A stretch of 64,000 nt of DNA. Origin: an uncultured Gammaproteobacteria bacterium (GTDB lineage Bacteria > Patescibacteriota > Microgenomatia > Woykebacterales > RBG-16-39-9b). Numbering within the stretch: position 1 is the stretch's first letter; every line of letters begins with the position of its first letter. The translations under genes were made by a program, and so were the position numbers. The DNA is taken from positions 35,307 through 99,306 of the forward strand of contig CAYIWY010000001.1 of assembly GCA_964367355.1 (NCBI GenBank), written 5' to 3'. Below the pieces are notes generated by a model. It made no database searches, was not told the DNA's origin, and saw only the letters and a list, made by a program, of their open reading frames with translations. Shown here one piece after another: positions 1-64,000 of the stretch.

Positions 1-432
1 AGGTTCAGTTTAGCTGCAGGCGAGACCAAGGTGTTGATCTCTGGTCGTTACGATCGGGTTGATATCGAAGGCGATCAGGTCAAGATCCTTGATTACAAAT
101 CAACCGAGAACCGGACTACTGACGAACTTGAAAAAGCAGCCAAAGACAGCGTCCAGCTCAAAGTCTACACCCTCGCCTATTATAAAAACTACAAAATTGT
201 TCCCAGTTTTGTCGGGATCTATGATCTTGGGTCTGGTTTGGTTGGAGGCTACGACCCGAAGAAAAAAGACCTTGAAGTGACGGAGGCTAGCGTGGTTGAA
301 GTTGCCAAACAGATACGCGGCAATCTCCAAGCTGACAACTTCCCCGCCAATCCGAAATACTTCGGCCGTAACCCAGCCTGTAATTTCTGTGCATACAGCT
401 CAATTTGTCCATTTTCCCAAATCAAACGGTGA
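1..432 (+). CDS. C-terminal fragment of a PD-(D/E)XK nuclease (RecB/AddB/Cas4-like); the reading frame is open to the window edge
   Basis: Frame 1 is open from nt 1. Motifs GRYDRVD and KILDYKS resemble PD-(D/E)XK motifs II and III. A C-terminal Cys cluster (CNFCAYSSICP) is typical of the Fe-S nuclease C-terminus in AddB/Cas4. Confidence 0.5.
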   Translation, partial: RFSLAAGETKVLISGRYDRVDIEGDQVKILDYKSTENRTTDELEKAAKDSVQLKVYTLAYYKNYKIVPSFVGIYDLGSGLVGGYDPKKKDLEVTEASVVEVAKQIRGNLQADNFPANPKYFGRNPACNFCAYSSICPFSQIKR

Positions 433-456
433 AATAACTAAATACATAGCAAGAAC

Positions 457-487
457 ACTTGTAACTATAGGTTAAATGTGCTATACT
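457..487 (+). promoter_or_regulatory. sigma70-like promoter P1: TTGTAA, 17-bp spacer, extended -10 TGcTATACT
   Basis: Hexamers seen directly at 459-464 and 482-487. The 13-bp core AATGTGCTATACT is shared with P2 at 963-991. Confidence 0.45.
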
Positions 488-520
488 CTGCTTCGGATCC
501 TCGCTAGAAAGAAGGAGAAA

Positions 521-895
521 GTGAAAAGGGCACGGGATTTATTGGTGGGGTGGTTTCAGGAATTTTGGCTTGCTCGAGGGAACTACCTCGTTTCAGCCAC
601 GATTTTTGAGCTTGTTGACGGTGAAGAAAGGTATCTGGTCGACTTCTCAGAAGAACAAGTAAAATTCTTCGGAATCCATTGGATTCGATATTTTCGAATC
701 CCAGCCACAAGTGAGGAAATCAGCCAATACACCAAGAAACTCCAGTTGAAAGGTGTTCCAGTCTGGTTCCGTGAAATAAGCAGTGACGAGCTGGATAATT
801 ACATTAAGGAACTAGATCAAAATTTCTCTTGGCGAAGCACGGACAGTCGGTCATTTCGAACTCGAAAAAGATCGATCGCTCCTAGCTTTACTTAG
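521..895 (+). CDS. hypothetical protein (ORF 476-895, start moved to GTG 521)
   Basis: The ATG at 476 lies inside the -10 region of P1. GAAGGAG at 511-517 precedes the in-frame GTG at 521. No recognisable motifs. Confidence 0.35.
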   Translation: MKRARDLLVGWFQEFWLARGNYLVSATIFELVDGEERYLVDFSEEQVKFFGIHWIRYFRIPATSEEISQYTKKLQLKGVPVWFREISSDELDNYIKELDQNFSWRSTDSRSFRTRKRSIAPSFT

Positions 896-962
896 GGAAA
901 TACTCAGGCGATTATGGAAACATGGTCGCCTCTTCTTTTACTCTCAATACACCCCATAGCAC

Positions 963-991
963 TTGACAAGAGGCCTATAATGTGCTATACT
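963..991 (+). promoter_or_regulatory. sigma70-like promoter P2: TTGACA, 17-bp spacer, TGcTATACT; it faces into GC-rich island A
   Basis: Consensus -35 at 963-968 and extended -10 at 983-991. Homologous to P1, with shared blocks catagca, cacttg, ctata and aatgtgctatact. Confidence 0.5.
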
Positions 992-1132
992 AATTTACGT
1001 AAGGTTAGAAAAGAACAGAAGGAAGCGAGGGATTTTTTGGTACCTAAAACCTCAACACTATAAGACATAGTATTGAGATTCTAGAAACCACCAGAAGTGC
1101 GGTTCTCTAGCGGTTCAAGGAGGTTTGTCCCC

Positions 1133-1321
1133 GTGAAGACAGTCAATGGCGTGCGCTACCCGACCCCGAGCGCTTCGGCCCAAGCAGCATTCAGGGCTCA
1201 GGTTCGGCAATCGTCGGCGTCCACTCGGCTCCCGAATCTCGGTAGGTTCGGTCGGGTCGAGATCGTGCGCAGCGCAGAGGACATCCGGTCCCTTCGCGAC
1301 GACGGTCACCGGCACCAGTAG
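1133..1321 (+). CDS. possible small GC-rich protein (62 aa), uncertain
   Basis: Strong SD AAGGAGG lies 8 nt upstream of GTG 1133. GC3 is much higher than GC1/2, consistent with real coding in GC-rich DNA. However, random ORFs of this length are common in 65% GC sequence. Confidence 0.25.
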   Translation: MKTVNGVRYPTPSASAQAAFRAQVRQSSASTRLPNLGRFGRVEIVRSAEDIRSLRDDGHRHQ

Positions 1322-1780
1322 TTCTCACAGACACGCAGCCATGAGGGGGAGTTTGACTAGGCGAAAGCTGAAAATCAAACTCCCCCACCAGAAATAGTGG
1401 AGGTGACTTGGTACAAATTTAGCCATAACCCGAGATGGCGCAAACATAAGGGACGGCTCGGTATCAGTGCAAAATAAGCACGAAACCGTCCCCTAAATTC
1501 TAATCACTACGAACTTGGCTGGAGAGAGGTTCAAAGGGAGGTGAATATTATTTTACCCTCTTACTTTCAGCCAAATTCGTGAGGATTAGGTTCATTTCAA
1601 GAAAGGATTTCATTTTGGCCTAGTCGGCGCCCTTTGACAATTTAAAGCAATCAGGAAACCGAGCAGTCCAGCTCGTCACCCACTTTAGGTGGTAGTGAAA
1701 CACATTTTTGTGTGTAGCCAGGCAGAGAAGGACACCTTGAACTCTGCTTGAAGACAGTTTAGTAGTACGGAGGAATATCG
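1322..1780 (+). other. GC-rich, highly structured non-coding leader or candidate ncRNA upstream of the zinc-ribbon gene
   Basis: There is a perfect 12-bp inverted repeat GGGGGAGTTTGA..TCAAACTCCCCC at 1343-1384. A 7-bp stem GGGACGG..CCGTCCC sits around 1449-1496 with a nested GTGC..GCAC hairpin. An imperfect long stem GGCTGGAGAGAGG..CCTCTTACTTTCAGCC follows. No credible ORF is present. The stretch ends at the GGAGGA SD for the 1781 gene. Confidence 0.35.
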
Positions 1781-2617
1781 ATGTCACGCAAGCCCAGTAA
1801 GTCCCCGGCAAATGGAACTCCGGAAGCTGCGGATCTGTCCGCCGCCGATCCGAAGGACGGAAATGCTGACACCAGCGTCGCCGTCGCCACCCAGGACCCG
1901 CAGGCTGCGGAGGACGTCAACGCTCGCGAGTGCGAGTTCTGCGCCATGGTCATGCCAGCGGATTCCAAGGACCCGGCCTGCCCAATGTGCTTCCGGGACA
2001 ATCGGTTGTACATCATGCTCCGGTTCCTGGCGGCGAAGGGGCAGACGTACTGCAACGCCGTCCACGATGGCAAGCGCTGCGAATACGTACTGAACATGAG
2101 GTCGGACGGCAAGGACGTCTTCTGCCCCATGGACAAGGCGGATCGGGCGATCTTTGCGGCCGAGCGAAAGCTCCGCGAAGAGGCACCGACAACGGAAGCG
2201 CAGGCCAAGCTCGCTGAGGCGAAGGGCTTCTTCAACGGTGGGGACGACTGGAAAGCGCTCAAGGCGGCCAATCAGGTCTTCGATCTGCAGGCCAAACCCT
2301 TCGTCGAGGAGGGGCTTTCCAACCTGGTCGAGGCCGAACTCGGCCCGCTGGCACGTGCTGCTTACGATGAGGCTGTCAGCTTCGTCGAGCACGGCCAGTA
2401 CGTCCGCGCCAGCGAGTGCGTCGTGAGCATGAAGAACATCATGCCGCGCGAGCGCATGCTCATCGCCCATGGCGAGCGCCTGTCGAAGACCGATCAGCAG
2501 CGGCGGCAGCGGACCCACAGTCCTGACGTCGAGGACAACCTCGGCAGGATCAAGGGTTTCCAGCAGCGAGTCGCTTCTCACGCTCACGCCGGCAACGACG
2601 AGGACGGCGAAAACTAG
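1781..2617 (+). CDS. hypothetical Ala/Glu-rich protein with an N-terminal multi-Cys zinc-ribbon-like motif (CEFC..CPMC..C..C); GC-rich, likely foreign
   Basis: SD GGAGGA lies 7 nt upstream of the ATG. Cys pairs CxxC and CxxC are 12 aa apart, with three further Cys. The long antisense ORF 1784-2587 is a GC-artifact. Confidence 0.6.
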   Translation: MSRKPSKSPANGTPEAADLSAADPKDGNADTSVAVATQDPQAAEDVNARECEFCAMVMPADSKDPACPMCFRDNRLYIMLRFLAAKGQTYCNAVHDGKRCEYVLNMRSDGKDVFCPMDKADRAIFAAERKLREEAPTTEAQAKLAEAKGFFNGGDDWKALKAANQVFDLQAKPFVEEGLSNLVEAELGPLARAAYDEAVSFVEHGQYVRASECVVSMKNIMPRERMLIAHGERLSKTDQQRRQRTHSPDVEDNLGRIKGFQQRVASHAHAGNDEDGEN

Positions 2618-2752
2618 CGCACCGCAATAGCGACGCGCTCAACAACCATCCAGATTCGGATTGAAGCTGGGTGTGAAATGAAAGGTAACCTCACATGAAG
2701 TGACGTTACTTCGAACAATCTCAGCCTCGATTTATCGAGCAAATAGCTGAGA

Positions 2753-2812
2753 GGGGAGGGTTTCGAACTTGTTCATCATGAACAGGCGCGAACCCTCCCT
2801 TTCTCTTTTTTA
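2753..2812 (+). terminator. Rho-independent terminator with a nested hairpin and a T-run
   Basis: GGGGAGGGTTTCG..CGAACCCTCCC is an 11-bp stem with one bulge. It encloses an inner TGTTCATcATGAACA palindrome and is followed by TTTCTCTTTTTT. Confidence 0.7.
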
Positions 2813-2925
2813 ATCACCTTTCTTTCAGACGAAGAAAGGTTTTTTTGTTTCCAATAATAGCAAGAAACTTGACTTCGAGGCCAAATATGATATTATAGGG
2901 CAGTAGTTACCCACAAATTGGAAAA

Positions 2926-3351
2926 ATGGGTAAAGGAGTTGGGATATTGGAAGTACAGTGCGCAGCTGACATTTTGGAAACTAGAGTCAGACTTAATGGC
3001 AGTATAATCTGCGAGGCAAAAAACTCATATCTGGAAACGAAACCATTAAGAACCTGGGCACGGATGGCCTCCGACCAACATTTCCCAGAATTGGGAAATG
3101 CACTATCTGAATACTATGGATCGATATTCAGATATGTGAAAGGCGCACGTAACAAGCTTTTCACTGGGTCGCTAACTCGCAAGGAAGCGCTTTTCGGCGA
3201 GTATGGGCCTTATGGAGAAAATCATGAAGCTTTGGTTACTTTCAACCGAATGATAGATAGTTTGGTGGTGGTAACCTACCAAGATCTCTCTGCGGAAGAT
3301 TTTGACTACGTGAAAAAGATTTTACAACAAATTGGATTGAGAGAAATTTAA
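2926..3351 (+). CDS. hypothetical protein
   Basis: 141-aa ORF with host-like GC. No recognised motifs. Confidence 0.45.
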   Translation: MGKGVGILEVQCAADILETRVRLNGSIICEAKNSYLETKPLRTWARMASDQHFPELGNALSEYYGSIFRYVKGARNKLFTGSLTRKEALFGEYGPYGENHEALVTFNRMIDSLVVVTYQDLSAEDFDYVKKILQQIGLREI

Positions 3352-3400
3352 GCTCGAATTTTAGGCAGACGTTGATCTTTTTGGTCCGTCTGCTTTCTTT

Positions 3401-4291
3401 TTATAAAAATCGAGAGGGCAGCGAAATGGCCTTGGCAACCGAAGAATAATTTTTTACAAACGAGCCAACCAGAATTTTTTCTTCACCCCGAAAGCCGCGT
3501 TTAAAATGACTAAAGCCTTGCCATTTTTTGGTTTCCGGTATTCTTGGGTCAACTATTCCTTCTAGATCAAGTTCTTTTAGGTTCAGTGCTTTTGAATTAA
3601 CGATTGCTTCCCAGACCAATAAGTAAGGCGCAAAAAATTCTCGGTAATTACTTAGAGAGGCAGCGTGATAATAATAAGCAGTTTTATCGTGATGCAAGAT
3701 TAAACAGCCGGCAATATCGGTTTTATTCCACTGGGCGATCAGTATAAAAGCCCGACCTTCATTAGAAAATATTTCCCAAAGCAAACGTAAATCTTTTTCC
3801 GGAAACCAAAACTTTTGGCGTTTTGCAGTTTGCTGATAAAGTTTCACAAACCGGTTTAAGTCGTTGCTGTGGACGACCCGCACGCCGCGGCGTTGTGAAG
3901 CCCGGACACTATAGCGCGTGTCTTTTTCCATATTATTTAAAATTTCATCTTCACTTTGGCGCAAATTAATAACCATAGTTTTGGTTGGGTGAAGTGACCA
4001 GCGTTCAGACTGGAATTTATTTTTTTCCAACTCCGAAAGAATTTCTTTTTCAGACAAAAGATGATCCGGTTCAATCTTGGCGGAAAAAACCTTGCGATCT
4101 TTTGAGAGATCGTTGAGCTTATCAAAGGCAAATGGGAGCCTTATTCGAGGAGCTTTAATCAGCGTGCCAATCAGTGGCAGTTTGTGTAAGTAAATATACT
4201 GGTTTTTTGTGTTTTGGTTTAGTTTGACAATTTCCCAGCCTAACTCTTCCATAAAACTTGCCCAGTAAGGTGATTGGCGCAAATCAGTCAT
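3401..4291 (-). CDS. FemAB-family-like (GNAT-fold) peptidoglycan bridge or aminoacyl transferase, tentative
   Basis: 296 aa. C-terminal FKRGFRG-type motif and overall composition are reminiscent of FemAB/GNAT acyltransferases. Weak. Confidence 0.35.
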   Translation of the reverse strand: MTDLRQSPYWASFMEELGWEIVKLNQNTKNQYIYLHKLPLIGTLIKAPRIRLPFAFDKLNDLSKDRKVFSAKIEPDHLLSEKEILSELEKNKFQSERWSLHPTKTMVINLRQSEDEILNNMEKDTRYSVRASQRRGVRVVHSNDLNRFVKLYQQTAKRQKFWFPEKDLRLLWEIFSNEGRAFILIAQWNKTDIAGCLILHHDKTAYYYHAASLSNYREFFAPYLLVWEAIVNSKALNLKELDLEGIVDPRIPETKKWQGFSHFKRGFRGEEKILVGSFVKNYSSVAKAISLPSRFL

Positions 4292-4342
4292 ATATTTATA
4301 TTAAACTGTTTGAGGGCTATTTGGGTAGAGAAAGATCAAGTT

Positions 4343-5128
4343 TTAATTTGAAAGAAGGAAAGCTTCAGTGAAACGAGAAGTCCACCAACCAGTAGCGATG
4401 TTATCAAAACCAAGATCGATCTTGTTACCCTTAATGCTACCTCCAGTATCGCCGGCAATAGCGATCCCGTAGCCAGGTACATAAACCTTACTGCGAAGTG
4501 GGATTACTTTCGGATCCACGGCAATAACACCATAACCAGCCTTCATACCAATAGAAGTCGTATCGTTGCAACCACGACAGTTGGCATCGTAGGAGGTTGC
4601 CCAAACAGTGAGGGAAGTTTTATATTTAATTATTCCGTAAGGTGTCTCAAGAGTTTTTTCTTCAGGGTCAAGTCCAACTGCAATAATTTCCTCAATCGGT
4701 TTTTTCTCAGCAATTAAAATATTTTCCCTGGAAAACTCCTGATTTTGGTGGAAAACAATTTTTGTTTGAACAGTTTTTTCACCGCTCGTGCCTTGCTGAA
4801 TTATCTTTGTTTCACCAGGCTTCAACAGTGGATCCACGGTCGTCTTTTTTTGGAATTTAAGTTTCTGGGTGTGGGTGGTTATTTTTTCGCTAAAGAGAGA
4901 CTCTGTGTTTGGTTGCTTTGGGGAAGAAAGATTAACAATTTGAGCTCCCGGGATAAAGGCAAAGCTTAATTTTGGGAAAATTGTTTCATAAAACACGAAA
5001 ACCAAAAGCAAAAAAATAATACCTGCGGATTTGTAGGAGAGTCGGGACAGGAAGAGTGAACCAAACCCTCCAACTGTAGAGTCAACATAAGCTAGCCTGC
5101 CTGCCACAAACTGCTTAACAATATTCAT
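4343..5128 (-). CDS. cell-wall associated protein with G5-like and 3D (MltA-like) domains
   Basis: N-terminal TM segment. A middle G5-like segment reads KPGETKIIQQGTSGEKTV. The C-terminal 3D domain reads WATSYDANCRGCNDTTSIGMKAGYGVIAVDPKVIPLRSKVYVPGYGIAIAGDTGGSIKGNKIDL. Confidence 0.55.
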   Translation of the reverse strand: MNIVKQFVAGRLAYVDSTVGGFGSLFLSRLSYKSAGIIFLLLVFVFYETIFPKLSFAFIPGAQIVNLSSPKQPNTESLFSEKITTHTQKLKFQKKTTVDPLLKPGETKIIQQGTSGEKTVQTKIVFHQNQEFSRENILIAEKKPIEEIIAVGLDPEEKTLETPYGIIKYKTSLTVWATSYDANCRGCNDTTSIGMKAGYGVIAVDPKVIPLRSKVYVPGYGIAIAGDTGGSIKGNKIDLGFDNIATGWWTSRFTEAFLLSN

Positions 5129-5181
5129 CTAATAAGAAAGTTTAGTGAAATTTTTAAGAAAAGTCAAAAGATAATCTTGGC

Positions 5182-7026
5182 TTAATAACGAATGGAAATT
5201 AATAATTTTTCCGGGATATCAAGGACAAAACGGGACAGGACTCCTTCGGTACGGGTACCAAAGTAGAGTCGGCTTTGGGTATAAGTCATATAAAGTTGCT
5301 TCTCGGCGCGGGTAATACCGACATAACACAACCTGCGCTCCTCTTCGACACCAGAGGTATCGGTGAGAGATTGGCTATGGGGAAATAGACCCTCTTCCAT
5401 ACCAATCATAAAAACAATTGGAAATTCTAGCCCCTTGGCGGAATGTAAGGTCATCAAGGTAATGGCATCTTTTTTATCCTGATTTTGAACAGCTCTATTT
5501 GGCAGGTATTCTTTTTCGACCAAGGAAACGTTCTCCAAAAAATCAACAATTTCTGGGAATTCACTTGCAACTGAGCGAAGTTCTTTAACATTTTCGATTC
5601 GCCCGAGCGATTCTTCAGAGTTGTCATCAAGATAATTTAAATATTTTGTCTCAGCCAAAATTAAGTCAACAATGTCGATAGTTTTTAAACCTTCTGATTT
5701 TTGCCGAACGATTTCAAAAGAACTTTTGAAATCTAAAACCTTCTGATTGGTTTGGTCAAGTAAAGCCTTGGGACCGATGCCGCGTGGTGGTGTGTTGACG
5801 ACCCGTTTAAAACTTAAGCTATCGCTTGGATTGTTAATAAAGCGAAGATAAGCAACGATATCACGGATTTCCTTACGGTCGTAAAATCTAGTCCCCCCAA
5901 CCAAAACGTACGGCAAACCTTCACGCAACAGCGCCTCTTCCATTACCCGACTTTGGGCATTGGTTCGGTAAAGAACAGCAAAACTAGCCAAGGAAAAACC
6001 TTGGGAAGATGAAAGCAGCTTTTGGATTGTCCGGATGATAAACTCAGCTTCCTCGACTTCGTTTTTGGCCTCGTACAAAATTGTCGGAACTCCTTCATCA
6101 TTTTCCGTCCAAAGTTCAAGTATTGGATGAGAGCGGTTTTGATTGATAACATTTTGAGCCGCACCTAAAATATTTTTGGTTGAGCGGTAATTTTGGGAAA
6201 GGTTGATGGTTTCAACATCGGGAAAATCTTTGGAAAAATTAAGAATATTTTTATAGTCAGCTCCGCGCCAACCATAGATTGCTTGGGATGCATCGCCAAC
6301 CACACAAATGTTTTTGTGTTTAGAAGCGATTATTTTGGTTAATATATATTGGGCTTTGTTGGTATCTTGATATTCGTCAACCAAAACATATTTAAAACGG
6401 TTTTGGTATTTCTTCGCAACTTCTGGAAACTTTTCAAAAAGCACTACGACTTGCATCAAAAGATCGTCGAAATCCAAAGCGTGATTTTCCTTCAGTGATT
6501 CTTGGTAACGAAAATAAACTTTGGCAACAATTTCTTGAAAATAACCGCGGGCAAAGCCTTGATATTCGGTTGGTCCGATAAGTTCGTTTTTTGCCGAAGA
6601 AATCGAGTTTTTTATTGAATAAGGAGAAGTACTTTTCGGATCGAGATCAAGTTCTTTCAAAATTTCTTTGATCAAATCCAAACTGTCAGAGTCATCATAA
6701 ATAACAAACCTTGGACTGATTCCAAGATTTACTCCGTCGCTACGCAGAATACGAGCGCAGATTGAGTGGAAAGTTCCCATCCAAAGTGGCGTAGTTGAAA
6801 CTAACTTCTTTAAGCGCTCTTTCATTTCACCAGCAGCTTTGTTGGTAAATGTTACCGCTAGGATTTCTTCAGGGAGAGCTAATTTTTGTTCCAAAATGTA
6901 CGCAATCCGGTGAGTGATAACCCTGGTTTTTCCACTACCTGGACCAGAAAGAACCAAGAGCGGACCTTTTGTTTTCTTAACTGCTCTTTGTTGATCGACA
7001 TTTAATCCTTCTAAAAGTTTTTCCAT
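5182..7026 (-). CDS. uvrD: UvrD/PcrA-family ATP-dependent DNA helicase
   Basis: Walker A GPGSGKT, VLVDEYQD (motif II), and overall UvrD motifs. The likely start is MEKLLEGLN at 7026; the ORF-track start at 7107 adds 27 non-conserved residues. Confidence 0.85.
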   Translation of the reverse strand: MEKLLEGLNVDQQRAVKKTKGPLLVLSGPGSGKTRVITHRIAYILEQKLALPEEILAVTFTNKAAGEMKERLKKLVSTTPLWMGTFHSICARILRSDGVNLGISPRFVIYDDSDSLDLIKEILKELDLDPKSTSPYSIKNSISSAKNELIGPTEYQGFARGYFQEIVAKVYFRYQESLKENHALDFDDLLMQVVVLFEKFPEVAKKYQNRFKYVLVDEYQDTNKAQYILTKIIASKHKNICVVGDASQAIYGWRGADYKNILNFSKDFPDVETINLSQNYRSTKNILGAAQNVINQNRSHPILELWTENDEGVPTILYEAKNEVEEAEFIIRTIQKLLSSSQGFSLASFAVLYRTNAQSRVMEEALLREGLPYVLVGGTRFYDRKEIRDIVAYLRFINNPSDSLSFKRVVNTPPRGIGPKALLDQTNQKVLDFKSSFEIVRQKSEGLKTIDIVDLILAETKYLNYLDDNSEESLGRIENVKELRSVASEFPEIVDFLENVSLVEKEYLPNRAVQNQDKKDAITLMTLHSAKGLEFPIVFMIGMEEGLFPHSQSLTDTSGVEEERRLCYVGITRAEKQLYMTYTQSRLYFGTRTEGVLSRFVLDIPEKLLISIRY

Positions 7027-7043
7027 TTTGAAGTTATTATATT

Positions 7044-7117
7044 GCTCTTGCGATTCAAGAATCGAGCGGTATGCTCGCGAGATGATTATAGCGCTCTTGC
7101 GATACAAGAATCGAGCG
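7044..7117. promoter_or_regulatory. two 25-bp direct repeats (7044-7068 and 7093-7117), each with a palindromic core CGATTCAAGAATCG, in the divergent uvrD/trxA intergenic region; candidate operator pair
   Basis: GCTCTTGCGATTCAAGAATCGAGCG and GCTCTTGCGATACAAGAATCGAGCG differ at one position and lie 49 bp apart centre-to-centre. The palindrome arms CGATTC/GAATCG are seen directly. Confidence 0.45.
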
Positions 7118-7247
7118 ATGTAATCCTGGAGAATTATACTAGCAAGGAGTGGGTTTTGTTGAAAAGTCTTGTGTTATACTGGTAAAAGAAGTATTAATCT
7201 CTCCCCAAGTTGAGACAGTTTACCAAAAGTTATTTAAGGAGGCAGCT

Positions 7248-7517
7248 GTGGCAATAGAGTTACTAGATTTTTATGCAGATTGGTGTGGGCCCTGTAAAGT
7301 TATGGAACCAGTCATGGAAGAACTTGAAAGAGAACTGTTAGGACAGATTTCCATAAAAAAAATCGATGTTGATGTCGAAAACGAAATTGCTAGCAACTAC
7401 GGCGTGATGAGTATTCCAACCTACTTAGTTTTAAAAGATGGCCACGAAGTCGAGCGTTTTATTGGTGCTCAACCCAAAGACGAGTTGGTTAAAAAAATTC
7501 AGTCTCACCTTTCGTAA
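7248..7517 (+). CDS. trxA: thioredoxin
   Basis: WCGPCK active site. SD AAGGAGG precedes GTG 7248. The upstream part of ORF 7149-7517 lacks an RBS. Confidence 0.8.
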   Translation: MAIELLDFYADWCGPCKVMEPVMEELERELLGQISIKKIDVDVENEIASNYGVMSIPTYLVLKDGHEVERFIGAQPKDELVKKIQSHLS

Positions 7518-7545
7518 CTATCCCAAAAACTGCTAAGATAAATTC

Positions 7546-8547
7546 ATGCTTTCAGTTAAAGATTATCCAGTAGATGGAAAAAGAGTTATTGTTCGCGCTG
7601 ATTTTGACGTTCCCCTGAGGAATGGGAAAATTACTGAAAAATTGCGAATCGAAAAGTCAATTCCAACCCTAAAATATTTGCTTGAAAAAAAGTGCAAATT
7701 ATTTATCATCTCTCATCTTGGCCGACCGGAAAATAAAGATCCAAAATATAGCTTAAAAATTGTTTTACCGATTCTTGAAGAATTGCTTGGGGAAAAAATC
7801 GAATTCCAAGAAAATCTTGAGCGACAAGTTTTTGGGGAAGTTGTTTTGTTGGAAAACCTACGTTATTGGAAGGAGGAAGAAAGTAATGATCCAGCTTTTT
7901 CCAAGAAACTGGCAACTTTTGGTGAAATTTATGTCAATGAGTGTTTCTCAGTGGCCCACAGAAATCACGCGTCGGTTGCCACTTTGCCTACATTATTACC
8001 AGCCGCAGCTGGTATAGAGTTCTTCCAAGAAATAAACGAACTAGAAAAAATTTTTAAAGCAGAAAAGCACCCTTTAGTGGCAATTATTGGTGGAGCAAAA
8101 TTGGAAACAAAACTCCCAGCGATAACCAATATGGCGAAAGTCGCTGATAAAGTTTTAGTGGGTGGTAAGCTGATGTTTGAGATTGACAAAAGCACCTTAC
8201 CAAGTAACGTGGTTATCGCCGTGGATGATGTTGATCAGAAAGATATTGGTCCAGAAACTTTGAAAACTTTTGGTGCTGAAATCGCAAAAGCACAAATGAT
8301 TGTTTGGAATGGACCAATGGGAATGTTTGAAGAGGAAAAATATGAGGTAGGAACAAGAGCTCTAGCTAAATTGGTAGCTGATGCTACGGGTTACAGTATT
8401 GTAGGTGGAGGCGATACTGTTGCGGCACTGGACAAAGAAGGTTTACTTGACAAGATAGACTTTGTTTCAGTTGGTGGGGGAGCGATGTTAGAATTTTTGG
8501 AAGGGAAGAGACTGCCGGCGCTTGTTGCTTTAAATTATTATGGTTGA
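7546..8547 (+). CDS. pgk: phosphoglycerate kinase (short form)
   Basis: N-terminal RADFDVPL, then HLGRPE, GGGD..A.LD and GGGA motifs. 333 aa. Confidence 0.88.
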   Translation: MLSVKDYPVDGKRVIVRADFDVPLRNGKITEKLRIEKSIPTLKYLLEKKCKLFIISHLGRPENKDPKYSLKIVLPILEELLGEKIEFQENLERQVFGEVVLLENLRYWKEEESNDPAFSKKLATFGEIYVNECFSVAHRNHASVATLPTLLPAAAGIEFFQEINELEKIFKAEKHPLVAIIGGAKLETKLPAITNMAKVADKVLVGGKLMFEIDKSTLPSNVVIAVDDVDQKDIGPETLKTFGAEIAKAQMIVWNGPMGMFEEEKYEVGTRALAKLVADATGYSIVGGGDTVAALDKEGLLDKIDFVSVGGGAMLEFLEGKRLPALVALNYYG

Positions 8548-9112
8548 AAAGATAGAGGAATCAAGAATTAAAAAATGGAAACTTCTAAAACAAGAAGTAG
8601 CTTTTTCCAGTGATTTTATTTCAGTTTATAAAGAATCTTTAAAGAGACCGGACAACCATATTGTTGATGACTACTTTTCAGTTAAAAGGAGAGATGCGGT
8701 TTTTATAATCGCTTTAACAAAAGAGAAACAAATCCCTCTAGTTTTTCAATATAAAAATGGAGTTAAGGACCTAATCTGGGAGTTACCAGCTGGTTTTATC
8801 GATGATAATGAAGAACCACTTGTTGCTGCCAAACGCGAACTTTTGGAAGAAACTGGTTTTGAAGCTGAGAACTATCAGTATTTAGCAAGTTTTTCGCCCA
8901 ATCCAAGTCTTTCCAGTAACAAGAACCATGTGTTTTTAGCTTTTAATGCAGAGAAAGTTAGCGAACAAAAGTTAGATGATAACGAGGAGATTGAAACGAA
9001 ACTATTTTTGCTTGAAGATTTAGTTTCAGGGATTAAACAAAGAAAAAGTATTTTTGTTGATAATCAAAGTCCTTTTGGTATACTTTTAGCTGCGGAGGAA
9101 CTTAAAAAATGA
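8540..9112 (+). CDS. NUDIX hydrolase
   Basis: Nudix box GFIDDNEEPLVAAKRELLEETG (Gx5Ex7REUxEExGU). Confidence 0.75.
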   Translation: MVEKIEESRIKKWKLLKQEVAFSSDFISVYKESLKRPDNHIVDDYFSVKRRDAVFIIALTKEKQIPLVFQYKNGVKDLIWELPAGFIDDNEEPLVAAKRELLEETGFEAENYQYLASFSPNPSLSSNKNHVFLAFNAEKVSEQKLDDNEEIETKLFLLEDLVSGIKQRKSIFVDNQSPFGILLAAEELKK

Positions 9113-9819
9113 AACCAATAATTGTCGCTAACTGGAAAGCAAATAAAAATATTCAGGAAACAATCGACTTTGTTAACCTAACTAAGAGTAGTCTTGAAGA
9201 AGCAAAAAATACACAGGTGGTCCTTTGTCCGCCATTCACCTCACTATCTACATTAGCAGTTTTATTAACGGACTCTTCCGTAAAAGTCGGAGCACAAGAT
9301 GTTTCCGACCATTTAGAAGGAGCATATACAGGCGAAGTGGCCGCATCAATGTTAAGCGGATTAGTGACACACTGTATTGTGGGTCATTCTGAGAGGCGAC
9401 GTTACTACAGCGAAAAAGAAGAGCAGGTGGGTGAAAAAGTAAAAAATCTAGTTGAGCGGAATATTACACCAATACTTTGTATAAGTGACATCAACCAAAT
9501 GGATAATTATTTAGCAGCTAGTGATAGTTTTAAGCAAAACGCTAGTAAAATTGTTTTTGTTTATGAGCCACCAAGTGCAATTAGTGGTGGTGGGGACTAT
9601 CATCCGGAAAGTCCGGGAGAAGCTTCCACAAACGCCGCTAAGATTAGTGAAAAAATCGGAGCAAGTGTAGTAACCTTATATGGTGGGTCGGTTAGTGACG
9701 CTGATGTTGATCAGTTTTTAACTGAAAAAAATATCAATGGGGTTTTGGTTGGTAAGGCGAGTTTGAGTGCGAAAACATTCATCAGTTTGGTTCAGAAAGC
9801 CAATAATCTCGTGTTATAA
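9109..9819 (+). CDS. tpiA: triosephosphate isomerase
   Basis: IVANWKAN and VGHSERR motifs. Overlaps the NUDIX gene by 4 nt (operon). Confidence 0.9.
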   Translation: MKPIIVANWKANKNIQETIDFVNLTKSSLEEAKNTQVVLCPPFTSLSTLAVLLTDSSVKVGAQDVSDHLEGAYTGEVAASMLSGLVTHCIVGHSERRRYYSEKEEQVGEKVKNLVERNITPILCISDINQMDNYLAASDSFKQNASKIVFVYEPPSAISGGGDYHPESPGEASTNAAKISEKIGASVVTLYGGSVSDADVDQFLTEKNINGVLVGKASLSAKTFISLVQKANNLVL

Positions 9820-9864
9820 TTCAAGTCTTAAGTATTTAAATCCCAAGTAAAAAAAGCAATTTTT

Positions 9865-11040
9865 ATGCAGTATGTTGATTTAGGACGGTTACCACAAAGT
9901 AATAATAAGAAAAAAGCAAAAAAAAGAGTATTTAAGTTTGCTTTTCTAGCCCTGCTTTTAGGATTGGTGATTTATTCTGGTTATATACTTTATTGGCCAG
10001 TGACAGTTCTCGTAAAACAAATTTTAAAACAGCCAAGTTCTGTACTTTCATTAATCAGAAAACCAGAGGGAGAATTAAGAATAGTTGATGGACGTACTAA
10101 TTTTTTATTGGTAGGAATAGATAAACGCTCGACTATTCCGTATTCCTACAAACTTGGCAACGACACGGTCAAGAAAAACGGTTTCAATTCAGACACCATT
10201 TTAGTGGTCTCTCTTGATCAGAAAACCAAAAACGTCAGTATGGTTTCGATTCCTCGTGATCTTTGGGTAAAAACAAAAGCCAACGGGAAATTCGGAGCCT
10301 ATTCAGGAAAAATTAACTCGCTCTACTCGATTGGTGAAATGCAAAATTACCCTTCTGGAGGAGGAATGGGACTTTTGAAAAATAAAGTAGAGGAGATTAT
10401 TGGTGTTCCGATTCAGTACACCTCAAGAATCGATTTTGACGGTTTTCGAAAAGGAGTAGATATATTAGATGGTCTTGATATAGTCGTTGATAATAGTTTT
10501 GATGACTATGAGTATCCGAGAGAAGGTTTTGAGAATTCGGTTTGTAAAGACGGGACATATAATTGTCAGGTAGAACATATCCACTTTGATAAAGGACTTG
10601 TTTCAATGGATGGATCAGAGGCTCTGAAGTATGCCCGTAGTCGAAAAGGTAATAATGGGGAGGGAAGTGATTTCGCTAGATCAAAGCGTCAGCAGAAAGT
10701 TTTAGTAGCCGCCAAGGAAAAAGCGCTGAAAATTCAAAACTTCTTTGATCCAATAAAAATAAATAGCCTTTTTAAGGAATTTGGTCAATCAGTTGAAACA
10801 GATATTGATATTAGTGCAATGACTGCTCTATATAACATGTCAAAAAAGGTCAAGACCGACTCAATTAATAGTTTGGTACTGAGTAATGCAACAGATAACT
10901 ATCTTTATGTACCACCAGCGGATCAATACGGCAGCGCTTATGTGCTGCTACCTAAAGGTAATGATTGGGAAAAAATTCAACAAGCTGTCAAAGATTTGTT
11001 GGCTAATGAAACTCAAGATACCCCTGCTTCGGAAAATTAA
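9865..11040 (+). CDS. LytR-CpsA-Psr (LCP) family protein
   Basis: N-terminal TM, then LLVGIDKRS, NSDTILVVSLD and IPRDLWV motifs typical of LCP. Confidence 0.8.
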   Translation: MQYVDLGRLPQSNNKKKAKKRVFKFAFLALLLGLVIYSGYILYWPVTVLVKQILKQPSSVLSLIRKPEGELRIVDGRTNFLLVGIDKRSTIPYSYKLGNDTVKKNGFNSDTILVVSLDQKTKNVSMVSIPRDLWVKTKANGKFGAYSGKINSLYSIGEMQNYPSGGGMGLLKNKVEEIIGVPIQYTSRIDFDGFRKGVDILDGLDIVVDNSFDDYEYPREGFENSVCKDGTYNCQVEHIHFDKGLVSMDGSEALKYARSRKGNNGEGSDFARSKRQQKVLVAAKEKALKIQNFFDPIKINSLFKEFGQSVETDIDISAMTALYNMSKKVKTDSINSLVLSNATDNYLYVPPADQYGSAYVLLPKGNDWEKIQQAVKDLLANETQDTPASEN

Positions 11041-11046
11041 TTTTTT

Positions 11047-11703
11047 ATGATTTATTTACTTTATGGTCCAGACGTTGCATCTTGTAGAGCTTTCCTTTTA
11101 AATTTCAAGAAAAACTATTCAGATATCGTTGTAATTTCAGGAAAAAAACAAACTGCTGCTTCCCTTCAGCTTCCCGAGGAAGAAAATTTATTTGGGGGGA
11201 AAAAGCTATTTATTATCGAAGACTTTACTCCAAAACAAAAAGAGCCGCTTGAGGAACTAGGAAATATTGACATTCTTATCACAAGCCAAGAATTAATCAC
11301 TCCTCCAAGTTGGGTGAGTAAAAGTTGGATTTTTAAGCAAGCAGAAACACTGTCAAATTTTAAACTTGCCGATCAGATGGCTTCAGGACAGGAAAAGCAG
11401 GCCTTATTAACTCTATCAAGACTGTTGAAACAAAGAACACCTTCGGAATTGATAATCGGAAGTTTGGTAAGACAATTTCGTCTGATCAGCCTGGTATTGT
11501 CTGGAGAGACGGAAGCAGTTTCAAAAAGTCCTTTTGTGGTCAGTAAAACCAGTCAGCAAGCCAAAAGTTGGAATTTTTCAAAAGTTAAAAAAGCCCTGAT
11601 TTTGATTCTTAAAGCCGACTTTGAGATAAAAACTGGATTACTAAATCAAGAGATAGCCTTGACAATAGTAGTTAGTAAAGTAGCATCTTTAGCTCTGGAT
11701 TAA
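11047..11703 (+). CDS. possible DNA polymerase III delta subunit (HolA-like, short)
   Basis: N-terminal YLLYGPD and a C-terminal helical region resemble HolA. 218 aa, weak. Confidence 0.35.
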   Translation: MIYLLYGPDVASCRAFLLNFKKNYSDIVVISGKKQTAASLQLPEEENLFGGKKLFIIEDFTPKQKEPLEELGNIDILITSQELITPPSWVSKSWIFKQAETLSNFKLADQMASGQEKQALLTLSRLLKQRTPSELIIGSLVRQFRLISLVLSGETEAVSKSPFVVSKTSQQAKSWNFSKVKKALILILKADFEIKTGLLNQEIALTIVVSKVASLALD

Positions 11704-11888
11704 TTGCTGGGCAGAGTTTTCAAGGTCTCTAGTAGTTTAGAGTCTAGCTTTGGGTTTAATTCTTCAATCTGTTTTTGTGTTGGTGGGGGTATTTTGTCGT
11801 TAGTTAAAGTACTCACTATTTGTAGTGCCACAAAAGCGACTAGAACTACCAAGAAAATCGCTAGGATTGGAATAAAATTTTTGGTCAT
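11700..11888 (-). CDS. small membrane protein
   Basis: 62 aa with a single TM. Appears co-operonic with the two upstream genes, which it overlaps by 4 nt. Confidence 0.3.
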   Translation of the reverse strand: MTKNFIPILAIFLVVLVAFVALQIVSTLTNDKIPPPTQKQIEELNPKLDSKLLETLKTLPSN

Positions 11889-12517
11889 TGACCTGCTCCT
11901 TTTTGAACTTGGTTTGGGACCACAGTTACCGGCGACCCAAGATAATTGGTTGTTGCCTGAATCGTAAGAACCTGTTGGCTACTATCTCCCTTCATATCAA
12001 GTTGCCTTGTACTAGTTATACGGATAAAATTCTCAGCGTCTTTTAAAAATTCATTGAGAGCCATGAAGTTACCAGACAGTGAAAGTGTGTAGTCAATATT
12101 CCTGACAGAAAGTGTAGTTTCTTTGTCCGGTACAGAGACTGGCACGTCACTAAATTGAATCGATTTGATAGCAACATTATGTTTGGCGGCCAAAGTCTCT
12201 ATCGGAGTCTTAATATAATTTTTGACGTCTGAACCTGTGGGAAGTGCTTTTTCAAGAAGAGCGAGGTCACCCTTTACTTCGTCAAGGTTTTGTTCAGCTA
12301 GGTTAAGAGAATTTATTTTATCCGAGAGTTTCTTATCCACTACTTTGTTAGTCTCAATCTCTTTGTTGACACTAGCAATATGCTGGATTGCCGGGTAAAT
12401 CATAACAATTAAAACAATCAATAAGACTAGAGTTGCTGCTCCATCAAAATAATTTTTTTTCTTCGGATCAGCAGTTGCTTTATTGTAGCTAGCTAGTGTT
12501 TGCTCGTAAAATTGCAT
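11885..12517 (-). CDS. PilO-like bitopic membrane protein (pilus or secretion assembly)
   Basis: N-terminal TM, a coiled-coil (LSDKINSLNLAEQNLDEVKGDLALLEKA), then a periplasmic domain. Confidence 0.4.
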   Translation of the reverse strand: MQFYEQTLASYNKATADPKKKNYFDGAATLVLLIVLIVMIYPAIQHIASVNKEIETNKVVDKKLSDKINSLNLAEQNLDEVKGDLALLEKALPTGSDVKNYIKTPIETLAAKHNVAIKSIQFSDVPVSVPDKETTLSVRNIDYTLSLSGNFMALNEFLKDAENFIRITSTRQLDMKGDSSQQVLTIQATTNYLGSPVTVVPNQVQKGAGQ

Positions 12518-12525
12518 AAGTATTC

Positions 12526-13122
12526 CTAATTACTACTAAAACCACCCTTATTTATCGAAGTTGAAGCTGTAAATTTATAACTTCCATTTGTTTCTTTTGA
12601 AAGAGCGGTGATATCAAGATTGTTAATTTTGTTCGATGTGTTGAAAGAATTTATCATAGTTTGTAGTTGTTGTGGGTCGGGGAAATTTCCAGAAAAGGTA
12701 ATGGTTTTTCCATCACTCGTCAAGCTCGCAAGACTAAGTCCAACTGGTAAAAGACGGGCAAATTCCGAAAGGACTTTATTTTCCTCAAAGCGAATAGAAC
12801 GAATTGAAGCTACTTGATTAATCTGATTTTGGATTTTACGGAAACGATCTTCACAAAACTCCTCTGGTTTGTTTGGATCGCATTTTTGTAGTTCATCGAC
12901 AGCGGATTGTTTGTATTTGATAGAAATTTTAAGATCGTTCTTTTCTTTTGAAAGCCAGACTCCAAATAAAAATGTTCCGAGTGCAATAATTTCAGTGACA
13001 ATAATTAGATAGCGACCAACTGTTAGAACCCAATGAACAGCATTATTGGTCGAAGTAATCGGATTTTCGTTGGGGAGTAAATCAATATTTAAATCAGGCG
13101 ATTTTGGGGCAGCCTTAGGCAT
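12526..13122 (-). CDS. PilN-like bitopic membrane protein
   Basis: Short cytoplasmic N-terminus, a TM (LIIVTEIIALGTFLFGVWL), then a periplasmic domain. Confidence 0.4.
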   Translation of the reverse strand: MPKAAPKSPDLNIDLLPNENPITSTNNAVHWVLTVGRYLIIVTEIIALGTFLFGVWLSKEKNDLKISIKYKQSAVDELQKCDPNKPEEFCEDRFRKIQNQINQVASIRSIRFEENKVLSEFARLLPVGLSLASLTSDGKTITFSGNFPDPQQLQTMINSFNTSNKINNLDITALSKETNGSYKFTASTSINKGGFSSN

Positions 13123-13156
13123 TTGCTTAAAAGTATAGCATCAAAGCTAGACGTTA

Positions 13157-13456
13157 TCAACTCGATTTTTTCTTTTTTGAAACTGCTTTTTTAGCCTTTG
13201 GAGGTTTAGTAGTAGTAGAAGAAACAATGACCTTTTTTGAGAGGCGAGATTTTTTTCTGTCTGCTCGTGCTTTGGGTATCAAACCTTTCTTTGCCGCCCT
13301 ATCTAGACTACTAAAAGCCTTACTTAAATTTTCATTTGATGGGTTGGTAGTTGCAAGTTTAATTGCTTTTTTGAGCGCGCTTATTTTTGTTCGGTTGCGT
13401 AGAGTTCGAACTTTGTCCTGGCGCATTTTTTTAATAGCTGATTTAATCAAAGGCAT
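13157..13456 (-). CDS. rpsT: 30S ribosomal protein S20
   Basis: Basic 99-aa protein with N-terminal IKSAIKKMRQDKVRTLRNRTKISALKKAIK, typical of S20. Confidence 0.85.
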   Translation of the reverse strand: MPLIKSAIKKMRQDKVRTLRNRTKISALKKAIKLATTNPSNENLSKAFSSLDRAAKKGLIPKARADRKKSRLSKKVIVSSTTTKPPKAKKAVSKKKKSS

Positions 13457-13540
13457 ATGTAATAGTTTACCTTACACTGTCAACTAAGTTTAAAGTTATT
13501 GTTATCAGTTAGGCAAGTTGATATACTTTGAACTTAAGAT

Positions 13541-15235
13541 ATGGTAAATAAAATTCTCAGACAAGGTAGTTCAATTCTATTCAAACGTCAGACAAATATT
13601 CTTTCCGCAGCCTTAATTATGATGGTTTTAGTTTTAACGAGCCGTTTTTTGGGTTTGTGGAGAAACTGGTTTTTGGCACGGTACTTTGGGGCTTCGGGAA
13701 CACTAGATGCCTTTAATGTTGCTTTCGTTATCCCGGATTTGATTGCCAATGTTTTGATAACAGGCGCTTTGTCAGTGGCATTTATCCCAGTTTTCACAAC
13801 TTACATTACAAAAAAACAAAATCATGAAGCCGAGGATCTAGCGTCGACGATATTAAATTTAGTTTTATTAGTTTATTCATTTCTGGCAATAATTGTTTTT
13901 ATCTTTCCTTTGCAAATCAACAGTATGCTTGGTTTGAAGTTAAATGCACCTTTTGACCAGCAAGCAGCCAACCTTATGAGAATAATTATTTTCGGTGAGT
14001 TTTTTCTTGTAATTGGTAGTTTTCTAACCTCGGTTTTGCAAAGTTACCACCGCTTCTTAATTGCGGCTCTGGCTCCGGTTTTATACAATGCGGGAATTAT
14101 TTTTGGGATAGTTGTTTTAAGTCGCAGTTTTGGAATTTATGGAGTGGGTTTGGGAGTTGTTTTTGGATCCTTGTTTCATATGTTAATCCAATTTTTTGCA
14201 CTGAAAAGTATGGGTTTTAACTACCGCTCAATTTTAAAGCTAAAAGACCCAGATGTTATCCGAATTCTAAAACTCTCGCTGCCAAGGGCTCTTGGAGTTG
14301 GTGTGGGTCAAATTGAGGTGATGGCTAATGTTATTTTCGCTTCGTCTTTGACTATTGGTTCGATTGCAATTTTAAAATTCTCAGCCGACCTCCAAAATTT
14401 ACCAATTGGTTTGTTTGGACTTACTATTGCTACAGCTGCACTACCAACTTTTTCGGCAGAATGGTCGGCTGGAAAAATTGAAGAGTTTAAAAAAACTTTT
14501 TTAAACTCACTTTTTCAAATGCTTTATTTGGCAGTACCAGTGAGTGTTTTACTGGCGGTATTGCGTATTCCGGTGGTGCGATTGGTATTAGGATCAGGGC
14601 TTTTTGATTGGCCAGCCACTGTTGCAACAGCAACTACACTTTCTCTTTTTGCAATTGGGGTATTTGCTCAGGCGGGTTTCCTTTTAGTTACTCGCGCTTT
14701 TTATTCGATGCATGATACCGTAACTCCGTTAAGAATAGCCATTGCAAGTTTGATTGTTCATATCTCGTTGAGCTATTATTTTATTTTTATTCTGGGGAAA
14801 AACGCAGCGATCCCGGTTGCTTATTTAGGACTAGCAACGTCACTTTCGGGGATGTTTAGTTTCTTCTCACTGTTATTTTTATTAGATCGACGGTTGCACA
14901 AATTTGATCGTAAGCAGCTTTTTTACCCAATGGTAAAGATTGTTGTTCCGGCAATGATAATGGGAATATTCCTTTATGTTCCACTGCATTTGCGCTTGCC
15001 AAACGGGGAGTTTATCATCGACTATATTATTGATACCAAAAGGGCTCTTAACCTACTATTTTTAACAACTTTTGTTAGTATCTCAGGATTTGGAGTTTAT
15101 ATATTGACTACATGGTGGTTTAAATCTGAAGAGTTGTTTTCATTCATAAAAATGATACCGGATTTGAGAAAAGTAACTAAAGCATTAGAGTTGGAAGAGC
15201 CTGTTGATACCACACATAGTGCCCCGCATATTTAA
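13541..15235 (+). CDS. murJ: lipid II flippase MurJ/MviN
   Basis: 564-aa multi-TM protein with conserved RNWFLARYFGAS..LDAFNVAF N-terminal motifs of MurJ. Confidence 0.85.
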   Translation: MVNKILRQGSSILFKRQTNILSAALIMMVLVLTSRFLGLWRNWFLARYFGASGTLDAFNVAFVIPDLIANVLITGALSVAFIPVFTTYITKKQNHEAEDLASTILNLVLLVYSFLAIIVFIFPLQINSMLGLKLNAPFDQQAANLMRIIIFGEFFLVIGSFLTSVLQSYHRFLIAALAPVLYNAGIIFGIVVLSRSFGIYGVGLGVVFGSLFHMLIQFFALKSMGFNYRSILKLKDPDVIRILKLSLPRALGVGVGQIEVMANVIFASSLTIGSIAILKFSADLQNLPIGLFGLTIATAALPTFSAEWSAGKIEEFKKTFLNSLFQMLYLAVPVSVLLAVLRIPVVRLVLGSGLFDWPATVATATTLSLFAIGVFAQAGFLLVTRAFYSMHDTVTPLRIAIASLIVHISLSYYFIFILGKNAAIPVAYLGLATSLSGMFSFFSLLFLLDRRLHKFDRKQLFYPMVKIVVPAMIMGIFLYVPLHLRLPNGEFIIDYIIDTKRALNLLFLTTFVSISGFGVYILTTWWFKSEELFSFIKMIPDLRKVTKALELEEPVDTTHSAPHI

Positions 15236-15273
15236 CTTGTATTGTTTTAAGGAAAACTCAAGAAATTAAAAAT

Positions 15274-17040
15274 ATGAAAAATATACGAAATTTTGCAATT
15301 GCTGCCCATATTGATCACGGCAAATCAACTTTGGCTGATCGTATGCTAGAGATTACCGGTACAATTGAAAAATCAAAAATGAAAGATCAGCTTTTGGATC
15401 AAATGGATATTGAACGAGAGCGGGGGATCACAATAAAACTACAACCAGTCCAAATGAATTGGAAAGGCTACCAACTTAATCTCATCGATACCCCAGGGCA
15501 CGTCGATTTTAGTTATGAAGTTAGCCGCTCCCTGGCTGCTGTTGAGGGAGTACTTTTGCTAGTCGATGCAACTCAAGGAGTTCAAGCGCAAACACTAAGT
15601 AATTTTTATTTAGCCAAAAAACAAAACCTTAAAATAATTCCTGTAATCAATAAAATTGATATGCCGTCCTCAGATCCGGAAAAAGTCTCAAGTGAAATGG
15701 TAGAAATTTTAGAAGTAGAAGGCTCTTCAATAATTAAGATTTCCGCAAAGCAGGGGATTAATATTGAAAAAGTACTCGACACAATAGTTGAAAAAATCCC
15801 AGCACCTGTATCAACTCAAGAAGAAAAGCGGGCTTTAATTTTTGATTCAAGTTTTGACCCTTTCAAAGGGGTGATTGCTTATGTGCGGGTAGTTGATGGT
15901 AATTTTACAAATGGTGAGGAAATTGTTTTCTTAGGGACAAAAGGGAAGGCGACTATTGTTGAGGTTGGGGTATTGAAGCCTTCATTAACAAGAAGGTCAA
16001 TGATTGAGGAAGGGGAGATTGGTTATATCGCTACTGGTTTAAAAGATGCAACCAAGGTAAGGGTGGGGGACACAATCGGATCAGTTCTGGAGAAGACTAC
16101 CCCTCCCCTGTCGGGTTATAAAGAAGTTAAACCAATGGTTTTTGCTGGCTTTTACCCGGCGGATAATGATAGATTCCCAGCGTTAAAAGACGCTTTGGAA
16201 AAATTGAAGTTAAACGACGCCTCTTTGACATTTGAAGCTGATAGTAGTACTGCCTTAGGATTTGGCTTTCGCTGTGGTTTTTTAGGCTTACTTCATTTTG
16301 AAGTTGTCCAGGAGCGCTTGGAACGGGAATATAATTTGGACTTGGTTGCATCCAGCCCAACAGTGAAATATCAGATTGAGCTAACCAACGGACAAGTGAG
16401 TGAAATTTCCAACCCAACAAAATTTCCCGATCCGAGTGAGATAAAATCAATCAAAGAACCGATCATTACCGCCACAATTGTCTCGAGAAATGATTATCTT
16501 GGTGGGGTTTTGGAACTTTTGAACAACCGTCGGGCAACGGTTTTTGATATCCGTTATGTTGGGTCCCAAGTGGTGATTGAGTTTACCCTTCCCCTAGCCG
16601 AAGTGGTTAGTGATTTTTACGATCGGCTGAAATCTGTTTCTTCAGGTTACGCATCATTTGATTACGAACTCGCTGGTTGGGAAGAAGTTGAGGCAGTCAA
16701 AATGGATATTTTAGTTGCCAAAGACGTAGTTGACGCTCTCTCCCAAGTTGTTGTAAAGAAAAAAGCTGATGAAGTTGGTCGGAAATTAGTTGAAAAGCTG
16801 AAAGAAGTCCTTCCCCGCCAAAATTTTGAAGTTAGTATTCAAGCAGCAATTGGCGGAAAAATTATCGCCCGCGCCGATGTCCCGGCTTTTCGCAAAGATG
16901 TGACCGCCAAACTTTATGGGGGTGACGTAACTCGCAAAAATAAGCTTTTGGACAAACAAAAGAAGGGTAAGAAAAGACTAAAGCAGTTTGGAAAGGTACA
17001 GATCCCGCAGGAGGCGTTTTTATCGATCCTGAAAATTTAA
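15274..17040 (+). CDS. lepA: elongation factor 4 (LepA)
   Basis: IRNFAIAAHIDHGKSTL, DTPGHVDF and NKID G-motifs, plus the LepA C-terminal domain. Confidence 0.95.
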   Translation: MKNIRNFAIAAHIDHGKSTLADRMLEITGTIEKSKMKDQLLDQMDIERERGITIKLQPVQMNWKGYQLNLIDTPGHVDFSYEVSRSLAAVEGVLLLVDATQGVQAQTLSNFYLAKKQNLKIIPVINKIDMPSSDPEKVSSEMVEILEVEGSSIIKISAKQGINIEKVLDTIVEKIPAPVSTQEEKRALIFDSSFDPFKGVIAYVRVVDGNFTNGEEIVFLGTKGKATIVEVGVLKPSLTRRSMIEEGEIGYIATGLKDATKVRVGDTIGSVLEKTTPPLSGYKEVKPMVFAGFYPADNDRFPALKDALEKLKLNDASLTFEADSSTALGFGFRCGFLGLLHFEVVQERLEREYNLDLVASSPTVKYQIELTNGQVSEISNPTKFPDPSEIKSIKEPIITATIVSRNDYLGGVLELLNNRRATVFDIRYVGSQVVIEFTLPLAEVVSDFYDRLKSVSSGYASFDYELAGWEEVEAVKMDILVAKDVVDALSQVVVKKKADEVGRKLVEKLKEVLPRQNFEVSIQAAIGGKIIARADVPAFRKDVTAKLYGGDVTRKNKLLDKQKKGKKRLKQFGKVQIPQEAFLSILKI

Positions 17041-17042
17041 CT

Positions 17043-17888
17043 ATGAGTGACAAAAGTTCAGTTATCAATTATTACAATAAGACTCTTGCCGATTACCAAT
17101 TTGTTTATTTTCGCAATAACGATCACTCGATGCATTATGGTTATTGGGATGAAAAGGTTAAGAATTATCACCAAGCATTGGTAAGGATAAATGGAGTAAT
17201 TGCGGAAAGGTTAAAGCTCAAGAAAACAGATCTTGTTCTTGACGCTGGATGTGGTTTGGGAGAAACTTCTTTTTGGTTAGCCAACAATATTGGTTGTTTA
17301 GTCGAAGGAATTTCTATAACCAAAAGCCAAATTGTAAAAGCCAGAAAACTGGCAAAAGAAAAGGTAAAGGGAGCAAGGTTAAATTTCCGCACTCTCGATT
17401 TTACAAAAACAAACTATCCAGATAACCACTTCGACGCGGTTATTGCAATTGAAGCGATTTGCCATCTAGAAGACAAAAGCGATTTTTACCGAGAGATGTT
17501 TAGGATTTTGAAACCCAACGGACGTTTGGCCGTAGCCGAATATACCTTGAAGAAACTAAAATTAACGGTTGTGCAGCAAAAGCGAATGCGAAATTGGTTA
17601 GATGGTTGGGCAATACCAAATATTTGGACAGAAAAGCAGCATTTACAGGCACTTGAAAAAACTGGGTTTATTTCGGTTTCTTCCGAAGATTACTCTGCCA
17701 AAGTTACTAACGCAGCAAAATATCTATATTTTTCAGCCCTACTAGGTATCCCGGGTTACAAAATACGTAGTTGGTTACACCTTTTGGACAGAGAGCGGTT
17801 AAAAAACGCCCAATCTTGTAAGTACCAGTGGTTAACTAAAAAAGAAAACTTATGGGGTCACAATCTGTACTTGGCCAAAAAACCTTGA
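17043..17888 (+). CDS. class I SAM-dependent methyltransferase
   Basis: Motif I VLDAGCGLGETS. Confidence 0.7.
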   Translation: MSDKSSVINYYNKTLADYQFVYFRNNDHSMHYGYWDEKVKNYHQALVRINGVIAERLKLKKTDLVLDAGCGLGETSFWLANNIGCLVEGISITKSQIVKARKLAKEKVKGARLNFRTLDFTKTNYPDNHFDAVIAIEAICHLEDKSDFYREMFRILKPNGRLAVAEYTLKKLKLTVVQQKRMRNWLDGWAIPNIWTEKQHLQALEKTGFISVSSEDYSAKVTNAAKYLYFSALLGIPGYKIRSWLHLLDRERLKNAQSCKYQWLTKKENLWGHNLYLAKKP

Positions 17889-17900
17889 TACAATTCTGCC

Positions 17901-18221
17901 ATGAATGAAATGGTGAAAATTATTGTTACGGTTCCGGTGGCTGATGCCGAAAAGTTAAGAAACGCGATTGGTCAAACTGAGGCCGGAAAACAAGGAAATT
18001 ACGATTTTTGTAGTTTTTCCACCAAAGGAATTGGTCGGTTCCGACCACTCGATGGTGCCCACCCGACTATTGGTGAAGTTGGAAAACTAGAAGAAGTTGA
18101 GGAAGAAAGAATCGAAGTTATTTGTCCTAAAGAGAAACTTTCAGAAGTCGTTAACACTATTAAAGCCGCCCACCCTTACGAAGAGCCCGCAATTGATGTC
18201 TATCCGTTACTGAATCCTTAA
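17901..18221 (+). CDS. small PII/CutA-like fold protein (uncertain)
   Basis: 106 aa. C-terminal AHPYEEPAIDVYPL resembles the CutA HPYEVPE motif. Confidence 0.3.
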   Translation: MNEMVKIIVTVPVADAEKLRNAIGQTEAGKQGNYDFCSFSTKGIGRFRPLDGAHPTIGEVGKLEEVEEERIEVICPKEKLSEVVNTIKAAHPYEEPAIDVYPLLNP

Positions 18222-18222
18222 T

Positions 18223-18636
18223 ATGAAAAAGATTACTCCCACAAATGAAATTTACGTTGGTGCTTCCAAAGTTAAAGGTGCCGGCCGGGGTGTTTTTGCC
18301 GCAAAGCGAATACAAAAAGGCGAAATTATCGAAAGTTGCCCAGTAGTTGAAATAACTGAGAAAGAAGCTTCTCTTTTGAGAAAAACAGAACTGAAAAATT
18401 ATTATTTTCTTTGGGGCAGCGACTTAAAAAAAGTAGCATTGTGTTTGGGGTTTGGTTCAATTTATAACCATTCGTACTCACCAAACGCAACTTACAATAA
18501 ACGTACAAAGGAGAGGTTAATAGATTTTGTTGCAATAAAAGATATAAATAAGGACGAAGAAATCACCGTAAACTACAATTTTGGAAAACCAGACGATAAA
18601 AGTCCTTTATGGATAAAATCGATAAAAACACCCTAA
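18223..18636 (+). CDS. SET-domain protein (putative lysine methyltransferase)
   Basis: GRGVFAAKRIQKGEII and the NHSYSPN (NHSCxPN-like) SET motifs. Confidence 0.7.
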   Translation: MKKITPTNEIYVGASKVKGAGRGVFAAKRIQKGEIIESCPVVEITEKEASLLRKTELKNYYFLWGSDLKKVALCLGFGSIYNHSYSPNATYNKRTKERLIDFVAIKDINKDEEITVNYNFGKPDDKSPLWIKSIKTP

Positions 18637-18643
18637 AGATACT

Positions 18644-20260
18644 TTACTCAATCTTGTAGATAAAAATACTCTTCCCTGCTTTAGCGATGGGGGTATATTT
18701 ATCCACAATCCAAGAGTAGTCTTCGGATGTATCCTTGCGGGTTACTATTACCGATGTGGATAAGGCGACCCAGCCTTTGTAGTTTTTAGCTGTAGGAGTG
18801 AGCTGCATAACTGGCAATTTATAGTAATCTCTGGCAGCATAGATTCCGGAATAATTGTCGATCGCAAGCGATTTTATCTTGTTGGCTCGGACAAAATCGG
18901 CCAGGCGCTTTACATCCTGTCCCCAATCATAGTTGGCATCGTTAGCGACTTTCCAGCCGTTGTCAGTTCCTCCAACTGTAAAATTAAAATAGCTCAAGAA
19001 ATGTGGATAAGTTGTCGCGGTTGACCAGATTCTCCCACCAAAAATTGTTAAAACTAATAATGCTGACAAAGTTAAGGAGGTTTTTGGTTTGAACCTTCGA
19101 AGTATTAAATGAATTAGAGAGGCAAATCCGCCAGCTGCAAAGATAATCAAAAATGGATAGATCGGAAGAATATGACGAATTCCGATATTAAATTTGGAAA
19201 AAACTGCGGTCAGGAAAAAAAGTCCAATCGGCAAAACAGAAATTAGTAAAGCCTTTTTAGGTAGGACTATTTTTTTAAAAAAAACTAAGATTAAGGCAAT
19301 TAAAGCTCCAACTAGAGACAAAATTTGAGTTTTTGTCGCAACTAAAACTGGGAAATAGTACCAACGAGAGCCGAAATAATTGTCACCAAGGAGATAAGAT
19401 GATCTACCATCTTTCGAAACAGATAAGAAAACTCTTCCTGCGCCTTCTAAATACCTCCCAGGGAAAAATCCAGTTAATCCTCTATCTCGAAACGAAACTA
19501 AACCGTAAAAAATTGGGATTGCAAGAAAGATACTTCCAAGTAAATAAAGAATATGTTTTCGAGGACGAGTTTTTTGAGTTTGGTAAATTAATTCCATGGA
19601 AATTACTACGATTGGTAATAAATAAAGGGCTGAGAATTTGGTGAGTAGAGAGAGTATTAGTGAAAGAGTTAGGAAAATAAGTCTTTCGATACTCTGTTTC
19701 TCCGAATAAAGCCAAAGGGCAAAGATAATTAAAACAAAAAATCCAGCAGCGGGCATATCAGTATTGAACAAAGAACCGTTGGATAAAATCACACCCTCAG
19801 TGCTATAAAGAAAAACCGCTATTAGTCCGGCAAGATTGCCAAAAAGTTTCTGCGCAAAAAGAAAAATTATTAAGCCAAAAGCGGCTGTTAGAAATATCAT
19901 CAGAAGTCTTGTGTCAAACAGAATTTTATCTGGGTTGTTTGTTTGATAATTCAAAAACGCTTGTGAAGCAGAAAACATCTGGTCAATCTCTAAATTACTT
20001 CTTTGGATTTTGTAATGCGGGTCATTCAAATTAATTTTGGTTTCTTGAAACAGAAGAGGTGTTGCAGCGTACATTTTGGCAAGCAGCGGGTGTTCAATAT
20101 CGATATAATCATGGCCATATCTCAGCGCCACATATCCGGAAAGTAGGTGTGGGGGTTCATCGAAAGTGGGTGAATCGTTTCGGCTTGCAAAAAGCATTAA
20201 AATAACCATGGTGGCAAGATTTAAAATTACAAGTATTTTAATTAACGATTGTTTTGACAT
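18644..20260 (-). CDS. polytopic membrane protein, GT-C-type glycosyltransferase-like (PMT/ArnT-like)
   Basis: 538 aa with more than 10 TM. The FDEPPH motif in the first loop resembles the DE motif of GT39/GT83. Confidence 0.35.
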   Translation of the reverse strand: MSKQSLIKILVILNLATMVILMLFASRNDSPTFDEPPHLLSGYVALRYGHDYIDIEHPLLAKMYAATPLLFQETKINLNDPHYKIQRSNLEIDQMFSASQAFLNYQTNNPDKILFDTRLLMIFLTAAFGLIIFLFAQKLFGNLAGLIAVFLYSTEGVILSNGSLFNTDMPAAGFFVLIIFALWLYSEKQSIERLIFLTLSLILSLLTKFSALYLLPIVVISMELIYQTQKTRPRKHILYLLGSIFLAIPIFYGLVSFRDRGLTGFFPGRYLEGAGRVFLSVSKDGRSSYLLGDNYFGSRWYYFPVLVATKTQILSLVGALIALILVFFKKIVLPKKALLISVLPIGLFFLTAVFSKFNIGIRHILPIYPFLIIFAAGGFASLIHLILRRFKPKTSLTLSALLVLTIFGGRIWSTATTYPHFLSYFNFTVGGTDNGWKVANDANYDWGQDVKRLADFVRANKIKSLAIDNYSGIYAARDYYKLPVMQLTPTAKNYKGWVALSTSVIVTRKDTSEDYSWIVDKYTPIAKAGKSIFIYKIE

Positions 20261-20331
20261 AAAAAATTAGAATTTTGATCGACTTTCCTAGCAACAGAAA
20301 AGTTAAACAATATTATACAGGTAAGCAAATC

Positions 20332-20360
20332 TTGACAGTAGTTAGCACTCGTGCTAAATT
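20332..20360 (+). promoter_or_regulatory. hrcA promoter (TTGACA, 17-bp spacer, TAAATT) with a compact CIRCE-like palindrome TTAGCACtcGTGCTAA (20342-20357) in its spacer and -10 region
   Basis: Seen directly. The canonical CIRCE is TTAGCACTC-N9-GAGTGCTAA; here the same half-sites are separated by only 2 nt. Confidence 0.55.
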
Positions 20361-20386
20361 GTTGCTACTTCAAAAGAGGAGGTAAA

Positions 20387-21118
20387 ATGCCAGAATTGTC
20401 CGATAGACGCAAAGAACTACTGAAAATAATTATTGACGAATATATCGAAAGCGCCGAACCCGTTGGTAGCGAAACGATTGTCGAGAAGTACAATCTGGGT
20501 GTTTCTCCAGCAACGGTACGAAACGAAATGGTTGCTTTAACTAAGGAAGGGTTTTTGAAGCAACCGCACACTTCAGCCGGCCGTATCCCGACCCCAATGG
20601 GTTTGAAATTCTATATCAGCGGGTTGATGAAGGAAACCTCAATGCCAGTTCGAGACGAGGTTACGATCAAAGAATCACTTTGGGATCAGAGGTTTCAGTT
20701 TCACAAATTGCTTCGCCAAGCCGCCCGCGAACTCTCCTCCCAAACCGGAAATTTAGCCGTTGCCTACAGTGAGGATGGGGATATGTTCTATTCTGGGGCC
20801 GCCAATATTTTGGAAATGCCAGAATTTTATGATATTGATTTAACTAAAGCAGTTTTGGCAATGATTGATAGCCAAGAAACTATTTCTGAGATTTTCGATC
20901 GAGCAGTTGGTGAAGAACCAGTACACATATTGATTGGCGAAGAAATTGGTCAGGCTTATTTAGAATGTTGCGGAGTAGTTTTTGCTCCCTTTGGTTCTGG
21001 TAAAAAAAATGCTGGGGTTATTGGGGTGATTGGTCCTGCAAGAATGCATTTCAACCGAGTGATTCCGACGGTTCGTTACTTTGGTGATCTTTTAACTGAG
21101 CTCTCACGTAGTTACTAA
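20387..21118 (+). CDS. hrcA: heat-inducible transcription repressor HrcA
   Basis: N-terminal MPELSDRRKELLKIIIDEYIESAEPVGS winged-helix region. SD AGAGGAGG precedes the ATG at 20387. Confidence 0.85.
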   Translation: MPELSDRRKELLKIIIDEYIESAEPVGSETIVEKYNLGVSPATVRNEMVALTKEGFLKQPHTSAGRIPTPMGLKFYISGLMKETSMPVRDEVTIKESLWDQRFQFHKLLRQAARELSSQTGNLAVAYSEDGDMFYSGAANILEMPEFYDIDLTKAVLAMIDSQETISEIFDRAVGEEPVHILIGEEIGQAYLECCGVVFAPFGSGKKNAGVIGVIGPARMHFNRVIPTVRYFGDLLTELSRSY

Positions 21119-21188
21119 AATTCTGATTTTTGCAGGAATGTAACGACTACTAAAATTCTGATTTTTGCAGGAATGTAACGACTACTAA
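21113..21188 (+). repeat. perfect 35-bp tandem duplication (2 copies plus a 6-bp partial) spanning the hrcA stop codon
   Basis: TACTAAAATTCTGATTTTTGCAGGAATGTAACGAC occupies 21113-21147 and again 21148-21182, followed by TACTAA. Confidence 0.9.
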
Positions 21189-21192
21189 TAGA

Positions 21193-21633
21193 ATGAAAAA
21201 GACAAAAAAAGACACAGATAATAAAACAAGTGAACTCGAAAGCCAGCTCAAAAGAGCTCTTGCTGATTATGCAAATTTACAAAAAAGAACTGAGGAAGAA
21301 AAAAGAGCAGTTGTAAAATTTGGTAACGTAGTTTTGATAGCAAAGTTTTTGGATATACTAGATCACCTTGAGGAGGCACAAAAAACAATTAATTCTGAAG
21401 GTTTGGAACTGGTTATCAAAAAATTTAAAGATACCTTAGATTCTGAAGGAGTAAACGAAATTTCAACTCAAGGGGAAGTTTTTGATCCGGTCAAACATGA
21501 GGGTATTGCAACAGTCGAAGGTAAAAAGAATGGTGAAATTGCACAGGTTTTGCAAAAAGGCTACGAGCTGGATGGAAAAGTCATTAGACCAGCCAGGGTA
21601 CGAGTTACTACAGCTGCTACAGTAAAGGAATAA
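21193..21633 (+). CDS. grpE: nucleotide exchange factor GrpE (short)
   Basis: Coiled-coil N-terminus plus a C-terminal GrpE-like domain (FDP..HEG). Sits between hrcA and dnaK in conserved order. Confidence 0.8.
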   Translation: MKKTKKDTDNKTSELESQLKRALADYANLQKRTEEEKRAVVKFGNVVLIAKFLDILDHLEEAQKTINSEGLELVIKKFKDTLDSEGVNEISTQGEVFDPVKHEGIATVEGKKNGEIAQVLQKGYELDGKVIRPARVRVTTAATVKE

Positions 21634-21635
21634 TT

Positions 21636-21887
21636 ATGGTTCGGGTACTTTCTTTAATTTGGACATTAGCTCTCTCGATCGGTGTGACTTCGGTGAGTTT
21701 CTTTTATGTCCGGGATGAAATTAAGCATGGTTTTCCTTTCTCGTTTGCGAAAGATACTTTAAATGGAGATGGAACGAGTGGTTTTAACATAAATTATTGG
21801 TCAATCGGTTTTGACATTTTAGTTTGGTGGCTGCTATTTAGTTTACTTTGGATAATTATCAAAAATTATGTTTTGGAGTTGGATTAA
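21636..21887 (+). CDS. small membrane protein
   Basis: 83 aa with two TM segments. Confidence 0.35.
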   Translation: MVRVLSLIWTLALSIGVTSVSFFYVRDEIKHGFPFSFAKDTLNGDGTSGFNINYWSIGFDILVWWLLFSLLWIIIKNYVLELD

Positions 21888-21967
21888 AATATTACTAGTC
21901 TAAAATTATAACGCGCTAAAGCGCGATGTATTTTTTGACAAAAACTTATTTATAGAAGGGGTAATGT

Positions 21968-23899
21968 ATGTCAAAAATTATTGGTATTGATTTAGGAACA
22001 ACAAATAGTGCGATGGCCATTATTGAGGGTGGTCAGCCAAAAGTTATTCACAGCGCTGAAGGGGAAAACACGACTCCATCAGTCGTTGACCCGATTAAAA
22101 GAGTCGTTGGTCGCGTGGCAAAAAGACAAGCTGTTGTTAATCCAAAAACGACAATTTTTTCCGTCAAGCGTTTAATGGGTCACAAATTCAAGGATGAAAC
22201 CGTGCAACGGGATGTTAAATGGCTTCCCTATACAGTCAAGAGTGGTAAAAACGATATGGCAGTAGTTGAAGTCGAAGGTAAGGAGTTTACTCCCCAGGAA
22301 ATTTCCGCCCAAATTTTAGGAAAAATCAAAGCTGATGCCGAAAGTTATTTAGGCGAAAAAGTTACTGATGCAGTTATTACCGTGCCGGCTTACTTTGATG
22401 ATGCGCAGCGTCAAGCCACCAAACAAGCTGGAGAAATTGCCGGTCTTGACGTCAAACGAATCATCAACGAACCGACTGCGGCCGCTCTGGCTTATGGTTT
22501 GGAAAAATCCCAGGGACACACAATTGCCGTTTACGATCTTGGTGGTGGGACTTTTGACGTTTCCATTTTGGAACTTGGTGAAGGTGTTTTTGAAGTAAAA
22601 TCAACAGCTGGTGATACCCATCTTGGCGGCGATGATTTTGATCAAAAAATTATAGATTTCTTGGTTGAAGAATTTAAAAAAGAAAATAGCGTCGATCTGT
22701 CAGCTGATAAACAAGCTATGCAGAGATTGCGTGATAGTGCTGAGAAAGCCAAGATTGAGCTTTCTAGTTCTTTAGAGACGGAAATTAATATTCCTTATAT
22801 TACTGCCGATGCTTCCGGGCCAAAGCACTTACTGGTAAAACTTTCCAGGGCAAAACTTGAAAGCATTGTCACTGATTTAATCGAAAAAACTTTCACCGCG
22901 ACCAAAACTGCGATCAAGGATGCTGGAATAGATGCTTCCAAAGTTGACGAAGTTGTATTAGTTGGTGGTATGACTAGAATGCCGGCAGTGCAAGAAGCAG
23001 TCAAAAAATTCTTCGGCAAAGACCCACACAAAGGCATCAACCCAGACGAAGTGGTGGCGATTGGAGCTGGAATTCAAGGGGCAGTTTTGACTGGAGAAGT
23101 TAAAGATGTCGTCCTTTTGGACGTGACCCCACTCTCTTTGGGAGTCGAAACGCTTGGCGGTGTTAGTACAGTTTTAATTGCTAGAAATACCACAATCCCA
23201 ACAAATAAAGCTGAAACTTTTTCAACCGCTGCTGACAACCAGACTTCGGTTCAAGTTCACGTTCTACAAGGTGAAAGACCGATGGCAGCAGACAACAAAT
23301 CACTCGGACAATTTATTCTTGACGGAGTACCACCCTCCCCGCGTGGTGTACCACAGGTCGAGGTAACTTTCGATATCGATGCTAACGGTATTCTCAATGT
23401 TCACGCCAAGGAGAAAGCCTCTGGTAAAGAACAAAAAATCACCATTACCGGTTCCACTGGTCTTTCCAAAGAAGAAGCCGCCAATATGGCTGCCGAAGCG
23501 GAAAAACACGCCGAGGAAGATGCTAAGAAAAAAGAATTGATCGAAGCTCGAAATATCGCTGACAGCTTGGTTTACACAGCTGAGAAATCAATCAAAGATG
23601 CTGGCGACAAACTTAAAGAAGATGTTAAAAAAGAAGTTGAGGAAAAAGTTGCCGCTGCTAAAGAAGCCATAACTAAAGACAATGCTGACGATATCAAAAA
23701 AACAGCCGACGAACTTGGCCAAGCATTACAAAAGATTGGAAGTGCGATGTACGAGACTCCTCCAGGAGCAGATCCCGAAGGTGCCGGTGTCCAAGAAGAA
23801 ATCCCACCAACTGAAGGTGAGGAAAAAAATCCGCCAGCTGGCGGAGGAGAGGACGGAAAAACTGTTGAAGGTGAAGTGGTTGATGAAGACAAGAAGTAA
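21968..23899 (+). CDS. dnaK: chaperone DnaK (Hsp70)
   Basis: [18 protein letters not shown] and [11 protein letters not shown] motifs. 643 aa. Confidence 0.97.
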
Positions 23900-23979
23900 G
23901 TGGTGTATAATGTATAGTGTATAACGCGCTGATAATTTATTTCAGAGAAACAGGCGCGCGATATTTGTCGAGGACGAAA

Positions 23980-24258
23980 ATGAAAAGAAAACAAATATAC
24001 CTTACTGAAACCTTAGATCGAGAAATTGGAGAATTGGCGAAAAAGGAAAATAAACCACAAGCTGTGGTTATTCGTCAGCTTCTAGAAAACAGTATTCAGA
24101 AAAAATTGAGTAGTGGGGAATTCCTATTGAAGTTGGCTAAATATGCAGTTCCTGGACCAGGTGATCTGTCTACCAACCTCGATCGTTACCTCTATGGAGA
24201 TTTGTCTCCTAATTATGGCCATCTCTACCGAAAAAAGAAAAATTCTAATAGACGCTGA
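23980..24258 (+). CDS. ribbon-helix-helix (CopG/VapB-like) antitoxin
   Basis: MKRKQIYLTETLDREIGELAKKENKPQAVVIRQLLE is an RHH pattern. Overlaps the downstream PIN gene. Confidence 0.55.
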   Translation: MKRKQIYLTETLDREIGELAKKENKPQAVVIRQLLENSIQKKLSSGEFLLKLAKYAVPGPGDLSTNLDRYLYGDLSPNYGHLYRKKKNSNRR

Positions 24259-24676
24259 TGCTTTTATTGGGTTGATCTACGCAAAGGATGCAAACCATCA
24301 ATTTGCAAGTAAAATAGTTGAGTTACTAACAGATGTCCAGCTGATTACTTCAAGTCATGCTTACGGTGAGGCAATTACGATACTCAGCCAAAAAGCTGGT
24401 CGAAATGTAGCATTTAAGTTTATCTACGATATAGGTAGAAGTTCTACCCAAATTATAGATGTTGGTTTTGCCCTGCGATTGGCCGCGGAGAAAATTTTCA
24501 AACGACAAACTTCTAAGAACGTCTCTTTCACCGATTGTGTCAATATGGCGATTCTTGAAAAGTTTGGTTTAAGAGAAATTTTTAGTTTTGATTCAGACTA
24601 CAAGAAGAATGGGTTTGTACGAGTTGGTGTTGATAAAAAGCTTGAAGGGGAGGTGGTTAACGAGGAAAAGAAGTAA
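24215..24676 (+). CDS. vapC: PIN-domain toxin (VapC-like)
   Basis: ILIDADAFIGL (first acidic residue) and SFTDCVNMAIL..IFSFDSD (C-terminal acidic residues). The ORF-track start at 24143 is probably too early. Confidence 0.65.
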   Translation: MAISTEKRKILIDADAFIGLIYAKDANHQFASKIVELLTDVQLITSSHAYGEAITILSQKAGRNVAFKFIYDIGRSSTQIIDVGFALRLAAEKIFKRQTSKNVSFTDCVNMAILEKFGLREIFSFDSDYKKNGFVRVGVDKKLEGEVVNEEKK

Positions 24677-24912
24677 TGAACATTGATGTAAACAAACTAA
24701 GTGCATTTTACGTTGAGCTTTGTGAAAAGCAAAAACCAGAAAAACCTTACTATTGTGAAACACAAGAGCTTAAAGGTTTCGGAACGGTAAGCTCGGGTAC
24801 TATTGTCCATCAACAGACAACGGTTATTGTTGGCACTGTTGGAACTTCGGCCGTCACTATAAATCCTAACTTGTATTATTCCATAGGTACTATAGTAAAG
24901 AATGAGTTATGA
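24676..24912 (+). CDS. hypothetical small protein
   Basis: 78-aa ORF in an operon-like arrangement. Confidence 0.3.
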   Translation: MNIDVNKLSAFYVELCEKQKPEKPYYCETQELKGFGTVSSGTIVHQQTTVIVGTVGTSAVTINPNLYYSIGTIVKNEL

Positions 24913-25514
24913 AATATGAATTCATTGCTGTAGATATCCAGAATGAGTTTGCCACTGAGGGTGGTCTTCACTATACTCCAAAACCCTCCGTCCGCTTTCT
25001 AAATGAAAATATATTCCCGGTTTTTGAATCCAGAGGGATAAAAATAAACAACATTGTCTCTGATTACCGTCAACCCAGGCCAGGAGACTGGGGTAAAGGT
25101 TGTATTCCAGGAACTTGGGGTTATGAAACTTTGGTCCCAAAAGACTTAATAAAATCTACATGGATAAAGTGCATGAATTCCCCGATTTGGGTTCGGGAAA
25201 ATATTGGCGATCCGAACAAAGAACCAGGACTGCCTTATCAAGATCCAAAAAAATTCCAAGAATGGTTAGATAAAAATATTGGAAAACCGGATGAAGTTAT
25301 CCCAGTTTTAATGGGGTTGACTATTGATTGCTGTGTTCTCTCGACCTTGCAAGAACTGAACTGGCATGGTTATTACCCATTGATTTTAAAAGAAGCAGTT
25401 GACCATGCCACGGGAAAAATTGAAGATAGGGACAAGGTGCTTGAAACCCCAGCTTCTAATTGGGGAAAAGTTATAAGTTGGGAAGAGTTATCCAAGCAAC
25501 TAAACCGACAATGA
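24909..25514 (+). CDS. isochorismatase-family hydrolase
   Basis: N-terminal FIAVDIQNEF and a catalytic Cys context (LTIDCCV). Confidence 0.7.
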   Translation: MKYEFIAVDIQNEFATEGGLHYTPKPSVRFLNENIFPVFESRGIKINNIVSDYRQPRPGDWGKGCIPGTWGYETLVPKDLIKSTWIKCMNSPIWVRENIGDPNKEPGLPYQDPKKFQEWLDKNIGKPDEVIPVLMGLTIDCCVLSTLQELNWHGYYPLILKEAVDHATGKIEDRDKVLETPASNWGKVISWEELSKQLNRQ

Positions 25515-26068
25515 AAATCTGTGTTTTTGGAGACAGTATTACTTGGGGAGCTTTTGATCTAGAATCCGGTGGTTGGGTTGAGCGACTCAAAGTACATTTT
25601 TTTAATAACAATACCGAAACTTATATTTATAATTGTGGAGTTTCTGGGGACAAGGTAAACGACCTATTAAAAAGATTTGATACCGAAGCAGTTTCACGAA
25701 AACCGGACAAAATTATATTTTCCATTGGAATTAATGACAGTGCAAACAAAGATAACCCAGGTGGAACACCAATAGATGAATTCAAAAGTTCCTATAAAAC
25801 TCTTTTAGATAAAGCAGAAAAACTCACTAAAGATATTTTAGTAGTTGGGCTTAACAATATCGATGAGGCAAGTAACAAATTTGGTTATAGAAACGAAGAA
25901 ATTAAGAAATACAACGATGTAATCAATGAAATTTCCCAAGAAAGAAACCTCAAATTTGCGGACTGTTTTGGAATTTTGACAAAGGAAGATTTTTATACTG
26001 ATGGTGACCATCCAAATTCTAGTGGGCATCAGAAGATTTTTGAAAAAGTTTTACATATCCTCAAATAA
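25511..26068 (+). CDS. SGNH/GDSL hydrolase
   Basis: ICVFGDSITWG block I and DGDHP block V. The start overlaps the upstream stop (ATGA). Confidence 0.7.
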   Translation: MKICVFGDSITWGAFDLESGGWVERLKVHFFNNNTETYIYNCGVSGDKVNDLLKRFDTEAVSRKPDKIIFSIGINDSANKDNPGGTPIDEFKSSYKTLLDKAEKLTKDILVVGLNNIDEASNKFGYRNEEIKKYNDVINEISQERNLKFADCFGILTKEDFYTDGDHPNSSGHQKIFEKVLHILK

Positions 26069-26124
26069 ATTGACCCTAGTGGTATAATAAATTCCCATAT
26101 TTTGCGAAGGAAGGAGGTGAATAA

Positions 26125-26502
26125 ATGGTAGAGGTGCAAGTGGCAACTCCAAGTGGAGAACCGGTAGTGGAAGCCTGGTCGCACACTTCGAACGGAGACC
26201 GATTCCGGCCTTGGGTTTCGGAAGATCACTGGGTTTTTAAAGCAGGGGAAGATTGGGAGATAGTTCGTGACGAAGCTTCAGCAGTTGTATTTCGAATTCA
26301 TCCTGGGCATCATCTGATGTTCCCCGGCAGTGAGTTTGTGGCGACTACTGAGGACGGTCGAAAGATCCGCACTCGAGGTACGTTGACCACAGAAGGTGAC
26401 GAACCTGTGGATCTGGTTATGAAGGGCCACCGTATCAAGGCCTACCGTAGTCCGGACCACCGAAACTTTCCACCCCGGCCAATCGACATCGACAACTGGT
26501 AG
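26125..26502 (+). CDS. hypothetical protein, GC-rich (island B)
   Basis: Strong SD AGGAGGTG. Preceded by an extended -10 TGgTATAAT (26079-26087) and followed by a terminator. About 58% GC against a host of about 38%. Confidence 0.6.
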   Translation: MVEVQVATPSGEPVVEAWSHTSNGDRFRPWVSEDHWVFKAGEDWEIVRDEASAVVFRIHPGHHLMFPGSEFVATTEDGRKIRTRGTLTTEGDEPVDLVMKGHRIKAYRSPDHRNFPPRPIDIDNW

Positions 26503-26524
26503 CAGATAGGAAAAACCCACACAA

Positions 26525-26560
26525 GCCCCGAGGAGAAAAACTTCGGGGCCTTTTCTTTTC
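26525..26560 (+). terminator. Rho-independent terminator
   Basis: GCCCCGAGG..CTTCGGGGC followed by CTTTTCTTTT. A convergent minus-strand terminator (GGTGGATGGCAACATTCACC plus a T-run) sits at 26562-26596. Confidence 0.7.
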
Positions 26561-26600
26561 CAAAAAATAAAAGGTGAATGTTGCCATCCACCTTTTTGGG

Positions 26601-26876
26601 CTAACTTTCCACACCAACCCTTGCTAGTTCCTGATCAATTACCTCAACCACTTGCTGAATGGTATCTGGGTTTGCTTCGTCAGGAAATTCGAAATCCGGA
26701 TTATTTTTCTTTACCTCTTCTTCGAGACGGTAGAAGAAATAAGCTGTTCCGACAAACGCATCAACCAACCCAAGACTGGACACGGTGGCATTTGGCCCGA
26801 AAATTCGCTCGTTACGTTTACCTGGTTCGATTTCAAGAGCAACCCTCTTGACCAACTCGTAAGTTGTTTCAGCCAT
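26601..26876 (-). CDS. acyl-carrier-protein-like single-domain protein lacking the conserved phosphopantetheine Ser
   Basis: SLGLVDAF..RLEEEV..NPDFEFPDEANPDTIQQVVEVIDQ aligns with ACP helix II-IV (LGADSLD..EEEF..IPDE..I.TV..ID). The Ser position is Asp. Confidence 0.5.
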   Translation of the reverse strand: MAETTYELVKRVALEIEPGKRNERIFGPNATVSSLGLVDAFVGTAYFFYRLEEEVKKNNPDFEFPDEANPDTIQQVVEVIDQELARVGVES

Positions 26877-26885
26877 CCTCTTCTC

Positions 26886-27488
26886 CTATTTTCCTGTTGG
26901 CACTTTATCCAACTTTTTGTCCACCCGATCAACAACTTGTTGGATAGTGTCTATTTCCATCCAGTCATCTACATCAAGCTCGAAGTCTGGATGGTCAGTC
27001 TGGAAATCTTCTACTAATGCTTCAAAGAAGTCTATCACGCCAAGACCAAGCTTTTTGAGTGTAGATTCTGGTTTTACAGAATTCGGATCTAAGTCTTTCG
27101 TACCCCTAGTTCTCAGAAAGTTCATACGAACACGATTAAAAGTGCTGGACCAAACCCTTCTCTCCCGAGAGAACATAAGAGAAGTGTCTAGGGCTTTGAC
27201 TAAGTCCCCAACCGTTTTAAGTGCGTTATTGGGGTCGAAATCGATCGAGTTGCTGAAAAGATATTCTTCCTTCTTAAAAAGCTGCTGCAACTCTCCGAAA
27301 AAAAGAAAACCAGCCCAGAGTGGTTGTCTGGTGCTACCAAAGATATCAAGTAGCGGTGTCTCTGGATTGATACCCGTTTCGGGAATCGTGATGGCCTTTT
27401 GTTCAACGATAACTCGGAAAACCTTCTGGAAAGTCGTCTCTACTTTCTCTGTCACTTGTCTTTCTCCTTGCTGAACTCTCGAGGACAA
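26886..27488 (-). CDS. protein with two tandem ACP-like domains (paralog of the 26601-26876 gene)
   Basis: The C-terminal domain KKLGLGVIDFFEALVEDF..HPDFELDVDDWMEIDTIQQVVDRVD matches the 91-aa protein. The N-terminal half (LLDIFGS..ELQQLFKKEEYLF..IDFDPNNALKTVGDLVKAL) follows the same pattern. Confidence 0.5.
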   Translation of the reverse strand: MSSRVQQGERQVTEKVETTFQKVFRVIVEQKAITIPETGINPETPLLDIFGSTRQPLWAGFLFFGELQQLFKKEEYLFSNSIDFDPNNALKTVGDLVKALDTSLMFSRERRVWSSTFNRVRMNFLRTRGTKDLDPNSVKPESTLKKLGLGVIDFFEALVEDFQTDHPDFELDVDDWMEIDTIQQVVDRVDKKLDKVPTGK

Positions 27489-27510
27489 TATAACACAACT
27501 GAATTAATTA

Positions 27511-27550
27511 GAAAAATTAAAGGCCTTGTACAAATTTTGTACAAGGCCTT
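27511..27550. terminator. perfect palindrome AAGGCCTTGTACAAAttTTTGTACAAGGCCTT with flanking T/A runs; bidirectional terminator
   Basis: Seen directly, between the 27557-27955 and 26886-27488 genes. Confidence 0.65.
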
Positions 27551-27556
27551 TTGGGT

Positions 27557-27955
27557 TTATCCCGGGACCAATTCTTTTTCTCCGGTCAGGACTAGCTCGA
27601 CGATCTCGTGAGACTTAAGCGCATCCGAGCGTTGATTACACGCTGACTGAGCCCTTGCCTTCGCAACCTGGTCAATTTCTTCGAGGGACCAAGAAGAATC
27701 CATCTCTGTTTCAAACGAAAACTTTCTGCCGGAAACGGTTTCGACGTTAACAACGACTTTGTAATGGTGTTGAGTAACAGCCGGTTGATCCATAACTCTC
27801 CTTTCGGCAACCTCCGGTTCTAGCCGTCTTGTCCGTACCGCTGGTTCGCGGTTGTCGCAAGCAGGGCTACCCCAACCGTTGTCCTCATCTCCTTCACGAC
27901 GTGCAGGTTCTCGATTATCACAAGCGCCCCATCCCATTAGACCTCTCCTTTCCAA
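27557..27955 (-). CDS. hypothetical protein with a tandem Cys-containing repeat (GWGACDNREPA and GWGSPACDNREPA)
   Basis: The direct repeat sits in the N-terminal third. The C-terminal part appears globular. GC-rich. Confidence 0.5.
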   Translation of the reverse strand: MERRGLMGWGACDNREPARREGDEDNGWGSPACDNREPAVRTRRLEPEVAERRVMDQPAVTQHHYKVVVNVETVSGRKFSFETEMDSSWSLEEIDQVAKARAQSACNQRSDALKSHEIVELVLTGEKELVPG

Positions 27956-28068
27956 TTTCTGCTTGGATTGTAAAGCAAAAAGCTATTTTTGACAAGCAAG
28001 ATTATAATTGTAATTGGTTATAGGTCTTCCTATAATTTATCCAAGGTTGGTTTTGAAAGGAGAGAAAA

Positions 28069-28338
28069 GTGGTAGATGAAAAAGCACCTCTAGACCTGGG
28101 TCGTTTGACCAAAATGGCGGAAGATCTGGCAGAAGAGCTTAATGTTGCGGCCGCAAAGTCTACCGATGCAGAGACTAAACTCAGAGCTGGAAGAGCGGAA
28201 ATTTTTTCAAGAGTTTTGATCCTGACTTTGCAAAAAGACGAAAGAGAGGCAGCTCGTTACGCCGCTGGTTTCGTTGGAGACACCTTGAACAATGTTCTTG
28301 GCGTCTTTGGATTCGAAATAAAGCGAAAGGACAAGTAG
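28069..28338 (+). CDS. hypothetical protein
   Basis: GTG start with SD AAAGGAGAG. 89 aa. Divergent from the 27955 gene. Confidence 0.45.
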   Translation: MVDEKAPLDLGRLTKMAEDLAEELNVAAAKSTDAETKLRAGRAEIFSRVLILTLQKDEREAARYAAGFVGDTLNNVLGVFGFEIKRKDK

Positions 28339-28346
28339 TCATCGTT

Positions 28347-28374
28347 AAACCCCGGAAAATTTTTCGGGGTTTTC
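28347..28374 (+). terminator. Rho-independent terminator
   Basis: AAACCCCGGAAAATTTTTCGGGGTTTT. Confidence 0.7.
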
Positions 28375-28396
28375 ACTTTTCTGTTACTATATTGAA

Positions 28397-28978
28397 GTGA
28401 TAAAAGCAATTATTTTTGATTTCTTTGGGGTGATTTGCCCGGATCTTTATTGGGGATGGTTGAGAAAACAAATTCCGGATCTTGAAAACCAGAGAGGCTA
28501 TTTTCAGGAACTTTCCGACCAGTTTGATTTGGGAAAACTCTCCACAACAGCGCTTATCAGAATTCTTTCCGAAAAAACTTCTGTTAAAGAAGAAAAGGTT
28601 ATTCCTTTTATCGAACAATCGGTTCAGATCGACACTGAAGTAGTCGAAGTAATTAAGTCGTTAAAAAGAAACTACAAAATCGGTTTATTGTCCAATTCTA
28701 ATACTGAATTTATTGAAGGTATTTTGAAAGATCATAATTTGAACGACCTTTTTGACTCGATTGTTATTTCCCAGAAGGTTGGTTTTATAAAACCCCAAAG
28801 AGAAATTTTCGAAATAGCACTTAAAGAACTAAATGTCGAAGCAAGTGAGGTTTTGTTCGTCGATGATCGCGAGAGTAACACTTCGGCCGGCGAAAAACTT
28901 GGTATCAGAGGAATTCTTTATCGAGGTGCCAATACTTTAAAAGAAGAATTAAAACATCAAGAAATCTTAGTTAATTAA
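28397..28978 (+). CDS. HAD-superfamily hydrolase
   Basis: IIFDFFGV (motif I region), LLSNSN (motif II) and FVDDRESN (motif IV). Confidence 0.7.
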   Translation: MIKAIIFDFFGVICPDLYWGWLRKQIPDLENQRGYFQELSDQFDLGKLSTTALIRILSEKTSVKEEKVIPFIEQSVQIDTEVVEVIKSLKRNYKIGLLSNSNTEFIEGILKDHNLNDLFDSIVISQKVGFIKPQREIFEIALKELNVEASEVLFVDDRESNTSAGEKLGIRGILYRGANTLKEELKHQEILVN

Positions 28979-29182
28979 GGCCATCAGTTGAAATATAAAA
29001 TGAAAACCCTTGGAAAACAAAAAGTTCAAAAGTTGTCTACGAAAATTAAATTTTAATTCCAATCTTTTGAGATGAAGTTTATTTTACAGTAAATACTCAG
29101 TTTTGATAGCTACATACAGAAAAAGCTAGACTTTTTTTGGATTTTGTTGTCTAATAGGATTCTATAGGAGGGTCTCTTTACT

Positions 29183-29434
29183 ATGTTTAAACGCTTAAGT
29201 GTCACCACTGCTTTATATTTTGCCTTAGTTTTCTTTGTTGCATCAAGCAGATCATCCCATGCTTACCTGGATCCCGGAAGTGGAAGTTTTGCTTTGCAAT
29301 TTCTACTTGCTGGAGGTTTAGGAGCATTATTCTTTGTTCGCTCTTACTTTTCAAAAGTAAAGAATTTCTTTTTTAGTATTTTTGCCAAGAAAAAAACGGA
29401 CACTGCCCCTACCAAGGGGAAGAATGGCAAGTAG
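29183..29434 (+). CDS. small secreted or membrane protein
   Basis: Signal/TM-like N-terminus and a second hydrophobic segment. Confidence 0.3.
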   Translation: MFKRLSVTTALYFALVFFVASSRSSHAYLDPGSGSFALQFLLAGGLGALFFVRSYFSKVKNFFFSIFAKKKTDTAPTKGKNGK

Positions 29435-30800
29435 ACACCCGGCCTCTTTTCGTGATCCAAGTGGTTTTATATTTCACTCCAAGATTGGACTACTTCGCCA
29501 AATAAACGCTTCTTACCAGAAAAACTACGAAAAACTTATTAGTAGTGGTTTATTCCAAAAATTAGTTACAGAAGGTTTGTTGGTGGATCACAAAGAAGTT
29601 GATCTCAAGCAGTTCTCCCAAAGTAGTGAAGCTTACAAAATTATCCAGCCACAAAAAATTGATTTTATTTCGTATCTCTATGAGTGGAGTTTTGGGCAGT
29701 TGCAAGATGCAGCTCTTCTGACCCTAAAAATCCAAAAAATCGCTTTGGAATTTGGAATGAGTTTAAAAGATGCTAGTGCTTACAACATTCAATTTTTTCA
29801 AGGCAAGCCGATTCTTATCGACACCCTGTCTTTTGAAATTCACAAAACTGATCAACCTTGGGTGGCTTATCGTCAGTTTTGTCAACATTTTTTGGCCCCA
29901 CTGGTTTTAATGTCTTATCTTGACCCGAGACTTTTAAGATTAAATCAGCTTTTTATTGACGGAATACCGTTAGATTTGGCAGCCAAACTTTTGCCTTTTA
30001 AATCAAAACTCAATTTCAATTTATTTCTACACTTACATTTACACGCCTCAAGTCAGAAAAAACATTCCGTCAAAAACAGAAAAATCATAAGAAAAGCTAG
30101 TTTTAGCATGAATTCTTTTATGGGTTTGATCACAAGTTTGGAAAGTAGCATCAAAGGCTTGAAATGGCAACCAAAAGGAACAGAATGGGCGGATTATTAT
30201 GAAGCTAACAATAATTATGAAAAAGCATTGAGTCAAAAAGAAAAGCTGGTTGATGAGTTTTTGAAAGTAGCCAAACCGACTTCAGTCTGGGATTTGGGAG
30301 CTAACACTGGACTTTTTAGCAGATTATCAGCTGACAAAAAAATTTCAACAATATCATTTGATATCGATTTAGAGGCAGTTGAGCTAAATTACAAAGCCGT
30401 TAAGGAACAAGAAGAAAAATTTTTACTGCCGCTTTTTTTGGATTTGACCAACCCTCCTCCAGCCATTGGTTGGAAAAATCAAGAAAGAGAGTCGCTAGTT
30501 GAGCGTGGGCCAGTCGATACAGTCCTTGCTTTAGCTTTGGTTCACCATCTAGTGATCTCAAACAACTTGCCTCTTGAAGAACTGCGTGATTTTTTTGCCA
30601 GTATTTGTTCAAAATTAATTATCGAATTTGTTCCCAAGAGTGATTCACAAGTTAAAAAACTTCTTTCAACCAGAGAGGATATTTTTCAGAATTACGAGCA
30701 AAAAAGTTTTGAAAATATTTTCCGCGAAAAATTCAAAATAGCTAAATCTAGATTAATCCCGAAAACAAAAAGAACACTTTATTTGATGATAAAAATTTAA
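29424..30800 (+). CDS. FkbM-family-like methyltransferase
   Basis: VWDLGANTGLFS is a DxGANxGxxS motif. SD AAGGGGA precedes the ATG at 29424. Confidence 0.5.
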   Translation: MASRHPASFRDPSGFIFHSKIGLLRQINASYQKNYEKLISSGLFQKLVTEGLLVDHKEVDLKQFSQSSEAYKIIQPQKIDFISYLYEWSFGQLQDAALLTLKIQKIALEFGMSLKDASAYNIQFFQGKPILIDTLSFEIHKTDQPWVAYRQFCQHFLAPLVLMSYLDPRLLRLNQLFIDGIPLDLAAKLLPFKSKLNFNLFLHLHLHASSQKKHSVKNRKIIRKASFSMNSFMGLITSLESSIKGLKWQPKGTEWADYYEANNNYEKALSQKEKLVDEFLKVAKPTSVWDLGANTGLFSRLSADKKISTISFDIDLEAVELNYKAVKEQEEKFLLPLFLDLTNPPPAIGWKNQERESLVERGPVDTVLALALVHHLVISNNLPLEELRDFFASICSKLIIEFVPKSDSQVKKLLSTREDIFQNYEQKSFENIFREKFKIAKSRLIPKTKRTLYLMIKI

Positions 30801-30887
30801 CTTTTTAAAAGTTAGTCAGGGAATTTCTCAAATGAACCTCCGAGGGTTAAAACCATTGGTTTCATCTGAGAAGCTTCGTTTTTGATG

Positions 30888-30929
30888 ACAAAAATAAAAA
30901 AGGGTGATAAGGAGAAATTCCCCATCACC
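30888..30929 (-). terminator. Rho-independent terminator for acpP
   Basis: GGGTGATAAGGAGAAATTCCCCATCACCC hairpin with a minus-strand T-run. Confidence 0.6.
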
Positions 30930-30938
30930 CCTACGAGA

Positions 30939-31202
30939 TTACCCATCCTTTATCCCGATTCCTTTTAGATAATCGATCGCGTCCTGAACAGTGAAGATCC
31001 TTTCAGCAGCCTCAATTGCGATTTCAAAGGTCTTTCCGTCTTGGAGAGGGAACTCTTCTTCCACTGTCATTATGAGTTCAACCAGGTCAAGACTATCGGC
31101 GTTGAGGTCGTCAACGAATGATGCGCTGGGAACAACTTGGTCTTCTTCAACTCCAAGTTGGTCGACAACGATCTTGCGAACCCTTTCGAAAACTGTTGCC
31201 AT
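30939..31202 (-). CDS. acpP: acyl carrier protein
   Basis: [19 protein letters not shown] with the canonical DSL Ser. 87 aa. Confidence 0.85.
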
Positions 31203-31378
31203 AAATCTCTCCTAACTAAGTGGCTCTTTTCTTGGTTTGAATTTTAACACACCTAGCAAAATTTGATAACCTGTAGTAAAGGGCTGGCAATAAAAGATGT
31301 TTTCTGCTAGAATTGTCTACTAACTATGGCTAAAAAAGACTTAGATTTTCTTAAAGCGCAAGATTTTGGAGGAACGTA

Positions 31379-31516
31379 GTGACGAAAAAAGATTATCATG
31401 AGGTTTTAGGCGTTGCAAAAAGCGCCTCGGACGAAGAAATAGACTGCTCGTATTCTGTGCCTTTGATGATTACATCAAAGCCGAATACTGTGCATTCTGC
31501 AAACACTTTGTGTTAG
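31379..31516 (+). pseudogene. truncated DnaJ J-domain remnant (45 aa) immediately upstream of dnaJ
   Basis: SD GGAGGA then GTG. MTKKDYHEVLGVAKSASDEEI matches the J-domain N-terminal consensus ([26 protein letters not shown]). The frame then diverges and stops before the HPD motif. Confidence 0.45.
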
Positions 31517-31528
31517 TAAAAAAAGCTT

Positions 31529-32623
31529 ATGAATAAAAGAGATTACTATGAAATTCTAAAAATTTCAAAAAATGCTTCTTCCGAGGAGATTAAGAAAGCG
31601 TACCGTAATTCAGCACGGAAGCATCATCCTGATGTGGATAAAACTTCCGGTGCGGAAGAGCGTTTTAAAGAAATTAACGAGGCTTATCAAGTACTTTCGG
31701 ATCCACAGAAAAAATCAGCTTACGATCAGTTTGGGCATAGTGCATTTTCTGGCGGTGGGGCTCCAGCTGGAAATGGTGGCTATTCTTACGGCGGGCAAGG
31801 TGTAAATGTTGATTTTGATTTTAGTAACTTCCGTGATCCGTTTGAAATTTTTAATGAGTTTTTTGGTGGGGCTTCTCCGTTTGGTGGCAGCACTCGTCGG
31901 GGTGGGCCAAAACGAGGGGAAGATCTTCATTACGAGATAACTATCCCCTTTGAGCAAGCTGCCTTTGGTGTTGAGAAAAAAATTGAAATACCACGCTATG
32001 AAACTTGTAGCGACTGTTCCGGTTCTGGTGCCGAGAGAGGTTCAAAAAAGACTACTTGTAGTACTTGTGCTGGTCACGGCCAAGTTCAGCAGGCAACCAA
32101 TTCAATTCTCGGACAAATTTTAACCAACCGTATTTGTCCTTCTTGTCACGGGGAGGGTGAAGTAGTTGAAAAGAAATGTCCAAAATGTAAGGGGAGTGGG
32201 CGAGTTAAAAACGTCAAGGAAACTGAAATCAAAATTCCAGCTGGAGTTGATGATGGCGATACCGTTCGTTTTGCCAATCTTGGTCAGGCTGGAGAAAAAT
32301 CCGGAAGTTATGGTGATCTTTATATAACAATTAGAGTTGCAGGGCATCGGGATTTTAAGCGAGCCGGTTACAATATTTATCTCGAACAATCAATTTCTTT
32401 TACTCAGGCAGCATTAGGCGATACAATCGAGGTTCCAACGTTAGATGGAACTGTTAAGTTAAAAATCCCTGAGGGGATTCAGTCCGGAACCGATATAAGA
32501 ATAAAAGAAAAAGGAATTAAACATGGAAATAATCGCGGCGACCAGTTTGTCAGAGTAAAAATAATTACCCCAACCAAACTATCCGGGAAACAAAAAGACC
32601 TTTTGAAAGAATTCGAAAGCTAA
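31529..32623 (+). CDS. dnaJ: chaperone DnaJ
   Basis: J-domain with HPD, a G/F-rich region, four CxxCxGxG zinc-finger repeats, and a C-terminal domain. Confidence 0.95.
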   Translation: [364 protein letters not shown]

Positions 32624-32646
32624 TTTATTGGAAGTTAGATAAAGAT

Positions 32647-32688
32647 AGGCAGGCCGTATCGAGAAGATCGATAGAGGGCCTGCTTTTG
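32647..32688 (+). terminator. Rho-independent terminator after dnaJ
   Basis: AGGCAGGCC..GGCCTGCTT followed by TTTG. Confidence 0.6.
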
Positions 32689-32917
32689 ATTGGGACAGGA
32701 ACAGATGGGGTCGTCCAGTTAGGGGCGATCTGTTACTGTCTCGTTGATCGAACGGAGACTAGTTTTCAGTTAGATCAATTTTGGTCGCAGCGCTGGTGGT
32801 TGGTGTGAGTCCAGATATCTTCGGATTTCCGGCAAACCAAGCACCAGCGCCGCTTCTATAAGAGAGCAACATCTGCCCCCGAATAGCTGAAGCAAGAAAA
32901 ACTTGCGGATCTCTCTT

Positions 32918-32992
32918 TGGAGCGGAAGACAGGATTCGAACCTGTGACTTGCTGTTTACGAAACAGCTGCTCTACCACTGAGCTACTTCCGC
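32918..32992 (-). tRNA. tRNA-Thr (anticodon CGU), CCA encoded
   Basis: Reverse complement GCGGAAGTAGCTCAGTGGTAGAGCAGCTGTTTCGTAAACAGCAAGTCACAGGTTCGAATCCTGTCTTCCGCTCCA folds as a cloverleaf with anticodon loop TTCGTAA. Confidence 0.85.
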
Positions 32993-32994
32993 GT

Positions 32995-33070
32995 TGGCGA
33001 CTACGGAGGGATTCGAACCCACGATCCTACGCTGTCAACGTAGTGCTTTAAACCACTGAGCTACGTAGCC
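32995..33070 (-). tRNA. tRNA-Val (anticodon GAC), CCA encoded
   Basis: Reverse complement GGCTACGTAGCTCAGTGG..CTACGTTGACAGCGTAG..GGTTCGAATCCC..CGTAGTCGCCA. The anticodon stem CTACG/CGTAG is perfect, with loop TTGACAG. Confidence 0.85.
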
Positions 33071-33100
33071 TTTACTCCGAAAATTCGGAGGAATCTCTTT

Positions 33101-33176
33101 TGGTGGGGCAGACAGGAGTCGAACCTATAACCTCTTGCACGCAGTGCAATTGCTCTCCCAATTGAGCTACCACCCC
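33101..33176 (-). tRNA. tRNA, probably Ala (anticodon UGC); loop parse ambiguous
   Basis: Reverse complement GGGGTGGTAGCTCAATTGGGAGAGCAATTGCACTGCGTGCAAGAGGTTATAGGTTCGACTCCTGTCTGCCCCACCA. Cloverleaf with T-loop TTCGACT. The anticodon loop ACTGCGT gives UGC but carries C33 and a G3-C70 pair, so the identity is uncertain. Confidence 0.65.
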
Positions 33177-33196
33177 GACCTCTTCACAATCGCAGA

Positions 33197-33261
33197 TTTT
33201 ATTGCTTGCTTGAAGTCTTGTCAAGATAGTCTTGACCAAGAAACCTTTTGGTGGTATAGTG
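33197..33261. promoter_or_regulatory. bidirectional promoter built on a near-perfect palindrome TTGTCAAGAtagTCTTGACca
   Basis: Minus strand: TTGACA, 17 bp, TAAAAT (33225 down to 33197), driving the tRNA operon. Plus strand: TTGACC (33233-33238), 17 bp, TATAGT (33256-33261). Confidence 0.55.
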
Positions 33262-33279
33262 CAAGAAAGTTTAATTAGA
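33218..33279 (+). repeat. 62-bp direct repeat copy A (promoter/operator segment); copy B is at 33905-33966
   Basis: CTTGTCAAGATAGTCTTGACCAAGAAACCTTTTGGTGGTATAGTGCAAGAAAGTTTAATTAG is about 87% identical to copy B. Confidence 0.85.
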
Positions 33280-33283
33280 TGGT

Positions 33284-33321
33284 TTTTAAAAAAAGACGGG
33301 TCTACTTAGTAAAACCCGTCT
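33284..33321 (-). terminator. Rho-independent terminator of the 33329-33784 gene
   Basis: GACGGGT..ACCCGTC hairpin followed by a T-run on the minus strand (plus-strand AAAAAAA at 33289-33295). Confidence 0.65.
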
Positions 33322-33328
33322 CGTGTGT

Positions 33329-33784
33329 TCAGCCACCACCGCGCTCAGATAGCTCAGCAGCAATTCTCTCCAACCTCTCTTGCTCCGGACACTCATGAAG
33401 CAAATATGCGATTCGAAGAACCCGCTCGGCTTCAATTTCGTCGCAGAGAAATTCAGCAAACAGGCATCCTAGAGGAGGCATCCTTTCGAATAGATGAGAA
33501 TCTGCAGCGAAGTACACCACTGCAATTTCCAGATCTTCAGCAGTTCTTAACCATCCTGAAAGAAGCCTTTTGATCTCGGTTCGATCAAGTTCAAGAATTC
33601 TCTTTAGGACGGTTTGTGACTCTTCCGGTAACTCACCTTCGACCATAAGCTCTAATTGCTCATAATCGAAAAGAGTGCCAATAAGACCACTCATCTGTGT
33701 TTGGTGAACAGTAAGTTTGTATCCCAGAACCCGGCTTTTCTTAAATTCGTTCTCGGCTAAAATTCTATCCTTTATACCGGGCAT
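33329..33784 (-). CDS. hypothetical protein, GC-rich (island C), lodged between duplicated promoter copies
   Basis: 151-aa ORF with higher GC than its flanks. Carries its own terminator. No recognisable motifs. Confidence 0.5.
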   Translation of the reverse strand: MPGIKDRILAENEFKKSRVLGYKLTVHQTQMSGLIGTLFDYEQLELMVEGELPEESQTVLKRILELDRTEIKRLLSGWLRTAEDLEIAVVYFAADSHLFERMPPLGCLFAEFLCDEIEAERVLRIAYLLHECPEQERLERIAAELSERGGG

Positions 33785-33904
33785 AGATCTCCTCCTTACT
33801 TAAGAACCTAAGTAAAGTAATTTTAACAGAGCATAAGGTAAAGTCAATACTATGGGGCTAAAATATATTGAAAATAGGTAAGGTGTGGTGATTCTAGCGA
33901 GCTA

Positions 33905-33966
33905 CTTGTCAAGATAGTCTTGACCAAAAAACCTCTTGGTGGTATATTGCAGCTAAAGTTAATTAG
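33905..33966 (+). repeat. 62-bp direct repeat copy B, containing the nusA promoter TTGACC, 17 bp, TATATT (33920-33948)
   Basis: CTTGTCAAGATAGTCTTGACCAAAAAACCTCTTGGTGGTATATTGCAGCTAAAGTTAATTAG. It is followed by two hairpin plus T-run elements (GTGGGAATAAAATCCCAC-TTTTTT; CTTTGCgaaGCAAAG-TATACTTTTTT) in the nusA leader. Confidence 0.8.
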
Positions 33967-34083
33967 CTTGGATTATTAAGTGGGAATAAAATCCCACTTT
34001 TTTGATTCAGATCAAAAAAGCAGTCTTTGCGAAGCAAAGTATACTTTTTTGATTCCAAAGTTTATTTTTAGGAGGAATTTTAA

Positions 34084-35169
34084 ATGGCTTTAAGAACAGA
34101 ATTTGCAGCAGCATTAAATCAAGCAGCGGCCGAGCGTGGAGTTGAGGCCGCCGAAGTAATCGAAATTATTAAAGAAGCAATCAAAGCAGCTTACCGCAAA
34201 GATTACGGTGGGGAGCTCGAAGAACTTGAAGTTGAGCTTGATACCGAACAAGGTGGTGTCAAAGTTTCCAGAAATGGTGAGGATGTTACACCCGATGGTT
34301 TTGGACGAATTGCCGCCCAAACTGCCAAGCAGGTTCTATTGCAAAGAATTCGCGAAGCAGAAAAAGGTGCGATTCTAACTGAGTATGAGAAAAAAGTCGG
34401 AACAATTGTAAATGGAATGATCCAGAGACTAGAAGGTCCGAATGTGGTTGTTGATATTGGTAAAGCAGAAGGGATTATGCCGACTTCTGAAAAAATCCCA
34501 GGTGAGGATTTGCGCTTAAACCAAAGAGTTAAATTTTATATTGTCGGGATAAAAGAATCACAGCGCGGTCAAGACATAATTGTTTCCCGGGCTCACAAAG
34601 GCCTAGTTGAAGGTTTATTTAAACTTGAGGTTCCGGAAATCGGCTCAGGAATGGTGGAAATAAAAGGTATCGCCCGGGAAGCCGGAAGCCGCAGCAAAGT
34701 TGCTGTTTCTTCCCGTCAAGCTGGAGTCGATCCAGTGGGAAGTTGTGTTGGTCAAAAAGGGGTCAGAGTCCAAGCAGTAATTGCTGAACTTGGTAATGAG
34801 AAAATCGATATTATTCAATTCAGTGATGATCCAGCAAAATTTATTGCCACATCTCTTTCCCCGGCTCAAGTTGGTAAAGTTGCTCTCAATGAAGAAGAAA
34901 AAACAGCTCATGTTGAGGTTCCTGAGGATCAACTGTCGTTGGCGATTGGAAAAGATGGTCAAAATGTTCGACTAGCTGCAAAGTTAACTGGTTGGAGAAT
35001 TGATATTAAAGGAGCTGAAGGTTTGGGAAGTTTGAGGGATGAACCTGAGAAAGTAACAAAAAAAGTAGCGGTAAAGGAAAAGAAAACTAAAAAAGTAGTT
35101 GTAAAGAAAAAAACAACTAAGAAAACTATTAAAACCAAGAAAAAGAAATCTGCAGAAAAAGAAGATTAA
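34084..35169 (+). CDS. nusA: transcription termination/antitermination factor NusA
   Basis: S1 and KH domains and a Lys-rich C-terminal tail. Conserved nusA-infB order. Confidence 0.95.
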   Translation: MALRTEFAAALNQAAAERGVEAAEVIEIIKEAIKAAYRKDYGGELEELEVELDTEQGGVKVSRNGEDVTPDGFGRIAAQTAKQVLLQRIREAEKGAILTEYEKKVGTIVNGMIQRLEGPNVVVDIGKAEGIMPTSEKIPGEDLRLNQRVKFYIVGIKESQRGQDIIVSRAHKGLVEGLFKLEVPEIGSGMVEIKGIAREAGSRSKVAVSSRQAGVDPVGSCVGQKGVRVQAVIAELGNEKIDIIQFSDDPAKFIATSLSPAQVGKVALNEEEKTAHVEVPEDQLSLAIGKDGQNVRLAAKLTGWRIDIKGAEGLGSLRDEPEKVTKKVAVKEKKTKKVVVKKKTTKKTIKTKKKKSAEKED

Positions 35170-35196
35170 TAACCAATTTATTCTTGTGGAAAGATT

Positions 35197-36669
35197 TTGG
35201 CAGTGGAACACAAAATTAAAGATACAAAAGCAAATAGCCTTAAGCGAGCTCCAGTGGTTACGATCATGGGGCATGTTGATCATGGAAAAACAACCCTCCT
35301 AGATTACATCCGCAAAACCAAAGTTGCGCAGCGTGAACATGGTGGAATTACCCAACATATCAGTTCCTATCAAGTCGAAAGCGACGGTCAGAAAATAACC
35401 TTTATTGATACTCCAGGCCACGAGGCATTTTCAGCCATGAGGTCAAGAGGAGCTAATGTGACCGATATTGCCATATTGGTTGTTGCAGCTGATGACGGTG
35501 TGATGCCCCAAACCAAAGAATCAATCAGCCATATTAAAGCTGCGAAAACTCCAATGATTGTGGCAATAAATAAAATGGACTTACCCGGCGCAAATGTTGA
35601 CCGAGTTAAGAAAGGTTTAGCTGACAACAGCGTTTTAGTTGAAGGTTACGGGGGAGATGTAGTGGTTGTACCGGTTTCAGCAAAAACTGGTTCTGGAGTT
35701 GATGATTTGTTGGAAATGATAAAACTAGTTGCGGAGATTGCTGAGCTTAAAGATGAAAGCAAAAAGCCGTTTGAAGCAGTGGTGATCGAATCTTCCCTTG
35801 ATAAATTTAGAGGTCCAGTAGCAACTATTTTAGTTAAAAAAGGCAGTGTTAAAATTGGTGATTTTGTTAAAACCCCAACTATAAGTGGGAAAGTTAAAGC
35901 TTTGATTGCTAGTAGTGGTGAGCAAGTTAAAGAAGGCACAGTTTCGATGCCGGTTCAGATCTTGGGTTTGGAAAAAGTACCAGCGGTTGGGGATATTTTA
36001 AACCTTGGAGGTAAATCAGAGATTATTTTTCAGGAAAAAGAAATTACTAGAAAAACCGCTTTAGAAAAACTCGCAGAGCCAAAAACTACGGAAATTAATT
36101 TGGTCATTAAAGCCGATGTTGCTGGCTCACTCGAAGCAATTAGCGCAGCATTAGAAGCTTTGGGGGATAGTGAGCACAAAATTAATATAATCCAAAAGGA
36201 AACCGGGGAAGTGAGTGAATCAGATGTTCTACTAGCAGCTGCGACCAAAGCAATAATTATTGGCTTTAATGTCAAAGTTTCCAAAGCAGCTGAAAAACTT
36301 TCTGATGAAGAGAAAGTGATGATTAGAACTTTCAATATTATTTACCAACTTCTTGACGAACTCAAAGAGGGTTTGGAAATGTTGGTTAATGCTAAAAAAG
36401 AGCAGGTACTTGGAAAAGGAAATGTTATCCAAGTTTTTGATACTAGTTATGGTCGAGTGGCGGGTACAAAAGTTACTGAAGGTCGATTAAATAAAGGTGA
36501 TCGTATTAATCTGTATCGAGATGAGGAACAAATTATCTCAGCAAAAATAAAAACGATCAGGCATCTTCAAGAAGAAGTTAACACGGCCAAAGAGGGTTTG
36601 GAATGTGGGGTTTTGCTTGAAGGAAAAGCCGAGGTTGCAGTCGGTGATATAATTGTAGCGATCGCTTAG
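35197..36669 (+). CDS. infB: translation initiation factor IF-2 (short N-terminus)
   Basis: [20 protein letters not shown] and NKMD G-motifs. Confidence 0.95.
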
Positions 36670-36705
36670 ATCTATGGGTCTAAATGGTTTAAATTAATTA
36701 AGTTT

Positions 36706-37530
36706 ATGCAAGTTAACGTTATAAGTTACTCGTTAAAAGAATTGTTTGAAAAAGCCAAGAATGTTTTGGTTGTTCTGGGAAGTGATGTTAACGAAGACAG
36801 TGGGTCATTGGCTGCGAGTTTGGTCGAAATTTTTTCAGGGTATAGCAAGAATGTTGAGCTTTTGACAAGAGAGGAAATACCCTTGGCTGCTCGCCCGTTA
36901 GTTAAAAGTGAGCAGGTCAAAACCAAAGTTGAGCCAAAAAGTTTAGTTATTAGTTTTGACTGGACCAAAACAGCGCTTGATAAGGTAAGTTATAATCTCG
37001 AAGGCGATAAGTTCAACTTAATAATTCGATCAAAATCAGGAAAACTAGATGCAAAAGATGCTAGCTTTTCTTATAAAGGCAGTGATTGGGATTTAATCGT
37101 AACGGTTGGAATAAAGGACATTAGCGAGTTGGTAAATTTAGGATTTGAGCAAGATAATTTCAATCGTAGTGCCAGTATTAATTTTGATAAAAGTGAAGCC
37201 AACACAAATTTTGCCAAGCTAAATATTGTCAATCCGGAAGCCGAAAGTCTTTGCGGTCTGGCTGTAAGTACCTTTAAAGACTCAGGTATTAAATTACCAA
37301 CCCGGGCGGCGGAAACTATGCTTTTCGGAATTAGGGCTGCAACAAACAACTTTACTTCAGTTTCTGACCCGCAGATTTTTGAAGCAGCTGCTTACTGCAA
37401 GCGTTCAATGATACCGGGGATGGTTACTGAAAACATTGAAATAAAGACTGAAAAAAACGAAAATCAAGAAAAAGACACCCCGGAAGCTTGGCTGTCACCA
37501 AAAATTTTCCGAAGTAACCGAGTGTCCTAA
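36706..37530 (+). CDS. degenerate DHH/NrnA-like protein in the rbfA/nrnA position (uncertain)
   Basis: The position after infB and VVLGSDVNEDSGSLAAS resemble DHH motif I/II, but the catalytic His and Asp residues are not conserved. Confidence 0.3.
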   Translation: MQVNVISYSLKELFEKAKNVLVVLGSDVNEDSGSLAASLVEIFSGYSKNVELLTREEIPLAARPLVKSEQVKTKVEPKSLVISFDWTKTALDKVSYNLEGDKFNLIIRSKSGKLDAKDASFSYKGSDWDLIVTVGIKDISELVNLGFEQDNFNRSASINFDKSEANTNFAKLNIVNPEAESLCGLAVSTFKDSGIKLPTRAAETMLFGIRAATNNFTSVSDPQIFEAAAYCKRSMIPGMVTENIEIKTEKNENQEKDTPEAWLSPKIFRSNRVS

Positions 37531-37592
37531 ATTAATACCGGTTGCCAATTGAACCTAAAACCTGCTATAATCCCGTTAGGGGAAATATCGCA

Positions 37593-37619
37593 CTTGTTTC
37601 GCAGAAGCGATATAATTAA
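37593..37619 (+). promoter_or_regulatory. conserved 26-bp motif CTTGTtTCGCAGAAGCGATATAATTAA upstream of rpsO; second copy at 42991-43017 upstream of ftsK
   Basis: Contains a -10 TATAAT and a short palindrome (T)TCGCagaaGCGA(TA). Both copies seen directly. Confidence 0.5.
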
Positions 37620-37658
37620 ATTGAGAAGAAATCTGCCAACTGAAAAAGTATTAAATAT

Positions 37659-37928
37659 ATGTCATTAGTAAAAGAGGATAAGCAAAAAATATTGGTTGAC
37701 TTTGCGCAGCACGATGGGGATACTGGTTCACCAGAAGTGCAGATTGCTTTGTTGACCGAAAGAATCAAAAGGCTAACAGAACATCTTAAAGCACATAAGC
37801 AAGATGTTCACTCTCGTCGTGGTTTGCTGCAAATGGTAAACAAACGTCGCCGAATCTTGCTCTATCTAACCAGAAAAGACCCAGACCGTTACAAACAAAT
37901 TGTAGAAAAACTTGGTCTGAGCAAGTAA
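37659..37928 (+). CDS. rpsO: 30S ribosomal protein S15
   Basis: 89 aa with HxxDxxSxxxQ-like [32 protein letters not shown]. Confidence 0.95.
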
Positions 37929-38058
37929 ATTATTACGTAAATTAAAAATTAAAGGAGTAAACAGGTAAGTTCTAGTAGCCGATGTAACCAAGAAAGCTTC
38001 TAGCTTTGAATTTTTTTTGGTCACGTTGGTTTCTAGATTTCCCCTAAAACAAAAATAA

Positions 38059-40152
38059 ATGACAAGAGAACAAAAAAATGCCCAAACCCCTATTAAAAAG
38101 GCCATAAATTGGGGTGGCCGTGAACTTAGTTTTGAAACTGGTCGAGTTGAGACTCAAGCTGACGCTACTATTTTAGCTCAGTACGGTGAAACTGTGATTT
38201 TGGCTACAGTTGGACATGCAATCGCTAGCGAAGACCTCGGTTATTTCCCTCTTTCTGTCGAATTTGAGGAAAAAATGTATGCTGCTGGAAGAATTTCTGG
38301 CTCTAGGTTTATTAAACGCGATGGCCGACCAACCGAATCAGCGATATTAGCCGGTCGTTTGATTGATCGTTCAATTCGTCCCCTTTTCCCTAAAGATTAT
38401 TTTAACCAAGTTCAAGTAATTGTCACTGTACTTTCCTATGACACTGAAAATGATCCGGATAACTTGGGTTTAATTGCGGCCAGTATGGCACTGCATGCTT
38501 CAAGTGTACCGTGGAATGGGCCAGTGGCTTCGGCTCAAGTTGGTTTAATAAACGGTGAATTTATTCTCAACCCAACAAAAACTCAGTTAGAGGAAACAGA
38601 ACTAGAAATTTTGGTAACTTTCAATAAAGACAAAACTGTCATGATCGAAGCTGAAGCCAAAGAAGTTCCCGAAAAAATTGTTAAAGAAGCAATCGATTTT
38701 GCTAGGAAATCAGTTGAGCCAGTCTTTAAGTTAATTGAAGACATGTACAAAGAAATGGGTAAGCCTAATCATGATTATGTGGCCAAAGAAATTAACCAAG
38801 ACATTAAAAAAGAAATCGTTGAACACGTTAAAGAAAACTTCAAAGAAGCTCTTTTCAATCCAGAAAGAGCCGCTCGTGAAACTGCTGCTAAGGAATTGAA
38901 AGAAAAAATTTATGTCGATTACGAAGGTAAGCTTTCCAAAGATATTATGGGTGAAATATTTGAAGAAACTGTCAAAAAAATGGTTCGAAAAGCCATTATT
39001 GATGACGGAAAGCGACCGGATGGACGAAAAACAGATGAAGTAAGAAAGATTGATATTGAAGTTGGGTTACTACCAAGAACTCACGGGTCAGCACTTTTCA
39101 AACGAGGGGAAACTCATGTTTTGACAACTGCTACTTTGGGTTCAACTTCCCTTGAACAACTAATCGACACAATGGAAGGTGAGGATACAAAAAGATTTAT
39201 GCATCATTACTACTTCCCACCGTATTCAACCGGGGAGGTTCGTCGAATGGGAATGGCGGGAAGACGTGAAATTGGTCATGGAGCACTCGCTGAAAAAGCA
39301 CTAGTAAATGTAATACCACCGACTGATAAGTTCCCTTACACAGTTCGACTTGTTTCTGAATGTTTAAGTTCCTCAGGTTCAACTTCAATGGCATCAACTT
39401 GTGGTTCAACTTTGGCTTTGATGGACGCTGGAGTTCCAATTACAGCCCCAGTTTCTGGAATTGCTATGGGACTTGTAACCGAAGGTGCTAAATTCAAAGT
39501 GTTGACCGATATCCAAGCCCTTGAAGATTTCTATGGCGATATGGATTTCAAAATTGCCGGGACAGAAAAAGGAATTACTGCAATCCAACTTGATGTTAAA
39601 ATCGATGGTTTATCAGCGGAAATTATCGATCAAACATTTAAAGATGGTAAGGTTGCCCGAGATTATATTCTCGACAAAATGTTAGCAACTATACCTAAGG
39701 TTCGGGAAGATATGTCAAAATACGCACCAAGAGTGAGTGTCATGCATATTTCCCCAAAGAAAATTGGAGCAGTTATTGGAACTGGTGGAAAGACAATTAA
39801 TAAAATTATTGAAGATACTGGGGTTGAAATTGATATTGATGACGACGGAACGGTGATGATTTCTGGGACGGACCCTGTTGGTGCAGAGAAAGCAATGGAA
39901 ATTATTGAAGGTTTGACTCACGAGGTTAAACCAGGGGAAGAGTATATGAGTACGGTTAAAAAGATTATGCCGTTTGGAGCTTTTGTCGAAATTTTGCCTG
40001 GGGTTGAAGGTTTGGTACACATCTCAAGTATTGCTAAGTATCGGGTCGAAGATATCAATAAAGAAGTAAAACTGGGTGATAAATTCAAAGTTACTGTCAA
40101 AGAAATTGACGACAAAGGTCGGGTAAATTTAATCCGTAAGTTTGAAGATTAA
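38059..40152 (+). CDS. pnp: polyribonucleotide nucleotidyltransferase (PNPase)
   Basis: Two RNase PH domains, KH (GKTINKI) and a C-terminal S1 domain. 697 aa. Confidence 0.97.
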   Translation: MTREQKNAQTPIKKAINWGGRELSFETGRVETQADATILAQYGETVILATVGHAIASEDLGYFPLSVEFEEKMYAAGRISGSRFIKRDGRPTESAILAGRLIDRSIRPLFPKDYFNQVQVIVTVLSYDTENDPDNLGLIAASMALHASSVPWNGPVASAQVGLINGEFILNPTKTQLEETELEILVTFNKDKTVMIEAEAKEVPEKIVKEAIDFARKSVEPVFKLIEDMYKEMGKPNHDYVAKEINQDIKKEIVEHVKENFKEALFNPERAARETAAKELKEKIYVDYEGKLSKDIMGEIFEETVKKMVRKAIIDDGKRPDGRKTDEVRKIDIEVGLLPRTHGSALFKRGETHVLTTATLGSTSLEQLIDTMEGEDTKRFMHHYYFPPYSTGEVRRMGMAGRREIGHGALAEKALVNVIPPTDKFPYTVRLVSECLSSSGSTSMASTCGSTLALMDAGVPITAPVSGIAMGLVTEGAKFKVLTDIQALEDFYGDMDFKIAGTEKGITAIQLDVKIDGLSAEIIDQTFKDGKVARDYILDKMLATIPKVREDMSKYAPRVSVMHISPKKIGAVIGTGGKTINKIIEDTGVEIDIDDDGTVMISGTDPVGAEKAMEIIEGLTHEVKPGEEYMSTVKKIMPFGAFVEILPGVEGLVHISSIAKYRVEDINKEVKLGDKFKVTVKEIDDKGRVNLIRKFED

Positions 40153-40171
40153 AAATTAAGAAGCTATCGAA

Positions 40172-40798
40172 ATGGATAACAAGGCTTTACTTGAGGGTTT
40201 AGCTCTGAAAATCCGAACTTGTAATTTGTGTCCTTTGTATAAAGGTACAACTAACGCCGTACCAGGTGAGGGTGATCCAAACGCAAAGTTATTTTTTATC
40301 GGCGAAGGTCCGGGTTATTACGAAGATCAGTCTGGCCGACCATTTGTTGGTCGGGCTGGGAAATTACTGGAGCAAACACTAAACAAAGTTGGGTTAAAAC
40401 GAGAAGAGGTTTTTATTGGTAATGTCGTTAAGCACCGACCAGTGGAGAACCGTGATCCATTGCCAGCAGAAATACTAGCTTGTAAAGGTTGGTTGGAGCA
40501 ACAATTGGCAATTATTAGACCAAAAGTAGTCGTAACGTTAGGAAGATTTTCAATGGCCCATTTTTTAAAGAACGTAACGATTTCCCAAGTCCATGGTCAA
40601 CCACGAAAGGTTGCTGACTATATTGTCCTTCCGATGTATCACCCAGCCGCAGCTTTAAGAGGAAATACTATGCTAGCTGCTTTCGAAACTGACTTTTTAA
40701 AAAACAAAGAATTATTAGACAATCCCGAAGCTTTTTTAGAAAAATTTTCAGATTCAGAAAAGGAAGATTCTTCAGATCAAGTTAAACTTTTTAATTAA
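40172..40798 (+). CDS. uracil-DNA glycosylase, family 4
   Basis: Fe-S Cys (CNLCPL), GEGPG and HPAAALR-like (HPAAALR) motifs. Confidence 0.85.
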   Translation: MDNKALLEGLALKIRTCNLCPLYKGTTNAVPGEGDPNAKLFFIGEGPGYYEDQSGRPFVGRAGKLLEQTLNKVGLKREEVFIGNVVKHRPVENRDPLPAEILACKGWLEQQLAIIRPKVVVTLGRFSMAHFLKNVTISQVHGQPRKVADYIVLPMYHPAAALRGNTMLAAFETDFLKNKELLDNPEAFLEKFSDSEKEDSSDQVKLFN

Positions 40799-40801
40799 AA
40801 T

Positions 40802-42496
40802 ATGAACAACACATTTAAAGAAATTAAACAAAATCAAAAACCAACTAAAGTCCTTAAGTTTATTCCTTTGGGTGGTAACGGTCAGGTTACTAAGAATATG
40901 TTCGTCTACGAATACGGGGACGACATAGTTTTAGTTGATTGTGGTATGGGTTTTCCTAGTGAGCAGCTTTACGGAGTAGACATGGTTATCCCTGATATTT
41001 CTTATTTGAGAGATAAACAAACAAAAATTCGTGGGCTTTTAATTACTCATGGTCATGAAGATCACATTGGCGCAATCCCATATTTGATTGATAAACTCTC
41101 GACAACTGTATACGCAACCAGGTTAACAGTTGGTTTAATTAAAAATAAATTAAAAGAAGCCAATAAATTAAATACCACTAAAGTTGTTCAAATTAACCCA
41201 GGAGAACAATTTAACCTGGGGGCTTTTCGAGTTGAAGCGTTTCGAGTGAGCCACTCGATCCCAGATTCGGTTGGTTATGCTTTGACAACCCCACTTGGGA
41301 CAACGATTCACACCGGGGATTATAAATTTGATTGGACCCCACTGGATGGCAAAACCACTGATGTTGACCTCTTGACCGAGTATGGCCGTAAGGGCGTGTT
41401 AGCCTTGATGAGTGACTGTCTTAGATCCGAAAAACCCGGAAATACACTTTCCGAAGCGGCTATTCAAGTTAAATTTGAAGAAGTAATGGCCCACGTTTCC
41501 GGGCGTGTACTCATAACCACTTTTGCCTCCAATATCTCCCGGGTTCAGCAAGCGATCAATGCTTCGTTGAAATTTAATCGCAAAGTTTGTGTGGTTGGTC
41601 GGTCAATGGAAAACAACCTATTAACCGCCCAAAATTTAGGTTATATCTCAATACCCAAGGATCTGTTAATTAAACAAGATCAGATTGAAAAGACTAATGA
41701 TAAAAATCTGACACTGATTGTTGCCGGAAGCCAAGGTCAGCCAGGAAGTGCTTTGAATCGAATCGCCAACGGTGACCATCGTTTTATTTTTATTAAACCA
41801 GGGGACGAAGTTGTTTTTTCCGCTGACCCGATTCCGGGTAATCAAGACGCTGTTTACGAAATGATCGACAGTCTTTCCCGACTGGGAGCGAATGTAAAAT
41901 ATTCCGATATAACCTCTGACTTCCATGTTTCCGGTCACGCTGCTCAAGATGAATTGATTTTGATGCTCTCAATCACTAAACCGAAATATGTGGTGCCGAT
42001 TTCGGCAATGCACCGGATGATGAAACAATACGGAATGCTGGCGGAAAGTACCGGTGTGCCCAAAGCAAATATCTTTATTGTTGATGAAGCCGGGATTATT
42101 GAATTTGACGAACATGGCGCCAGGATAAAAGGCGAAATTCATACGGAAAATATTTTTGTTGATGGTATTGGGGTTGGCGATGTTGGGGAAATAGTTTTGC
42201 GGGACCGAAAAGTTTTAGCGGAGGAAGGCATCGTCGTGGTTATTTTAACAATTGATAAAGCCCACAACGAAATTATTGGCGAGCCTGACATTGTTTCTAG
42301 GGGCTTTGTTTATATGAAGGAATCGGAACCTTTGATTAAACAAGCAACGGAAGTAATTAAAAAATCCCTCAATGGCGATAAAAAAATCAAGAATTGGATG
42401 GCCGTGCGGGAAAAAGTTACCATGGATTTGGAACGTTTCCTCTACCAAAAAACCCAACGCAAGCCGATGGTTGTGCCGGTTATAGTGGGAGTATAA
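40802..42496 (+). CDS. rnj: ribonuclease J
   Basis: Metallo-beta-lactamase HGHEDHIGA, beta-CASP and a C-terminal domain. Confidence 0.9.
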   Translation: MNNTFKEIKQNQKPTKVLKFIPLGGNGQVTKNMFVYEYGDDIVLVDCGMGFPSEQLYGVDMVIPDISYLRDKQTKIRGLLITHGHEDHIGAIPYLIDKLSTTVYATRLTVGLIKNKLKEANKLNTTKVVQINPGEQFNLGAFRVEAFRVSHSIPDSVGYALTTPLGTTIHTGDYKFDWTPLDGKTTDVDLLTEYGRKGVLALMSDCLRSEKPGNTLSEAAIQVKFEEVMAHVSGRVLITTFASNISRVQQAINASLKFNRKVCVVGRSMENNLLTAQNLGYISIPKDLLIKQDQIEKTNDKNLTLIVAGSQGQPGSALNRIANGDHRFIFIKPGDEVVFSADPIPGNQDAVYEMIDSLSRLGANVKYSDITSDFHVSGHAAQDELILMLSITKPKYVVPISAMHRMMKQYGMLAESTGVPKANIFIVDEAGIIEFDEHGARIKGEIHTENIFVDGIGVGDVGEIVLRDRKVLAEEGIVVVILTIDKAHNEIIGEPDIVSRGFVYMKESEPLIKQATEVIKKSLNGDKKIKNWMAVREKVTMDLERFLYQKTQRKPMVVPVIVGV

Positions 42497-42504
42497 TTAC
42501 AGTA

Positions 42505-42852
42505 ATGCGTCGATTATTATTAAGTAGGCAGTTTTCTTGGAACACTTCTAGTTTAATAGTAGGAGCAATTTTCACACTAATTTTCGGAGTTGGTTTGATT
42601 TTATCCATTTTTATAGCGAATAAAAATGGTACCGGTTTTGACGCACTCGGTTATTTTCTAGCTGGTCTTGTATGGAGTGCTGTATTGTCATTTACATCAT
42701 GCTCTTTACTAGGTTATAGATTGAATAGAGATAGAAACCTAAAAGGAATAGTATTTAATCTAGTACTTAGTTGGTTACTCATGCTAGTCGGGGGAACTAT
42801 TGGATTTTTTCTGATACTATTTATTTACCCAATAGTACGCGACGTTTTCTAA
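42505..42852 (+). CDS. small polytopic membrane protein
   Basis: Four predicted TM segments. The start was moved from 42394 because that stretch overlaps the end of rnj. Confidence 0.4.
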   Translation: MRRLLLSRQFSWNTSSLIVGAIFTLIFGVGLILSIFIANKNGTGFDALGYFLAGLVWSAVLSFTSCSLLGYRLNRDRNLKGIVFNLVLSWLLMLVGGTIGFFLILFIYPIVRDVF

Positions 42853-42990
42853 TCCCATAGTTTGACAAGTCCTGAATTTTCTGTTACTCTTTTTTAACCT
42901 GCCGAACTCTAAGACCCAAGGTCGCAGAGCACTTCAGTGATCTATTAAAAAAACTTCGGCCGAGATATAAGCACTCGATAAGATCTCGCG

Positions 42991-43017
42991 CTTGTATCGC
43001 AGAAGCGATATAATTAA
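42991..43017 (+). promoter_or_regulatory. second copy of the conserved motif CTTGTATCGCAGAAGCGATATAATTAA, upstream of ftsK
   Basis: Contains a perfect hairpin TATCGCagaaGCGATA plus TATAAT. Confidence 0.5.
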
Positions 43018-43021
43018 CTCA

Positions 43022-45121
43022 ATGCGGCACCGACAAAAATCGTTCCGAAGTCCAATTAAGATCAAACTTAAAAAGAAAACCCTGCAAACTATTGCTGGTT
43101 TAGCATGTATTGGTTTTGCCGGCATCTCACTTTTAGCTTTTTTTGGTGCTGATACTGGATTTGCGGCAGTTTTAAAGCAAAAAGAATTTGAATATTTTGG
43201 TTGGGGTTCAATTTTTCTACCCCTTGCTTCTGCACTTTTGGGAATAGTTTTTCTAAAAATTGGTTTACCCTTCAATAGTTCCAACACTGCTTTTGGTTTT
43301 TCAATTTTTCTAGTTTCGATAATTGCTTTCACTGCGACTTTTTTACCAGAACAATCAGGGATAATTGGTTCGTCAATTGCCAATGCAATTAGTAGTTTGG
43401 TCACTAGAGTCGGAGCAGCCTTTCTATTATTTATACTTTCTTTAATCGCCTTGGTTGTAACTCTAAATACTTCACTGGAAACTGCTTTTGGTGCACTCGG
43501 AAAAGGTGCCAGCCTTTCACTGGGAGCAGCAAAAACCCTCGCGGGTAAAGGCAAAAAAGAAGAAGACCAAAAAGACCTACCGTTTGCCACCCGAGGTATG
43601 AAAGTTAATGAGCACAAAAAACTTGAAGAAGTTCCAGCCTTAAGTACAGCGGTTGTCAGTAATCTACCAGGAGATTCTCAAGTTTGGGAATACCCCCCAC
43701 TTGATTTGTTAACGGATAGTTTAGGGGCAAAAGCCGAACGAGGGGATTTGAAACATAACGCTTCAGTTATTGAAAAAACGCTAGAAAGTTTTGGGATTCA
43801 GGCTCGAGTGGTGGAAGTTAATATGGGTCCGGCCATCACCCAATACGCAATTGAAATTGCCCTGGGGACTAAATTAACTAAAATAACCTCACTTGCCAAC
43901 GATATCGCATTAGGATTGGCGGCTCCAACTGGAACCGTTCGTATTGAAGCCCCCATTCCAGGGAAATCACTAGTTGGAATTGAAGTACCAAATATTACTC
44001 CCGAAGTAGTACCACTGAAAACAGTTTTGTCATCTGGAAATATGCAAAAAGCCACTTCCAGACTTTCACTAGCGCTTGGACTGGATGTGTCTGGTACCCC
44101 GCTAGTAGCTGATCTAGCCAAAATGCCTCACGTATTGATTGCCGGAAGTACTGGAAGTGGTAAAAGTGTCGCGATCAATGCCTTTATTTGTAACTTATTG
44201 TTTCGTGCTAACCCTTCGGAAGTAAAGATGATTTTAGTTGACCCGAAGATTGTCGAGCTCTCTGGTTGGAATGGGATTCCTCATCTTTTGACACCAGTGA
44301 TTACAGAACCGGAAAAAGTTCTCTCAGCTCTCAAATGGGCAACTGGAGAGATGGAACGACGCTACAAAGCTTTTGCTGAGATTGGGGCCCGAAATATTGA
44401 CCAGTACAACGAAATGAGTGGATTTCAGGCCCTCCCTTACATTGTAATTATTATTGACGAATTAGCTGACCTTATGCTTTTTGCGCCAGTGGAGGTTGAA
44501 GATGCGATTACCAGGCTTGCTCAGATGTCGCGGGCAACTGGTATTCATATGATTTTGGCCACGCAAAGACCAAGTGTCGATGTTATTACCGGATTGATCA
44601 AAGCCAACATTCCAACTCGATTGGCTTTCAACGTTGCTTCCCAAGTTGATAGCCGAGTAATTATTGACCAACCCGGAGCCGAAAAACTACTTGGTCGAGG
44701 AGATATGCTTTATGTTCCACCGGACGCATCCAAGGCAGCTCGTATCCAGGGAGTTTTTGTTTCCGAACCGGAAATTAATAAACTTAAAGAATTTCTTAAG
44801 AAAAGTGGAGTTGAGCCACAATATACCGCTGAAGTTACCCAGATGCCGATCAATAAAATCTCTGGCCGTGCTGGAACCGATAGTGGCAACCGAGACGCTC
44901 TTTTTGAGGACGCAGTTCAAATAATTTGTCAATTTGACCGTGCTAGCGCTTCACTACTACAGAGAAAACTTAGTATTGGTTATGCTCGTGCTGCTAGGTT
45001 ATTAGACGAACTTGAAGCGTCTGGAGTTGTCGGTGGCGCCGATGGTTCCAAACCGAGAGATGTTTTGGTAAAAGACCCTTCAAGAGTTTTAGGTGGGGGT
45101 GAAGATACAGGCGAGGGTTAA
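43022..45121 (+). CDS. ftsK: DNA translocase FtsK/SpoIIIE
   Basis: N-terminal TM segments, Walker A GSTGSGKS, and Walker B plus a C-terminal gamma winged-helix domain. The start was moved to the ATG at 43022 after the promoter motif. Confidence 0.9.
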   Translation: MRHRQKSFRSPIKIKLKKKTLQTIAGLACIGFAGISLLAFFGADTGFAAVLKQKEFEYFGWGSIFLPLASALLGIVFLKIGLPFNSSNTAFGFSIFLVSIIAFTATFLPEQSGIIGSSIANAISSLVTRVGAAFLLFILSLIALVVTLNTSLETAFGALGKGASLSLGAAKTLAGKGKKEEDQKDLPFATRGMKVNEHKKLEEVPALSTAVVSNLPGDSQVWEYPPLDLLTDSLGAKAERGDLKHNASVIEKTLESFGIQARVVEVNMGPAITQYAIEIALGTKLTKITSLANDIALGLAAPTGTVRIEAPIPGKSLVGIEVPNITPEVVPLKTVLSSGNMQKATSRLSLALGLDVSGTPLVADLAKMPHVLIAGSTGSGKSVAINAFICNLLFRANPSEVKMILVDPKIVELSGWNGIPHLLTPVITEPEKVLSALKWATGEMERRYKAFAEIGARNIDQYNEMSGFQALPYIVIIIDELADLMLFAPVEVEDAITRLAQMSRATGIHMILATQRPSVDVITGLIKANIPTRLAFNVASQVDSRVIIDQPGAEKLLGRGDMLYVPPDASKAARIQGVFVSEPEINKLKEFLKKSGVEPQYTAEVTQMPINKISGRAGTDSGNRDALFEDAVQIICQFDRASASLLQRKLSIGYARAARLLDELEASGVVGGADGSKPRDVLVKDPSRVLGGGEDTGEG

Positions 45122-45164
45122 TAAAAACTTGCACAAAGCAGTCCTTTGAGTCTAAAATCCCATT

Positions 45165-46133
45165 GTGAAAACTGTTGGACAAATTTTAAAAGAAGAACGA
45201 ACTAAAAAAAATTTTACTCTCGATGAAGTCGAACGAGCGACAAAAATTCGCAAAAAAATTCTAGTCTCGTTGGAGGAGGGTGATTGGAAAAGCTTACCTT
45301 CAACCACTTTTGTTAAGGGTTTGATAAAAAATTACGGCCGATTTTTGGGTTTAGATCACAACGAACTAATTGCCTTTTTCCGACGGGAGTTTGATGAGAA
45401 AAAACAGGTTAGAAAACCTTTTGATATTAGTAATGTAAAAAATAAAGGATTTCGCCTGACACCACAATTTGTTACAGTCAGCGCAATTGGTTTGGCTGTC
45501 TTGATCGTCGTTGGTTACTTGTTTGTTCAATACCAAAGCTTCACTGGCCCCCCACTTTTAGAAATAACTGAACCGCAAAACAATATTAAAGTAAATAGTT
45601 CAGAAGTTAATCTAGTTGGTAAGACTTGGGAAGACGCAGTTTTGAAAGTTAATGGTGAAAAAGTTTCTCTATCTCCTGGAGGAGCATTTTCAGTAGCAGT
45701 TGGTTTAAATCAAGGTGTCAATGTGATCACTGTGACGGCAATAAATCGTTTTGGCAAAATTGCTACGGCAAAGCGAACAGTTGTAGTCGAAATAGTTAAA
45801 AAAGTAGAGACTGACGTTTCGCAAACTGGTGTGAGCATTTTAGTAAAAATAAATCCTGATTCAACCAATATTTTAGTTGAAGCAGACGGGACAAAAATAT
45901 TTGAAGGTGTTTTAGTTGCTGGTACAGAAAAAACCTTCAGCGCAAAAGATCGGATTAGGATTCTTTCTAAAAACGCCGGCTCGACGAAAGTAGTTTACAA
46001 TGGTGTTGAAGAAGTACTTGGTAAGGTCAGCGAAGAAGCTGAAAAAGTTTACCAGAAGGAGTTCCCAACCCTAGTTCTTATAGAGCCACTTGCCCAAAGA
46101 GCAACGGTATGGTATCTTTTCAGCAATTGTTAG
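45165..46133 (+). CDS. rodZ: RodZ-like cytoskeleton protein (XRE-HTH plus TM)
   Basis: GTG start. N-terminal HTH MKTVGQILKEERTKKNFTLDEVERATKI, a TM around residue 110, then a periplasmic domain. Confidence 0.55.
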   Translation: MKTVGQILKEERTKKNFTLDEVERATKIRKKILVSLEEGDWKSLPSTTFVKGLIKNYGRFLGLDHNELIAFFRREFDEKKQVRKPFDISNVKNKGFRLTPQFVTVSAIGLAVLIVVGYLFVQYQSFTGPPLLEITEPQNNIKVNSSEVNLVGKTWEDAVLKVNGEKVSLSPGGAFSVAVGLNQGVNVITVTAINRFGKIATAKRTVVVEIVKKVETDVSQTGVSILVKINPDSTNILVEADGTKIFEGVLVAGTEKTFSAKDRIRILSKNAGSTKVVYNGVEEVLGKVSEEAEKVYQKEFPTLVLIEPLAQRATVWYLFSNC

Positions 46134-46147
46134 GGGAAAATAAACCA

Positions 46148-46438
46148 ATGGATACTGCCACCTTTTTTACCATCGTCACGATTTTAATTGCCCTGATTTT
46201 GTCAGCAGTTGGCGCTTATCTGGTTTTAGTCCTCCACGAAGCTCGTACATCACTTAAAAGATTAAATCGCATTTTGACCCGAGCAGATAAATTAGCTGAA
46301 TTTGTTGATGATAAAATCGCCCGACCCAGCGCAAATTTCGCCTCAATATTTGGATTATTGAATGAAGGTTTACAGTTTTTTAAAGACCTAAAAAGAACAG
46401 TTAGAAAAACTACGGATGAGGAAACAAGAAATGAGTGA
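46148..46438 (+). CDS. small membrane protein
   Basis: Single TM followed by a coiled region. Confidence 0.35.
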   Translation: MDTATFFTIVTILIALILSAVGAYLVLVLHEARTSLKRLNRILTRADKLAEFVDDKIARPSANFASIFGLLNEGLQFFKDLKRTVRKTTDEETRNE

Positions 46439-46634
46439 TCACAACGATACTGGTTTTCACAAAGGTTTATTTTACGGGGTTTTACTTGGGGTCGGTTTAA
46501 TTTGGTTTTTAGGAACAAAAGAAGGAAAGAAAATCAAAGAAGAAGTTCTTTCTAAGGGTGAGGATTTGTTAACCCAAGCTTCAGAAACCATTGAGGCAAC
46601 ACTGGAAGAAATCCCAGAAAAGTCCCAAGAATAA
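46416..46634 (+). CDS. small membrane protein
   Basis: 72 aa with TM FHKGLFYGVLLGVGLIWFL. Confidence 0.4.
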   Translation: MRKQEMSDHNDTGFHKGLFYGVLLGVGLIWFLGTKEGKKIKEEVLSKGEDLLTQASETIEATLEEIPEKSQE

Positions 46635-46700
46635 TTAAAAAATCAGTTTCTTTTCGAGTTCCAGGATAGATCGCTTCGCGTTCTGATTCTTCGTTAGTTT

Positions 46701-47000
46701 TTAAAATACTAGTTTTTTCTCAATCTCAGAAATAAAATCTGGGTAGTAGTGGGAAATTACAGTGATATCAAATTCTTGAAGAATATTTTCCTTCGGTTCT
46801 CTCTCAAGCAGAAATTCAAAGGACTTTTCAACGACTTTTTCAGGATCAAGACTAGCTCCTATACGAGTTACAAAATCCTTGTCCATAGTTACAGTGTATT
46901 CACCTTGCGAGTTTTCATCAGTTACAGTTACTGAAAAATGCCAACCCATATTCGTGGCCCTAGTTTTAATTTTTATATCCATTCTTTTATATGATAACAA
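46701..47000 (-). CDS. hypothetical protein
   Basis: 99-aa ORF with host-like composition. Confidence 0.4.
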   Translation of the reverse strand: MLSYKRMDIKIKTRATNMGWHFSVTVTDENSQGEYTVTMDKDFVTRIGASLDPEKVVEKSFEFLLEREPKENILQEFDITVISHYYPDFISEIEKKLVF

Positions 47001-47048
47001 AAATTTACTTGATTGAGAAACTTATTACTGATATTCTTGACCACAGAG

Positions 47049-48875
47049 ATGACTGCAAAAGAACTACGAGAAAAATATTTAAGATTCTTCGAGAGCAAAG
47101 GGCATAAAGTTATCCCTTCAGCTACTCTTGTTCCGGAACATGATCCAACGGTACTTTTTACCACCGCCGGAATGCACCCGTTGATCCCATACTTAATTGG
47201 ACAAGAACATCCTCAAGGTAAACGTTTGACCAATGTTCAAAAATGCCTGCGGACTGACGATATCGATGATGTTGGCGACAACTGGCACAATACTTTTTTT
47301 GAAATGCTGGGCAACTGGTCACTTGGTGATTTAGATTCCAAAGGGAGCGCAGGCACTGTAGGTGGCTACGGAAAAAAAGAAGCAATAATCTGGTCCTACG
47401 AATTTTTAATCAACGAGCTGCAGCTAGATCCAAATAGAATTTCCGTGACTGTTTTTGGCGGTGATCCGGAAATACCTGGTATTTTGGAAGACACTGAATC
47501 AGTCGAAATTTGGAAAGAGTTAGGCATTCCTGAGGAGCGTATATTCCGCCTTGGAAAAACAGACAATTGGTGGGGGCCAGTAGGGGAAACCGGACCTTGT
47601 GGACCGGATACTGAAATGTTCTATGACACAGGCAAAGGGGATCACGGTAAAGTTTGCCGACCCGGGGAGGCTTGTGGGAAATACACGGAAATTTGGAACG
47701 ATGTTTTCATGGAATACAACCGTACCAAAGATGGAAAATATGAGACGTCAAAACAAAAAAATGTTGATACAGGGATGGGATTAGAACGAACAATTGCCCT
47801 TTTGCAAGGTCGAGAAAATATTTACGAAACAGAGCTTTTTTCACCAGTACTGCAGCTGATTAAAGATTTAGCAACTGACTACAAAGAAACATCCGCAAGA
47901 ATAGTTGCTGACCACTTGCGATCAGCCACCTTCTTATTGTCCGATAAAATTATTCCGGCAAACGTTGAACGTGGTTATGTTCTGCGCAGATTAATCCGAC
48001 GAGCTATTCGCCACGCCCGCTTGTTGGGAATTAATGGCAGTTTTGCTGCCAAAATAGCTGAAAAATTTATTGAAATTTATAAAGATGAGTATTCTGAACT
48101 TGTCGATAATGCTGAATTAATTTTCCGGGAACTAAACATTGAAGAAGAGAAATTTCAGAAAGCTTTGGCTTCAGGTCTTCGTGAATTTGAAAAATTCGGT
48201 GAGAAATTAACCGGTAAGGATGTTTTCTATCTTTATGAATCCTTTGGTTTTCCACCAGAGTTAACCTACGAACTCGCCAGTGAAAAAGGCATAAAAGTTA
48301 ACCATGATGAGTTTGAAGTAGAACTTGTTCGGCATCAAGAAACTTCCAAAGCTGGTAGTGAGAAAAAATTTGCTGGGGGACTTGCTGATCATACGGAAAT
48401 TACCGTCCGTGGCCATACTGCTACCCATCTGCTTCACCAGGCCTTGAGAGATGTTTTAGGTGGTTCGGTCCACCAAACTGGGTCTAATATTACTCCCGAG
48501 CGAATTCGCTTTGACTTTTCTTACGGTGAAAAAATGACAGAGGAACAAATAAAAAAAGTTGAAACAATCGTAAATTCAAAAATTCAAGCAGATTTGCAGG
48601 TCAAAAAAGAACTCCTGTCCCAAGACGAAGCCGATAAAAAAGGAGCTATTGGTTTATTTAAAGAAAAATACGGCGACAAGGTGTCAATTTATGAAATCGG
48701 TCCTTCGACCCATTCGACGGACTCAGGGCAAGCAAACTCAGGACGAGGTTACTCTGTTGAATATTGTGGTGGCCCGCATGTGGAACATACCTCTGAGGTT
48801 GGAAGGTTCAAGATAATAAAAGAAGAGTCAGTTTCCGCTGGTCAAAGACGAATCAAAGCAGTTTTAAATCCCTAG
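47049..48875 (+). CDS. alaS: alanine--tRNA ligase (C-terminally truncated form)
   Basis: Class II motifs, and the editing-domain HTATHLLHQAL and CGGPHV zinc motif. The C-Ala domain is absent. The start was moved to MTAKELREKY. Confidence 0.9.
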   Translation: MTAKELREKYLRFFESKGHKVIPSATLVPEHDPTVLFTTAGMHPLIPYLIGQEHPQGKRLTNVQKCLRTDDIDDVGDNWHNTFFEMLGNWSLGDLDSKGSAGTVGGYGKKEAIIWSYEFLINELQLDPNRISVTVFGGDPEIPGILEDTESVEIWKELGIPEERIFRLGKTDNWWGPVGETGPCGPDTEMFYDTGKGDHGKVCRPGEACGKYTEIWNDVFMEYNRTKDGKYETSKQKNVDTGMGLERTIALLQGRENIYETELFSPVLQLIKDLATDYKETSARIVADHLRSATFLLSDKIIPANVERGYVLRRLIRRAIRHARLLGINGSFAAKIAEKFIEIYKDEYSELVDNAELIFRELNIEEEKFQKALASGLREFEKFGEKLTGKDVFYLYESFGFPPELTYELASEKGIKVNHDEFEVELVRHQETSKAGSEKKFAGGLADHTEITVRGHTATHLLHQALRDVLGGSVHQTGSNITPERIRFDFSYGEKMTEEQIKKVETIVNSKIQADLQVKKELLSQDEADKKGAIGLFKEKYGDKVSIYEIGPSTHSTDSGQANSGRGYSVEYCGGPHVEHTSEVGRFKIIKEESVSAGQRRIKAVLNP

Positions 48876-48928
48876 AGGACTTAGGTAAAAACAATTTAAA
48901 TCCAAATTCTTTCCCAATAGACACACAC

Positions 48929-48958
48929 TTGACAGAAACTATAGGACTGTAGTATATT
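48929..48958 (+). promoter_or_regulatory. AT-rich sigma70-like promoter TTGACA, 18 bp, TATATT, facing GC-rich island D
   Basis: Seen directly. The GC jump begins at about 48966. Confidence 0.5.
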
Positions 48959-49005
48959 GTTGCGCGCCAGCCTATAATCCATTTCGATAAAGAAAGGAAC
49001 TGCCC

Positions 49006-49788
49006 ATGGTTACTGCCACAGCCGCAAAGAACGGCGCATCTGCCGAACCTGTGACATCGCGCCGCGACACTCGCGCCAGCAAGGTTTCGGCGGTCAAGAC
49101 AGAGCAATCGTCCAAGTCCAACACGGGTTGGATGCACGTCAGGATTCACTGTGTCGGGCGCACCCCCCTGCTGATGGATCCCATGACTGATGGGACCATC
49201 GAGGAGCTGGAAACTGGGGTTCGCAAGCCGATCAACAAGCAACTGACGCGTTACCAGGTCTGCGAACCCAAAGTCATGCACAATGCTGCTGGCTTGATCG
49301 CGGTCCCCATCGACAACTTCTTCGCCTGCACTGTCGAGGCCGGCCGGAGAATCCCGTTTCAGAAGATGAGCAAGATGAGTACGGCTACCAGCACGACTTT
49401 GCCGGAGTACTTCCGCTTCATCTCGGAGGATCTGGTACTACTCGACAATAAGGGTAAGCCACTGCCGGACTGGGACGGGAAGTCGAAGAACGGCAGCTGG
49501 AGCGTCGATGTGCGCCGTGGTTGTCTCAAGGATGGCACGGCTGTGCCGATCCGGCGGCCGAAGTTCGACCACTGGGAATTCGATGTCGAGTTCGAGTATG
49601 ACATGGGAGTCATCTCGGACCAGAAGCTTCTCGATCTGATCAAGATCGCCGGCACGACCATGGGGCTGTGCAGCTTCCGGCCGAACAAGAAGGGTCGCTT
49701 TGGCACCTTTGCGATGACGCGCTGGGAAGAGATCGCTCGCCGTGAACAGGATACCGAGGTTGAGATAGTCAGGTTGAAGGCCGCGTAA
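49006..49788 (+). CDS. hypothetical protein (island D gene 1), GC-rich; possible glycine-rich loop near the C-terminus
   Basis: SD AAAGGAA. 260 aa. Low-complexity N-terminus. C-terminal GTTMGLCSFRPNKKGRFGTF is loosely reminiscent of a RAMP/Cas6 G-rich loop; this is speculative. Confidence 0.55.
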   Translation: MVTATAAKNGASAEPVTSRRDTRASKVSAVKTEQSSKSNTGWMHVRIHCVGRTPLLMDPMTDGTIEELETGVRKPINKQLTRYQVCEPKVMHNAAGLIAVPIDNFFACTVEAGRRIPFQKMSKMSTATSTTLPEYFRFISEDLVLLDNKGKPLPDWDGKSKNGSWSVDVRRGCLKDGTAVPIRRPKFDHWEFDVEFEYDMGVISDQKLLDLIKIAGTTMGLCSFRPNKKGRFGTFAMTRWEEIARREQDTEVEIVRLKAA

Positions 49789-49847
49789 CAACAAAGGGTG
49801 ACGTACAGTACGTTTCGTTAGGTTGGCACAACTGCACTGTCGTCATT

Positions 49848-49899
49848 TGCACTACAGGGTGGGGAACTAGGAGTCAACTTCTTTTTCCCCACCAAAACT
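49848..49899 (+). terminator. hairpin GGGTGGGGAA..TTCCCCACC plus T-run after gene 1; its 5' arm resembles the array-unit head
   Basis: CAGGGTGGGG is shared with unit R10. Followed by AAAACTCTTTTTTGG. Confidence 0.5.
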
Positions 49900-50042
49900 C
49901 TTTTTTGGTGGTTTGGTATCGGAATAAATTTCGTTACTAGAGCATCAAAACAAATACTTGGAGAAGATCAATCCAGAGTTGGGCCAAGCATTGTGGACAT
50001 ACCTGCCCTTTCGTCTACTGCTGCCCACTCCGCTGCGTCATG

Positions 50043-51304
50043 GGGCTGGATCCGATTATCGCAAGACGATCGGATCTGCCGACACTAACTACCTCGGCGT
50101 TGATGAGTGCGTTTCACTGACGTGAACTGCTTTGCACTTTAATGCGCTCGAGTTAAGTAGAGGGCTGGGGATCCGGAGAGAAATCAAAGGATCTCTGCCA
50201 ACCTTTTGTTTTCAAGTAGCCTGGGGCGGACTTCATAACAGTGGAGTTTCCTGGGGTCACCTGCAGGGCTGGGTTCCGAGAGGAAACAATCGGAACCTGC
50301 CACCTTGTTGACGGACTAAGCTGACGTTCAGTGTCGAACCGTTCGGTTCAGCACGCTCACGTGCGTCAGGTTTTAGTGGGGTGCAGGGCTGGGGGTTTCC
50401 TTGGGAAACTAGGGAAACCTCTGCCAACCAATGTTCGGTGCGCAGTTACCTCTCGTATTGATCGCCTTCCTGCTGTTGGCTACTCTGTCGTTTGGTGACC
50501 TGCTGTAATCTGAAGGGCTGGGTCCGTTTACAGAAATGTATCGGACTTGCCAAATTTGTGGTCTAGGGTGCGGTTTGGTTAACTCCACTAGCGTGCGGAA
50601 AACTGGCCTACACCTAACTGACGTCAGGGGCTGAGGACCCGGAGAGAAATCAAAGGGTCTTTGCCAACAAACTCAATTCGTTCCCCTGCTGTGAAGATGG
50701 CTTAACTTCAGTTAAGTTCTCCTTACTTACGTGGGGTATCGTGGAGTATGGGGCTGGGGATTTGCTCTGGAGAAATCTATTCAAGTCCCTGCCAACAACT
50801 TAAGTTGAACTTAGCTGCAGCTGACTTCTGTTCGCTGGGCTATTGTTACGTGCAGGGCTGGGTCCGTTTACAGAAATGTATCGGACCTGCCAAACCAATT
50901 TTGATGAATTGATTCTGAAAACATAAATTTCAAAACCAGCTCATCAGGGTTTTGAGAGAGTTATCAAGTGCGCTAGACCACTGTTCCCTAAAGCACCCAA
51001 GGGTTCAGCCCACTTTCGTGGTCTTCGCAATGGTACTGGGCTGGGGACCCGGAGAGAAATCAAAGGGTCTCTGCCAAAACGCTTTCAACTTAGGTACTGT
51101 ACCCCGTTCTTCGGTAAACAGTCCTGTCGCATTGTTTAGGGCTGGGGAGTTGGTTAACTTTGGTTTTCTAACTCCCTGCCAACCGAATTAGATTTTCGAG
51201 GGGTAGTGTTGTGTATGGCAGCGTCATGCTCCGTCTGCTTCAGTACACCAGGTTGCCCCATAGTTCAGGACTGCCCCCGATGTTTCGAAAGAATTATCGG
51301 GGGT
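50043..51304 (+). repeat. array I of structured repeat units with the pattern CAGGGCTGGG, variable hairpin, CTGCCAAC (11 units)
   Basis: Units: 50043-50083, 50162-50202, 50266-50304, 50386-50428, 50515-50554, 50628-50668, 50751-50796, 50855-50894, 51038-51080, 51138-51182, plus a degenerate unit at 51261-51304. Stems of 5-7 bp covary (GATCC/GGATC against GACCC/GGGTC; GTCCG/CGGAC; GGATCTG/CAGATCC; GGTTTCC/GGAAACC). Loops usually contain AGAAAT. Inter-unit segments are unique and 60-184 bp long. There is no ORF. Confidence 0.85.
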
Positions 51305-51365
51305 GTCATTTTTCAATATTTACCTAAAAAATTCTGTCCCATTTTGTAACAAGGCACTTTAACAA

Positions 51366-53213
51366 GTGACAAATAGTAAAGGAGAGGGGACAACAGTGCC
51401 TTCATCGCAACATCGTGGTAGGCCTTCTTTCGAGGAGCTTACCTCCGCCTGGCCAAGGCGGCGACTTGGACCCATGTGGTCCGAACAAGAAGAAGCCTTT
51501 GAGGTCATTGCCAAACATGGCAGTTGTACCTTGGAGGTACCGACTGGTATGGGCAAAACCGCTATCGGTTACACGACGCTCAAGGCGTTGGGCAACCGTG
51601 GTGAAGGCCCACTTTTCTACATCGTGCCGACCAAAACTTTGGTTGGACAGGTAGCTGAGATGTTTCCAGACGTCACTCCGGCCTATGGTCGGAATGAGTT
51701 TGATTGTCTCTACTACGACGAGCCGTACAAAGCGGACGAAGTCCCTTGCCTGCTATTGCAGGACTGTGTCCATCGGGTCGATCAAGAGACTGGCCGGACT
51801 GCTGGTCGAGGAGCAGAACGTTGCCCCTACTACCACGCCAAGTACCAAGCCAAACGCGATCCGAGTCGGATCGTAGTCTGCTCGATGTCGTTTTACCTTT
51901 TCACCCAGCTTTTCTCCAAGGAGTTTGAGAATCCAGCTGGTTTGGTGATCGACGAAGTTCAGCAGATGCCAGATGTGGTCCGTAATGCTCTGTCTTTTGA
52001 CATCACGGACTATCAGTTGCAACGGGCGATCAACCTACTGTCAACCACAGCTGCGGATGAAGCTGCTGGTCTCGAGATCTTTCTCGATACTATGTTGCGG
52101 ATCATTCGACTCAAGCCTTCGAAGGTGCCGGTAATGCTCGAAGATGTCGAGTTGCAGGAACTGCTGTTGGTCTTGCGAGATATTGACCGCGATGGTCTGC
52201 GTCGCAAGATCGCCGAGGGTATCCGCTCGGGCGACATTGATGTCGTCAAAGAGCGAGAAGTCCTGACCAAAGTTGAGCGACTGGTCTATGACCTGTACCG
52301 TTACGTGCGAGCGTTTGAATTTTCGCTCAGCAACGAAACACAACGGCCACTCAACTACACCTACGCAGTTTGGGACAAAGAACCAGCTGAGGGCAAAAAG
52401 GTCCACAACAAGCTGACCGTCAAGTCCTACTACGTCGCGCCGGTGATCAAGAAACTGCTGTCAGCCAATCTGACAGTGAGTTTGGGAGCGACTATCGGCG
52501 ACCCGAACGTGTTTGGTTACGAGTCAGGGATCGATCCGAGGCGAACGCCGATGTTCACTTTTGACTCGAGTTTTCCGGTCGGCAACACCCGGATCTACGT
52601 TCCGTCGGACTCCTTTAGCTTGGCGGAAAAAGAGGTCAAAAATCGTGGTAAAGCCACAATGGTCCGTCGGATGGTTCGCTCGGCCAAAACCTTCAACCAA
52701 AAAGGTGAGCGCGTGTTGTGCTTGGTCGTCTCTGACACCGAGCGGCAGCGCTTTATTCGGATGGCCACTGAAGACGATGTCAACTTCATCACTTACGGTG
52801 ATGGCGTGACCGCGCGCGAAGCTGCGGACCGCTTCCGTGCCGGAGAGGGTAAAGTCCTGCTTGGGACAGACGCCCAGTACGGCCAGGGTGTTGACCTGCC
52901 AGACGGTATCTGTCGGGTGATCTTCTACCTGCGACCCGGTTATCCGCGACCAGATGATCCTCAGACCCAGTTTGAGGAAAAGCGTTTTCGCTCACAGAAG
53001 TGGGCAATCTGGCAGTGGCGACTGATCATGAAGGCGATGCAGGTGCGCGGTCGTAACATCCGTGGTCCGGAAGACAGGGGAGTGACGATTTTCTTCGACA
53101 GCCGTTTCCGGCGTTTCCTTTTCGGAGGGATGCCCAAGTGGCTCCAGCCGTCATATCGTGGAGATCTGACACTGCAAGAGTGCATTGAGGACGCGCTCAA
53201 GGTGTTGAAGTAG
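51366..53213 (+). CDS. Rad3/XPD/DinG-family SF2 helicase with an Fe-S domain (island D gene 2)
   Basis: Walker A TGMGKT. Four Cys lie between motifs I and II (CLYY, PCLLL, DCVHR, ERCPYY). Motif II is VIDEVQQM (a DEAH-like DEVQ). The C-terminal LLGTDAQYGQGVDLPDG and QVRGRNIRGPEDRGVTIFFDSR match DinG motifs V/VI. An alternative start GTG 51396 has SD AAGGAGAGGGG. Confidence 0.8.
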   Translation: MTNSKGEGTTVPSSQHRGRPSFEELTSAWPRRRLGPMWSEQEEAFEVIAKHGSCTLEVPTGMGKTAIGYTTLKALGNRGEGPLFYIVPTKTLVGQVAEMFPDVTPAYGRNEFDCLYYDEPYKADEVPCLLLQDCVHRVDQETGRTAGRGAERCPYYHAKYQAKRDPSRIVVCSMSFYLFTQLFSKEFENPAGLVIDEVQQMPDVVRNALSFDITDYQLQRAINLLSTTAADEAAGLEIFLDTMLRIIRLKPSKVPVMLEDVELQELLLVLRDIDRDGLRRKIAEGIRSGDIDVVKEREVLTKVERLVYDLYRYVRAFEFSLSNETQRPLNYTYAVWDKEPAEGKKVHNKLTVKSYYVAPVIKKLLSANLTVSLGATIGDPNVFGYESGIDPRRTPMFTFDSSFPVGNTRIYVPSDSFSLAEKEVKNRGKATMVRRMVRSAKTFNQKGERVLCLVVSDTERQRFIRMATEDDVNFITYGDGVTAREAADRFRAGEGKVLLGTDAQYGQGVDLPDGICRVIFYLRPGYPRPDDPQTQFEEKRFRSQKWAIWQWRLIMKAMQVRGRNIRGPEDRGVTIFFDSRFRRFLFGGMPKWLQPSYRGDLTLQECIEDALKVLK

Positions 53214-53287
53214 AGAGTCAACCTGTGGCCTAGTCAAGTTAACCGAGCTGTTCTGTGGTGACTTGATGTCGGCTATTCAATTGCACA

Positions 53288-53882
53288 GGGTGGGGATCTG
53301 CTCTGGAGAAATCTATCCAGATCCCTGCCATTTTCTTTTTTCAACGAGTGCAGTTAGGCAGACAATGTCATTGTCCTGTTTACCTAACTGGTGTTCGCTG
53401 CAGGGCTGCCTCGATAAAACCGAAAGGATTTATCGGGGCGCCATTCTTTTGATAGTTTAATTTTGGAAATATTTTCAAAACTAGCCTATCAAAGAAAAAC
53501 GATATGGTATTCTTTTGTCGACGCGGCGGTCTTCAGTTCGCTAGCCCATGCTGCCGTTCGGTAGAGTCGGGAACGCTAGAGAGTACTGAACCGCAGTATG
53601 GGGCTGGGAACCTGCTCTGAGTAATCATCAGGTTCCTGCCAACGTTCACTTTCGTGCGGTTCAACAGCGTAGGGACTCGCCAACTGTGGTAAAGTTCTCT
53701 ATTGTAGTGTTAACCGCGCTGGTCTAAAGGGCTGGGGATCTGCTCTGGAGAAATCTATCCAGATCCCTGCCAATTTCACAAACTGACTCAAGCAGGGCCA
53801 TGTCCACAGGAGTTAGGTGGCCTGCGCTTTTGTCTAGTTTAGGGCTGGGTCCGATTTCAGAAATGTTTTCGGACCTGCCAAC
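53288..53882 (+). repeat. array II of the same structured repeat units downstream of the helicase (5 units)
   Basis: Units: 53288-53331 (ends CTGCCAT), a degenerate unit at 53403-53444 (similar to 51261-51304), 53601-53643, 53729-53774, 53842-53882. Units 50751-50796, 53288-53331 and 53729-53774 form one family. Units 50515-50554, 50855-50894 and 53842-53882 form another. Confidence 0.85.
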
Positions 53883-54067
53883 TCAATTTCGGCGGGATTC
53901 AAGTTTTTATTAACTTGGTCCCGCTTTTTCTTTTACCAAATTTTGTTTCGAGATTGAAAATGGTATTATAATAAGAGACGATCTGCCAAGATACCGCGTT
54001 AAATGTAATTTAGATAAATTAAGAACTATTTTATGCGCGCGATATTTCGTCATCTAAAACTGCCAAA

Positions 54068-55030
54068 ATGAAATTTATTCCAAATATTATTCCCAAAAGA
54101 GATAAAAAACATTCCCGCTTTGTCGTTTTGGATATTGGTTTGGGAAGAGTCAATATTGCCATTTTTGATACCACGCCCGAAGGTCCGAAGTTTGTTGGAG
54201 TTGGTAGACGCAGCTTTGGAGCAGCCGATACGATTTTAGACGCTACCTTGGAAGCCACTGACGCTCTGGGAGCAATCGTTGACGAGCTGCCTTCAGCTGC
54301 AATCGTTGGGGTAAGTGGCGGAAAACTCGATACAATTTCCACAATCGCAAAATACACCCGCGAAAAACCAAAACAAGCAATCGATAAAAATGAAGCCTCG
54401 TCAGTCCTAGAAAAAGTTTCTGCAGAAGAAAAAGAAAATCTCAAAATATTTTTTTCAACAATAACTAGTGCAAACATCGACGGAGCAAAACTTACAAACC
54501 CAATCGGGGTTAAGGGGGAAAAAGCAGAGGTAAATTGTTTTATTGCCTTTAAACCAGAAGAAGAGCTGAAGATTTATGACCAAATTATCGATGAGCTAGA
54601 ACTGAAACCAGAAAAAATTATCCCAACTTCATTTGCTGTAACCCAAATGGTAAGTAAAGATTTGACCGGAAATACTCTGCTACTTAGAATTGGCCAAACA
54701 AAAACAGAAGCAGCTCAAGTACACAGAGGAAATTTAATTAAAGTAACAAACATTGACCTTGGGGCGGAACAGCTTGATTATTACCCATTTGCTTTGGAAG
54801 CATTGTTGGAAAAACAAAACCCCGAGGAAAGAACTAGCCTTATTTGGCTTTATGCTGACAGCGACGAGGTTAATTTAGTTGATATTGAAGAAAAACTAGC
54901 AAGTGTGGATTGGAAAAAGAAATTTGATTTTAAAGAAGAAATTAAGATAGAAAGAGCTTCAGGAGAAAATAATTTTGGTCAATCGGATATGGGTTTACTT
55001 GCCCTTTCTTTACAGGAGATTTTTAACTGA
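54068..55030 (+). CDS. actin-like ATPase, FtsA/PilM family
   Basis: The N-terminal phosphate-1-like motif VVLDIGLGRVNIAIFD fits the ASKHA fold. Confidence 0.4.
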   Translation: MKFIPNIIPKRDKKHSRFVVLDIGLGRVNIAIFDTTPEGPKFVGVGRRSFGAADTILDATLEATDALGAIVDELPSAAIVGVSGGKLDTISTIAKYTREKPKQAIDKNEASSVLEKVSAEEKENLKIFFSTITSANIDGAKLTNPIGVKGEKAEVNCFIAFKPEEELKIYDQIIDELELKPEKIIPTSFAVTQMVSKDLTGNTLLLRIGQTKTEAAQVHRGNLIKVTNIDLGAEQLDYYPFALEALLEKQNPEERTSLIWLYADSDEVNLVDIEEKLASVDWKKKFDFKEEIKIERASGENNFGQSDMGLLALSLQEIFN

Positions 55031-56517
55031 TGCGTCAACTCGAGATCGATTCACAAACCAATCTTTCACATATTCTTTCAGAACTTAAAACCACTGATGA
55101 AAATGGGCTGGAATTAAATGTTGTTCCAAATGAAACTACTGTACTGGACAATCCAATTCATAGATTAATTATTGAAAAAGCCGCTAAAGATTTTAACAAA
55201 GAAGTTGTTTTTCCAGCTTCTCCAATTGAAGACGCTCCGGAGGTGGAAAGTGACGATTTGGGTTTTGTCGAAGGTGAGGATATCGTTGCTAAAACCCCGA
55301 TAGAAGAAGTCCACAAAATGATTCAGCCGGCAGCAGTTATTTCTAAAGAAGTACTTGCCAAAAAGAAAAAGTTTACTCTACCGAAATTCCTCAAAAATAA
55401 ATTAGTCTTACTTGGTATCGGGGTATTTGTCTTAATAATTGCGTTCGGTCTTGGAATTTATTTTTTACCCTTCGCCAAAATAGAATTAGTACTAAGCAGT
55501 GAAACAAAAGACTCACAAATAACTTTGACTGGAGATACGACGCAAAAAGAAGTCGATATTAAAAATAAAGTCGTTCCCATGAAAGCAATTGAAGTTTCTA
55601 AAGAAGGCGATGATGAGCAAACAACAACCGGCAAGAAAACAGTTGGCACTGTAGCTAAAGGCAGAGTTACTATCACAAACAGAAGTGTAGAAAAAACTTT
55701 TATTGCCGGAACAATCTTAACCCCAGTTGCTACTAGTAGTGCTACCTTTAAGTTGGATAATGACGTGACTATTCCGGCTTCGCAATGGCCTCTAGGTTCG
55801 GACGGGACAATTGGTGTTAATGTTACCGCAACTGCAGCAGGAACAGCAGGAAATTTGGCTGCAAACACCTCATTCAAAGTTGGAAGTGCCTCGACCATAG
55901 AAATTTCTGCGAAAAACGACCTAGCTTTATCTGGAGGATCTTCCAAACAGGTAACGGTTGCTTCTGCTGATGACCGGGAAGTTTTAAAGAAGCAGATCGT
56001 CGATAAGCTAACAGCCGATGCCAAGAAAGATACGGAGAAAAAAACTAAGGATTCAATTGTGCCCGACGAGGGCTCGATTGTCGAAGTCGTCAAAGAGGAA
56101 TATGAGCCAAAAGATATAAATGCCGAAGCAGAAAAACTCAAAGCAACAATTTCGATAAAAGTTAAAACCTTTGTCTTTGATAGAAATGATTTAACAAAAG
56201 TCTTTGTGGAATCGTTGGAAAAATCGGCGAAAGGCTTTAGTGTTGATAAGGAAGTTTCCAAAATAACCCTGCAGCAAACTGAAAAAACTTCCGAAACAGT
56301 TGCAAAATTTATCGGTAAAATTAAAGCAGTTTTGCATCCTGAAATTAATAAAAAAGAGATAACTCGGCAAACAACCGGCAAGAGTTTGAACGACGTTGAT
56401 TCGTATTTAGACTCGTCCGGTAATATAAGCAGTTACAAAGTAACTACCTTTCCGGGATTTTTTAAGTTTATGCCGTTTAACCAAAGTAAGATTGAAGTAA
56501 GGCTGAAAAACGACTAG
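55030..56517 (+). CDS. hypothetical bitopic membrane protein with a Thr/Val-rich extracellular domain
   Basis: TM around residues 120-145 (LVLLGIGVFVLIIAFGLGIYFLPF). Translationally coupled to the upstream gene (ATGA overlap). Confidence 0.4.
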   Translation: MRQLEIDSQTNLSHILSELKTTDENGLELNVVPNETTVLDNPIHRLIIEKAAKDFNKEVVFPASPIEDAPEVESDDLGFVEGEDIVAKTPIEEVHKMIQPAAVISKEVLAKKKKFTLPKFLKNKLVLLGIGVFVLIIAFGLGIYFLPFAKIELVLSSETKDSQITLTGDTTQKEVDIKNKVVPMKAIEVSKEGDDEQTTTGKKTVGTVAKGRVTITNRSVEKTFIAGTILTPVATSSATFKLDNDVTIPASQWPLGSDGTIGVNVTATAAGTAGNLAANTSFKVGSASTIEISAKNDLALSGGSSKQVTVASADDREVLKKQIVDKLTADAKKDTEKKTKDSIVPDEGSIVEVVKEEYEPKDINAEAEKLKATISIKVKTFVFDRNDLTKVFVESLEKSAKGFSVDKEVSKITLQQTEKTSETVAKFIGKIKAVLHPEINKKEITRQTTGKSLNDVDSYLDSSGNISSYKVTTFPGFFKFMPFNQSKIEVRLKND

Positions 56518-56540
56518 TTTAGAAAAATCAAAAAATTATT

Positions 56541-57599
56541 GTGGAAACAAATTGGATCAAAAAAAAGAAAATTTTTTCTAAACGTTGGTTTCTTACAATA
56601 GCAGTTTTTCTTCTTCTGACCATCCCACTTGTTACAATTACCTTCTGGGTAAACTGGGCAACGGCAGCCCCAGAAAATAGCGGCAAAGAAAAGATTTTTG
56701 TTATTAAGGAAAACGAATCAATTATTAGTATTGCTAAAAGATTAAAAGCAGAAGGTTTAATACGGGACGAGACTGTTTTTAGAATTTATACAAGAATAAA
56801 CTGCAAAGGTATTGATTTTAAGAATTTGGCAACATTATTTAAAAAATACCCGCCCAAGGATTGTCTAAGCGGTAATATCCAAGCTGGAAGTTTCAAGCTT
56901 TCTCCAGCCCTGAGTTTAGCTACTCTTTCTTTAAAACTAACCAGCGGTAAGATTGATAGCTGGATAAAAATTGTTGAGGGTTTGAGAAACGAAGAAATTG
57001 CACAAAAGCTAGAAAAGCAATTCCCGATAAAAAAAGATGATTTTCTAAAGATTGCAGAAATTGGCTACATGTTTCCGGATACTTATCTTTTTAAAGTTAA
57101 TTCAACTGCCGCAGAAGTCGTGGAAAAAATGAGACAAACTTTCGATTTACGATTTGAGGAGAGTTTGCAGGAGAAAGTAAAAGCTCAAGGACTTACAGTT
57201 AACGAAGCGGTAATTTTAGCATCAATTATTGAAAGAGAATCTAGGGATACAGATGAGCGGCCGATTATTGCCGGAATTTTATTAAAAAGACTGTTCGAAG
57301 GTTGGAGACTAGAAGTTGATGCGACGATTCAATACGCTCTTGGTTATGATCAAGACAACAAAACTTGGTGGAAAAAAAGTTTAACAATCGAGGATTTGGC
57401 AATTGATAGTCCATACAACAGCCGTAAATTTGCCGGTTTACCACCAACTCCAATTGCTAATCCAGGACTTTCATCCCTTAAGGCTGTTGCCCAACCAGTG
57501 GAATCTAGTTATTACTTTTATCTACACGACAGTAAAGGCGAAATACATTTTGCTAAAACCCTGAATGAACACAACAGCAATAAAGTAAAATACTTGTAG
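56541..57599 (+). CDS. mltG: endolytic murein transglycosylase MltG (YceG-like)
   Basis: N-terminal TM, LysM-like segment and the YceG domain with the conserved E residue (SIIERES). Confidence 0.75.
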   Translation: METNWIKKKKIFSKRWFLTIAVFLLLTIPLVTITFWVNWATAAPENSGKEKIFVIKENESIISIAKRLKAEGLIRDETVFRIYTRINCKGIDFKNLATLFKKYPPKDCLSGNIQAGSFKLSPALSLATLSLKLTSGKIDSWIKIVEGLRNEEIAQKLEKQFPIKKDDFLKIAEIGYMFPDTYLFKVNSTAAEVVEKMRQTFDLRFEESLQEKVKAQGLTVNEAVILASIIERESRDTDERPIIAGILLKRLFEGWRLEVDATIQYALGYDQDNKTWWKKSLTIEDLAIDSPYNSRKFAGLPPTPIANPGLSSLKAVAQPVESSYYFYLHDSKGEIHFAKTLNEHNSNKVKYL

Positions 57600-57614
57600 C
57601 TAAAATGATAGGTC

Positions 57615-57643
57615 TTGACAGAATAATAATGTTTGGGTATTAT
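57615..57643 (+). promoter_or_regulatory. rpoBC promoter TTGACA, 17 bp, TATTAT
   Basis: Seen directly, about 135 nt upstream of the rpoB ATG. Confidence 0.5.
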
Positions 57644-57777
57644 AGGGTTATAACTGAATATTTTTGTGGCGTACAACCGTACGGGTACGTCTTTGTTGGT
57701 TGGAAATAAACTGCCGAATATTTTTTAATAACACTTGTATCATTACGATACCAAGGAGCTAAAGGGTAACATTATAG

Positions 57778-61167
<3,390 letters not shown>

Positions 61168-61248
61168 CCATGAACGAAATATCAACCAAGAAGAAGTTTT
61201 TGACAAATTTTGAATTTATTAATATTACGGTAGATATTTCATAAAACC

Positions 61249-64000
61249 ATGAATGAAATTAAAGATTTTAAAGCACTAAGAATAGTTTTAGCCTCAAACG
61301 AGGATGTTATGAGCTGGTCTCATGGTGAAATTACCAAACCTGAGACTATTAATTACCGAACTTTTAAACCAGAAAAGGACGGTCTTTTTGATGAAAAAAT
61401 CTTTGGGCCAACTAAGGATTGGGAATGTTATTGTGGTAAGTACAAGAGAATTCGTTATCGAGGTGTTATTTGTGATAAGTGTGGTGTTGAGGTAACTCAG
61501 AGCAAAGTTCGACGCGAGCGAATGGGTCATATTAAATTGTCTGCTCCTGTAGCCCACGTCTGGTTCTTTAAAGGTACTCCGAGTAAACTTTCTCAGCTTT
61601 TGGATCTTTCCCCAAGAAGTTTGGATGCCGTTATATATTTTGCAGAATACTTGATCATTAATGTAAATGAAGATAAGCAAAAAGAAGCAATCGAGAAACT
61701 TGAGAAGCAATTAGACGAAAAGAAAGCTGAAATCCGCACAATCTTCGTTGACAGAATCAAAGAGTCAGAAGTTTCCTACAAAAACGATATTAAAAAAGTT
61801 GATGTTAAGAATAAGGAACAAAAAGAATTAATTACTTCTGAAATTGAACTAAAAAGCAAAGCTAAAACTGCGAGTTTACGGGATGAGGAAGTTGCGGAAA
61901 TCACTCGGCTTGAGAACATTTTTAAAACAATTATCGAGAAAGTAAAAACTTTGCGAAAACTCTCCCTTCTTTCAGAAGAAGATTACTATCGTTTTCTTGA
62001 GTACGGGATTGATGGTGTAGCCAAAATCGGTATGGGTGCGGAAGCAATAATGGAAGTTCTCAAGGACTTGGATTTGGCAAAACTAGCCCAAGAATTACGT
62101 GCCGAAGTACAGTCAACCTCAGGACAAAAACTACTTAAAGCAACCAAAAGACTGAGAGTGGTTGAGAGTTTGCGAGGTGCTGGCATTGATATTAGTTGGA
62201 TGGTATTGGGTGTACTGCCAGTAATTCCTCCAGATCTTCGTCCAATGGTCCAGCTTTCAGGAGGGCGTTTTGCAACTTCTGATTTAAACGATCTTTACCG
62301 CCGAGTGATTAACCGAAACAATCGACTTAGACGATTAACTGATCTTGGAGCCCCAGAAATAATCTTAAGAAACGAAAAAAGAATGCTTCAAGAATCTGTC
62401 GACGCTTTAATTGATTCAACCCAAAGACCAAGTTCAAGGGCCACAGTTACTAAACAACTTCGCTCTTTGTCAGATATGTTGAAAGGTAAGCAAGGAAGAT
62501 TCCGTCAAAACTTACTTGGTAAACGAGTTGATTATTCTGGACGTTCTGTAATTATCGTTGCGCCTGATATCAAACTTAATGAATGTCGGTTGCCAAAAGA
62601 AATGGCTTTGGAATTATTTAAACCATACGTTCTTCGAGAACTTATCGAACAAGGACACGCTCCAAATGTAAAAAGTGCGAAGCATGTATTTGAAAAACGT
62701 GGGGTAGAAGTTTGGGATATCTTAGAAGCAATTACCAAAAACCACCCAGTTTTGTTGAACCGAGCACCAACCCTTCACCGACTTGGAATTCAAGCCTTCT
62801 TCCCGATTTTAACTGAAGGCTCGGCTATTGGTATTCATCCTTCTGTCTGTGCTGGTTATGGTGCTGACTTTGATGGTGACCAAATGGCTATTCACGTCCC
62901 ACTTTCTAAAATGGCTCAAGAAGAAGCCATCAACTTAATGATGACCACAAACAACTTACTTCGTCCAAGTGACGGTGAGCCGATTATGACACCTAAGCAC
63001 GATGTTTTTCTTGGTTGTTATTACCTAACACAAATGAAAGAGGAGGATGAAGCTAAAAGAACTTACTCCGAAGGAGATGCAATTTTGGCTTTGCAAAGTG
63101 GAGCTATTAACATTCATGAACCGATAAATATTATTTTTCAAGGTGAAAAGATAAAAACAACTGTTGGTCGTTTGACGTTTAACCAAATTTTGCCGTTAGA
63201 TATGCGTTATTTAAACCAAGTTATTAAAGGCGGAAAATTAAAGGAATTAATTTTAAGCTGTTTGAGCAAATACGGCAAAGATCGAACAGTTGAATTAATT
63301 GATGATTTAAAGAGACTCGGGTTTCAATACTCAACCAAATCTGGAGTTTCCATATCAATTAGCGATGCTGTTATTTCACCAGAGAAGAAAAAAATGATTG
63401 CGGTAGCAGATTTAAAAGTTGAGGAAATTGATAAAAATTACCGCAAAGGACTGATTACTGAATCTGAAAAACTTCGTTTAACTGAAGAAATTTGGGCGGC
63501 TTTGACAAACGAAATTGACGAAGTGACTTGGAAGAATCTCCCTAAAGAAAATTCTTTACATATTTTGCTTGATTCCGGTGCTCGTGGGTCACGTGACCAA
63601 ATTAAACAGCTAGCTGGTATGAGAGGTTTAGTTGTAGATCCAATGGGCCGAATTATTGAGTTGCCAACAAAAACTAACTATCGAGAGGGTTTAGGAGTTT
63701 ATGAGTACTTTACATCTACTCGTGGTGCTAGGAAAGGGTTGGTTGATAAGGCTTTGAAGACGGCTGATGCAGGACATTTGACCAGAAGATTGGTCGATGT
63801 GACTCATGATGTAATTACTAGGGAAGAAGATTGTCATACACAAGAAGGAATTGTTTTTACTAATAACGGTAATTCAAAGAAATTTGCTAATCGGTTACTT
63901 GGAAGAGTTGTTGCAAGCGATATAAAAGAAGAAAACAAAACTGTGATTAAAGCTGGTGAGTTGATTACAGAAGTGGTTTTGTCAAATGTGGATCCCGAAA
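61249..64000 (+). CDS. rpoC: DNA-directed RNA polymerase subunit beta' (N-terminal part, runs off the window)
   Basis: Zinc-binding CYCGKYKRIRYRGVICDKCGVEV, NADFDGDQM catalytic motif. No stop before 64000. Confidence 0.95.
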   Translation, partial: MNEIKDFKALRIVLASNEDVMSWSHGEITKPETINYRTFKPEKDGLFDEKIFGPTKDWECYCGKYKRIRYRGVICDKCGVEVTQSKVRRERMGHIKLSAPVAHVWFFKGTPSKLSQLLDLSPRSLDAVIYFAEYLIINVNEDKQKEAIEKLEKQLDEKKAEIRTIFVDRIKESEVSYKNDIKKVDVKNKEQKELITSEIELKSKAKTASLRDEEVAEITRLENIFKTIIEKVKTLRKLSLLSEEDYYRFLEYGIDGVAKIGMGAEAIMEVLKDLDLAKLAQELRAEVQSTSGQKLLKATKRLRVVESLRGAGIDISWMVLGVLPVIPPDLRPMVQLSGGRFATSDLNDLYRRVINRNNRLRRLTDLGAPEIILRNEKRMLQESVDALIDSTQRPSSRATVTKQLRSLSDMLKGKQGRFRQNLLGKRVDYSGRSVIIVAPDIKLNECRLPKEMALELFKPYVLRELIEQGHAPNVKSAKHVFEKRGVEVWDILEAITKNHPVLLNRAPTLHRLGIQAFFPILTEGSAIGIHPSVCAGYGADFDGDQMAIHVPLSKMAQEEAINLMMTTNNLLRPSDGEPIMTPKHDVFLGCYYLTQMKEEDEAKRTYSEGDAILALQSGAINIHEPINIIFQGEKIKTTVGRLTFNQILPLDMRYLNQVIKGGKLKELILSCLSKYGKDRTVELIDDLKRLGFQYSTKSGVSISISDAVISPEKKKMIAVADLKVEEIDKNYRKGLITESEKLRLTEEIWAALTNEIDEVTWKNLPKENSLHILLDSGARGSRDQIKQLAGMRGLVVDPMGRIIELPTKTNYREGLGVYEYFTSTRGARKGLVDKALKTADAGHLTRRLVDVTHDVITREEDCHTQEGIVFTNNGNSKKFANRLLGRVVASDIKEENKTVIKAGELITEVVLSNVDPE

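What the first reader, a model, noticed from the sequence alone, without database searches (positions are those of the whole stretch)
49006..49788. Gene 1 of island D: orphan 260-aa protein upstream of the array, with a weak RAMP-like G-rich loop
The gene has the same orientation and the same GC-rich composition as the helicase, and its promoter sits immediately upstream. Its terminator hairpin (49848-49884) begins with the array-unit head CAGGGTGGGG, as if derived from a unit. The C-terminal segment GTTMGLCSFRPNKKGRFGTF sits where Cas6-type endoribonucleases carry their glycine-rich loop. If the array is processed as RNA, this is the obvious candidate processing or binding factor. I cannot confirm the fold from sequence alone.
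Basis: inference. Interest (0 to 1): 0.6.

Follow-up and report, generated by a model that had tools for sequence, protein, structure and literature searches.

The report
Vipr guide-RNA protein of a VIPR locus
The 260-residue protein is not an orphan but a member of the recently described Vipr family, small CRISPR-like RNA-binding proteins, and with the neighbouring arrays of five-base-repeat guide RNAs and a DinG-like helicase it forms a complete VIPR RNA-guided DNA-recognition system in a probable candidate-phyla-radiation bacterium.

Summary

The "array" is 17 head-to-tail units. Each has 11-16 pentanucleotide repeats ([G/C]-T-N-N-N) followed by a covarying hairpin tail, which is the published vrRNA anatomy in its YNNNG variant. 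Vipr, array and an Fe-S XPD/DinG-like helicase recur together in five related Patescibacteria loci.

Best explanation: a VIPR system. Vipr would polymerise on each vrRNA, one protomer per repeat, and read double-stranded DNA through the variable dinucleotides. The helicase would be the accessory effector. The mechanism rests on homology only. No targets were found.

Verdict: a new member of a kind first described in 2026. The Cas6-style processing idea and the "orphan" label are not supported.

The parts
48929..48958 (+). Sigma-70-like promoter candidate for vipr (TTGACA-18-TATATT)
   Evidence: 11 of 12 matches, 48 nt upstream of the ATG. This is a consensus match only; 4 such sites were found in the region against 3.4 expected by chance.
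49006..49788 (+). vipr gene: a 260-aa Vipr-family RAMP. Residues 1-43 are a disordered basic/Ser/Thr-rich extension. The RAMP core is about residues 44-246.
49501..49566 (+). Predicted thumb beta-hairpin (aa 166-187), including the invariant R184
   Evidence: Strands E166-173 and E179-187 in the model. R184 is one of three invariant columns in 90 sequences. It aligns with SUSP1 R138, the thumb residue that contacts G2 of the repeat. The assignment is by alignment; I did not inspect the 3D model.
49651..49710 (+). G-loop (aa 216-235, GTTMGLCSFRPNKKGRFGTF)
   Evidence: This is the most conserved stretch of the family: G216, G220, R225, P226, G230, G233 and F235 are invariant or at least 90% conserved. 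It aligns with SUSP1 G-loop residues C173/D177/W178/R179, which map to M219/S223/F224/R225.
49812..49911 (+). First vrRNA-like unit directly after the vipr stop codon. Pentanucleotide tract about 49812-49856. Variant tail hairpin 49857-49893 with head GGGTGGGG. T-rich run, so it probably also acts as the vipr terminator.
   Evidence: (I2, D11). L001 has the same arrangement at 6140.
49978..50895 (+). vrRNA array 1: 8 head-to-tail units. Tail heads at 50043, 50162, 50266, 50386, 50515, 50628, 50751 and 50855.
   Evidence: Exact motif GGGCTGGG-N15-40-TGCCAA: 10 copies in the window against 0.00 expected, all in the island. Five-nt register: phase 0 G .51/C .38, phase 1 T .75. It is the only strongly periodic [G/C]T region in 64 kb, and only on the + strand.
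50896..50965 (+). AT-rich leader between sub-arrays, with a conserved element ATAAATTTC..A.CA.C.CATCA. Candidate array promoter or regulatory site.
   Evidence: D9 and D10: copies at 49924-49947, 50923-50946 and 53473-53491, each ahead of a sub-array. The function is inferred.
50966..51314 (+). vrRNA array 2: 3 units. Tail heads at 51038 and 51139. The third has a variant tail at 51268-51309 whose hairpin plus T-run looks like a terminator.
   Evidence: The variant tail is related to the one at 53403-53444 (D14).
51366..53213 (+). Accessory (vap-like) helicase: SF2 XPD/DinG-type with four conserved Cys (Fe-S domain), Walker A PTGMGKT and motif II DEVQ. The true start may be the GTG at 51393, which follows the RBS AGGAG.
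   Evidence: Pfam Helicase_C_2, DEAD and DEAD_2. PHROG DNA helicase E 1.9e-38. PADLOC typeIV_DinG 'CAS-IV-A; associated' E 3.3e-44, full length. XPD and DinG relatives. Conserved motifs in 6 orthologues. Co-occurs with vipr in 5 other loci.
53225..53450 (+). Two vrRNA units after the helicase stop codon. Tails at 53288-53331 (head GGGTGGGG, followed by a T-run) and 53403-53444 (variant tail, terminator-like).
   Evidence: (D3, D11, D14).
53444..53515 (+). AT-rich palindromic leader before array 3
   Evidence: sequence; only sub-threshold microRNA-family hits, which reflect the palindrome., D10.
53516..53883 (+). vrRNA array 3: 3 units. Tail heads at 53601, 53729 and 53842.
53892..53934 (+). 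Intrinsic-terminator-like hairpin (GCGGGA...TCCCGC followed by TTTTTCTTTT) that closes the island
   Evidence: Read directly. The loop exceeds the limit of the scanner, so the scanner did not list it.

Best explanation
Island D (about 48.93-53.93 kb) is a complete VIPR (Viral Interference Programmable Repeat) system in a probable Patescibacteria chromosome, and the 260-aa protein is its Vipr subunit.

Proposed working:
1. The + strand arrays are transcribed. They yield about 17 vrRNAs of roughly 100-125 nt.
2. Each vrRNA has 11-16 pentanucleotide repeats of the form [G/C]-T-N-N-N, followed by a 3' hairpin tail (GGGCUGGG-stem-loop-CUGCCAA).
3. Vipr protomers bind one per repeat and form a filament. 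The G-loop, helix 1 and thumb sequester the conserved [G/C]-U, which corresponds to G2 and Y3 of the canonical GGY. The following two variable bases are exposed.
4. The filament recognises double-stranded DNA through these dinucleotides, with one target base skipped per repeat.
5. The XPD/DinG-like Fe-S helicase encoded between the arrays is the accessory effector. It would be recruited or activated at the bound target, by analogy with DinG in type IV-A CRISPR-Cas.
6. The island sits between housekeeping genes, not in a prophage. Its likely role is therefore host defence or silencing of phages and other mobile elements.

Shown here: family membership by profile and fold, the RNA anatomy, the covariation of the tail, and conservation of the three-part architecture. 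Inferred from the two SUSP1/P. fulva papers: filament formation, the reading rule and DNA targeting. Speculative: the role of the helicase.
For: Protein:
- The family profile hits only SUSP1 Vipr in the PDB (E 9.6e-12).
- hhalign against SUSP1 Vipr gives 97.7%, E 1.5e-12, over 173 columns end to end.
- It shares PHROG phrog_4652 with SUSP1 Vipr.
- The model is confident (pLDDT 89.4).
- The invariant R184 and R225 align with SUSP1 R138 (thumb) and R179 (G-loop), and F224 aligns with W178. These are residues shown by cryo-EM to hold G2 and Y3.

RNA:
- There are 10 exact tail motifs against 0 expected.
- The 5-nt register has T at 75% and G/C at 89% in two adjacent phases, and three variable phases.
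- The signal is unique to the island and to the + strand.
- The SUSP1 control shows GTNNG in the same frame.
- The papers list YNNNG as a natural variant consensus.
- The tail hairpin is 99.1% paired, with 41 double-change cells against 9.5 in shuffles, and many G-U pairs, which argues for a strand-specific RNA.
- Between orthologous guides of the window and L001, the position after the NN changes 19 times against 6-8 for each other phase (p about 0.01). This fits NN as the constrained specificity positions.

Architecture:
- vipr, periodic array and helicase recur in L001, L005, L007 and L008.
- L006 has vipr and the helicase, but its array was not detected by the automated window scan.
- All named organisms are Patescibacteria or Paceibacterota MAGs.

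Literature: VIPR anatomy, code and structures.
Against: - No expression data exist. No RNA ends are known.
- No target was found for any guide. The local search was negative. Five exact-pattern scans of viral contigs were negative. One metagenome scan gave only chance-level hits, at best 24 of 32 positions.
- The repeat consensus departs from the tested GGY/NN. The first G is absent and the second is G or C. The 1-nt-skip rule has been demonstrated only for type II systems.
- The two SUSP1 residues that read G1 (H17, D177) are D58 and S223 here. That could mean a changed binding mode. However, relative L005 keeps the Asp and still lacks G1, so the link is unproven.
- The tail is a simple hairpin, not the SUSP1 pseudoknot.
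- Pairwise sequence similarity to SUSP1 Vipr is weak (phmmer E 0.12). Membership rests on profile methods.
- I could not place the locus among the paper's seven types, because its figures and data files are not held.
Confidence: 0.85

Rival explanations
1. The protein is a Cas6-like endoribonuclease whose main job is to cut the array transcript at the hairpin units.
For: It has a RAMP fold with a G-loop. The units carry a conserved hairpin flanked by invariant GGGCUGGG and CUGCCAA, which could be a cleavage signal. No ribozyme or other processing element lies between the units, so some protein or host RNase must separate them.
Confidence: 0.07
2. The island is a reduced type IV-like CRISPR-Cas module: a Cas7/Csf2-like protein plus a DinG helicase with a degenerate CRISPR array.
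Against: There is no repeat-spacer organisation. The units have divergent, covarying stems and 5-nt periodic 'spacers'. No Cas7/Csf2 model in Pfam, NCBIfam or PADLOC matches the protein. The island has only two ORFs, so there is no Cas5, Cas6 or Cas8-like partner. The canonical Csf4 models match only weakly, at E 1e-4 to 5e-6.
Confidence: 0.04
3. The hairpin units are DNA-level or generic elements (REP-like palindromes, terminators, or recombination sites of a mobile element) with no functional link to the protein. The protein would be a decayed or stand-alone RAMP relic.
For: Several tails are followed by T-runs and look like terminators. The island is compositionally foreign. In L001 one segment is inverted and flanked by an inverted unit copy.
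Against: G-U pairs make the structure strand-specific. The periodic tract occurs only on the coding strand. Arrays of the same kind sit next to vipr homologues that are only 31-43% identical, in independent genomes. The ORF is intact, its invariant residues are preserved, and its fold is predicted with confidence.
Confidence: 0.04

Closest known systems
VIPR systems (Vipr + vrRNA + vap), bioRxiv 10.64898/2026.04.26.720920 and 10.64898/2026.04.26.720927. Reference members: Escherichia phage SUSP1 and a P. fulva prophage (type II).
   Same: The protein is a roughly 200-aa single-RRM RAMP with a G-loop and thumb, and it is homologous to SUSP1 Vipr at the profile level. The flanking non-coding arrays encode roughly 100-nt units made of 9-16 or more pentanucleotide repeats plus a conserved structured 3' tail. 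The locus is minimal, with two genes and no cas genes or CRISPR array. An accessory gene is predicted to act on DNA; the paper says types III-V carry nucleases or helicases.
   Different: The repeat consensus is [G/C]-T-N-N-N (Y-NN-N-G/C) rather than GG-Y-NN. The tail is a plain covarying hairpin rather than a pseudoknot. There are 17 units in five blocks, most of them between vipr and the accessory gene. The accessory protein is a 615-aa Fe-S DinG/XPD-like helicase rather than the small DNA-binding Vap1. The locus is chromosomal, in a probable Patescibacteria genome, not in a phage. The protein has a 43-aa disordered N-terminal extension. The type (I-VII) could not be assigned.
Cas7-type CRISPR RAMPs (Csm3, Cmr4, Cmr6, Csf2)
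   Different: Sequence identity is 8-13% and no Cas7 family model matches. The period would be 5 nt of RNA rather than 6. There is no CRISPR array and there are no partner Cas proteins.
Type IV-A CRISPR-Cas (Csf complex + DinG/Csf4)
   Same: It pairs a Cas7-like guide-RNA filament with an XPD/DinG-family helicase. The helicase's best defence-database match is a type IV-associated DinG model.
   Different: There is no Csf1, Csf3 or Cas6 and no CRISPR repeats. Canonical Csf4 models match weakly. The functional analogy is my inference and was not tested.
Cas6 endoribonucleases
   Same: It belongs to the RAMP superfamily and has a C-terminal glycine-rich loop.

Membership tests
Vipr protein family / VIPR system | Sequence homology to an experimentally characterised Vipr (SUSP1, PDB 36pp) | tested here: met
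   The single sequence is weak (E 0.12). The 90-sequence profile gives E 9.6e-12 and 36pp is the only PDB hit. hhalign gives 97.7%, E 1.5e-12, full length. Both proteins fall in phrog_4652.
Vipr protein family / VIPR system | Minimal RAMP fold: a single RRM core with a glycine-rich loop and a thumb | tested here: met
Vipr protein family / VIPR system | Adjacent non-coding RNA genes made of tandem pentanucleotide repeats (YNNGG or a related consensus, at least 4, typically 9-16 units) | tested here: met
   There are 11-16 in-phase units per RNA, with T at 75% and G/C at 89% in adjacent phases. The signal is unique in the window. The consensus corresponds to the published YNNNG variant, with G or C at the last position.
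Vipr protein family / VIPR system | A conserved structured 3' tail capping each repeat tract | tested here: met
   The hairpin has invariant flanks. Of its cells, 99.1% are paired. Six of 11 pairs show compensatory changes. No shuffle out of 500 reached the observed covariation. A pseudoknot like that of SUSP1 was not looked for.
Vipr protein family / VIPR system | Minimal locus with an accessory (vap) gene and no CRISPR array or cas genes | tested here: met
   The island has two ORFs. There are no identical repeat-spacer arrays. The helicase is conserved next to vipr in 5 related loci. Only the island was checked for cas genes, not the whole window.
Vipr protein family / VIPR system | vrRNAs are expressed and form a ribonucleoprotein with Vipr | not testable with these tools
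   This needs small-RNA sequencing and pull-down.
Vipr protein family / VIPR system | Guides match natural DNA targets under the 1-nt-skip rule | tested here: inconclusive
   There is no match of 78% or better in the window or fetched loci under eight rules. There were 0 hits in 5 viral scans. The 18 metagenome hits are at chance level. The scans allow exact matches only and covered 5 of 17 guides.
Cas6 endoribonuclease | Two RRM domains, the closest structural similarity to Cas6, and association with identical CRISPR repeats | tested here: not met
Cas7 (Csm3/Cmr4/Csf2) of CRISPR-Cas | A match to a curated Cas7 family model and a genomic context of cas genes and a CRISPR array | tested here: not met
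   There are no Pfam, NCBIfam or PADLOC hits for the protein. The context lacks cas genes and CRISPR repeats. Fold similarity alone is met.
XPD/DinG-family SF2 helicase (for the neighbouring gene) | Helicase_C_2 and DEAD_2 domains, Walker A, motif II, and a four-Cys Fe-S domain | tested here: met
   Pfam hits are above the cut-offs. Four Cys and PTGxGKT are conserved in 6 orthologues. Motif II is DEVQ here and DEAH in three relatives. PADLOC typeIV_DinG E 3.3e-44.

The most novel reading that the evidence does not exclude
This helicase-linked Patescibacteria clade may use a modified code and effector logic. Only two positions per pentamer are fixed ([G/C]-Y) and the G1 contacts of SUSP1 Vipr are replaced. 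The filament may therefore present or read the guide differently, for example with a third, partly read position. It may also hand the target to a type IV-like DinG helicase. That would make it a living intermediate between VIPR and type IV CRISPR-Cas interference.
Probability: 0.15. Interest if true: 0.8.

Novelty: new member of a known kind. Interest (0 to 1): 0.55.

Why it matters
VIPR is a newly described way of recognising DNA with RNA, using a gapped dinucleotide code, and has been proposed as the ancestor of CRISPR RAMPs. Only phage type II systems have been studied experimentally.

This locus is a compact chromosomal example with several useful properties:
- It has 17 guides.
- It has a non-canonical repeat consensus.
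- It has a DinG-like helicase. The published work states that the role of such helicases is still unclear.
- Natural variation is available. A sister locus sits in a genome whose flank is 92% identical in DNA and whose adjacent gene is 98% identical in protein. Its Vipr is only 53% identical, yet several of its guides are 80-94% identical.

That makes it a good system for two questions: how the code tolerates changes in the fixed bases, and what the helicase does. It also places a VIPR system in a probable candidate-phyla-radiation bacterium, a group that is generally considered poor in CRISPR-Cas (my own knowledge, not checked here).

Tried and rejected
Target searches:
- I searched the window and nine fetched loci with 13 guides under eight reading rules: NN or NNN, 0-3 skipped bases, and two choices of NN. 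Only the trivial self-matches under the colinear rules appeared.
- Five exact-pattern scans of IMG/VR used 18-22 specified positions from five guides, with a 3-nt target period that also covers an NNN contiguous rule. None gave a hit.
- One metagenome scan with an 18-position seed gave 18 hits. They extend to only 18-24 of 32 positions, which is chance level.

Ideas tested and dropped:
- I tested whether the three variable bases are codons. Translating the triplets gives many stop codons in both orientations, so I dropped the idea. The excess of changes at the third variable position is better explained by lack of constraint.
- I looked for a link between loss of the G1-binding Asp (D177 to S223) and loss of the first G in the repeats. 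Relative L005 keeps the Asp and still lacks G1, so the link is not supported.

Searches that gave nothing useful:
- Rfam found no known family and no hammerhead ribozyme in the island.
- No close relatives were found in IMG/VR with the peptide patterns that could be derived.
- The AFDB fold library was unavailable, so I could not test for a direct hit to the paper's seed accessions.
- The paper's supplementary tables are not held, so no VIPR type could be assigned.

Full report
**1. The observation**

- The ORF at 49006-49788 (+, 260 aa, ATG) exists as described, and the helicase ORF at 51366-53213 has the same orientation.
- Both lie in a compositionally distinct block. GC is 0.58 for the ORF, 0.54 for the helicase and 0.52 for 48990-53935, against 0.40 for the rest of the window.
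- A near-consensus promoter-like site (TTGACA-18-TATATT) is at 48929-48958. The region has about as many such sites as shuffled sequence, so this alone proves little.
- The hairpin after the stop codon is real, with arms at 49858-49874 and 49877-49893 followed by a T-run.
- It is a variant array unit. It is preceded by in-phase pentanucleotide repeats, and a near-copy follows the helicase gene at 53288-53331.

**2. The protein is not an orphan**

- Pfam, NCBIfam and PADLOC find nothing. The word-indexed search finds only three relatives.
- An exhaustive HMMER search of 1.84 billion cluster representatives finds 917 at E<=1e-3 and 296 at E<=1e-10. Most are about 200-250 aa and align to residues 44-245.
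- PHROGs gives phrog_4652 (E 1.2e-9) on residues 173-237.
- The only PDB sequence hit is 36pp, 'SUSP1 Vipr protein'. It is weak for the single sequence (E 0.12). It becomes E 9.6e-12 with a 90-sequence profile and is again the only hit.
- I fetched the SUSP1 locus. hhalign of the profile against the 195-aa SUSP1 protein gives 97.7% probability, E 1.5e-12, over 173 columns from the first strand to the C-terminus.
- SUSP1 Vipr is itself phrog_4652 at E 1.4e-96.

**3. Fold**

- AlphaFold2 with the 90-sequence alignment gives pLDDT 89.4 and pTM 0.80. Residues 1-41 are disordered and the core spans 42-246.
- Foldseek against the PDB returns only CRISPR RAMP subunits among its listed top 50. The first is Csm3 (6ifn_F, E 1.2e-6, TM 0.49/0.56).
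- BFVD adds three phage proteins of about 200 aa, one of them annotated as a RAMP.
The nearest neighbours are Cas7-type backbone subunits, not Cas6.

**4. The G-loop**

- Residues 216-235 are the best conserved part of the family. G216, G220, R225, P226, G230, G233 and F235 are at least 90% conserved or invariant.
- By the alignments, SUSP1 C173/D177/W178/R179 correspond to M219/S223/F224/R225. The thumb residue R138 corresponds to the invariant R184. H17 corresponds to D58.
- The cryo-EM paper (10.64898/2026.04.26.720927) shows that R138 and W178 hold G2. It shows that R179, helix 1 and the G-loop hold the pyrimidine Y3. It shows that H17 and D177 read G1.
- So the contacts for G2 and Y3 are conserved here, and those for G1 are not.

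**5. The array is a set of vrRNA genes**

- The motif GGGCTGGG-N15-40-TGCCAA occurs 10 times in the window against 0.00 expected. All copies are in the island and on the + strand. Looser variants bring the number of units to 17.
- I aligned the 60 nt upstream of 13 tail heads in register. This shows a strict 5-nt period:
  - phase 0 is G 51% / C 38%;
  - phase 1 is T 75% (T+C 90%);
  - phases 2-4 are variable, with phase 4 A-rich.
- Only four stretches in the 64 kb reach 9 of 12 in-phase [G/C]T dinucleotides. All four are in these arrays on the + strand. The highest score seen is 10, and the 95th percentile of the maximum in shuffled island sequence is about 7.
- The same display of the SUSP1 intergenic regions shows GTNNG repeats, that is GG-T-NN, as a positive control. 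In that frame the window's units read [G/C]-T-N-N-N. The published NN corresponds to phases 2-3, and the published first G corresponds to the unconstrained phase 4.
- The VIPR paper (10.64898/2026.04.26.720920) defines vrRNAs as 9-16 YNNGG repeats plus an invariant structured tail. It reports natural variants NNNGG, YNNNG and NNNNG. The present consensus is the YNNNG kind, with G or C at the last position.

**6. The tail is a structured RNA**

- I took 21 tails from the window and the sister locus L001. An 11-bp hairpin closed by GGC/GCC is 99.1% paired. Shuffles give 82% and slid registers give 37-61%.
- Six pairs carry compensatory changes. There are 41 double-change cells against 9.5 in shuffles, and none of 500 shuffles reached the observed value.
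- One pair is G-U in 20 of 21 sequences. This would be a C-A mismatch on the other strand, so the structure belongs to the + strand transcript.
- Rfam has no family for it, and there is no hammerhead between units.
- Three tails (49857, 51268, 53403) and the unit at 53288 are followed by T-runs and probably double as terminators. A separate terminator-like hairpin at 53892-53934 closes the island.
- A short conserved AT-rich element precedes each of three sub-arrays (D9 and D10). These are candidate promoters.

**7. Which positions carry specificity**

- Four guides are recognisably orthologous between the window and L001. Over 60 repeat units the numbers of differences by phase are 6, 6, 8, 7 and 19 (chi-square p about 0.01).
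- Phases 2-3 are hypervariable between different guides. Between orthologues they are as conserved as the fixed bases, whereas phase 4 drifts.
- This fits NN (phases 2-3) as the reading positions and phase 4 as a free position. It is modest evidence from four pairs.
- A codon reading of the three variable bases was rejected, because translation gives stop codons throughout.

**8. Conserved architecture**

- L001 encodes a Vipr that is 53% identical. It carries the same tails and repeat type, a helicase that is 68% identical, and the same downstream host gene.
- A scan of species-representative genomes found six loci with relatives. Four are named Candidatus Paceibacterota MAGs, one a Patescibacteria group MAG, and one only 'bacterium'.
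- In L005, L007 and L008 a 5-nt periodic array follows the vipr homologue, and the helicase homologue (41-44% identity) follows the array on the same strand.
- L006 has vipr and the helicase, but the automated window scan detected no periodic array between them.
- L002 is too short to show a helicase but has about eight units.
- The consensus in these loci is G/S-Y-NNN throughout.

**9. The helicase**

- It has Helicase_C_2, DEAD and DEAD_2 domains. XPD, FANCJ and DinG are the nearest solved or curated relatives.
- Four cysteines, Walker A and motif II are conserved in six orthologues. Motif II is DEVQ in the window and L001, and DEAH in three others.
- The best defence-database match is a full-length hit to a PADLOC model labelled typeIV_DinG, 'CAS-IV-A; associated' (E 3.3e-44). 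The canonical Csf4 models match weakly.
- The VIPR papers say that types III-V carry nucleases or helicases and that the role of these accessory proteins is unknown. They do not mention DinG.
- The parallel with type IV-A CRISPR-Cas, a Cas7 filament plus DinG, is my inference.

**10. Mechanism proposed**

- This follows the SUSP1 and P. fulva work. Vipr protomers bind one per repeat along each vrRNA. They sequester the fixed bases and expose the NN dinucleotides.
- The filament engages double-stranded DNA. The target strand pairs with the NN positions, with one base skipped per repeat, in an R-loop triplex. Binding alone silences transcription.
- Here the helicase would add unwinding, displacement or clearance at the bound site.
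- The island lies between an alanyl-tRNA-synthetase-like gene and cell-division-type genes and has no phage genes. It looks like a host-borne system of the kind the paper describes for types III and V.
- All of this is inferred from homology. Nothing about expression, binding or targets was shown here.

**11. Targets**

- No target was found.
- The public scans accept exact patterns only, and phages of these bacteria are poorly sampled. The negative result is therefore weak.

**12. Evolution of the locus**

- The host flank is 92% identical in DNA, and 313 of 320 residues are identical in the adjacent gene, between the window and L001.
- The island is only about 67% identical in DNA. Vipr is 53% identical and the helicase 68%.
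- The vipr-plus-array-1 segment is inverted in L001 relative to the helicase, with one vrRNA unit present as an inverted pair at its borders.
- Several guides are better conserved (80-94%) than the genes. I have no tested explanation for this. Possible explanations are diversifying selection on the proteins, cassette exchange, and an assembly artefact for the inversion.

**13. Verdict**

The protein is a Vipr, the array encodes vrRNAs, and the helicase is the accessory gene. This is a new member of a kind described in 2026. It has a non-canonical repeat consensus, a hairpin tail and a DinG-like helicase, in a probable Patescibacteria chromosome.

Noticed in passing
window 48828-55500 compared with L001: The island is far more diverged than its flank between two otherwise near-identical genomes. 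The island is about 67% identical in DNA (Vipr 53%, helicase 68% in protein). The flank is 92% identical in DNA, and the adjacent 320-aa gene is 98% identical in protein. The island sits at the same insertion site in both.
   Followed up: partly
L001 5062 (- strand) and 6906 (+ strand): In L001 the vipr-plus-array segment is inverted relative to the helicase. It is bordered by an inverted pair of the same vrRNA unit, which has an unusual short tail, GGGCTGGGGGATTTTTCGAGAGATTAGTCCCCCAAC. This could be a real invertible segment or an assembly artefact at the contig end.
   Followed up: no
window 50307-50385 vs L001 6577-6655; also 50441-50514, 53521-53600 and 49978-50042: Four guides are 80-94% identical between the two loci, although the protein genes are only about 67% identical in DNA. 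The arrays are more conserved than the genes they accompany.
   Followed up: partly
window 49924-49947, 50923-50946, 53473-53491 (palindrome 53444-53499): A conserved AT-rich element precedes each sub-array. The third copy lies in a long AT-rich palindrome that gives sub-threshold microRNA-family hits in Rfam. These are candidate array promoters or operator sites.
   Followed up: no
window 51366-51395: The helicase ORF as listed starts at the GTG at 51366. A strong RBS (AAAGGAGAGG, about 51379-51388) sits 5-7 nt before an in-frame GTG at 51393, which is the more likely start (606 aa). Motif II is DEVQ here and in L001, and DEAH or DEVH in the other orthologues.
   Followed up: partly
window 1781-2617 (+), 26125-26502 (+), 27557-27955 (-): Other GC-rich patches of the window hold ORFs of 278, 125 and 132 aa with foreign-looking composition. 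None carries the tail motif or the 5-nt periodic signal.
   Followed up: no
window 32918-33176 (-): A cluster of three tRNA genes (Thr-CGT, Val-GAC, Ala-TGC). These are the only Rfam gathering-level hits in the window.
   Followed up: no
L005 2040-2700: In this relative each vrRNA unit is separated by an AT-rich spacer with a repeated TTTGAGAAA element, as if each unit had its own promoter. This contrasts with the head-to-tail units of the window.
   Followed up: no

What the first reader, a model, noticed from the sequence alone, without database searches (positions are those of the whole stretch)
50043..53882. Tandem array of about 16 paralogous structured repeat units wrapped around a DinG-like helicase gene
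About 1.3 kb upstream and 0.6 kb downstream of the helicase gene are non-coding, in a genome that is otherwise gene-dense. Both stretches are built from units of about 40-46 bp with a conserved head (t)gcaGGGCTGGG and tail CTGCCAAC. Between head and tail sits a 5-7 bp stem with a 12-18 nt loop that usually contains AGAAAT. Units recur every 100-125 bp and are separated by unique 60-90 bp segments. Unlike CRISPR repeats, the hairpin sequences differ between units but stay complementary, so structure is selected rather than sequence. The units fall into at least three families by shared loop. No cas1/cas2, integrase, transposase or reverse transcriptase is present in the window. This architecture does not match any named repeat class that I know.
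Basis: seen in the sequence. Interest (0 to 1): 0.92.

Follow-up and report, generated by a model that had tools for sequence, protein, structure and literature searches.

The report
VIPR RNA-guide arrays around a helicase
The repeats are real. They are the guide-RNA genes of a VIPR system, a CRISPR-like RNA-guided DNA-recognition system first described in 2026, here sitting in the chromosome of a tiny Patescibacteria (CPR) bacterium with a small Cas7-like protein and an XPD/DinG-type helicase.

Summary
Fifteen to seventeen same-strand hairpin units (GGGCTGGG–stem/loop–CTGCCAAC) lie only in a GC-rich island at 49.0–53.9 kb, and their stems covary. The interpretation needs correcting in three ways.

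1. The "unique" 60–95-nt inter-unit segments are tracts of 11–18 pentanucleotide repeats. Position 3 is G/C and position 4 is a pyrimidine in 75% of 249 pentamers, against 25% expected.
2. The overlooked 260-aa ORF at 49006–49788 is a Vipr protein, a minimal Cas7-like RAMP. Its family profile matches the solved SUSP1 Vipr (E 8e-12). The AF2 model (pLDDT 89) matches Csm3/Cmr4.
3. The Vipr gene, periodic arrays and this helicase family recur together in about 58 Patescibacteria loci.

The locus therefore fits VIPR (Viral Interference Programmable Repeat; bioRxiv 2026.04.26.720920 and 720927). Each unit plus its upstream tract is one ~105–125-nt vrRNA: a guide tract followed by a structured 3′ tail. 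The helicase is the accessory (vap) gene.

This is a new member of a very recently described kind. Its local features are a relaxed xSYNN repeat, a hairpin tail, a large 17-guide array and a chromosomal CPR setting. No targets were found. Expression, processing and the helicase's role are inferred.

The parts
48929..48958 (+). Sigma-70-like promoter (TTGACA-18-TATATT, 11/12) upstream of vipr
   Evidence: Function is inferred.
49006..49788 (+). vipr gene: 260-aa minimal Cas7-like RAMP with G-loop G220-LCSFRP-NKK-G230-RFG233
   Evidence: Profile hit to PDB 36pp_D SUSP1 Vipr, E 7.8e-12. AF2 pLDDT 89, pTM 0.80. Foldseek gives Cmr4/Csm3/type VII Cas7 at prob 1.0. phrog_4652. 917 family representatives.
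49795..49898 (+). vrRNA 0: pentamer tract plus a degenerate tail (GGGTGGGGAA...TTCCCCACCAAAAC)
   Evidence: Not scored by model R1. The 3' arm overlaps the terminator-like hairpin at 49889-49911.
49950..50083 (+). vrRNA 1 (tail 50043-50083). The 5' end is uncertain.
   Evidence: (E 0.0013)
50084..50202 (+). vrRNA 2 (tail 50162-50202; loop family GGAGAGAAATCAAA)
50203..50304 (+). vrRNA 3 (tail 50266-50304)
50305..50428 (+). vrRNA 4 (tail 50386-50428). The guide is 91% identical to an L001 guide.
50429..50554 (+). vrRNA 5 (tail 50515-50554; loop family TTTACAGAAATGTAT)
50555..50668 (+). vrRNA 6 (tail 50628-50668)
50669..50796 (+). vrRNA 7 (tail 50751-50796; loop family CTCTGGAGAAATCTAT)
50797..50894 (+). 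vrRNA 8 (tail 50855-50894)
50895..50960 (+). AT-rich insert (TTGATG-16-ATAAAT; TTTCAAAACCAGCTCATCA), a candidate internal promoter or operator
   Evidence: (D14). Read by eye; function is inferred.
50961..51078 (+). vrRNA 9 (tail 51038-51078)
51079..51183 (+). vrRNA 10 (tail 51139-51183)
51184..51314 (+). vrRNA 11 with a terminator-type tail (CAGGA CTGCC-CCCGAT...ATCGGGGG-TGTCATTTTT). It ends array 1.
   Evidence: register, fold -25 kcal/mol. The same kind of tail precedes the helicase in L001.
51344..51379 (+). Candidate helicase promoter (TTGTAACAAGGCAC..., motif shared with L001 and L038)
   Evidence: Weak evidence, read by eye.
51396..53213 (+). vap-type accessory gene: XPD/Rad3/DinG-like SF2 Fe-S helicase. 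The ORF opens at 51366. The likely start is GTG 51396, behind the RBS AGGAGAGG.
   Evidence: Pfam DEAD, DEAD_2, Helicase_C_2. PADLOC typeIV_DinG 3e-44. PDB XPD 4e-21. Invariant Walker A/B and arginine-finger residues plus three invariant Cys (C114, C134, C153) and one near-invariant Cys (C128).
53214..53332 (+). vrRNA 12 (tail 53287-53332)
53333..53445 (+). vrRNA 13 with a terminator-type tail (GGGCTGCC-TCGATAAA...TTTATCGGGG-CGCCATTCTTTT)
53448..53493 (.). AT-rich perfect-centre palindrome (TTTGATAGTTTAATTTTGGAAAT/ATTTTCAAAACTAGCCTATCAAA), 96% conserved in L001. Candidate operator or internal promoter.
   Evidence: (I2)
53500..53643 (+). vrRNA 14 (tail 53601-53643). The 5' end is uncertain.
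53644..53774 (+). vrRNA 15 (tail 53729-53774). The guide is 86% identical to an L001 guide.
53775..53882 (+). vrRNA 16 (tail 53842-53882). The tail is identical in L001.
53892..53934 (+). Intrinsic terminator (GCGGGA...TCCCGC plus T-run) closing array 2. Conserved in L001.
   Evidence: Read by eye; its loop is too long for the scanner.

Best explanation
The island at about 48.9-53.9 kb is a chromosomal VIPR (Viral Interference Programmable Repeat) system of a Saccharimonadia/Patescibacteria bacterium. It holds three components:
- vipr, encoding a ~20-29 kDa minimal Cas7-like RAMP;
- an accessory XPD/DinG-like helicase gene (a 'vap');
- about 17 vrRNA genes in two + strand arrays, 12 between vipr and the helicase and 5 after it.

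Each vrRNA is about 100-130 nt. It is a tract of 11-18 pentanucleotide repeats followed by a conserved 3' tail. The repeat consensus is x-S-Y-N-N, where S-Y corresponds to G2-Y3 of the canonical GGY and the first G is relaxed. The tail consists of two fixed pentamers (YAGGG CTGGG), a covarying hairpin and CTGCCAAC.

Proposed mechanism, by homology with the characterised SUSP1 system:
1. The arrays are transcribed from the vipr promoter, the helicase promoter and perhaps internal promoters, then cut into single vrRNAs.
2. One Vipr protomer binds each pentamer. It sequesters S-Y and presents the two following bases.
3. The filament reads double-stranded DNA through a gapped code (two paired bases, one skipped) and forms an R-loop/triplex that silences the target.
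4. The helicase is recruited to the bound site and enhances interference.

What is shown here: the protein family and fold, the repeat periodicity, the tail structure and covariation, and the conserved vipr-array-helicase linkage. What is inferred: transcription, processing, the DNA target rule in this clade, the helicase's role and an anti-phage function.
For: Protein:
- A family profile (57 sequences) hits one PDB sequence only, 'SUSP1 Vipr protein' 36pp_D, E 7.8e-12. It aligns the RRM strand, the thumb R-P and the G-loop.
- The AF2 model has pLDDT 89 and pTM 0.80. Its best PDB folds are the Cas7-type RAMPs Cmr4, Csm3 and type VII Cas7, at probability 1.0 and E about 1e-6.
- All 57 family members match phage family phrog_4652.

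RNA:
- In the register anchored on the hairpin head, position 3 is G/C in 92% of pentamers and position 4 is T in 76% (pyrimidine in 91%). The other positions are near random, over 11 pentamers x 15 units.
- 187 of 249 pentamers carry S-Y, against 25% expected (binomial p 1.5e-61).
- The tails all fold alike and covary strongly.
- No Rfam family matches.

Linkage:
- Clustering ORFs from the fetched loci (L001-L062 plus the window) places a Vipr homologue in 58 loci and the helicase family in 61; the two mostly occur together, usually in the order vipr, array, helicase on one strand.
- In 40 of 40 loci with an intergenic region of at least 250 nt, period-5 power there exceeds both the helicase CDS and neighbouring periods (Wilcoxon p 1.8e-12).
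- Some loci show canonical NNGGT repeats.
- Close relatives L004 and L038 carry a single vrRNA of the same tail type between vipr and the helicase.

Literature:
- VIPR is defined as vipr + vap + ~100-nt vrRNAs made of 9-16 YNNGG repeats plus a structured tail.
- Variant repeats (YNNNG and others), helicase or nuclease vap genes in types III-V, single-vrRNA loci and chromosomal loci are all reported.
- The cryo-EM paper assigns G1 contacts to H17 and D177, G2 contacts to R138 and W178, and Y3 contacts to R179. In the window protein these positions are D58, S223, R184, F224 and R225. Only the G1 contacts are lost, which matches the relaxed first position.
- Across 40 loci, G1 frequency is higher when the D177 equivalent is D (Mann-Whitney p 0.0015).

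Evolution: the flanking FtsA-like protein is 98% identical between the window and L001, while the helicase is 68% and Vipr 53% identical. This is the pattern expected of a conflict system.
Against: - There are no expression data, so vrRNA ends, processing and strand are inferred from promoter and terminator positions only.
- Similarity to the characterised SUSP1 Vipr is remote. It is detectable at profile level only.
- No target was found. The best matches in 0.94 Mb of local sequence are at chance level, apart from self hits. The three exact 9-dinucleotide hits in viral contigs do not extend beyond the searched pattern (2-4 of 12 further bases match).
- The 1-nt-skip rule and the number of guide bases per pentamer are untested for this relaxed repeat.
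- The preprint's text does not say which VIPR type carries a helicase or whether Patescibacteria loci were in its set. The type assignment (probably type IV, by elimination) is unverified.
- The protein/RNA covariation test ignores phylogenetic non-independence and uses automatic motif phasing.
Confidence: 0.85

Rival explanations
1. It is a VIPR-derived system that has been domesticated for a host function, such as regulating the bacterium's own genes or chromosome maintenance, rather than for defence or inter-element conflict.
For: - It sits among core genes, not in a prophage: IF-2, PNPase, RNase J, FtsK and AlaRS on one side; FtsA-like, YceG and RpoB on the other.
- It lies next to alaS in at least one related Saccharimonadales genome as well (L004).
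- Several guides are conserved at 83-91% between strains.
- The vipr-helicase pair occurs in many Patescibacteria lineages.
Against: - No self-target under 0-3-nt skip rules in the 64-kb window or in 0.9 Mb of related loci.
- The cassette diverges far faster than its flanks: 53-68% against 98% identity.
- Only 5 of 15 guides have a counterpart in the sister strain.
- The island's GC content is foreign to the host.
- Characterised and predicted VIPR targets are phages and other mobile elements.
Confidence: 0.1
2. It is a degenerate or minimal type IV-like CRISPR-Cas system. A single Cas7 plus a CasDinG would use an unusual array whose hairpin repeats have diverged and whose spacers are long.
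For: - The helicase matches the PADLOC model typeIV_DinG (CAS-IV-A associated) at E 3e-44 over its full length.
- The 260-aa protein has a Cas7-type fold.
- The repeat-like units carry a hairpin followed by an 8-nt conserved tail, as class 1 repeats do.
Against: - The repeats are not near-identical.
- The 'spacers' are 60-95 nt of 5-nt periodic sequence. They evolve by point substitution between strains rather than by turnover.
- No Cas5, Cas6, Cas8 or Csf1 was detected. The three ORFs tested (alaS, vipr, helicase) gave only helicase-type Cas hits, all from the helicase, in PADLOC, and the ORFs tested in Pfam or NCBIfam gave none beyond a sub-threshold Cas3g hit for the helicase.
- The bona fide Csf4 models match only weakly (E 1e-4 to 5e-6).
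- The closest solved helicases are XPD, not CasDinG.
- The protein's only sequence-level PDB relative is Vipr.
Confidence: 0.03
3. The units are protein-independent elements, such as REP/MITE-like repeats, terminator/attenuator hairpins or attC-like recombination sites, that merely accumulated around the helicase gene.
For: - The units are hairpins with conserved flanks and variable stems, as in REPs and attC sites.
- Two of the tails double as intrinsic terminators.
Against: - All copies share one strand and one locus, with none elsewhere in 64 kb.
- No integrase or transposase was found among the ORFs checked.
- Spacing is too short for integron cassettes.
- The intervening sequence is pentamer-periodic.
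- The same architecture, with different tail sequences, accompanies vipr and the helicase in dozens of distant genomes.
Confidence: 0.02

Closest known systems
VIPR systems (Viral Interference Programmable Repeat; Vipr + vrRNA + vap), bioRxiv 10.64898/2026.04.26.720920 and 10.64898/2026.04.26.720927
   Same: - A small single-RRM RAMP with G-loop and thumb, homologous at profile level to SUSP1 Vipr.
- A compact two-gene locus flanked by long intergenic regions.
- ~100-nt RNAs made of tandem pentanucleotide repeats with conserved and variable positions, followed by a conserved structured 3' tail.
- RNAs placed both upstream and downstream of the genes.
- An enzyme-type accessory gene; helicases are reported for types III-V.
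   Different: - The repeat consensus is x-S-Y-N-N (equivalent to 'YNNNS'), not GGY-NN. The two residues that read G1 in SUSP1 are replaced.
- The tail is a simple covarying hairpin with an apical GAAA-type mini-loop, not the pseudoknot described for the SUSP1 clade.
- There are 17 head-to-tail guides, against 4 in SUSP1.
- The locus is chromosomal and lies among housekeeping genes of a Patescibacteria bacterium, not in a phage.
- The type could not be assigned from the text available.
Type IV-A CRISPR-Cas (Csf complex with CasDinG/Csf4)
   Same: Both combine a Cas7-family RNA-binding backbone with a DinG/XPD-superfamily helicase and have no nuclease. The likely outcome is DNA binding or interference rather than cleavage (mechanistic analogy from my own knowledge of type IV-A). 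The helicase hits a PADLOC typeIV_DinG model.
   Different: - No CRISPR array, Cas5, Cas6 or Csf1.
- The guide is periodic and (by homology) read with gaps.
- The helicase is closer to XPD than to characterised Csf4 models.
Type III CRISPR Cas7 subunits (Csm3/Cmr4)
   Same: Best structural matches of the predicted fold.
   Different: About 10-13% sequence identity. There is no Cas10 or other Csm/Cmr subunits, and no CRISPR array.
TIGR-Tas tandem interspaced guide RNA arrays (recalled from memory, not tested)
   Same: Non-CRISPR arrays of short structured guide RNAs next to a small RNA-binding effector, often in phages or parasitic bacteria.
   Different: Tas proteins have a Nop domain, not a RAMP fold. 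TIGR units are ~36 nt with two spacers and have no pentamer periodicity.

Membership tests
VIPR system | Vipr protein: a minimal RAMP (single RRM core, thumb, glycine-rich loop) homologous to characterised Vipr | tested here: met
   Profile against PDB gives 36pp_D SUSP1 Vipr as the only hit, E 7.8e-12. The AF2 model (pLDDT 89) matches Cas7-type RAMPs. The invariant G-loop is G220..R225-P226..G230..G233.
VIPR system | vrRNA guide region: 9-16 tandem pentanucleotide repeats with conserved GGY (or a related consensus) alternating with variable bases | tested here: met
   11-18 pentamers per unit. S-Y is present at fixed positions in 187 of 249 pentamers, against 25% expected. The consensus is the relaxed 'YNNNG-like' form that the preprint lists as an alternative.
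VIPR system | A conserved, structured 3' tail capping each repeat tract | tested here: met
   Common fold in 31 of 31 units. Covariation is 309 paired cells against 232 +/- 5.5 in shuffles. The covariance model gives 15 hits in the window. The tail is a hairpin here, not the SUSP1-type pseudoknot.
VIPR system | Compact locus: vipr plus one accessory (vap) gene with DNA-related function, flanked by long intergenic regions | tested here: met
   The island has only two ORFs, vipr and the XPD/DinG-like helicase. Among the fetched loci a Vipr homologue occurs in 58 and the helicase family in 61, mostly together.
VIPR system | vrRNAs are expressed as ~100-nt RNAs and co-purify with Vipr | not testable with these tools
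   Only promoter and terminator positions and strand consistency are available.
VIPR system | Gapped (1-nt skip) recognition of dsDNA targets, with natural targets in phages or other mobile elements | tested here: inconclusive
   No local target. The exact-match scans of viral contigs returned only chance-level hits. An approximate search of large databases was not possible.
VIPR system | Assignment to one of types I-VII by Vipr phylogeny, vap gene and array architecture | not testable with these tools
   The text says types III-V have nuclease or helicase vaps and that III and V are the nuclease types, so type IV is likely by elimination. Trees and tables are not held.
CRISPR-Cas type IV | CRISPR array: near-identical direct repeats separated by unrelated spacers of uniform length | tested here: not met
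   Repeat hairpins differ between units. The 'spacers' are 60-95 nt, periodic, and homologous between strains at 83-91%.
CRISPR-Cas type IV | Multi-subunit Csf effector (Csf1/Cas8-like, Csf2/Cas7, Csf3/Cas5, usually Cas6/Csf5) | tested here: not met
   There is one RAMP gene only. The island has no other ORFs, and no Cas5, Cas6, Cas8 or Csf models were hit.
CRISPR-Cas type IV | CasDinG (Csf4) helicase | tested here: inconclusive
   Strong hit to PADLOC PDLC01439 'typeIV_DinG, CAS-IV-A associated' (3e-44), but weak hits to the Csf4 models (1e-4, 5e-6). The nearest solved structures are XPD.
REP/MITE-like dispersed repeats | Copies scattered in many intergenic regions, in both orientations | tested here: not met
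   15 of 15 model hits lie in one 3.9-kb stretch on one strand, with none in the other 60 kb. Whole genomes were not available.
Integron cassette array (attC sites) | An IntI integrase and attC sites separated by gene cassettes | tested here: not met
   No integrase among the neighbouring ORFs. The 60-95-nt intervals hold no ORFs.

The most novel reading that the evidence does not exclude
The vipr-array-XPD-like-helicase module is a Patescibacteria-wide, chromosomally maintained branch of VIPR. It would serve as the main RNA-guided defence of a radiation that largely lacks CRISPR-Cas. It would use a modified code in which the first G of GGY is no longer read: the G1-contact residues H17 and D177 are replaced, and the RNA position is free to drift. 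Guide sets would expand to about 17 per locus by duplication and recombination of whole vrRNAs. If the published VIPR survey did not cover this clade, it would be a distinct helicase-dependent subtype with its own tail structure.
Probability: 0.3. Interest if true: 0.7.

Novelty: new member of a known kind. Interest (0 to 1): 0.55.

Why it matters
VIPR is a newly reported mode of RNA-guided DNA recognition, proposed to predate CRISPR, in which a gapped code is read from pentanucleotide repeats. This locus matters for five reasons.

1. A tool-less reading of raw sequence independently picked up such a system.
2. It is an unusually large natural guide set of 17 vrRNAs. A sister strain allows guide evolution to be read position by position.
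3. It documents a relaxed repeat (x-S-Y-N-N) whose missing base matches loss of the two protein residues that read that base in the solved structure. This is a testable protein-RNA co-variation.
4. It ties the system to an XPD/DinG-type helicase across dozens of Patescibacteria genomes, organisms that mostly lack CRISPR-Cas (from my own knowledge of the literature).
5. It offers small, compact parts (a 260-aa protein and ~110-nt RNAs) for engineering.

It does not overturn anything known. It extends a very young field.

Tried and rejected
- Rfam at gathering threshold over the whole window, and at E-value threshold over the island. Only three tRNAs elsewhere and sub-threshold miRNA-like hits on an AT-rich palindrome were found. 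No hammerhead or other ribozyme lies between the units.
- tRNA or tRNA-like explanation for the GCCA tails. Rejected, because ARAGORN finds nothing there.
- The word-indexed protein search found only 3 relatives of the 260-aa protein, which wrongly suggested an orphan. The exhaustive HMMER search found 917 family representatives.
- Pfam, NCBIfam and PADLOC have no model for the 260-aa protein.
- Whole-region Fourier analysis does not show period 5, because the register resets at each tail. A strict sliding-window threshold also missed most loci. Anchoring on the tails and paired comparisons did show it.
- The MAFFT alignment of the units is poor in the variable stem. Covariation was therefore counted by indexing pairs from the conserved helix base.
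- Target searches:
  - A gapped-code scan with 0-3 skip bases and 2 or 3 guide bases per pentamer over 0.94 Mb of held sequence gave only self hits.
  - Two exact scans of viral contigs with 9-dinucleotide patterns gave 3 hits that do not extend. Further scans were not run because exact matching is ill-suited to this search.
- CRISPR type IV, REP/MITE, integron attC and type III toxin-antitoxin RNA arrays were considered and rejected on defining features (see membership tests). TIGR-Tas was considered from memory only and not tested.
- One wasted call and one frame error (89).

Full report
**What is there**

The stretch lies in a 4.9-kb island of 50-55% GC inside a ~38% GC chromosome. Housekeeping genes flank the island. 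Upstream are IF-2, PNPase, UDG, RNase J, FtsK, a RodZ-like protein and AlaRS. Downstream are an FtsA-like protein, YceG and RpoB. A related contig is labelled Candidatus Saccharimonadales (L004), so the host is a Patescibacteria (CPR) bacterium.

The island has only two convincing ORFs, both on the + strand:
- a 260-aa gene at 49006-49788, preceded by a strong sigma-70-like promoter at 48929-48958;
- a helicase gene whose ORF opens at 51366, with a probable start at GTG 51396 behind an AGGAGAGG ribosome-binding site.

The 1.6 kb between the two genes and the 0.85 kb after the helicase are non-coding.

**Checking the observation**

The head/tail pattern occurs 10 times against 0 in shuffles, all on the + strand and all inside the island. 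A covariance model built from the units finds 15 copies in the window, all between 50043 and 53882 on the + strand, and none in the other 60 kb. Two more variant copies, at 49857 and 51266, are recognisable from their register and fold.

All 31 units from the window and a sister contig fold identically (mean z -4.5). The fold is a 3-bp GGC/GCC base, a bulged U, a 7-13-bp stem whose lower pairs come from the conserved GGG/CYC, a small apical hairpin (often around GAAA) and an unpaired AAC.

I indexed pairs from the helix base. 95% of cells are canonical pairs, with 4-6 pair types at the variable positions. Re-dealing the 3' partners gives 232 +/- 5.5 paired cells against 309 observed. The three loop families are also recovered.

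I laid out the 'unique' inter-unit segments in 5-nt steps backwards from the head, which is itself two pentamers (YAGGG CTGGG). This shows a strict register. Position 3 is G or C in 92% of pentamers, and position 4 is T in 76% (a pyrimidine in 91%). Positions 1, 2 and 5 are near random. Over all 17 tracts, 187 of 249 pentamers carry S-Y at these positions, against 25% expected from composition (p about 1e-61). The tracts run from the previous tail to the next head and contain 11-18 pentamers.

The second missed element is the 260-aa gene:
- It has no Pfam, NCBIfam or PADLOC match.
- The word-indexed search found only three relatives.
- The exhaustive search found 917 family representatives.
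- All sampled members match the uncharacterised phage family phrog_4652.
- A profile of 57 members hits exactly one solved protein, the 'SUSP1 Vipr protein' 36pp_D, at E 7.8e-12.
- An AlphaFold model built on that alignment is confident (pLDDT 89, pTM 0.80). Its best structural matches are the Cas7-type RAMPs Cmr4, Csm3 and type VII Cas7 (probability 1.0, E about 1e-6, about 10-13% identity).

**Identification**

Two 2026 preprints describe VIPR systems. A VIPR system consists of three things:
- a small ancestral RAMP, Vipr;
- one accessory gene, vap;
- ~100-nt vrRNAs made of 9-16 YNNGG repeats, in which GGY is held by the protein and NN is the programmable code, followed by a conserved structured tail.

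The complex reads double-stranded DNA with one base skipped per dinucleotide, forms an R-loop triplex and silences transcription.

The preprints also report several variations:
- variant repeat consensuses (NNNGG, YNNNG, NNNNG);
- arrays of several architectures;
- single-vrRNA loci;
- chromosomal as well as viral loci;
- nuclease or helicase vap genes in types III-V.

Every structural criterion I could test is met here (see membership tests). Because types III and V are called the only nuclease types, the helicase type is probably type IV. The text available to me does not say so, and it does not name host phyla.

**Generality**

The helicase is an XPD/Rad3/DinG-superfamily Fe-S helicase. The evidence is:
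- Pfam DEAD, DEAD_2 and Helicase_C_2 domains;
- closest solved structures XPD, E 4e-21;
- invariant Walker A/B and arginine-finger residues, three invariant cysteines and one near-invariant cysteine;
- a full-length hit to a PADLOC 'typeIV_DinG' model, but only weak hits to the Csf4 models.

It has hundreds of ~50%-identical relatives, nearly all from Patescibacteria.

I fetched 59 such loci from species-representative genomes and clustered all their ORFs. The only other conserved family is the Vipr homologue. It is present in 58 of the clustered loci, usually upstream on the same strand.

In all 40 loci with a vipr-helicase intergenic region of at least 250 nt (about 1.1 kb on average), period-5 spectral power is higher there than in the helicase CDS and higher than at neighbouring periods (Wilcoxon p 1.8e-12).

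Individual loci show several variations:
- canonical NNGGT repeats (L005, L008);
- TNNNG repeats (L011);
- their own tail hairpins, for example GGTCAG-stem-GAAA-stem-CTGACAATT in L023 and L002;
- terminator-plus-promoter units in L037 and L043.

The window's particular tail type is confined to close relatives. L004 and L038 have a single vrRNA of that type between vipr and the helicase.

**Local peculiarities**

*Relaxed repeat.* The repeat here is x-S-Y-N-N, meaning the first G of GGY is not conserved. In the cryo-EM paper, G1 is read by H17 and D177, G2 by R138 and W178, and Y3 by R179. In the alignments these positions correspond to D58, S223, R184, F224 and R225 of the window protein. Only the two G1 contacts are replaced.

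Across 40 loci, the frequency of G at the G1 position is higher when the D177 equivalent is aspartate (0.28 against about 0.17; one-sided Mann-Whitney p 0.0015). This test does not correct for shared ancestry and relies on automatic phasing, so it is suggestive only.

*Comparison with the sister strain.* Contig L001 comes from a near-identical host:

| Protein | Identity, window vs L001 |
|---|---|
| FtsA-like (flanking) | 98% |
| Helicase | 68% |
| Vipr | 53% |

Five of 15 guide segments have blastn matches in L001; four are guide-tract counterparts at 83-91% identity and the fifth match covers only the AT-rich palindrome. Within these, substitutions fall mostly on pentamer position 2:

| Pentamer position | Substituted |
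|---|---|
| 1 | 10% |
| 2 | 26% |
| 3 | 8% |
| 4 | 4% |
| 5 | 12% |

Position 2 against the rest gives Fisher p 3e-4. This fits a model in which position 2 is read by neither the protein nor the target, positions 3-4 are read by the protein, and positions 5 and 1 are read by the target. The cassette behaves like a fast-evolving conflict module lodged at a fixed chromosomal site.

**Transcription (inferred)**

All elements face the same way. Array 1 ends in a vrRNA whose tail doubles as an intrinsic terminator (51266-51314). A motif shared with L001 and L038 upstream of the helicase follows it. Array 2 ends in a conserved terminator (53892-53934). Two AT-rich inserts (50895-50960, and the palindrome at 53448-53493) interrupt the arrays and may be internal promoters or operators.

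No ribozyme separates the vrRNAs. Processing therefore presumably relies on a host or system nuclease, which is unknown.

**Targets**

None were found. Gapped-code scans of the window and of 0.9 Mb of related loci return only the guides themselves. Exact 9-dinucleotide scans of viral contigs return one or two hits each, about what chance predicts, and their flanks match at 2-4 of 12 positions. The available search tools need exact matches, so this negative result is weak.

**Verdict**

It is not an unknown class. It is a chromosomal, helicase-associated VIPR locus of a Patescibacteria bacterium with an unusually large guide array and a relaxed repeat code.

I rate it a new member of a very recently described kind and of moderate-to-good interest. 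Its value lies in the natural guide set, the strain comparison, the apparent protein-RNA co-variation, and the breadth of the vipr-helicase module across a radiation that mostly lacks CRISPR.

Noticed in passing
window 1000-2830: A second GC-rich island (53-55% GC against ~38%). It has its own TTGACA/TATAAT-like promoter near 964-992, a long leader, a 278-aa ORF of unknown function (1781-2617) and a terminator-like hairpin near 2750-2800. It carries no VIPR-type units.
   Followed up: partly
window 53448-53493 and 50923-50946; L001 2096-2143: An AT-rich, nearly perfect palindrome inside array 2. Its half-site (TTTCAAAAC[C/T]AGC..ATCA) recurs inside array 1. It is 96% conserved in the sister strain while the surrounding guides diverge. 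It may be an operator or internal promoter of the arrays.
   Followed up: partly
L001 4971-5099 and 6869-6997: A 129-nt perfect inverted repeat, consisting of one whole vrRNA plus its flank, brackets the segment that holds vipr and six vrRNAs. That segment is inverted relative to the window's arrangement. One arm is at the contig end, so this is either a real recombination between duplicated vrRNAs or an assembly artefact.
   Followed up: partly
window 49857-49911: The first, degenerate vrRNA tail (GGTGGGGAA...TTCCCCACC) and a terminator-like hairpin (CCACCAAAA...TTTTGGTGG plus T-run) share the CCACC arm. The two structures are therefore mutually exclusive. This could be an attenuator between vipr and array 1.
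   Followed up: no
window 49006-53213 versus L001: The VIPR genes diverge far more than the flanking genes between two near-identical hosts: Vipr 53%, helicase 68% and FtsA-like 98% amino-acid identity. Only 5 of 15 guides are shared.
   Followed up: yes
40 Patescibacteria loci (L005-L062) and the window: The residue equivalent to SUSP1 D177, which reads G1, co-varies with how often G occupies the first repeat position of the local vrRNAs (p 0.0015, uncorrected for phylogeny).
   Followed up: partly
L037 4550-5700 and 7770-9220; L043 3860-5900 and 8000-8430: In some distant relatives each vrRNA unit ends in a terminator-type hairpin with a T-run, immediately followed by TTGACA/TTGTAA. The units look like independent promoter-to-terminator mini-genes rather than a processed polycistron.
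   Followed up: no
window 32918-33176: A cluster of three tRNA genes on the - strand (Thr-CGT, Val-GAC, Ala-TGC).
   Followed up: no
window 55030-56517: A 495-aa ORF after the FtsA-like gene with only a marginal Baseplate_J hit (E 1e-4, just above cutoff). It is conserved next to the FtsA-like gene in L001, so the hit is probably spurious rather than a phage remnant.
   Followed up: no
window 51366-51398: The helicase ORF opens at GTG 51366, but the ribosome-binding site AGGAGAGG (51380-51387) and the L001 orthologue point to a start at GTG 51396 (605 aa).
   Followed up: yes

What the first reader, a model, noticed from the sequence alone, without database searches (positions are those of the whole stretch)
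50751..53774. Compensatory and + strand-specific wobble pairing suggests the units function as RNA
Units 53288-53331 and 53729-53774 have the stem GGATCTG/CAGATCC. The sister unit 50751-50796 has GGATTTG/CAAGTCC. Relative to the other two, this is one true compensatory change (C-G to T-A) plus a T.G pair. The T.G pair is tolerated as U.G only if the + strand is the transcribed RNA; the minus strand would give a C.A mismatch. In another family, GATCC/GGATC in 50162-50202 becomes GACCC/GGGTC in 50628-50668 and 51038-51080, another compensatory pair. Orientation is the same as both protein genes and the upstream promoter at 48929-48958.
Basis: seen in the sequence. Interest (0 to 1): 0.7.

Follow-up and report, generated by a model that had tools for sequence, protein, structure and literature searches.

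The report
Guide-RNA hairpins of a VIPR system

Summary
In a sequence-only alignment of 23 distinct units, 94.8% of stem cells pair against 77.5% in shuffles (0/500). Seven pairs show changes on both sides.

The hairpins are strand-specific. All 27 units fold better as + strand RNA (mean -21.0 against -15.0 kcal/mol). Twenty-one of 27 apical loops are GNRA tetraloops.

The units are not stand-alone. Each hairpin caps a tract of 9-14 pentamers with consensus S-T-N-N-N, in fixed register with the hairpin. Fifteen such tracts lie on the + strand, all within 49807-53851 (0.13 expected).

The 260-aa gene upstream matches the SUSP1 Vipr protein by profile (E 2e-12) and models as a Cas7-like RAMP. 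The 615-aa gene is an XPD/DinG Fe-S helicase.

This fits the 2026 preprint description of VIPR systems: a Vipr RAMP, an accessory gene, and guide RNAs made of pentamer repeats plus a structured 3' tail. Related Saccharibacteria loci carry 21-30 such guides next to the same helicase.

No target, processing mechanism or expression data was found. My verdict is a new member of a known kind, with a variant repeat consensus.

The parts
48929..48958 (+). Sigma-70-like promoter (TTGACA-18-TATATT) for vipr and the first array
   Evidence: 11 of 12 consensus positions match. The same core (TTGACAGAAACTATAGGACTGTAGTATATT) is present in L001. The whole upstream segment 48876-49005 is 81.5% identical to L001.
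49006..49788 (+). vipr: a 260-aa Vipr-family RAMP protein. The first ~40 residues form a low-confidence basic extension. The G-loop reads GLCSFRPNKKGRFGTF.
   Evidence: phrog_4652 at E 1e-9. A profile of 79 homologues matches PDB 36pp_D, the SUSP1 Vipr protein, at E 2.2e-12 over its full length. The AF2 model has pLDDT 89. The top Foldseek hits are type III Csm3/Cas7, for example 6ifn_F at E 1e-6.
49807..49895 (+). v01: pentamer tract plus tail GGGTGGGGAA...TTCCCCACCAA, followed by a T-run (to 49911)
   Evidence: A terminator-like site lies at 49889-49911.
49988..50082 (+). v02: tract plus tail GGGCTGGATCCGAT...ATCGGATCTGCCGA
   Evidence: The guide is shared with L001 6243-6316.
50102..50201 (+). 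v03: tract plus tail (GATCC/GGATC stem)
50211..50303 (+). v04: tract plus tail
50311..50427 (+). v05: tract plus tail. The guide is 90% identical to L001 6575-6698.
50440..50553 (+). v06: tract plus tail
50560..50667 (+). v07: tract plus tail (GACCC/GGGTC stem)
50681..50795 (+). v08: tract plus tail (GGATTTG/CAAGTCC stem, cited in the finding)
50800..50893 (+). v09: tract plus tail
50966..51077 (+). v10: tract plus tail (GACCC/GGGTC stem)
51089..51182 (+). v11: tract plus tail
51198..51314 (+). v12: tract plus a tail that doubles as an intrinsic terminator (CCCCCGAT...ATCGGGGG followed by TTTTT)
   Evidence: for the tract, for the sequence and for the fold.
51396..53213 (+). vap: an XPD/DinG-family Fe-S helicase. 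The mechanical ORF starts at 51366, but the likely start is GTG 51396.
   Evidence: Pfam Helicase_C_2, DEAD and DEAD_2. PADLOC typeIV_DinG at E 3e-44. XPD structures at E 2e-8. Walker A and four Cys are invariant in four loci. It is 46% identical to the helicase beside vipr in Saccharibacteria locus L004.
53223..53331 (+). v13: tract plus tail (GGGTGGGG variant with a 1-nt deletion; the tract phase shifts by 1 accordingly)
53345..53451 (+). v14: tract plus terminator-like tail GGGCTGCCTCGATAAA...TTTATCGGGGCGCCA followed by a T-run
53521..53642 (+). v15: tract plus tail. The guide is shared with L001.
53644..53773 (+). v16: tract plus tail (GGATCTG/CAGATCC). The guide is shared with L001.
53787..53881 (+). 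v17: tract plus tail
53892..53934 (+). Intrinsic terminator closing the island (GCGGGATTCAAGTT...AACTTGGTCCCGC followed by TTTTTCTTTT)
   Evidence: Sequence read. The v17-plus-terminator segment is 96% identical to L001 over 102 aligned columns.

Best explanation
The island at 48929-53934 is a VIPR (Viral Interference Programmable Repeat) system, as defined in bioRxiv 10.64898/2026.04.26.720920. It sits in the chromosome of a groundwater bacterium.

Components:
- a Vipr RAMP protein;
- a DinG/XPD-type Fe-S helicase as the accessory gene;
- about 17 guide RNAs of roughly 90-125 nt in two arrays, all on the + strand.

Each guide is a tract of 9-14 pentamers with consensus S-T-N-N-n. The tract is followed, in fixed register, by a 37-45-nt hairpin. 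That hairpin is the 'unit' of the finding.

Shown here:
- homology of the protein to Vipr;
- the period-5 tracts;
- the covarying, strand-specific hairpin with a conserved G.U pair, a bulged U and a GNRA apical loop;
- linkage of all three parts in six other loci.

Inferred by analogy with the SUSP1 structures (10.64898/2026.04.26.720927):
- One Vipr protomer binds each pentamer. It buries the conserved S-T and presents the two bases after T for gapped pairing with double-stranded DNA.
- The helicase acts on the bound target.

Inferred from my own counts: the base just 5' of S corresponds to a relaxed G1 position and is free. It changes 2-3 times more often than the other positions between orthologous guides.
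For: Protein:
- A profile of the family matches SUSP1 Vipr at E 2.2e-12 over 192 of 202 residues.
- The AF2 model (pLDDT 89) matches Csm3/Cas7.
- HMMER finds 3180 cluster representatives of the family.

Tract:
- Pentamers cut in register with the hairpin have C/G at position 3 in 91% and T at position 4 in 77%.
- There are 15 tracts on the + strand, all inside 49807-53851. There is 1 on the - strand and 0.13 are expected.
- The other three pentamer positions carry at most 0.15 bit of information.

Hairpin.

Linkage:
- L001 is the orthologous island.
- L002 carries 9 guides after vipr.
- L004-L006 carry 21-30 guides. In L004 the neighbouring 616-aa ORF was shown to be the same helicase.
- L008 has tracts, similar hairpins, the helicase and hammerheads.

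Control: the viral relative L007 has canonical GGY/NN repeats.

G-loop: it reads S-F in all seven loci with S-T tracts, and D/E-W in the two GGY-type proteins. In SUSP1 those two residues contact G1 and G2.

Guide substitutions: by pentamer position they are 10, 23, 8, 8 and 10 of 75 each. The excess at position 2 has binomial p 6e-4.

Literature: the preprint lists helicase accessory genes, variant repeat consensus sequences and chromosomal loci.
Against: - No transcript, processing or binding data exist for this locus.
- No target was found. There was none in 110 kb of local sequence. There was none in four exact 11-dinucleotide scans of viral contigs.
- The repeat consensus (T-N-N-N-S, with C nearly as common as G) is not among those named in the preprint's text (YNNGG, NNNGG, YNNNG, NNNNG).
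- The tail is a hairpin with hypervariable stems. In the SUSP1 clade it is an invariable tail with a pseudoknot.
- No processing element was found.
- Three more distant Vipr-like loci (L009-L011) show no period-5 tract in the DNA fetched.
- The preprint's figures and tables were not available, so I could not assign a VIPR type.
Confidence: 0.85

Rival explanations
1. A degenerate or atypical CRISPR array of a type IV-like system. The hairpins would be CRISPR repeats, the sequences between them spacers, and the two genes Cas7 and CasDinG.
For: The helicase's best defence-model match is typeIV_DinG at E 3e-44. The small protein has a Cas7-like fold. The layout alternates conserved and variable segments.
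Against: The 'repeats' differ in sequence and length (37-45 nt). Only their structure and flanks are kept. The 'spacers' are 59-87 nt or longer and carry a period-5 S-T signal in register with the hairpin, which CRISPR spacers do not. The island has only two genes, with no Cas1, Cas2, Cas5, Cas6 or Cas8-like gene. PADLOC and Pfam find no Cas family for the 260-aa protein.
Confidence: 0.03
2. Repetitive extragenic palindromes or terminator/insulator hairpins with no guide function, which happen to sit near these genes.
For: Three of the hairpins are followed by T-runs and probably do terminate transcription (51267-51314, 53403-53451 and 49857-49911).
Against: The covariance model finds the hairpin only inside the island within the 64-kb window, and only on the + strand. 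Most units have no T-run. The hairpins are in fixed register with the pentamer tracts. Arrays of tract plus hairpin accompany vipr homologues in six other loci from different organisms.
Confidence: 0.04
3. DNA-level elements: single-stranded DNA hairpins or protein-binding iterons used for recombination, replication or partition of a mobile island.
For: The island is richer in G+C than its flanks (about 52% against 38%). It is far more divergent than the flanking gene between two near-identical hosts. L001 carries an inverted copy of one unit at a possible inversion boundary. G.T mismatches are also tolerated in DNA hairpins.
Against: The island has no integrase, transposase, replication or partition gene. 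GNRA tetraloops cap 21 of 27 units, which is an RNA motif. The units are co-oriented with the genes, and the arrays are bounded by a promoter and terminators. The partner protein belongs to an RNA-binding RAMP family.
Confidence: 0.03
4. Vipr-associated RNAs that act differently from guides. They could be decoys or sponges against a competitor's VIPR or CRISPR complex. Alternatively, they could be guides that read three bases per pentamer under a code other than the 1-nt-skip rule.
For: Three positions per pentamer are compositionally unconstrained. No target was found under the NN-x rule. [quoted passage not shown]
Against: Substitutions between orthologous guides single out one of the three variable positions as free. 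The other two are as constrained as S and T, which fits a two-base readout. The absence of targets is weak evidence, because viruses of this host are poorly sampled.
Confidence: 0.05

Closest known systems
VIPR type II systems (Escherichia phage SUSP1, Pseudomonas fulva prophage); bioRxiv 10.64898/2026.04.26.720920 and 10.64898/2026.04.26.720927
   Same: - Homologous Vipr RAMP protein.
- A two-gene locus with long non-coding flanks.
- Guide RNAs of about 100 nt made of 9-16 pentamer repeats followed by a structured 3' tail.
- Arrays both between and after the genes.
   Different: - The repeat consensus is S-T-N-N-n rather than G-G-Y-N-N.
- The G-loop reads S-F where SUSP1 has the D177-W178 pair that contacts G1 and G2.
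- The tail is a long hairpin with a GNRA loop and a hypervariable stem, not an invariable pseudoknot tail.
- The accessory gene is a helicase, not a DNA-binding protein.
- There are 17 guides instead of 4.
- The locus is chromosomal in a likely ultra-small groundwater bacterium, not in a phage.
VIPR types III-V (accessory nucleases or helicases, defence-island context) and the variant repeat classes NNNGG, YNNNG and NNNNG named in the same preprint
   Same: It has an enzyme-type accessory gene, a cellular chromosomal location and a non-canonical pentamer consensus. The relative L008 has the hammerhead-interspersed array architecture that the preprint describes.
   Different: I could not assign a type, because the figures and tables were not held. 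At the position equivalent to G2, C is nearly as frequent as G in the window and L001 (44% against 52%). 'YNNNG' therefore describes the consensus only approximately. The window's arrays contain no ribozyme.
Type IV-A CRISPR-Cas with CasDinG (Csf4)
   Same: A RAMP-based RNA-guided complex is paired with a DinG-family helicase and no nuclease domain is evident. The helicase's best defence-model hit is typeIV_DinG. From my own knowledge, type IV-A acts by target binding and DinG-dependent interference or silencing. That is the closest functional analogy for what the helicase may do here.
   Different: There is no CRISPR array, no Csf1, Csf3 or Csf5, and a single RAMP gene. Guide architecture and periodicity differ (5 nt against 6 nt). 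In the PDB sequence search the helicase matches XPD-type helicases at E 2e-8 or weaker, and no chain named CasDinG or Csf4 appears.
Type III Cas7 (Csm3/Cmr4) backbone subunits
   Same: They give the best structural matches to the AF2 model (TM about 0.55, probability 1.0). They share the RRM core, G-rich loop and thumb logic.
   Different: Sequence identity is about 10%. There is no second RRM and no partner subunits. The preprint places the Vipr family outside Cas5, Cas6 and Cas7.

Membership tests
VIPR system | Vipr protein: a small RAMP homologue with an RRM core, G-rich loop and thumb | tested here: met
   Profile match to SUSP1 Vipr (PDB 36pp_D) at E 2.2e-12 over the full length. The AF2 model with pLDDT 89 resembles Csm3/Cas7. 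The G-loop GLCSFRPNKKGRFGTF is present.
VIPR system | Minimal locus: vipr plus one accessory gene, no other cas genes and no CRISPR array | tested here: met
   There are two long ORFs between alaS and a pilM-like gene. PADLOC finds only a DinG-type helicase. The repeats are not CRISPR-like.
VIPR system | Guide RNA genes made of 9-16 tandem pentanucleotide repeats, with conserved positions alternating with hypervariable ones (YNNGG or a related consensus) | tested here: met
   There are 15-17 tracts of 8-14 pentamers with consensus S-T-N-N-N, all on the + strand inside the island. The consensus is a variant, not YNNGG.
VIPR system | Structurally conserved 3' tail directly after the repeat tract | tested here: met
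   The hairpin is in fixed register with the tract. Covariation is strong.
VIPR system | The RNAs are expressed and co-purify with Vipr | not testable with these tools
   No transcriptome or biochemistry was available. Orientation is inferred from G.U pairs, GNRA loops, the promoter and the terminators.
VIPR system | Variable dinucleotides match DNA targets under the 1-nt-skip rule, typically in competing mobile elements | tested here: inconclusive
   No match beyond chance in local sequence. No exact match for four guides in viral contigs. The relevant viruses may simply not be sampled.
CRISPR-Cas type IV | CRISPR array of near-identical direct repeats separated by unique spacers of uniform length | tested here: not met
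   The hairpin units differ in sequence and length. The intervals are 59-264 nt and have period-5 structure.
CRISPR-Cas type IV | Multi-subunit effector (Csf1/Cas8-like, Csf2/Cas7, Csf3/Cas5, often Csf5/Cas6) | tested here: not met
   There is only one RAMP-like gene. No PADLOC or Pfam Cas family matches it.
CRISPR-Cas type IV | DinG-family helicase (Csf4) in subtype IV-A | tested here: met
   PADLOC typeIV_DinG at E 3e-44, residues 45-605. Four conserved Cys form the Fe-S domain.
Any Rfam RNA family | Match to a curated covariance model | tested here: not met
   The window gives only three tRNAs at gathering score. Nothing relevant appears at E up to 1 in 48800-54100.

The most novel reading that the evidence does not exclude
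This Vipr-plus-DinG-helicase clade, found in Saccharibacteria and related genomes, may use a recognition code that differs from the published GGY/NN, 1-nt-skip code. The conserved dinucleotide is S-T. The G1 position is free, and the G-loop contacts are changed from D-W to S-F.

Its guide sets also turn over quickly at a fixed chromosomal site. Only 5-6 of 17 guides are shared between hosts whose flanking gene is 96% identical. That would imply an unknown way of making or acquiring new guide-plus-hairpin units without Cas1 or Cas2.
Probability: 0.2. Interest if true: 0.8.

Novelty: new member of a known kind. Interest (0 to 1): 0.55.

Why it matters
VIPR systems were described only in 2026. 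They were presented as an RNA-guided DNA-recognition mechanism older than CRISPR, with a gapped code, and only the phage type II has been tested experimentally.

This locus is a clean, compact example of 5 kb with two genes and 17 guides. It represents the helicase-bearing, chromosome-encoded form, in a lineage related to Saccharibacteria.

It offers three testable points:
- A natural variant of the repeat code correlates with two G-loop substitutions at residues that contact G1 and G2 in the solved structure.
- A simple hairpin tail has covariation that defines exactly what must be kept: the G.U pair, the bulged U and the GNRA loop.
- A DinG partner links VIPR mechanistically to type IV-A CRISPR.

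For genome annotation, the result shows that arrays of dissimilar hairpins with period-5 tracts between them are guide-RNA arrays. CRISPR finders and Rfam both miss them.

Tried and rejected
- **End-anchored pairing.** My first count used the wrong register because it ignored the bulged U, and it looked unpaired beyond position 3. Using the MAFFT alignment with the folded reference structure corrected this.
- **Known RNA families.** Rfam at gathering score and at E up to 1 gave nothing for the units. ARAGORN found only three unrelated tRNAs.
- **CRISPR array, integron attC sites and REP elements.** I considered all three and rejected them on anatomy: unit sequences are not conserved, there is no integrase, the intervals contain no ORFs, and the motif occurs only in the island.
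- **Coding potential of the tracts.** Rejected, because a 5-nt period is incompatible with codons. The 50-79-aa ORFs there are mechanical.
- **Target search.** I tested three choices of variable positions with 0-3 skipped bases against the window and all loci. This gave only the trivial self-match at period 5. Four exact 11-dinucleotide NN-x patterns (two window guides and two L006 guides) found nothing in viral contigs.
- **Generic period-5 information detector.** It did not separate signal from background, so I did not use it. L009-L011 therefore remain without detected tracts.
- **Supplementary tables of the preprint.** They were not held, so I could not assign a VIPR type or check whether this locus is in their set.

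Full report
**Observation**

- Units 53288-53331 and 53729-53773 carry the stem GGATCTG/CAGATCC.
- Unit 50751-50795 carries GGATTTG/CAAGTCC. This is one C-G to T-A double change plus a T.G pair.
- GATCC/GGATC at 50162-50201 becomes GACCC/GGGTC at 50628-50667 and 51038-51077.

The shared frame GGGCTG...CTGCCA occurs 10 times in 64 kb. Every copy is on the + strand and all lie within 50162-53880, against 0.11 expected.

**Is the stem real, and on which strand?**

I aligned 23 distinct units from the window and from an orthologous contig (L001) with MAFFT, so the alignment was not fitted to any structure. Counts on the 12-pair basal stem:
- 94.8% of cells are paired, against 77.5% in shuffles (0/500).
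- 51 cells changed on both sides, against 14.1 in shuffles.
- 7 pairs show double changes.
- Pairing is at most 59.8% when partners are slid.

RNAalifold predicts the same stem on its own.

Several features mark the + strand:
- One pair is G.U in 22 of 23 units, and a U is always bulged next to it.
- All 27 units fold more stably as + strand RNA than as the complement (mean -21.0 against -15.0 kcal/mol, Wilcoxon p 6e-6).
- 51 of 393 predicted pairs are G.U.
- 21 of 27 apical loops are GNRA tetraloops, 17 of them GAAA.

A covariance model built from these units hits only the + strand of the island in the window, plus L001.

I cut the 100 nt upstream of each hairpin into pentamers, in register with the hairpin's CTGGG. 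This reveals a strong 5-nt period. Position 3 is C or G in 91% of pentamers and position 4 is T in 77%. The signal fades about 14 pentamers upstream.

A simple detector for S-T at period 5 finds 15 tracts on the + strand, all between 49807 and 53851. It finds one on the - strand and none elsewhere in the window, with 0.13 expected in shuffles.

The detector also exposed units that the motif search had missed:
- v02, with its tail at 50043-50082.
- v12, whose tail at 51267-51314 doubles as a terminator.

Two more units, v01 (tail 49857-49895) and v14 (tail 53403-53451), were already on the candidate list and were confirmed by the same analysis. The total is about 17.

Two units whose hairpin start lacks one base (GGGTGGGG) have their tract shifted by exactly one base. 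Tract and hairpin therefore form one unit with a fixed register. The three remaining pentamer positions carry at most 0.15 bit of information.

**The genes**

The 260-aa ORF (49006-49788):
- It has no Pfam, NCBIfam or PADLOC match.
- It matches phrog_4652 and, weakly, PDB 36pp_D, the 'SUSP1 Vipr protein'.
- HMMER against 1.84 billion cluster representatives found 3180 relatives.
- A profile of 79 of them matches SUSP1 Vipr at E 2.2e-12 over its full length.
- The AlphaFold model (pLDDT 89) is most similar to type III Csm3/Cas7 subunits.

The 615-aa ORF is an XPD/DinG helicase:
- Pfam gives Helicase_C_2, DEAD and DEAD_2.
- PADLOC gives typeIV_DinG at E 3e-44.
- PDB sequence matches are to XPD.
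- Walker A and four cysteines are invariant across four loci.
- Its real start is probably GTG 51396.

**Literature**

Two 2026 preprints describe VIPR systems. They consist of:
- a Vipr RAMP protein;
- one accessory gene, which is a nuclease or helicase in types III-V;
- vrRNAs of about 100 nt.

The vrRNAs are made of 9-16 YNNGG repeats followed by a structured 3' tail. Variant consensus sequences (NNNGG, YNNNG, NNNNG) are also listed. About 25% of loci are in cellular chromosomes.

In the SUSP1 structures, one protomer binds each repeat, buries GGY and presents NN. The target is read with one skipped base per repeat, and a pseudoknot caps the 3' end. Every sequence-level defining feature is met here. 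The hairpin of the finding corresponds to the 3' tail.

**Comparative support**

- **L001.** This is the same island in a near-identical host: the flanking pilM-like gene is 96% identical. Yet vipr is only 53% and the helicase 69% identical at protein level. Its units lie on both strands, each co-oriented with the adjacent gene.
- **L002.** It has nine tracts after a 43%-identical vipr.
- **L004-L006.** These three Saccharibacteria genomes have 21-30 tracts each. In L004 they are co-oriented with a helicase that is 46% identical to the window's.
- **Tails in L002 and L004-L006.** They are uniform 33-nt hairpins of the form GGTCAG-N7-GAAA-N7-CTGACAATT. A gapless alignment of 41 of them gives 93.7% pairing against 67.8% in shuffles. 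Eleven of 12 pairs changed on both sides. One caveat is that I pre-filtered these units for a fold energy of -8 kcal/mol or lower.
- **L008.** This metagenome locus has S-T tracts, a similar hairpin, the helicase and hammerhead ribozymes after each tail. That is an architecture the preprint reports.
- **L007.** This viral relative has canonical GGY/NN repeats, which shows the detector separates the two consensus types.

**Two inferences about the code**

First, five guides are shared between the window and L001. Their substitutions fall on pentamer positions N1, N2, S3, T4 and N5 as 10, 23, 8, 8 and 10 of 75 each. The excess at N2 has binomial p 6e-4. The base just 5' of S is therefore free. 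The two bases after T are as constrained as S and T. This fits the mapping Y3 = T, N4N5 = the next two bases, G1 relaxed, and G2 = S.

Second, the G-loop reads S-F in all seven loci with S-T tracts. It reads D/E-W in SUSP1 and L007. In SUSP1 these two residues contact G1 and G2. The sample is small and not independent, so I treat this as a lead only.

**Transcription layout (inferred)**

- The promoter at 48929-48958 has its core conserved in L001.
- Hairpin plus T-run terminators lie at 49857-49911, 51267-51314, 53403-53451 and 53892-53934.
- A recurring box, ATAAATTTC...ACTAG..CATCA, precedes array segments.

**What is not explained**

- No target was found, either locally or in viral contigs.
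- No processing element or nuclease was found in the window.
- I do not know why tail stems are hypervariable within one array.
- I do not know how guides are gained and lost. Only 5-6 of 17 are shared with L001, and there is no Cas1, Cas2 or integrase.
- Three distant loci (L009-L011) show no tracts.
- I could not assign the preprint's type, because its figures and tables were not available.

**Verdict**

The finding is real and its interpretation is supported. The thing itself is a VIPR locus, a kind of system published in 2026. This is a new member, with a variant repeat consensus, a hairpin tail and a DinG-type helicase, in the chromosome of a groundwater bacterium. The contig comes from the 0.1-um fraction of Hainich well H52.

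Noticed in passing
window 49921-49947, 50920-50946, 53470-53491; L001 about 6205-6230: A recurring AT-rich box, ATAAATTTCnnnAC(T/C)AGnnCATCA, precedes array segments. It may be an internal promoter or operator (families D11 and D13).
   Followed up: no
window 53444-53499: An AT-rich palindrome (TTTGATAG...CTATCAAA) lies between the v14 terminator and the next array segment. It gives only sub-threshold miRNA-model hits.
   Followed up: partly
L001 4970-5100 and 6870-6997: These two stretches are reverse complements of each other and include a guide unit. The block containing the alaS end, the promoter, vipr and array 1 is inverted relative to the window. The contig ends inside the repeat, so I cannot tell a real inversion from an assembly path.
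   Followed up: partly
window 48876-55030 compared with L001: The flanking pilM-like gene is 96% identical between the two sources. In contrast, vipr is 70% identical at nucleotide level (53% at protein level) and the helicase is 68% (69% at protein level). Shared guides are 83-90% identical. A fast-evolving or exchanged island therefore sits at a fixed site between alaS and the pilM-like gene.
   Followed up: partly
window 51366-51396: The mechanical ORF of the helicase starts at GTG 51366. The ribosome-binding site AAAGGAGAGGGG (51379-51390) and the L001 orthologue point to GTG 51396 as the real start. Motif II reads DEVQ here and in L001, DEVH in L004 and DEAH in L008.
   Followed up: partly
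L008 6741-6795 and 7021-7073: Type III hammerhead ribozyme matches (E 2.6e-6 and 1e-3, both below the Rfam gathering score) directly follow the tail hairpins of two guides. The window's arrays contain no such ribozyme.
   Followed up: yes
window 49006-49130: The Vipr protein has a basic N-terminal extension of about 40 residues with low model confidence (pLDDT about 60). L001 shares it, but the 210-aa relative in L002 lacks it.
   Followed up: no
window 32918-33176: A cluster of three tRNA genes (Thr-CGT, Val-GAC, Ala-TGC) lies on the - strand. It is unrelated to the finding.
   Followed up: no
window 55030-56517: A 495-aa ORF downstream of the pilM-like gene has only weak Baseplate_J and Piwi domain hits, at or below the Pfam cut-offs.
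   Followed up: no
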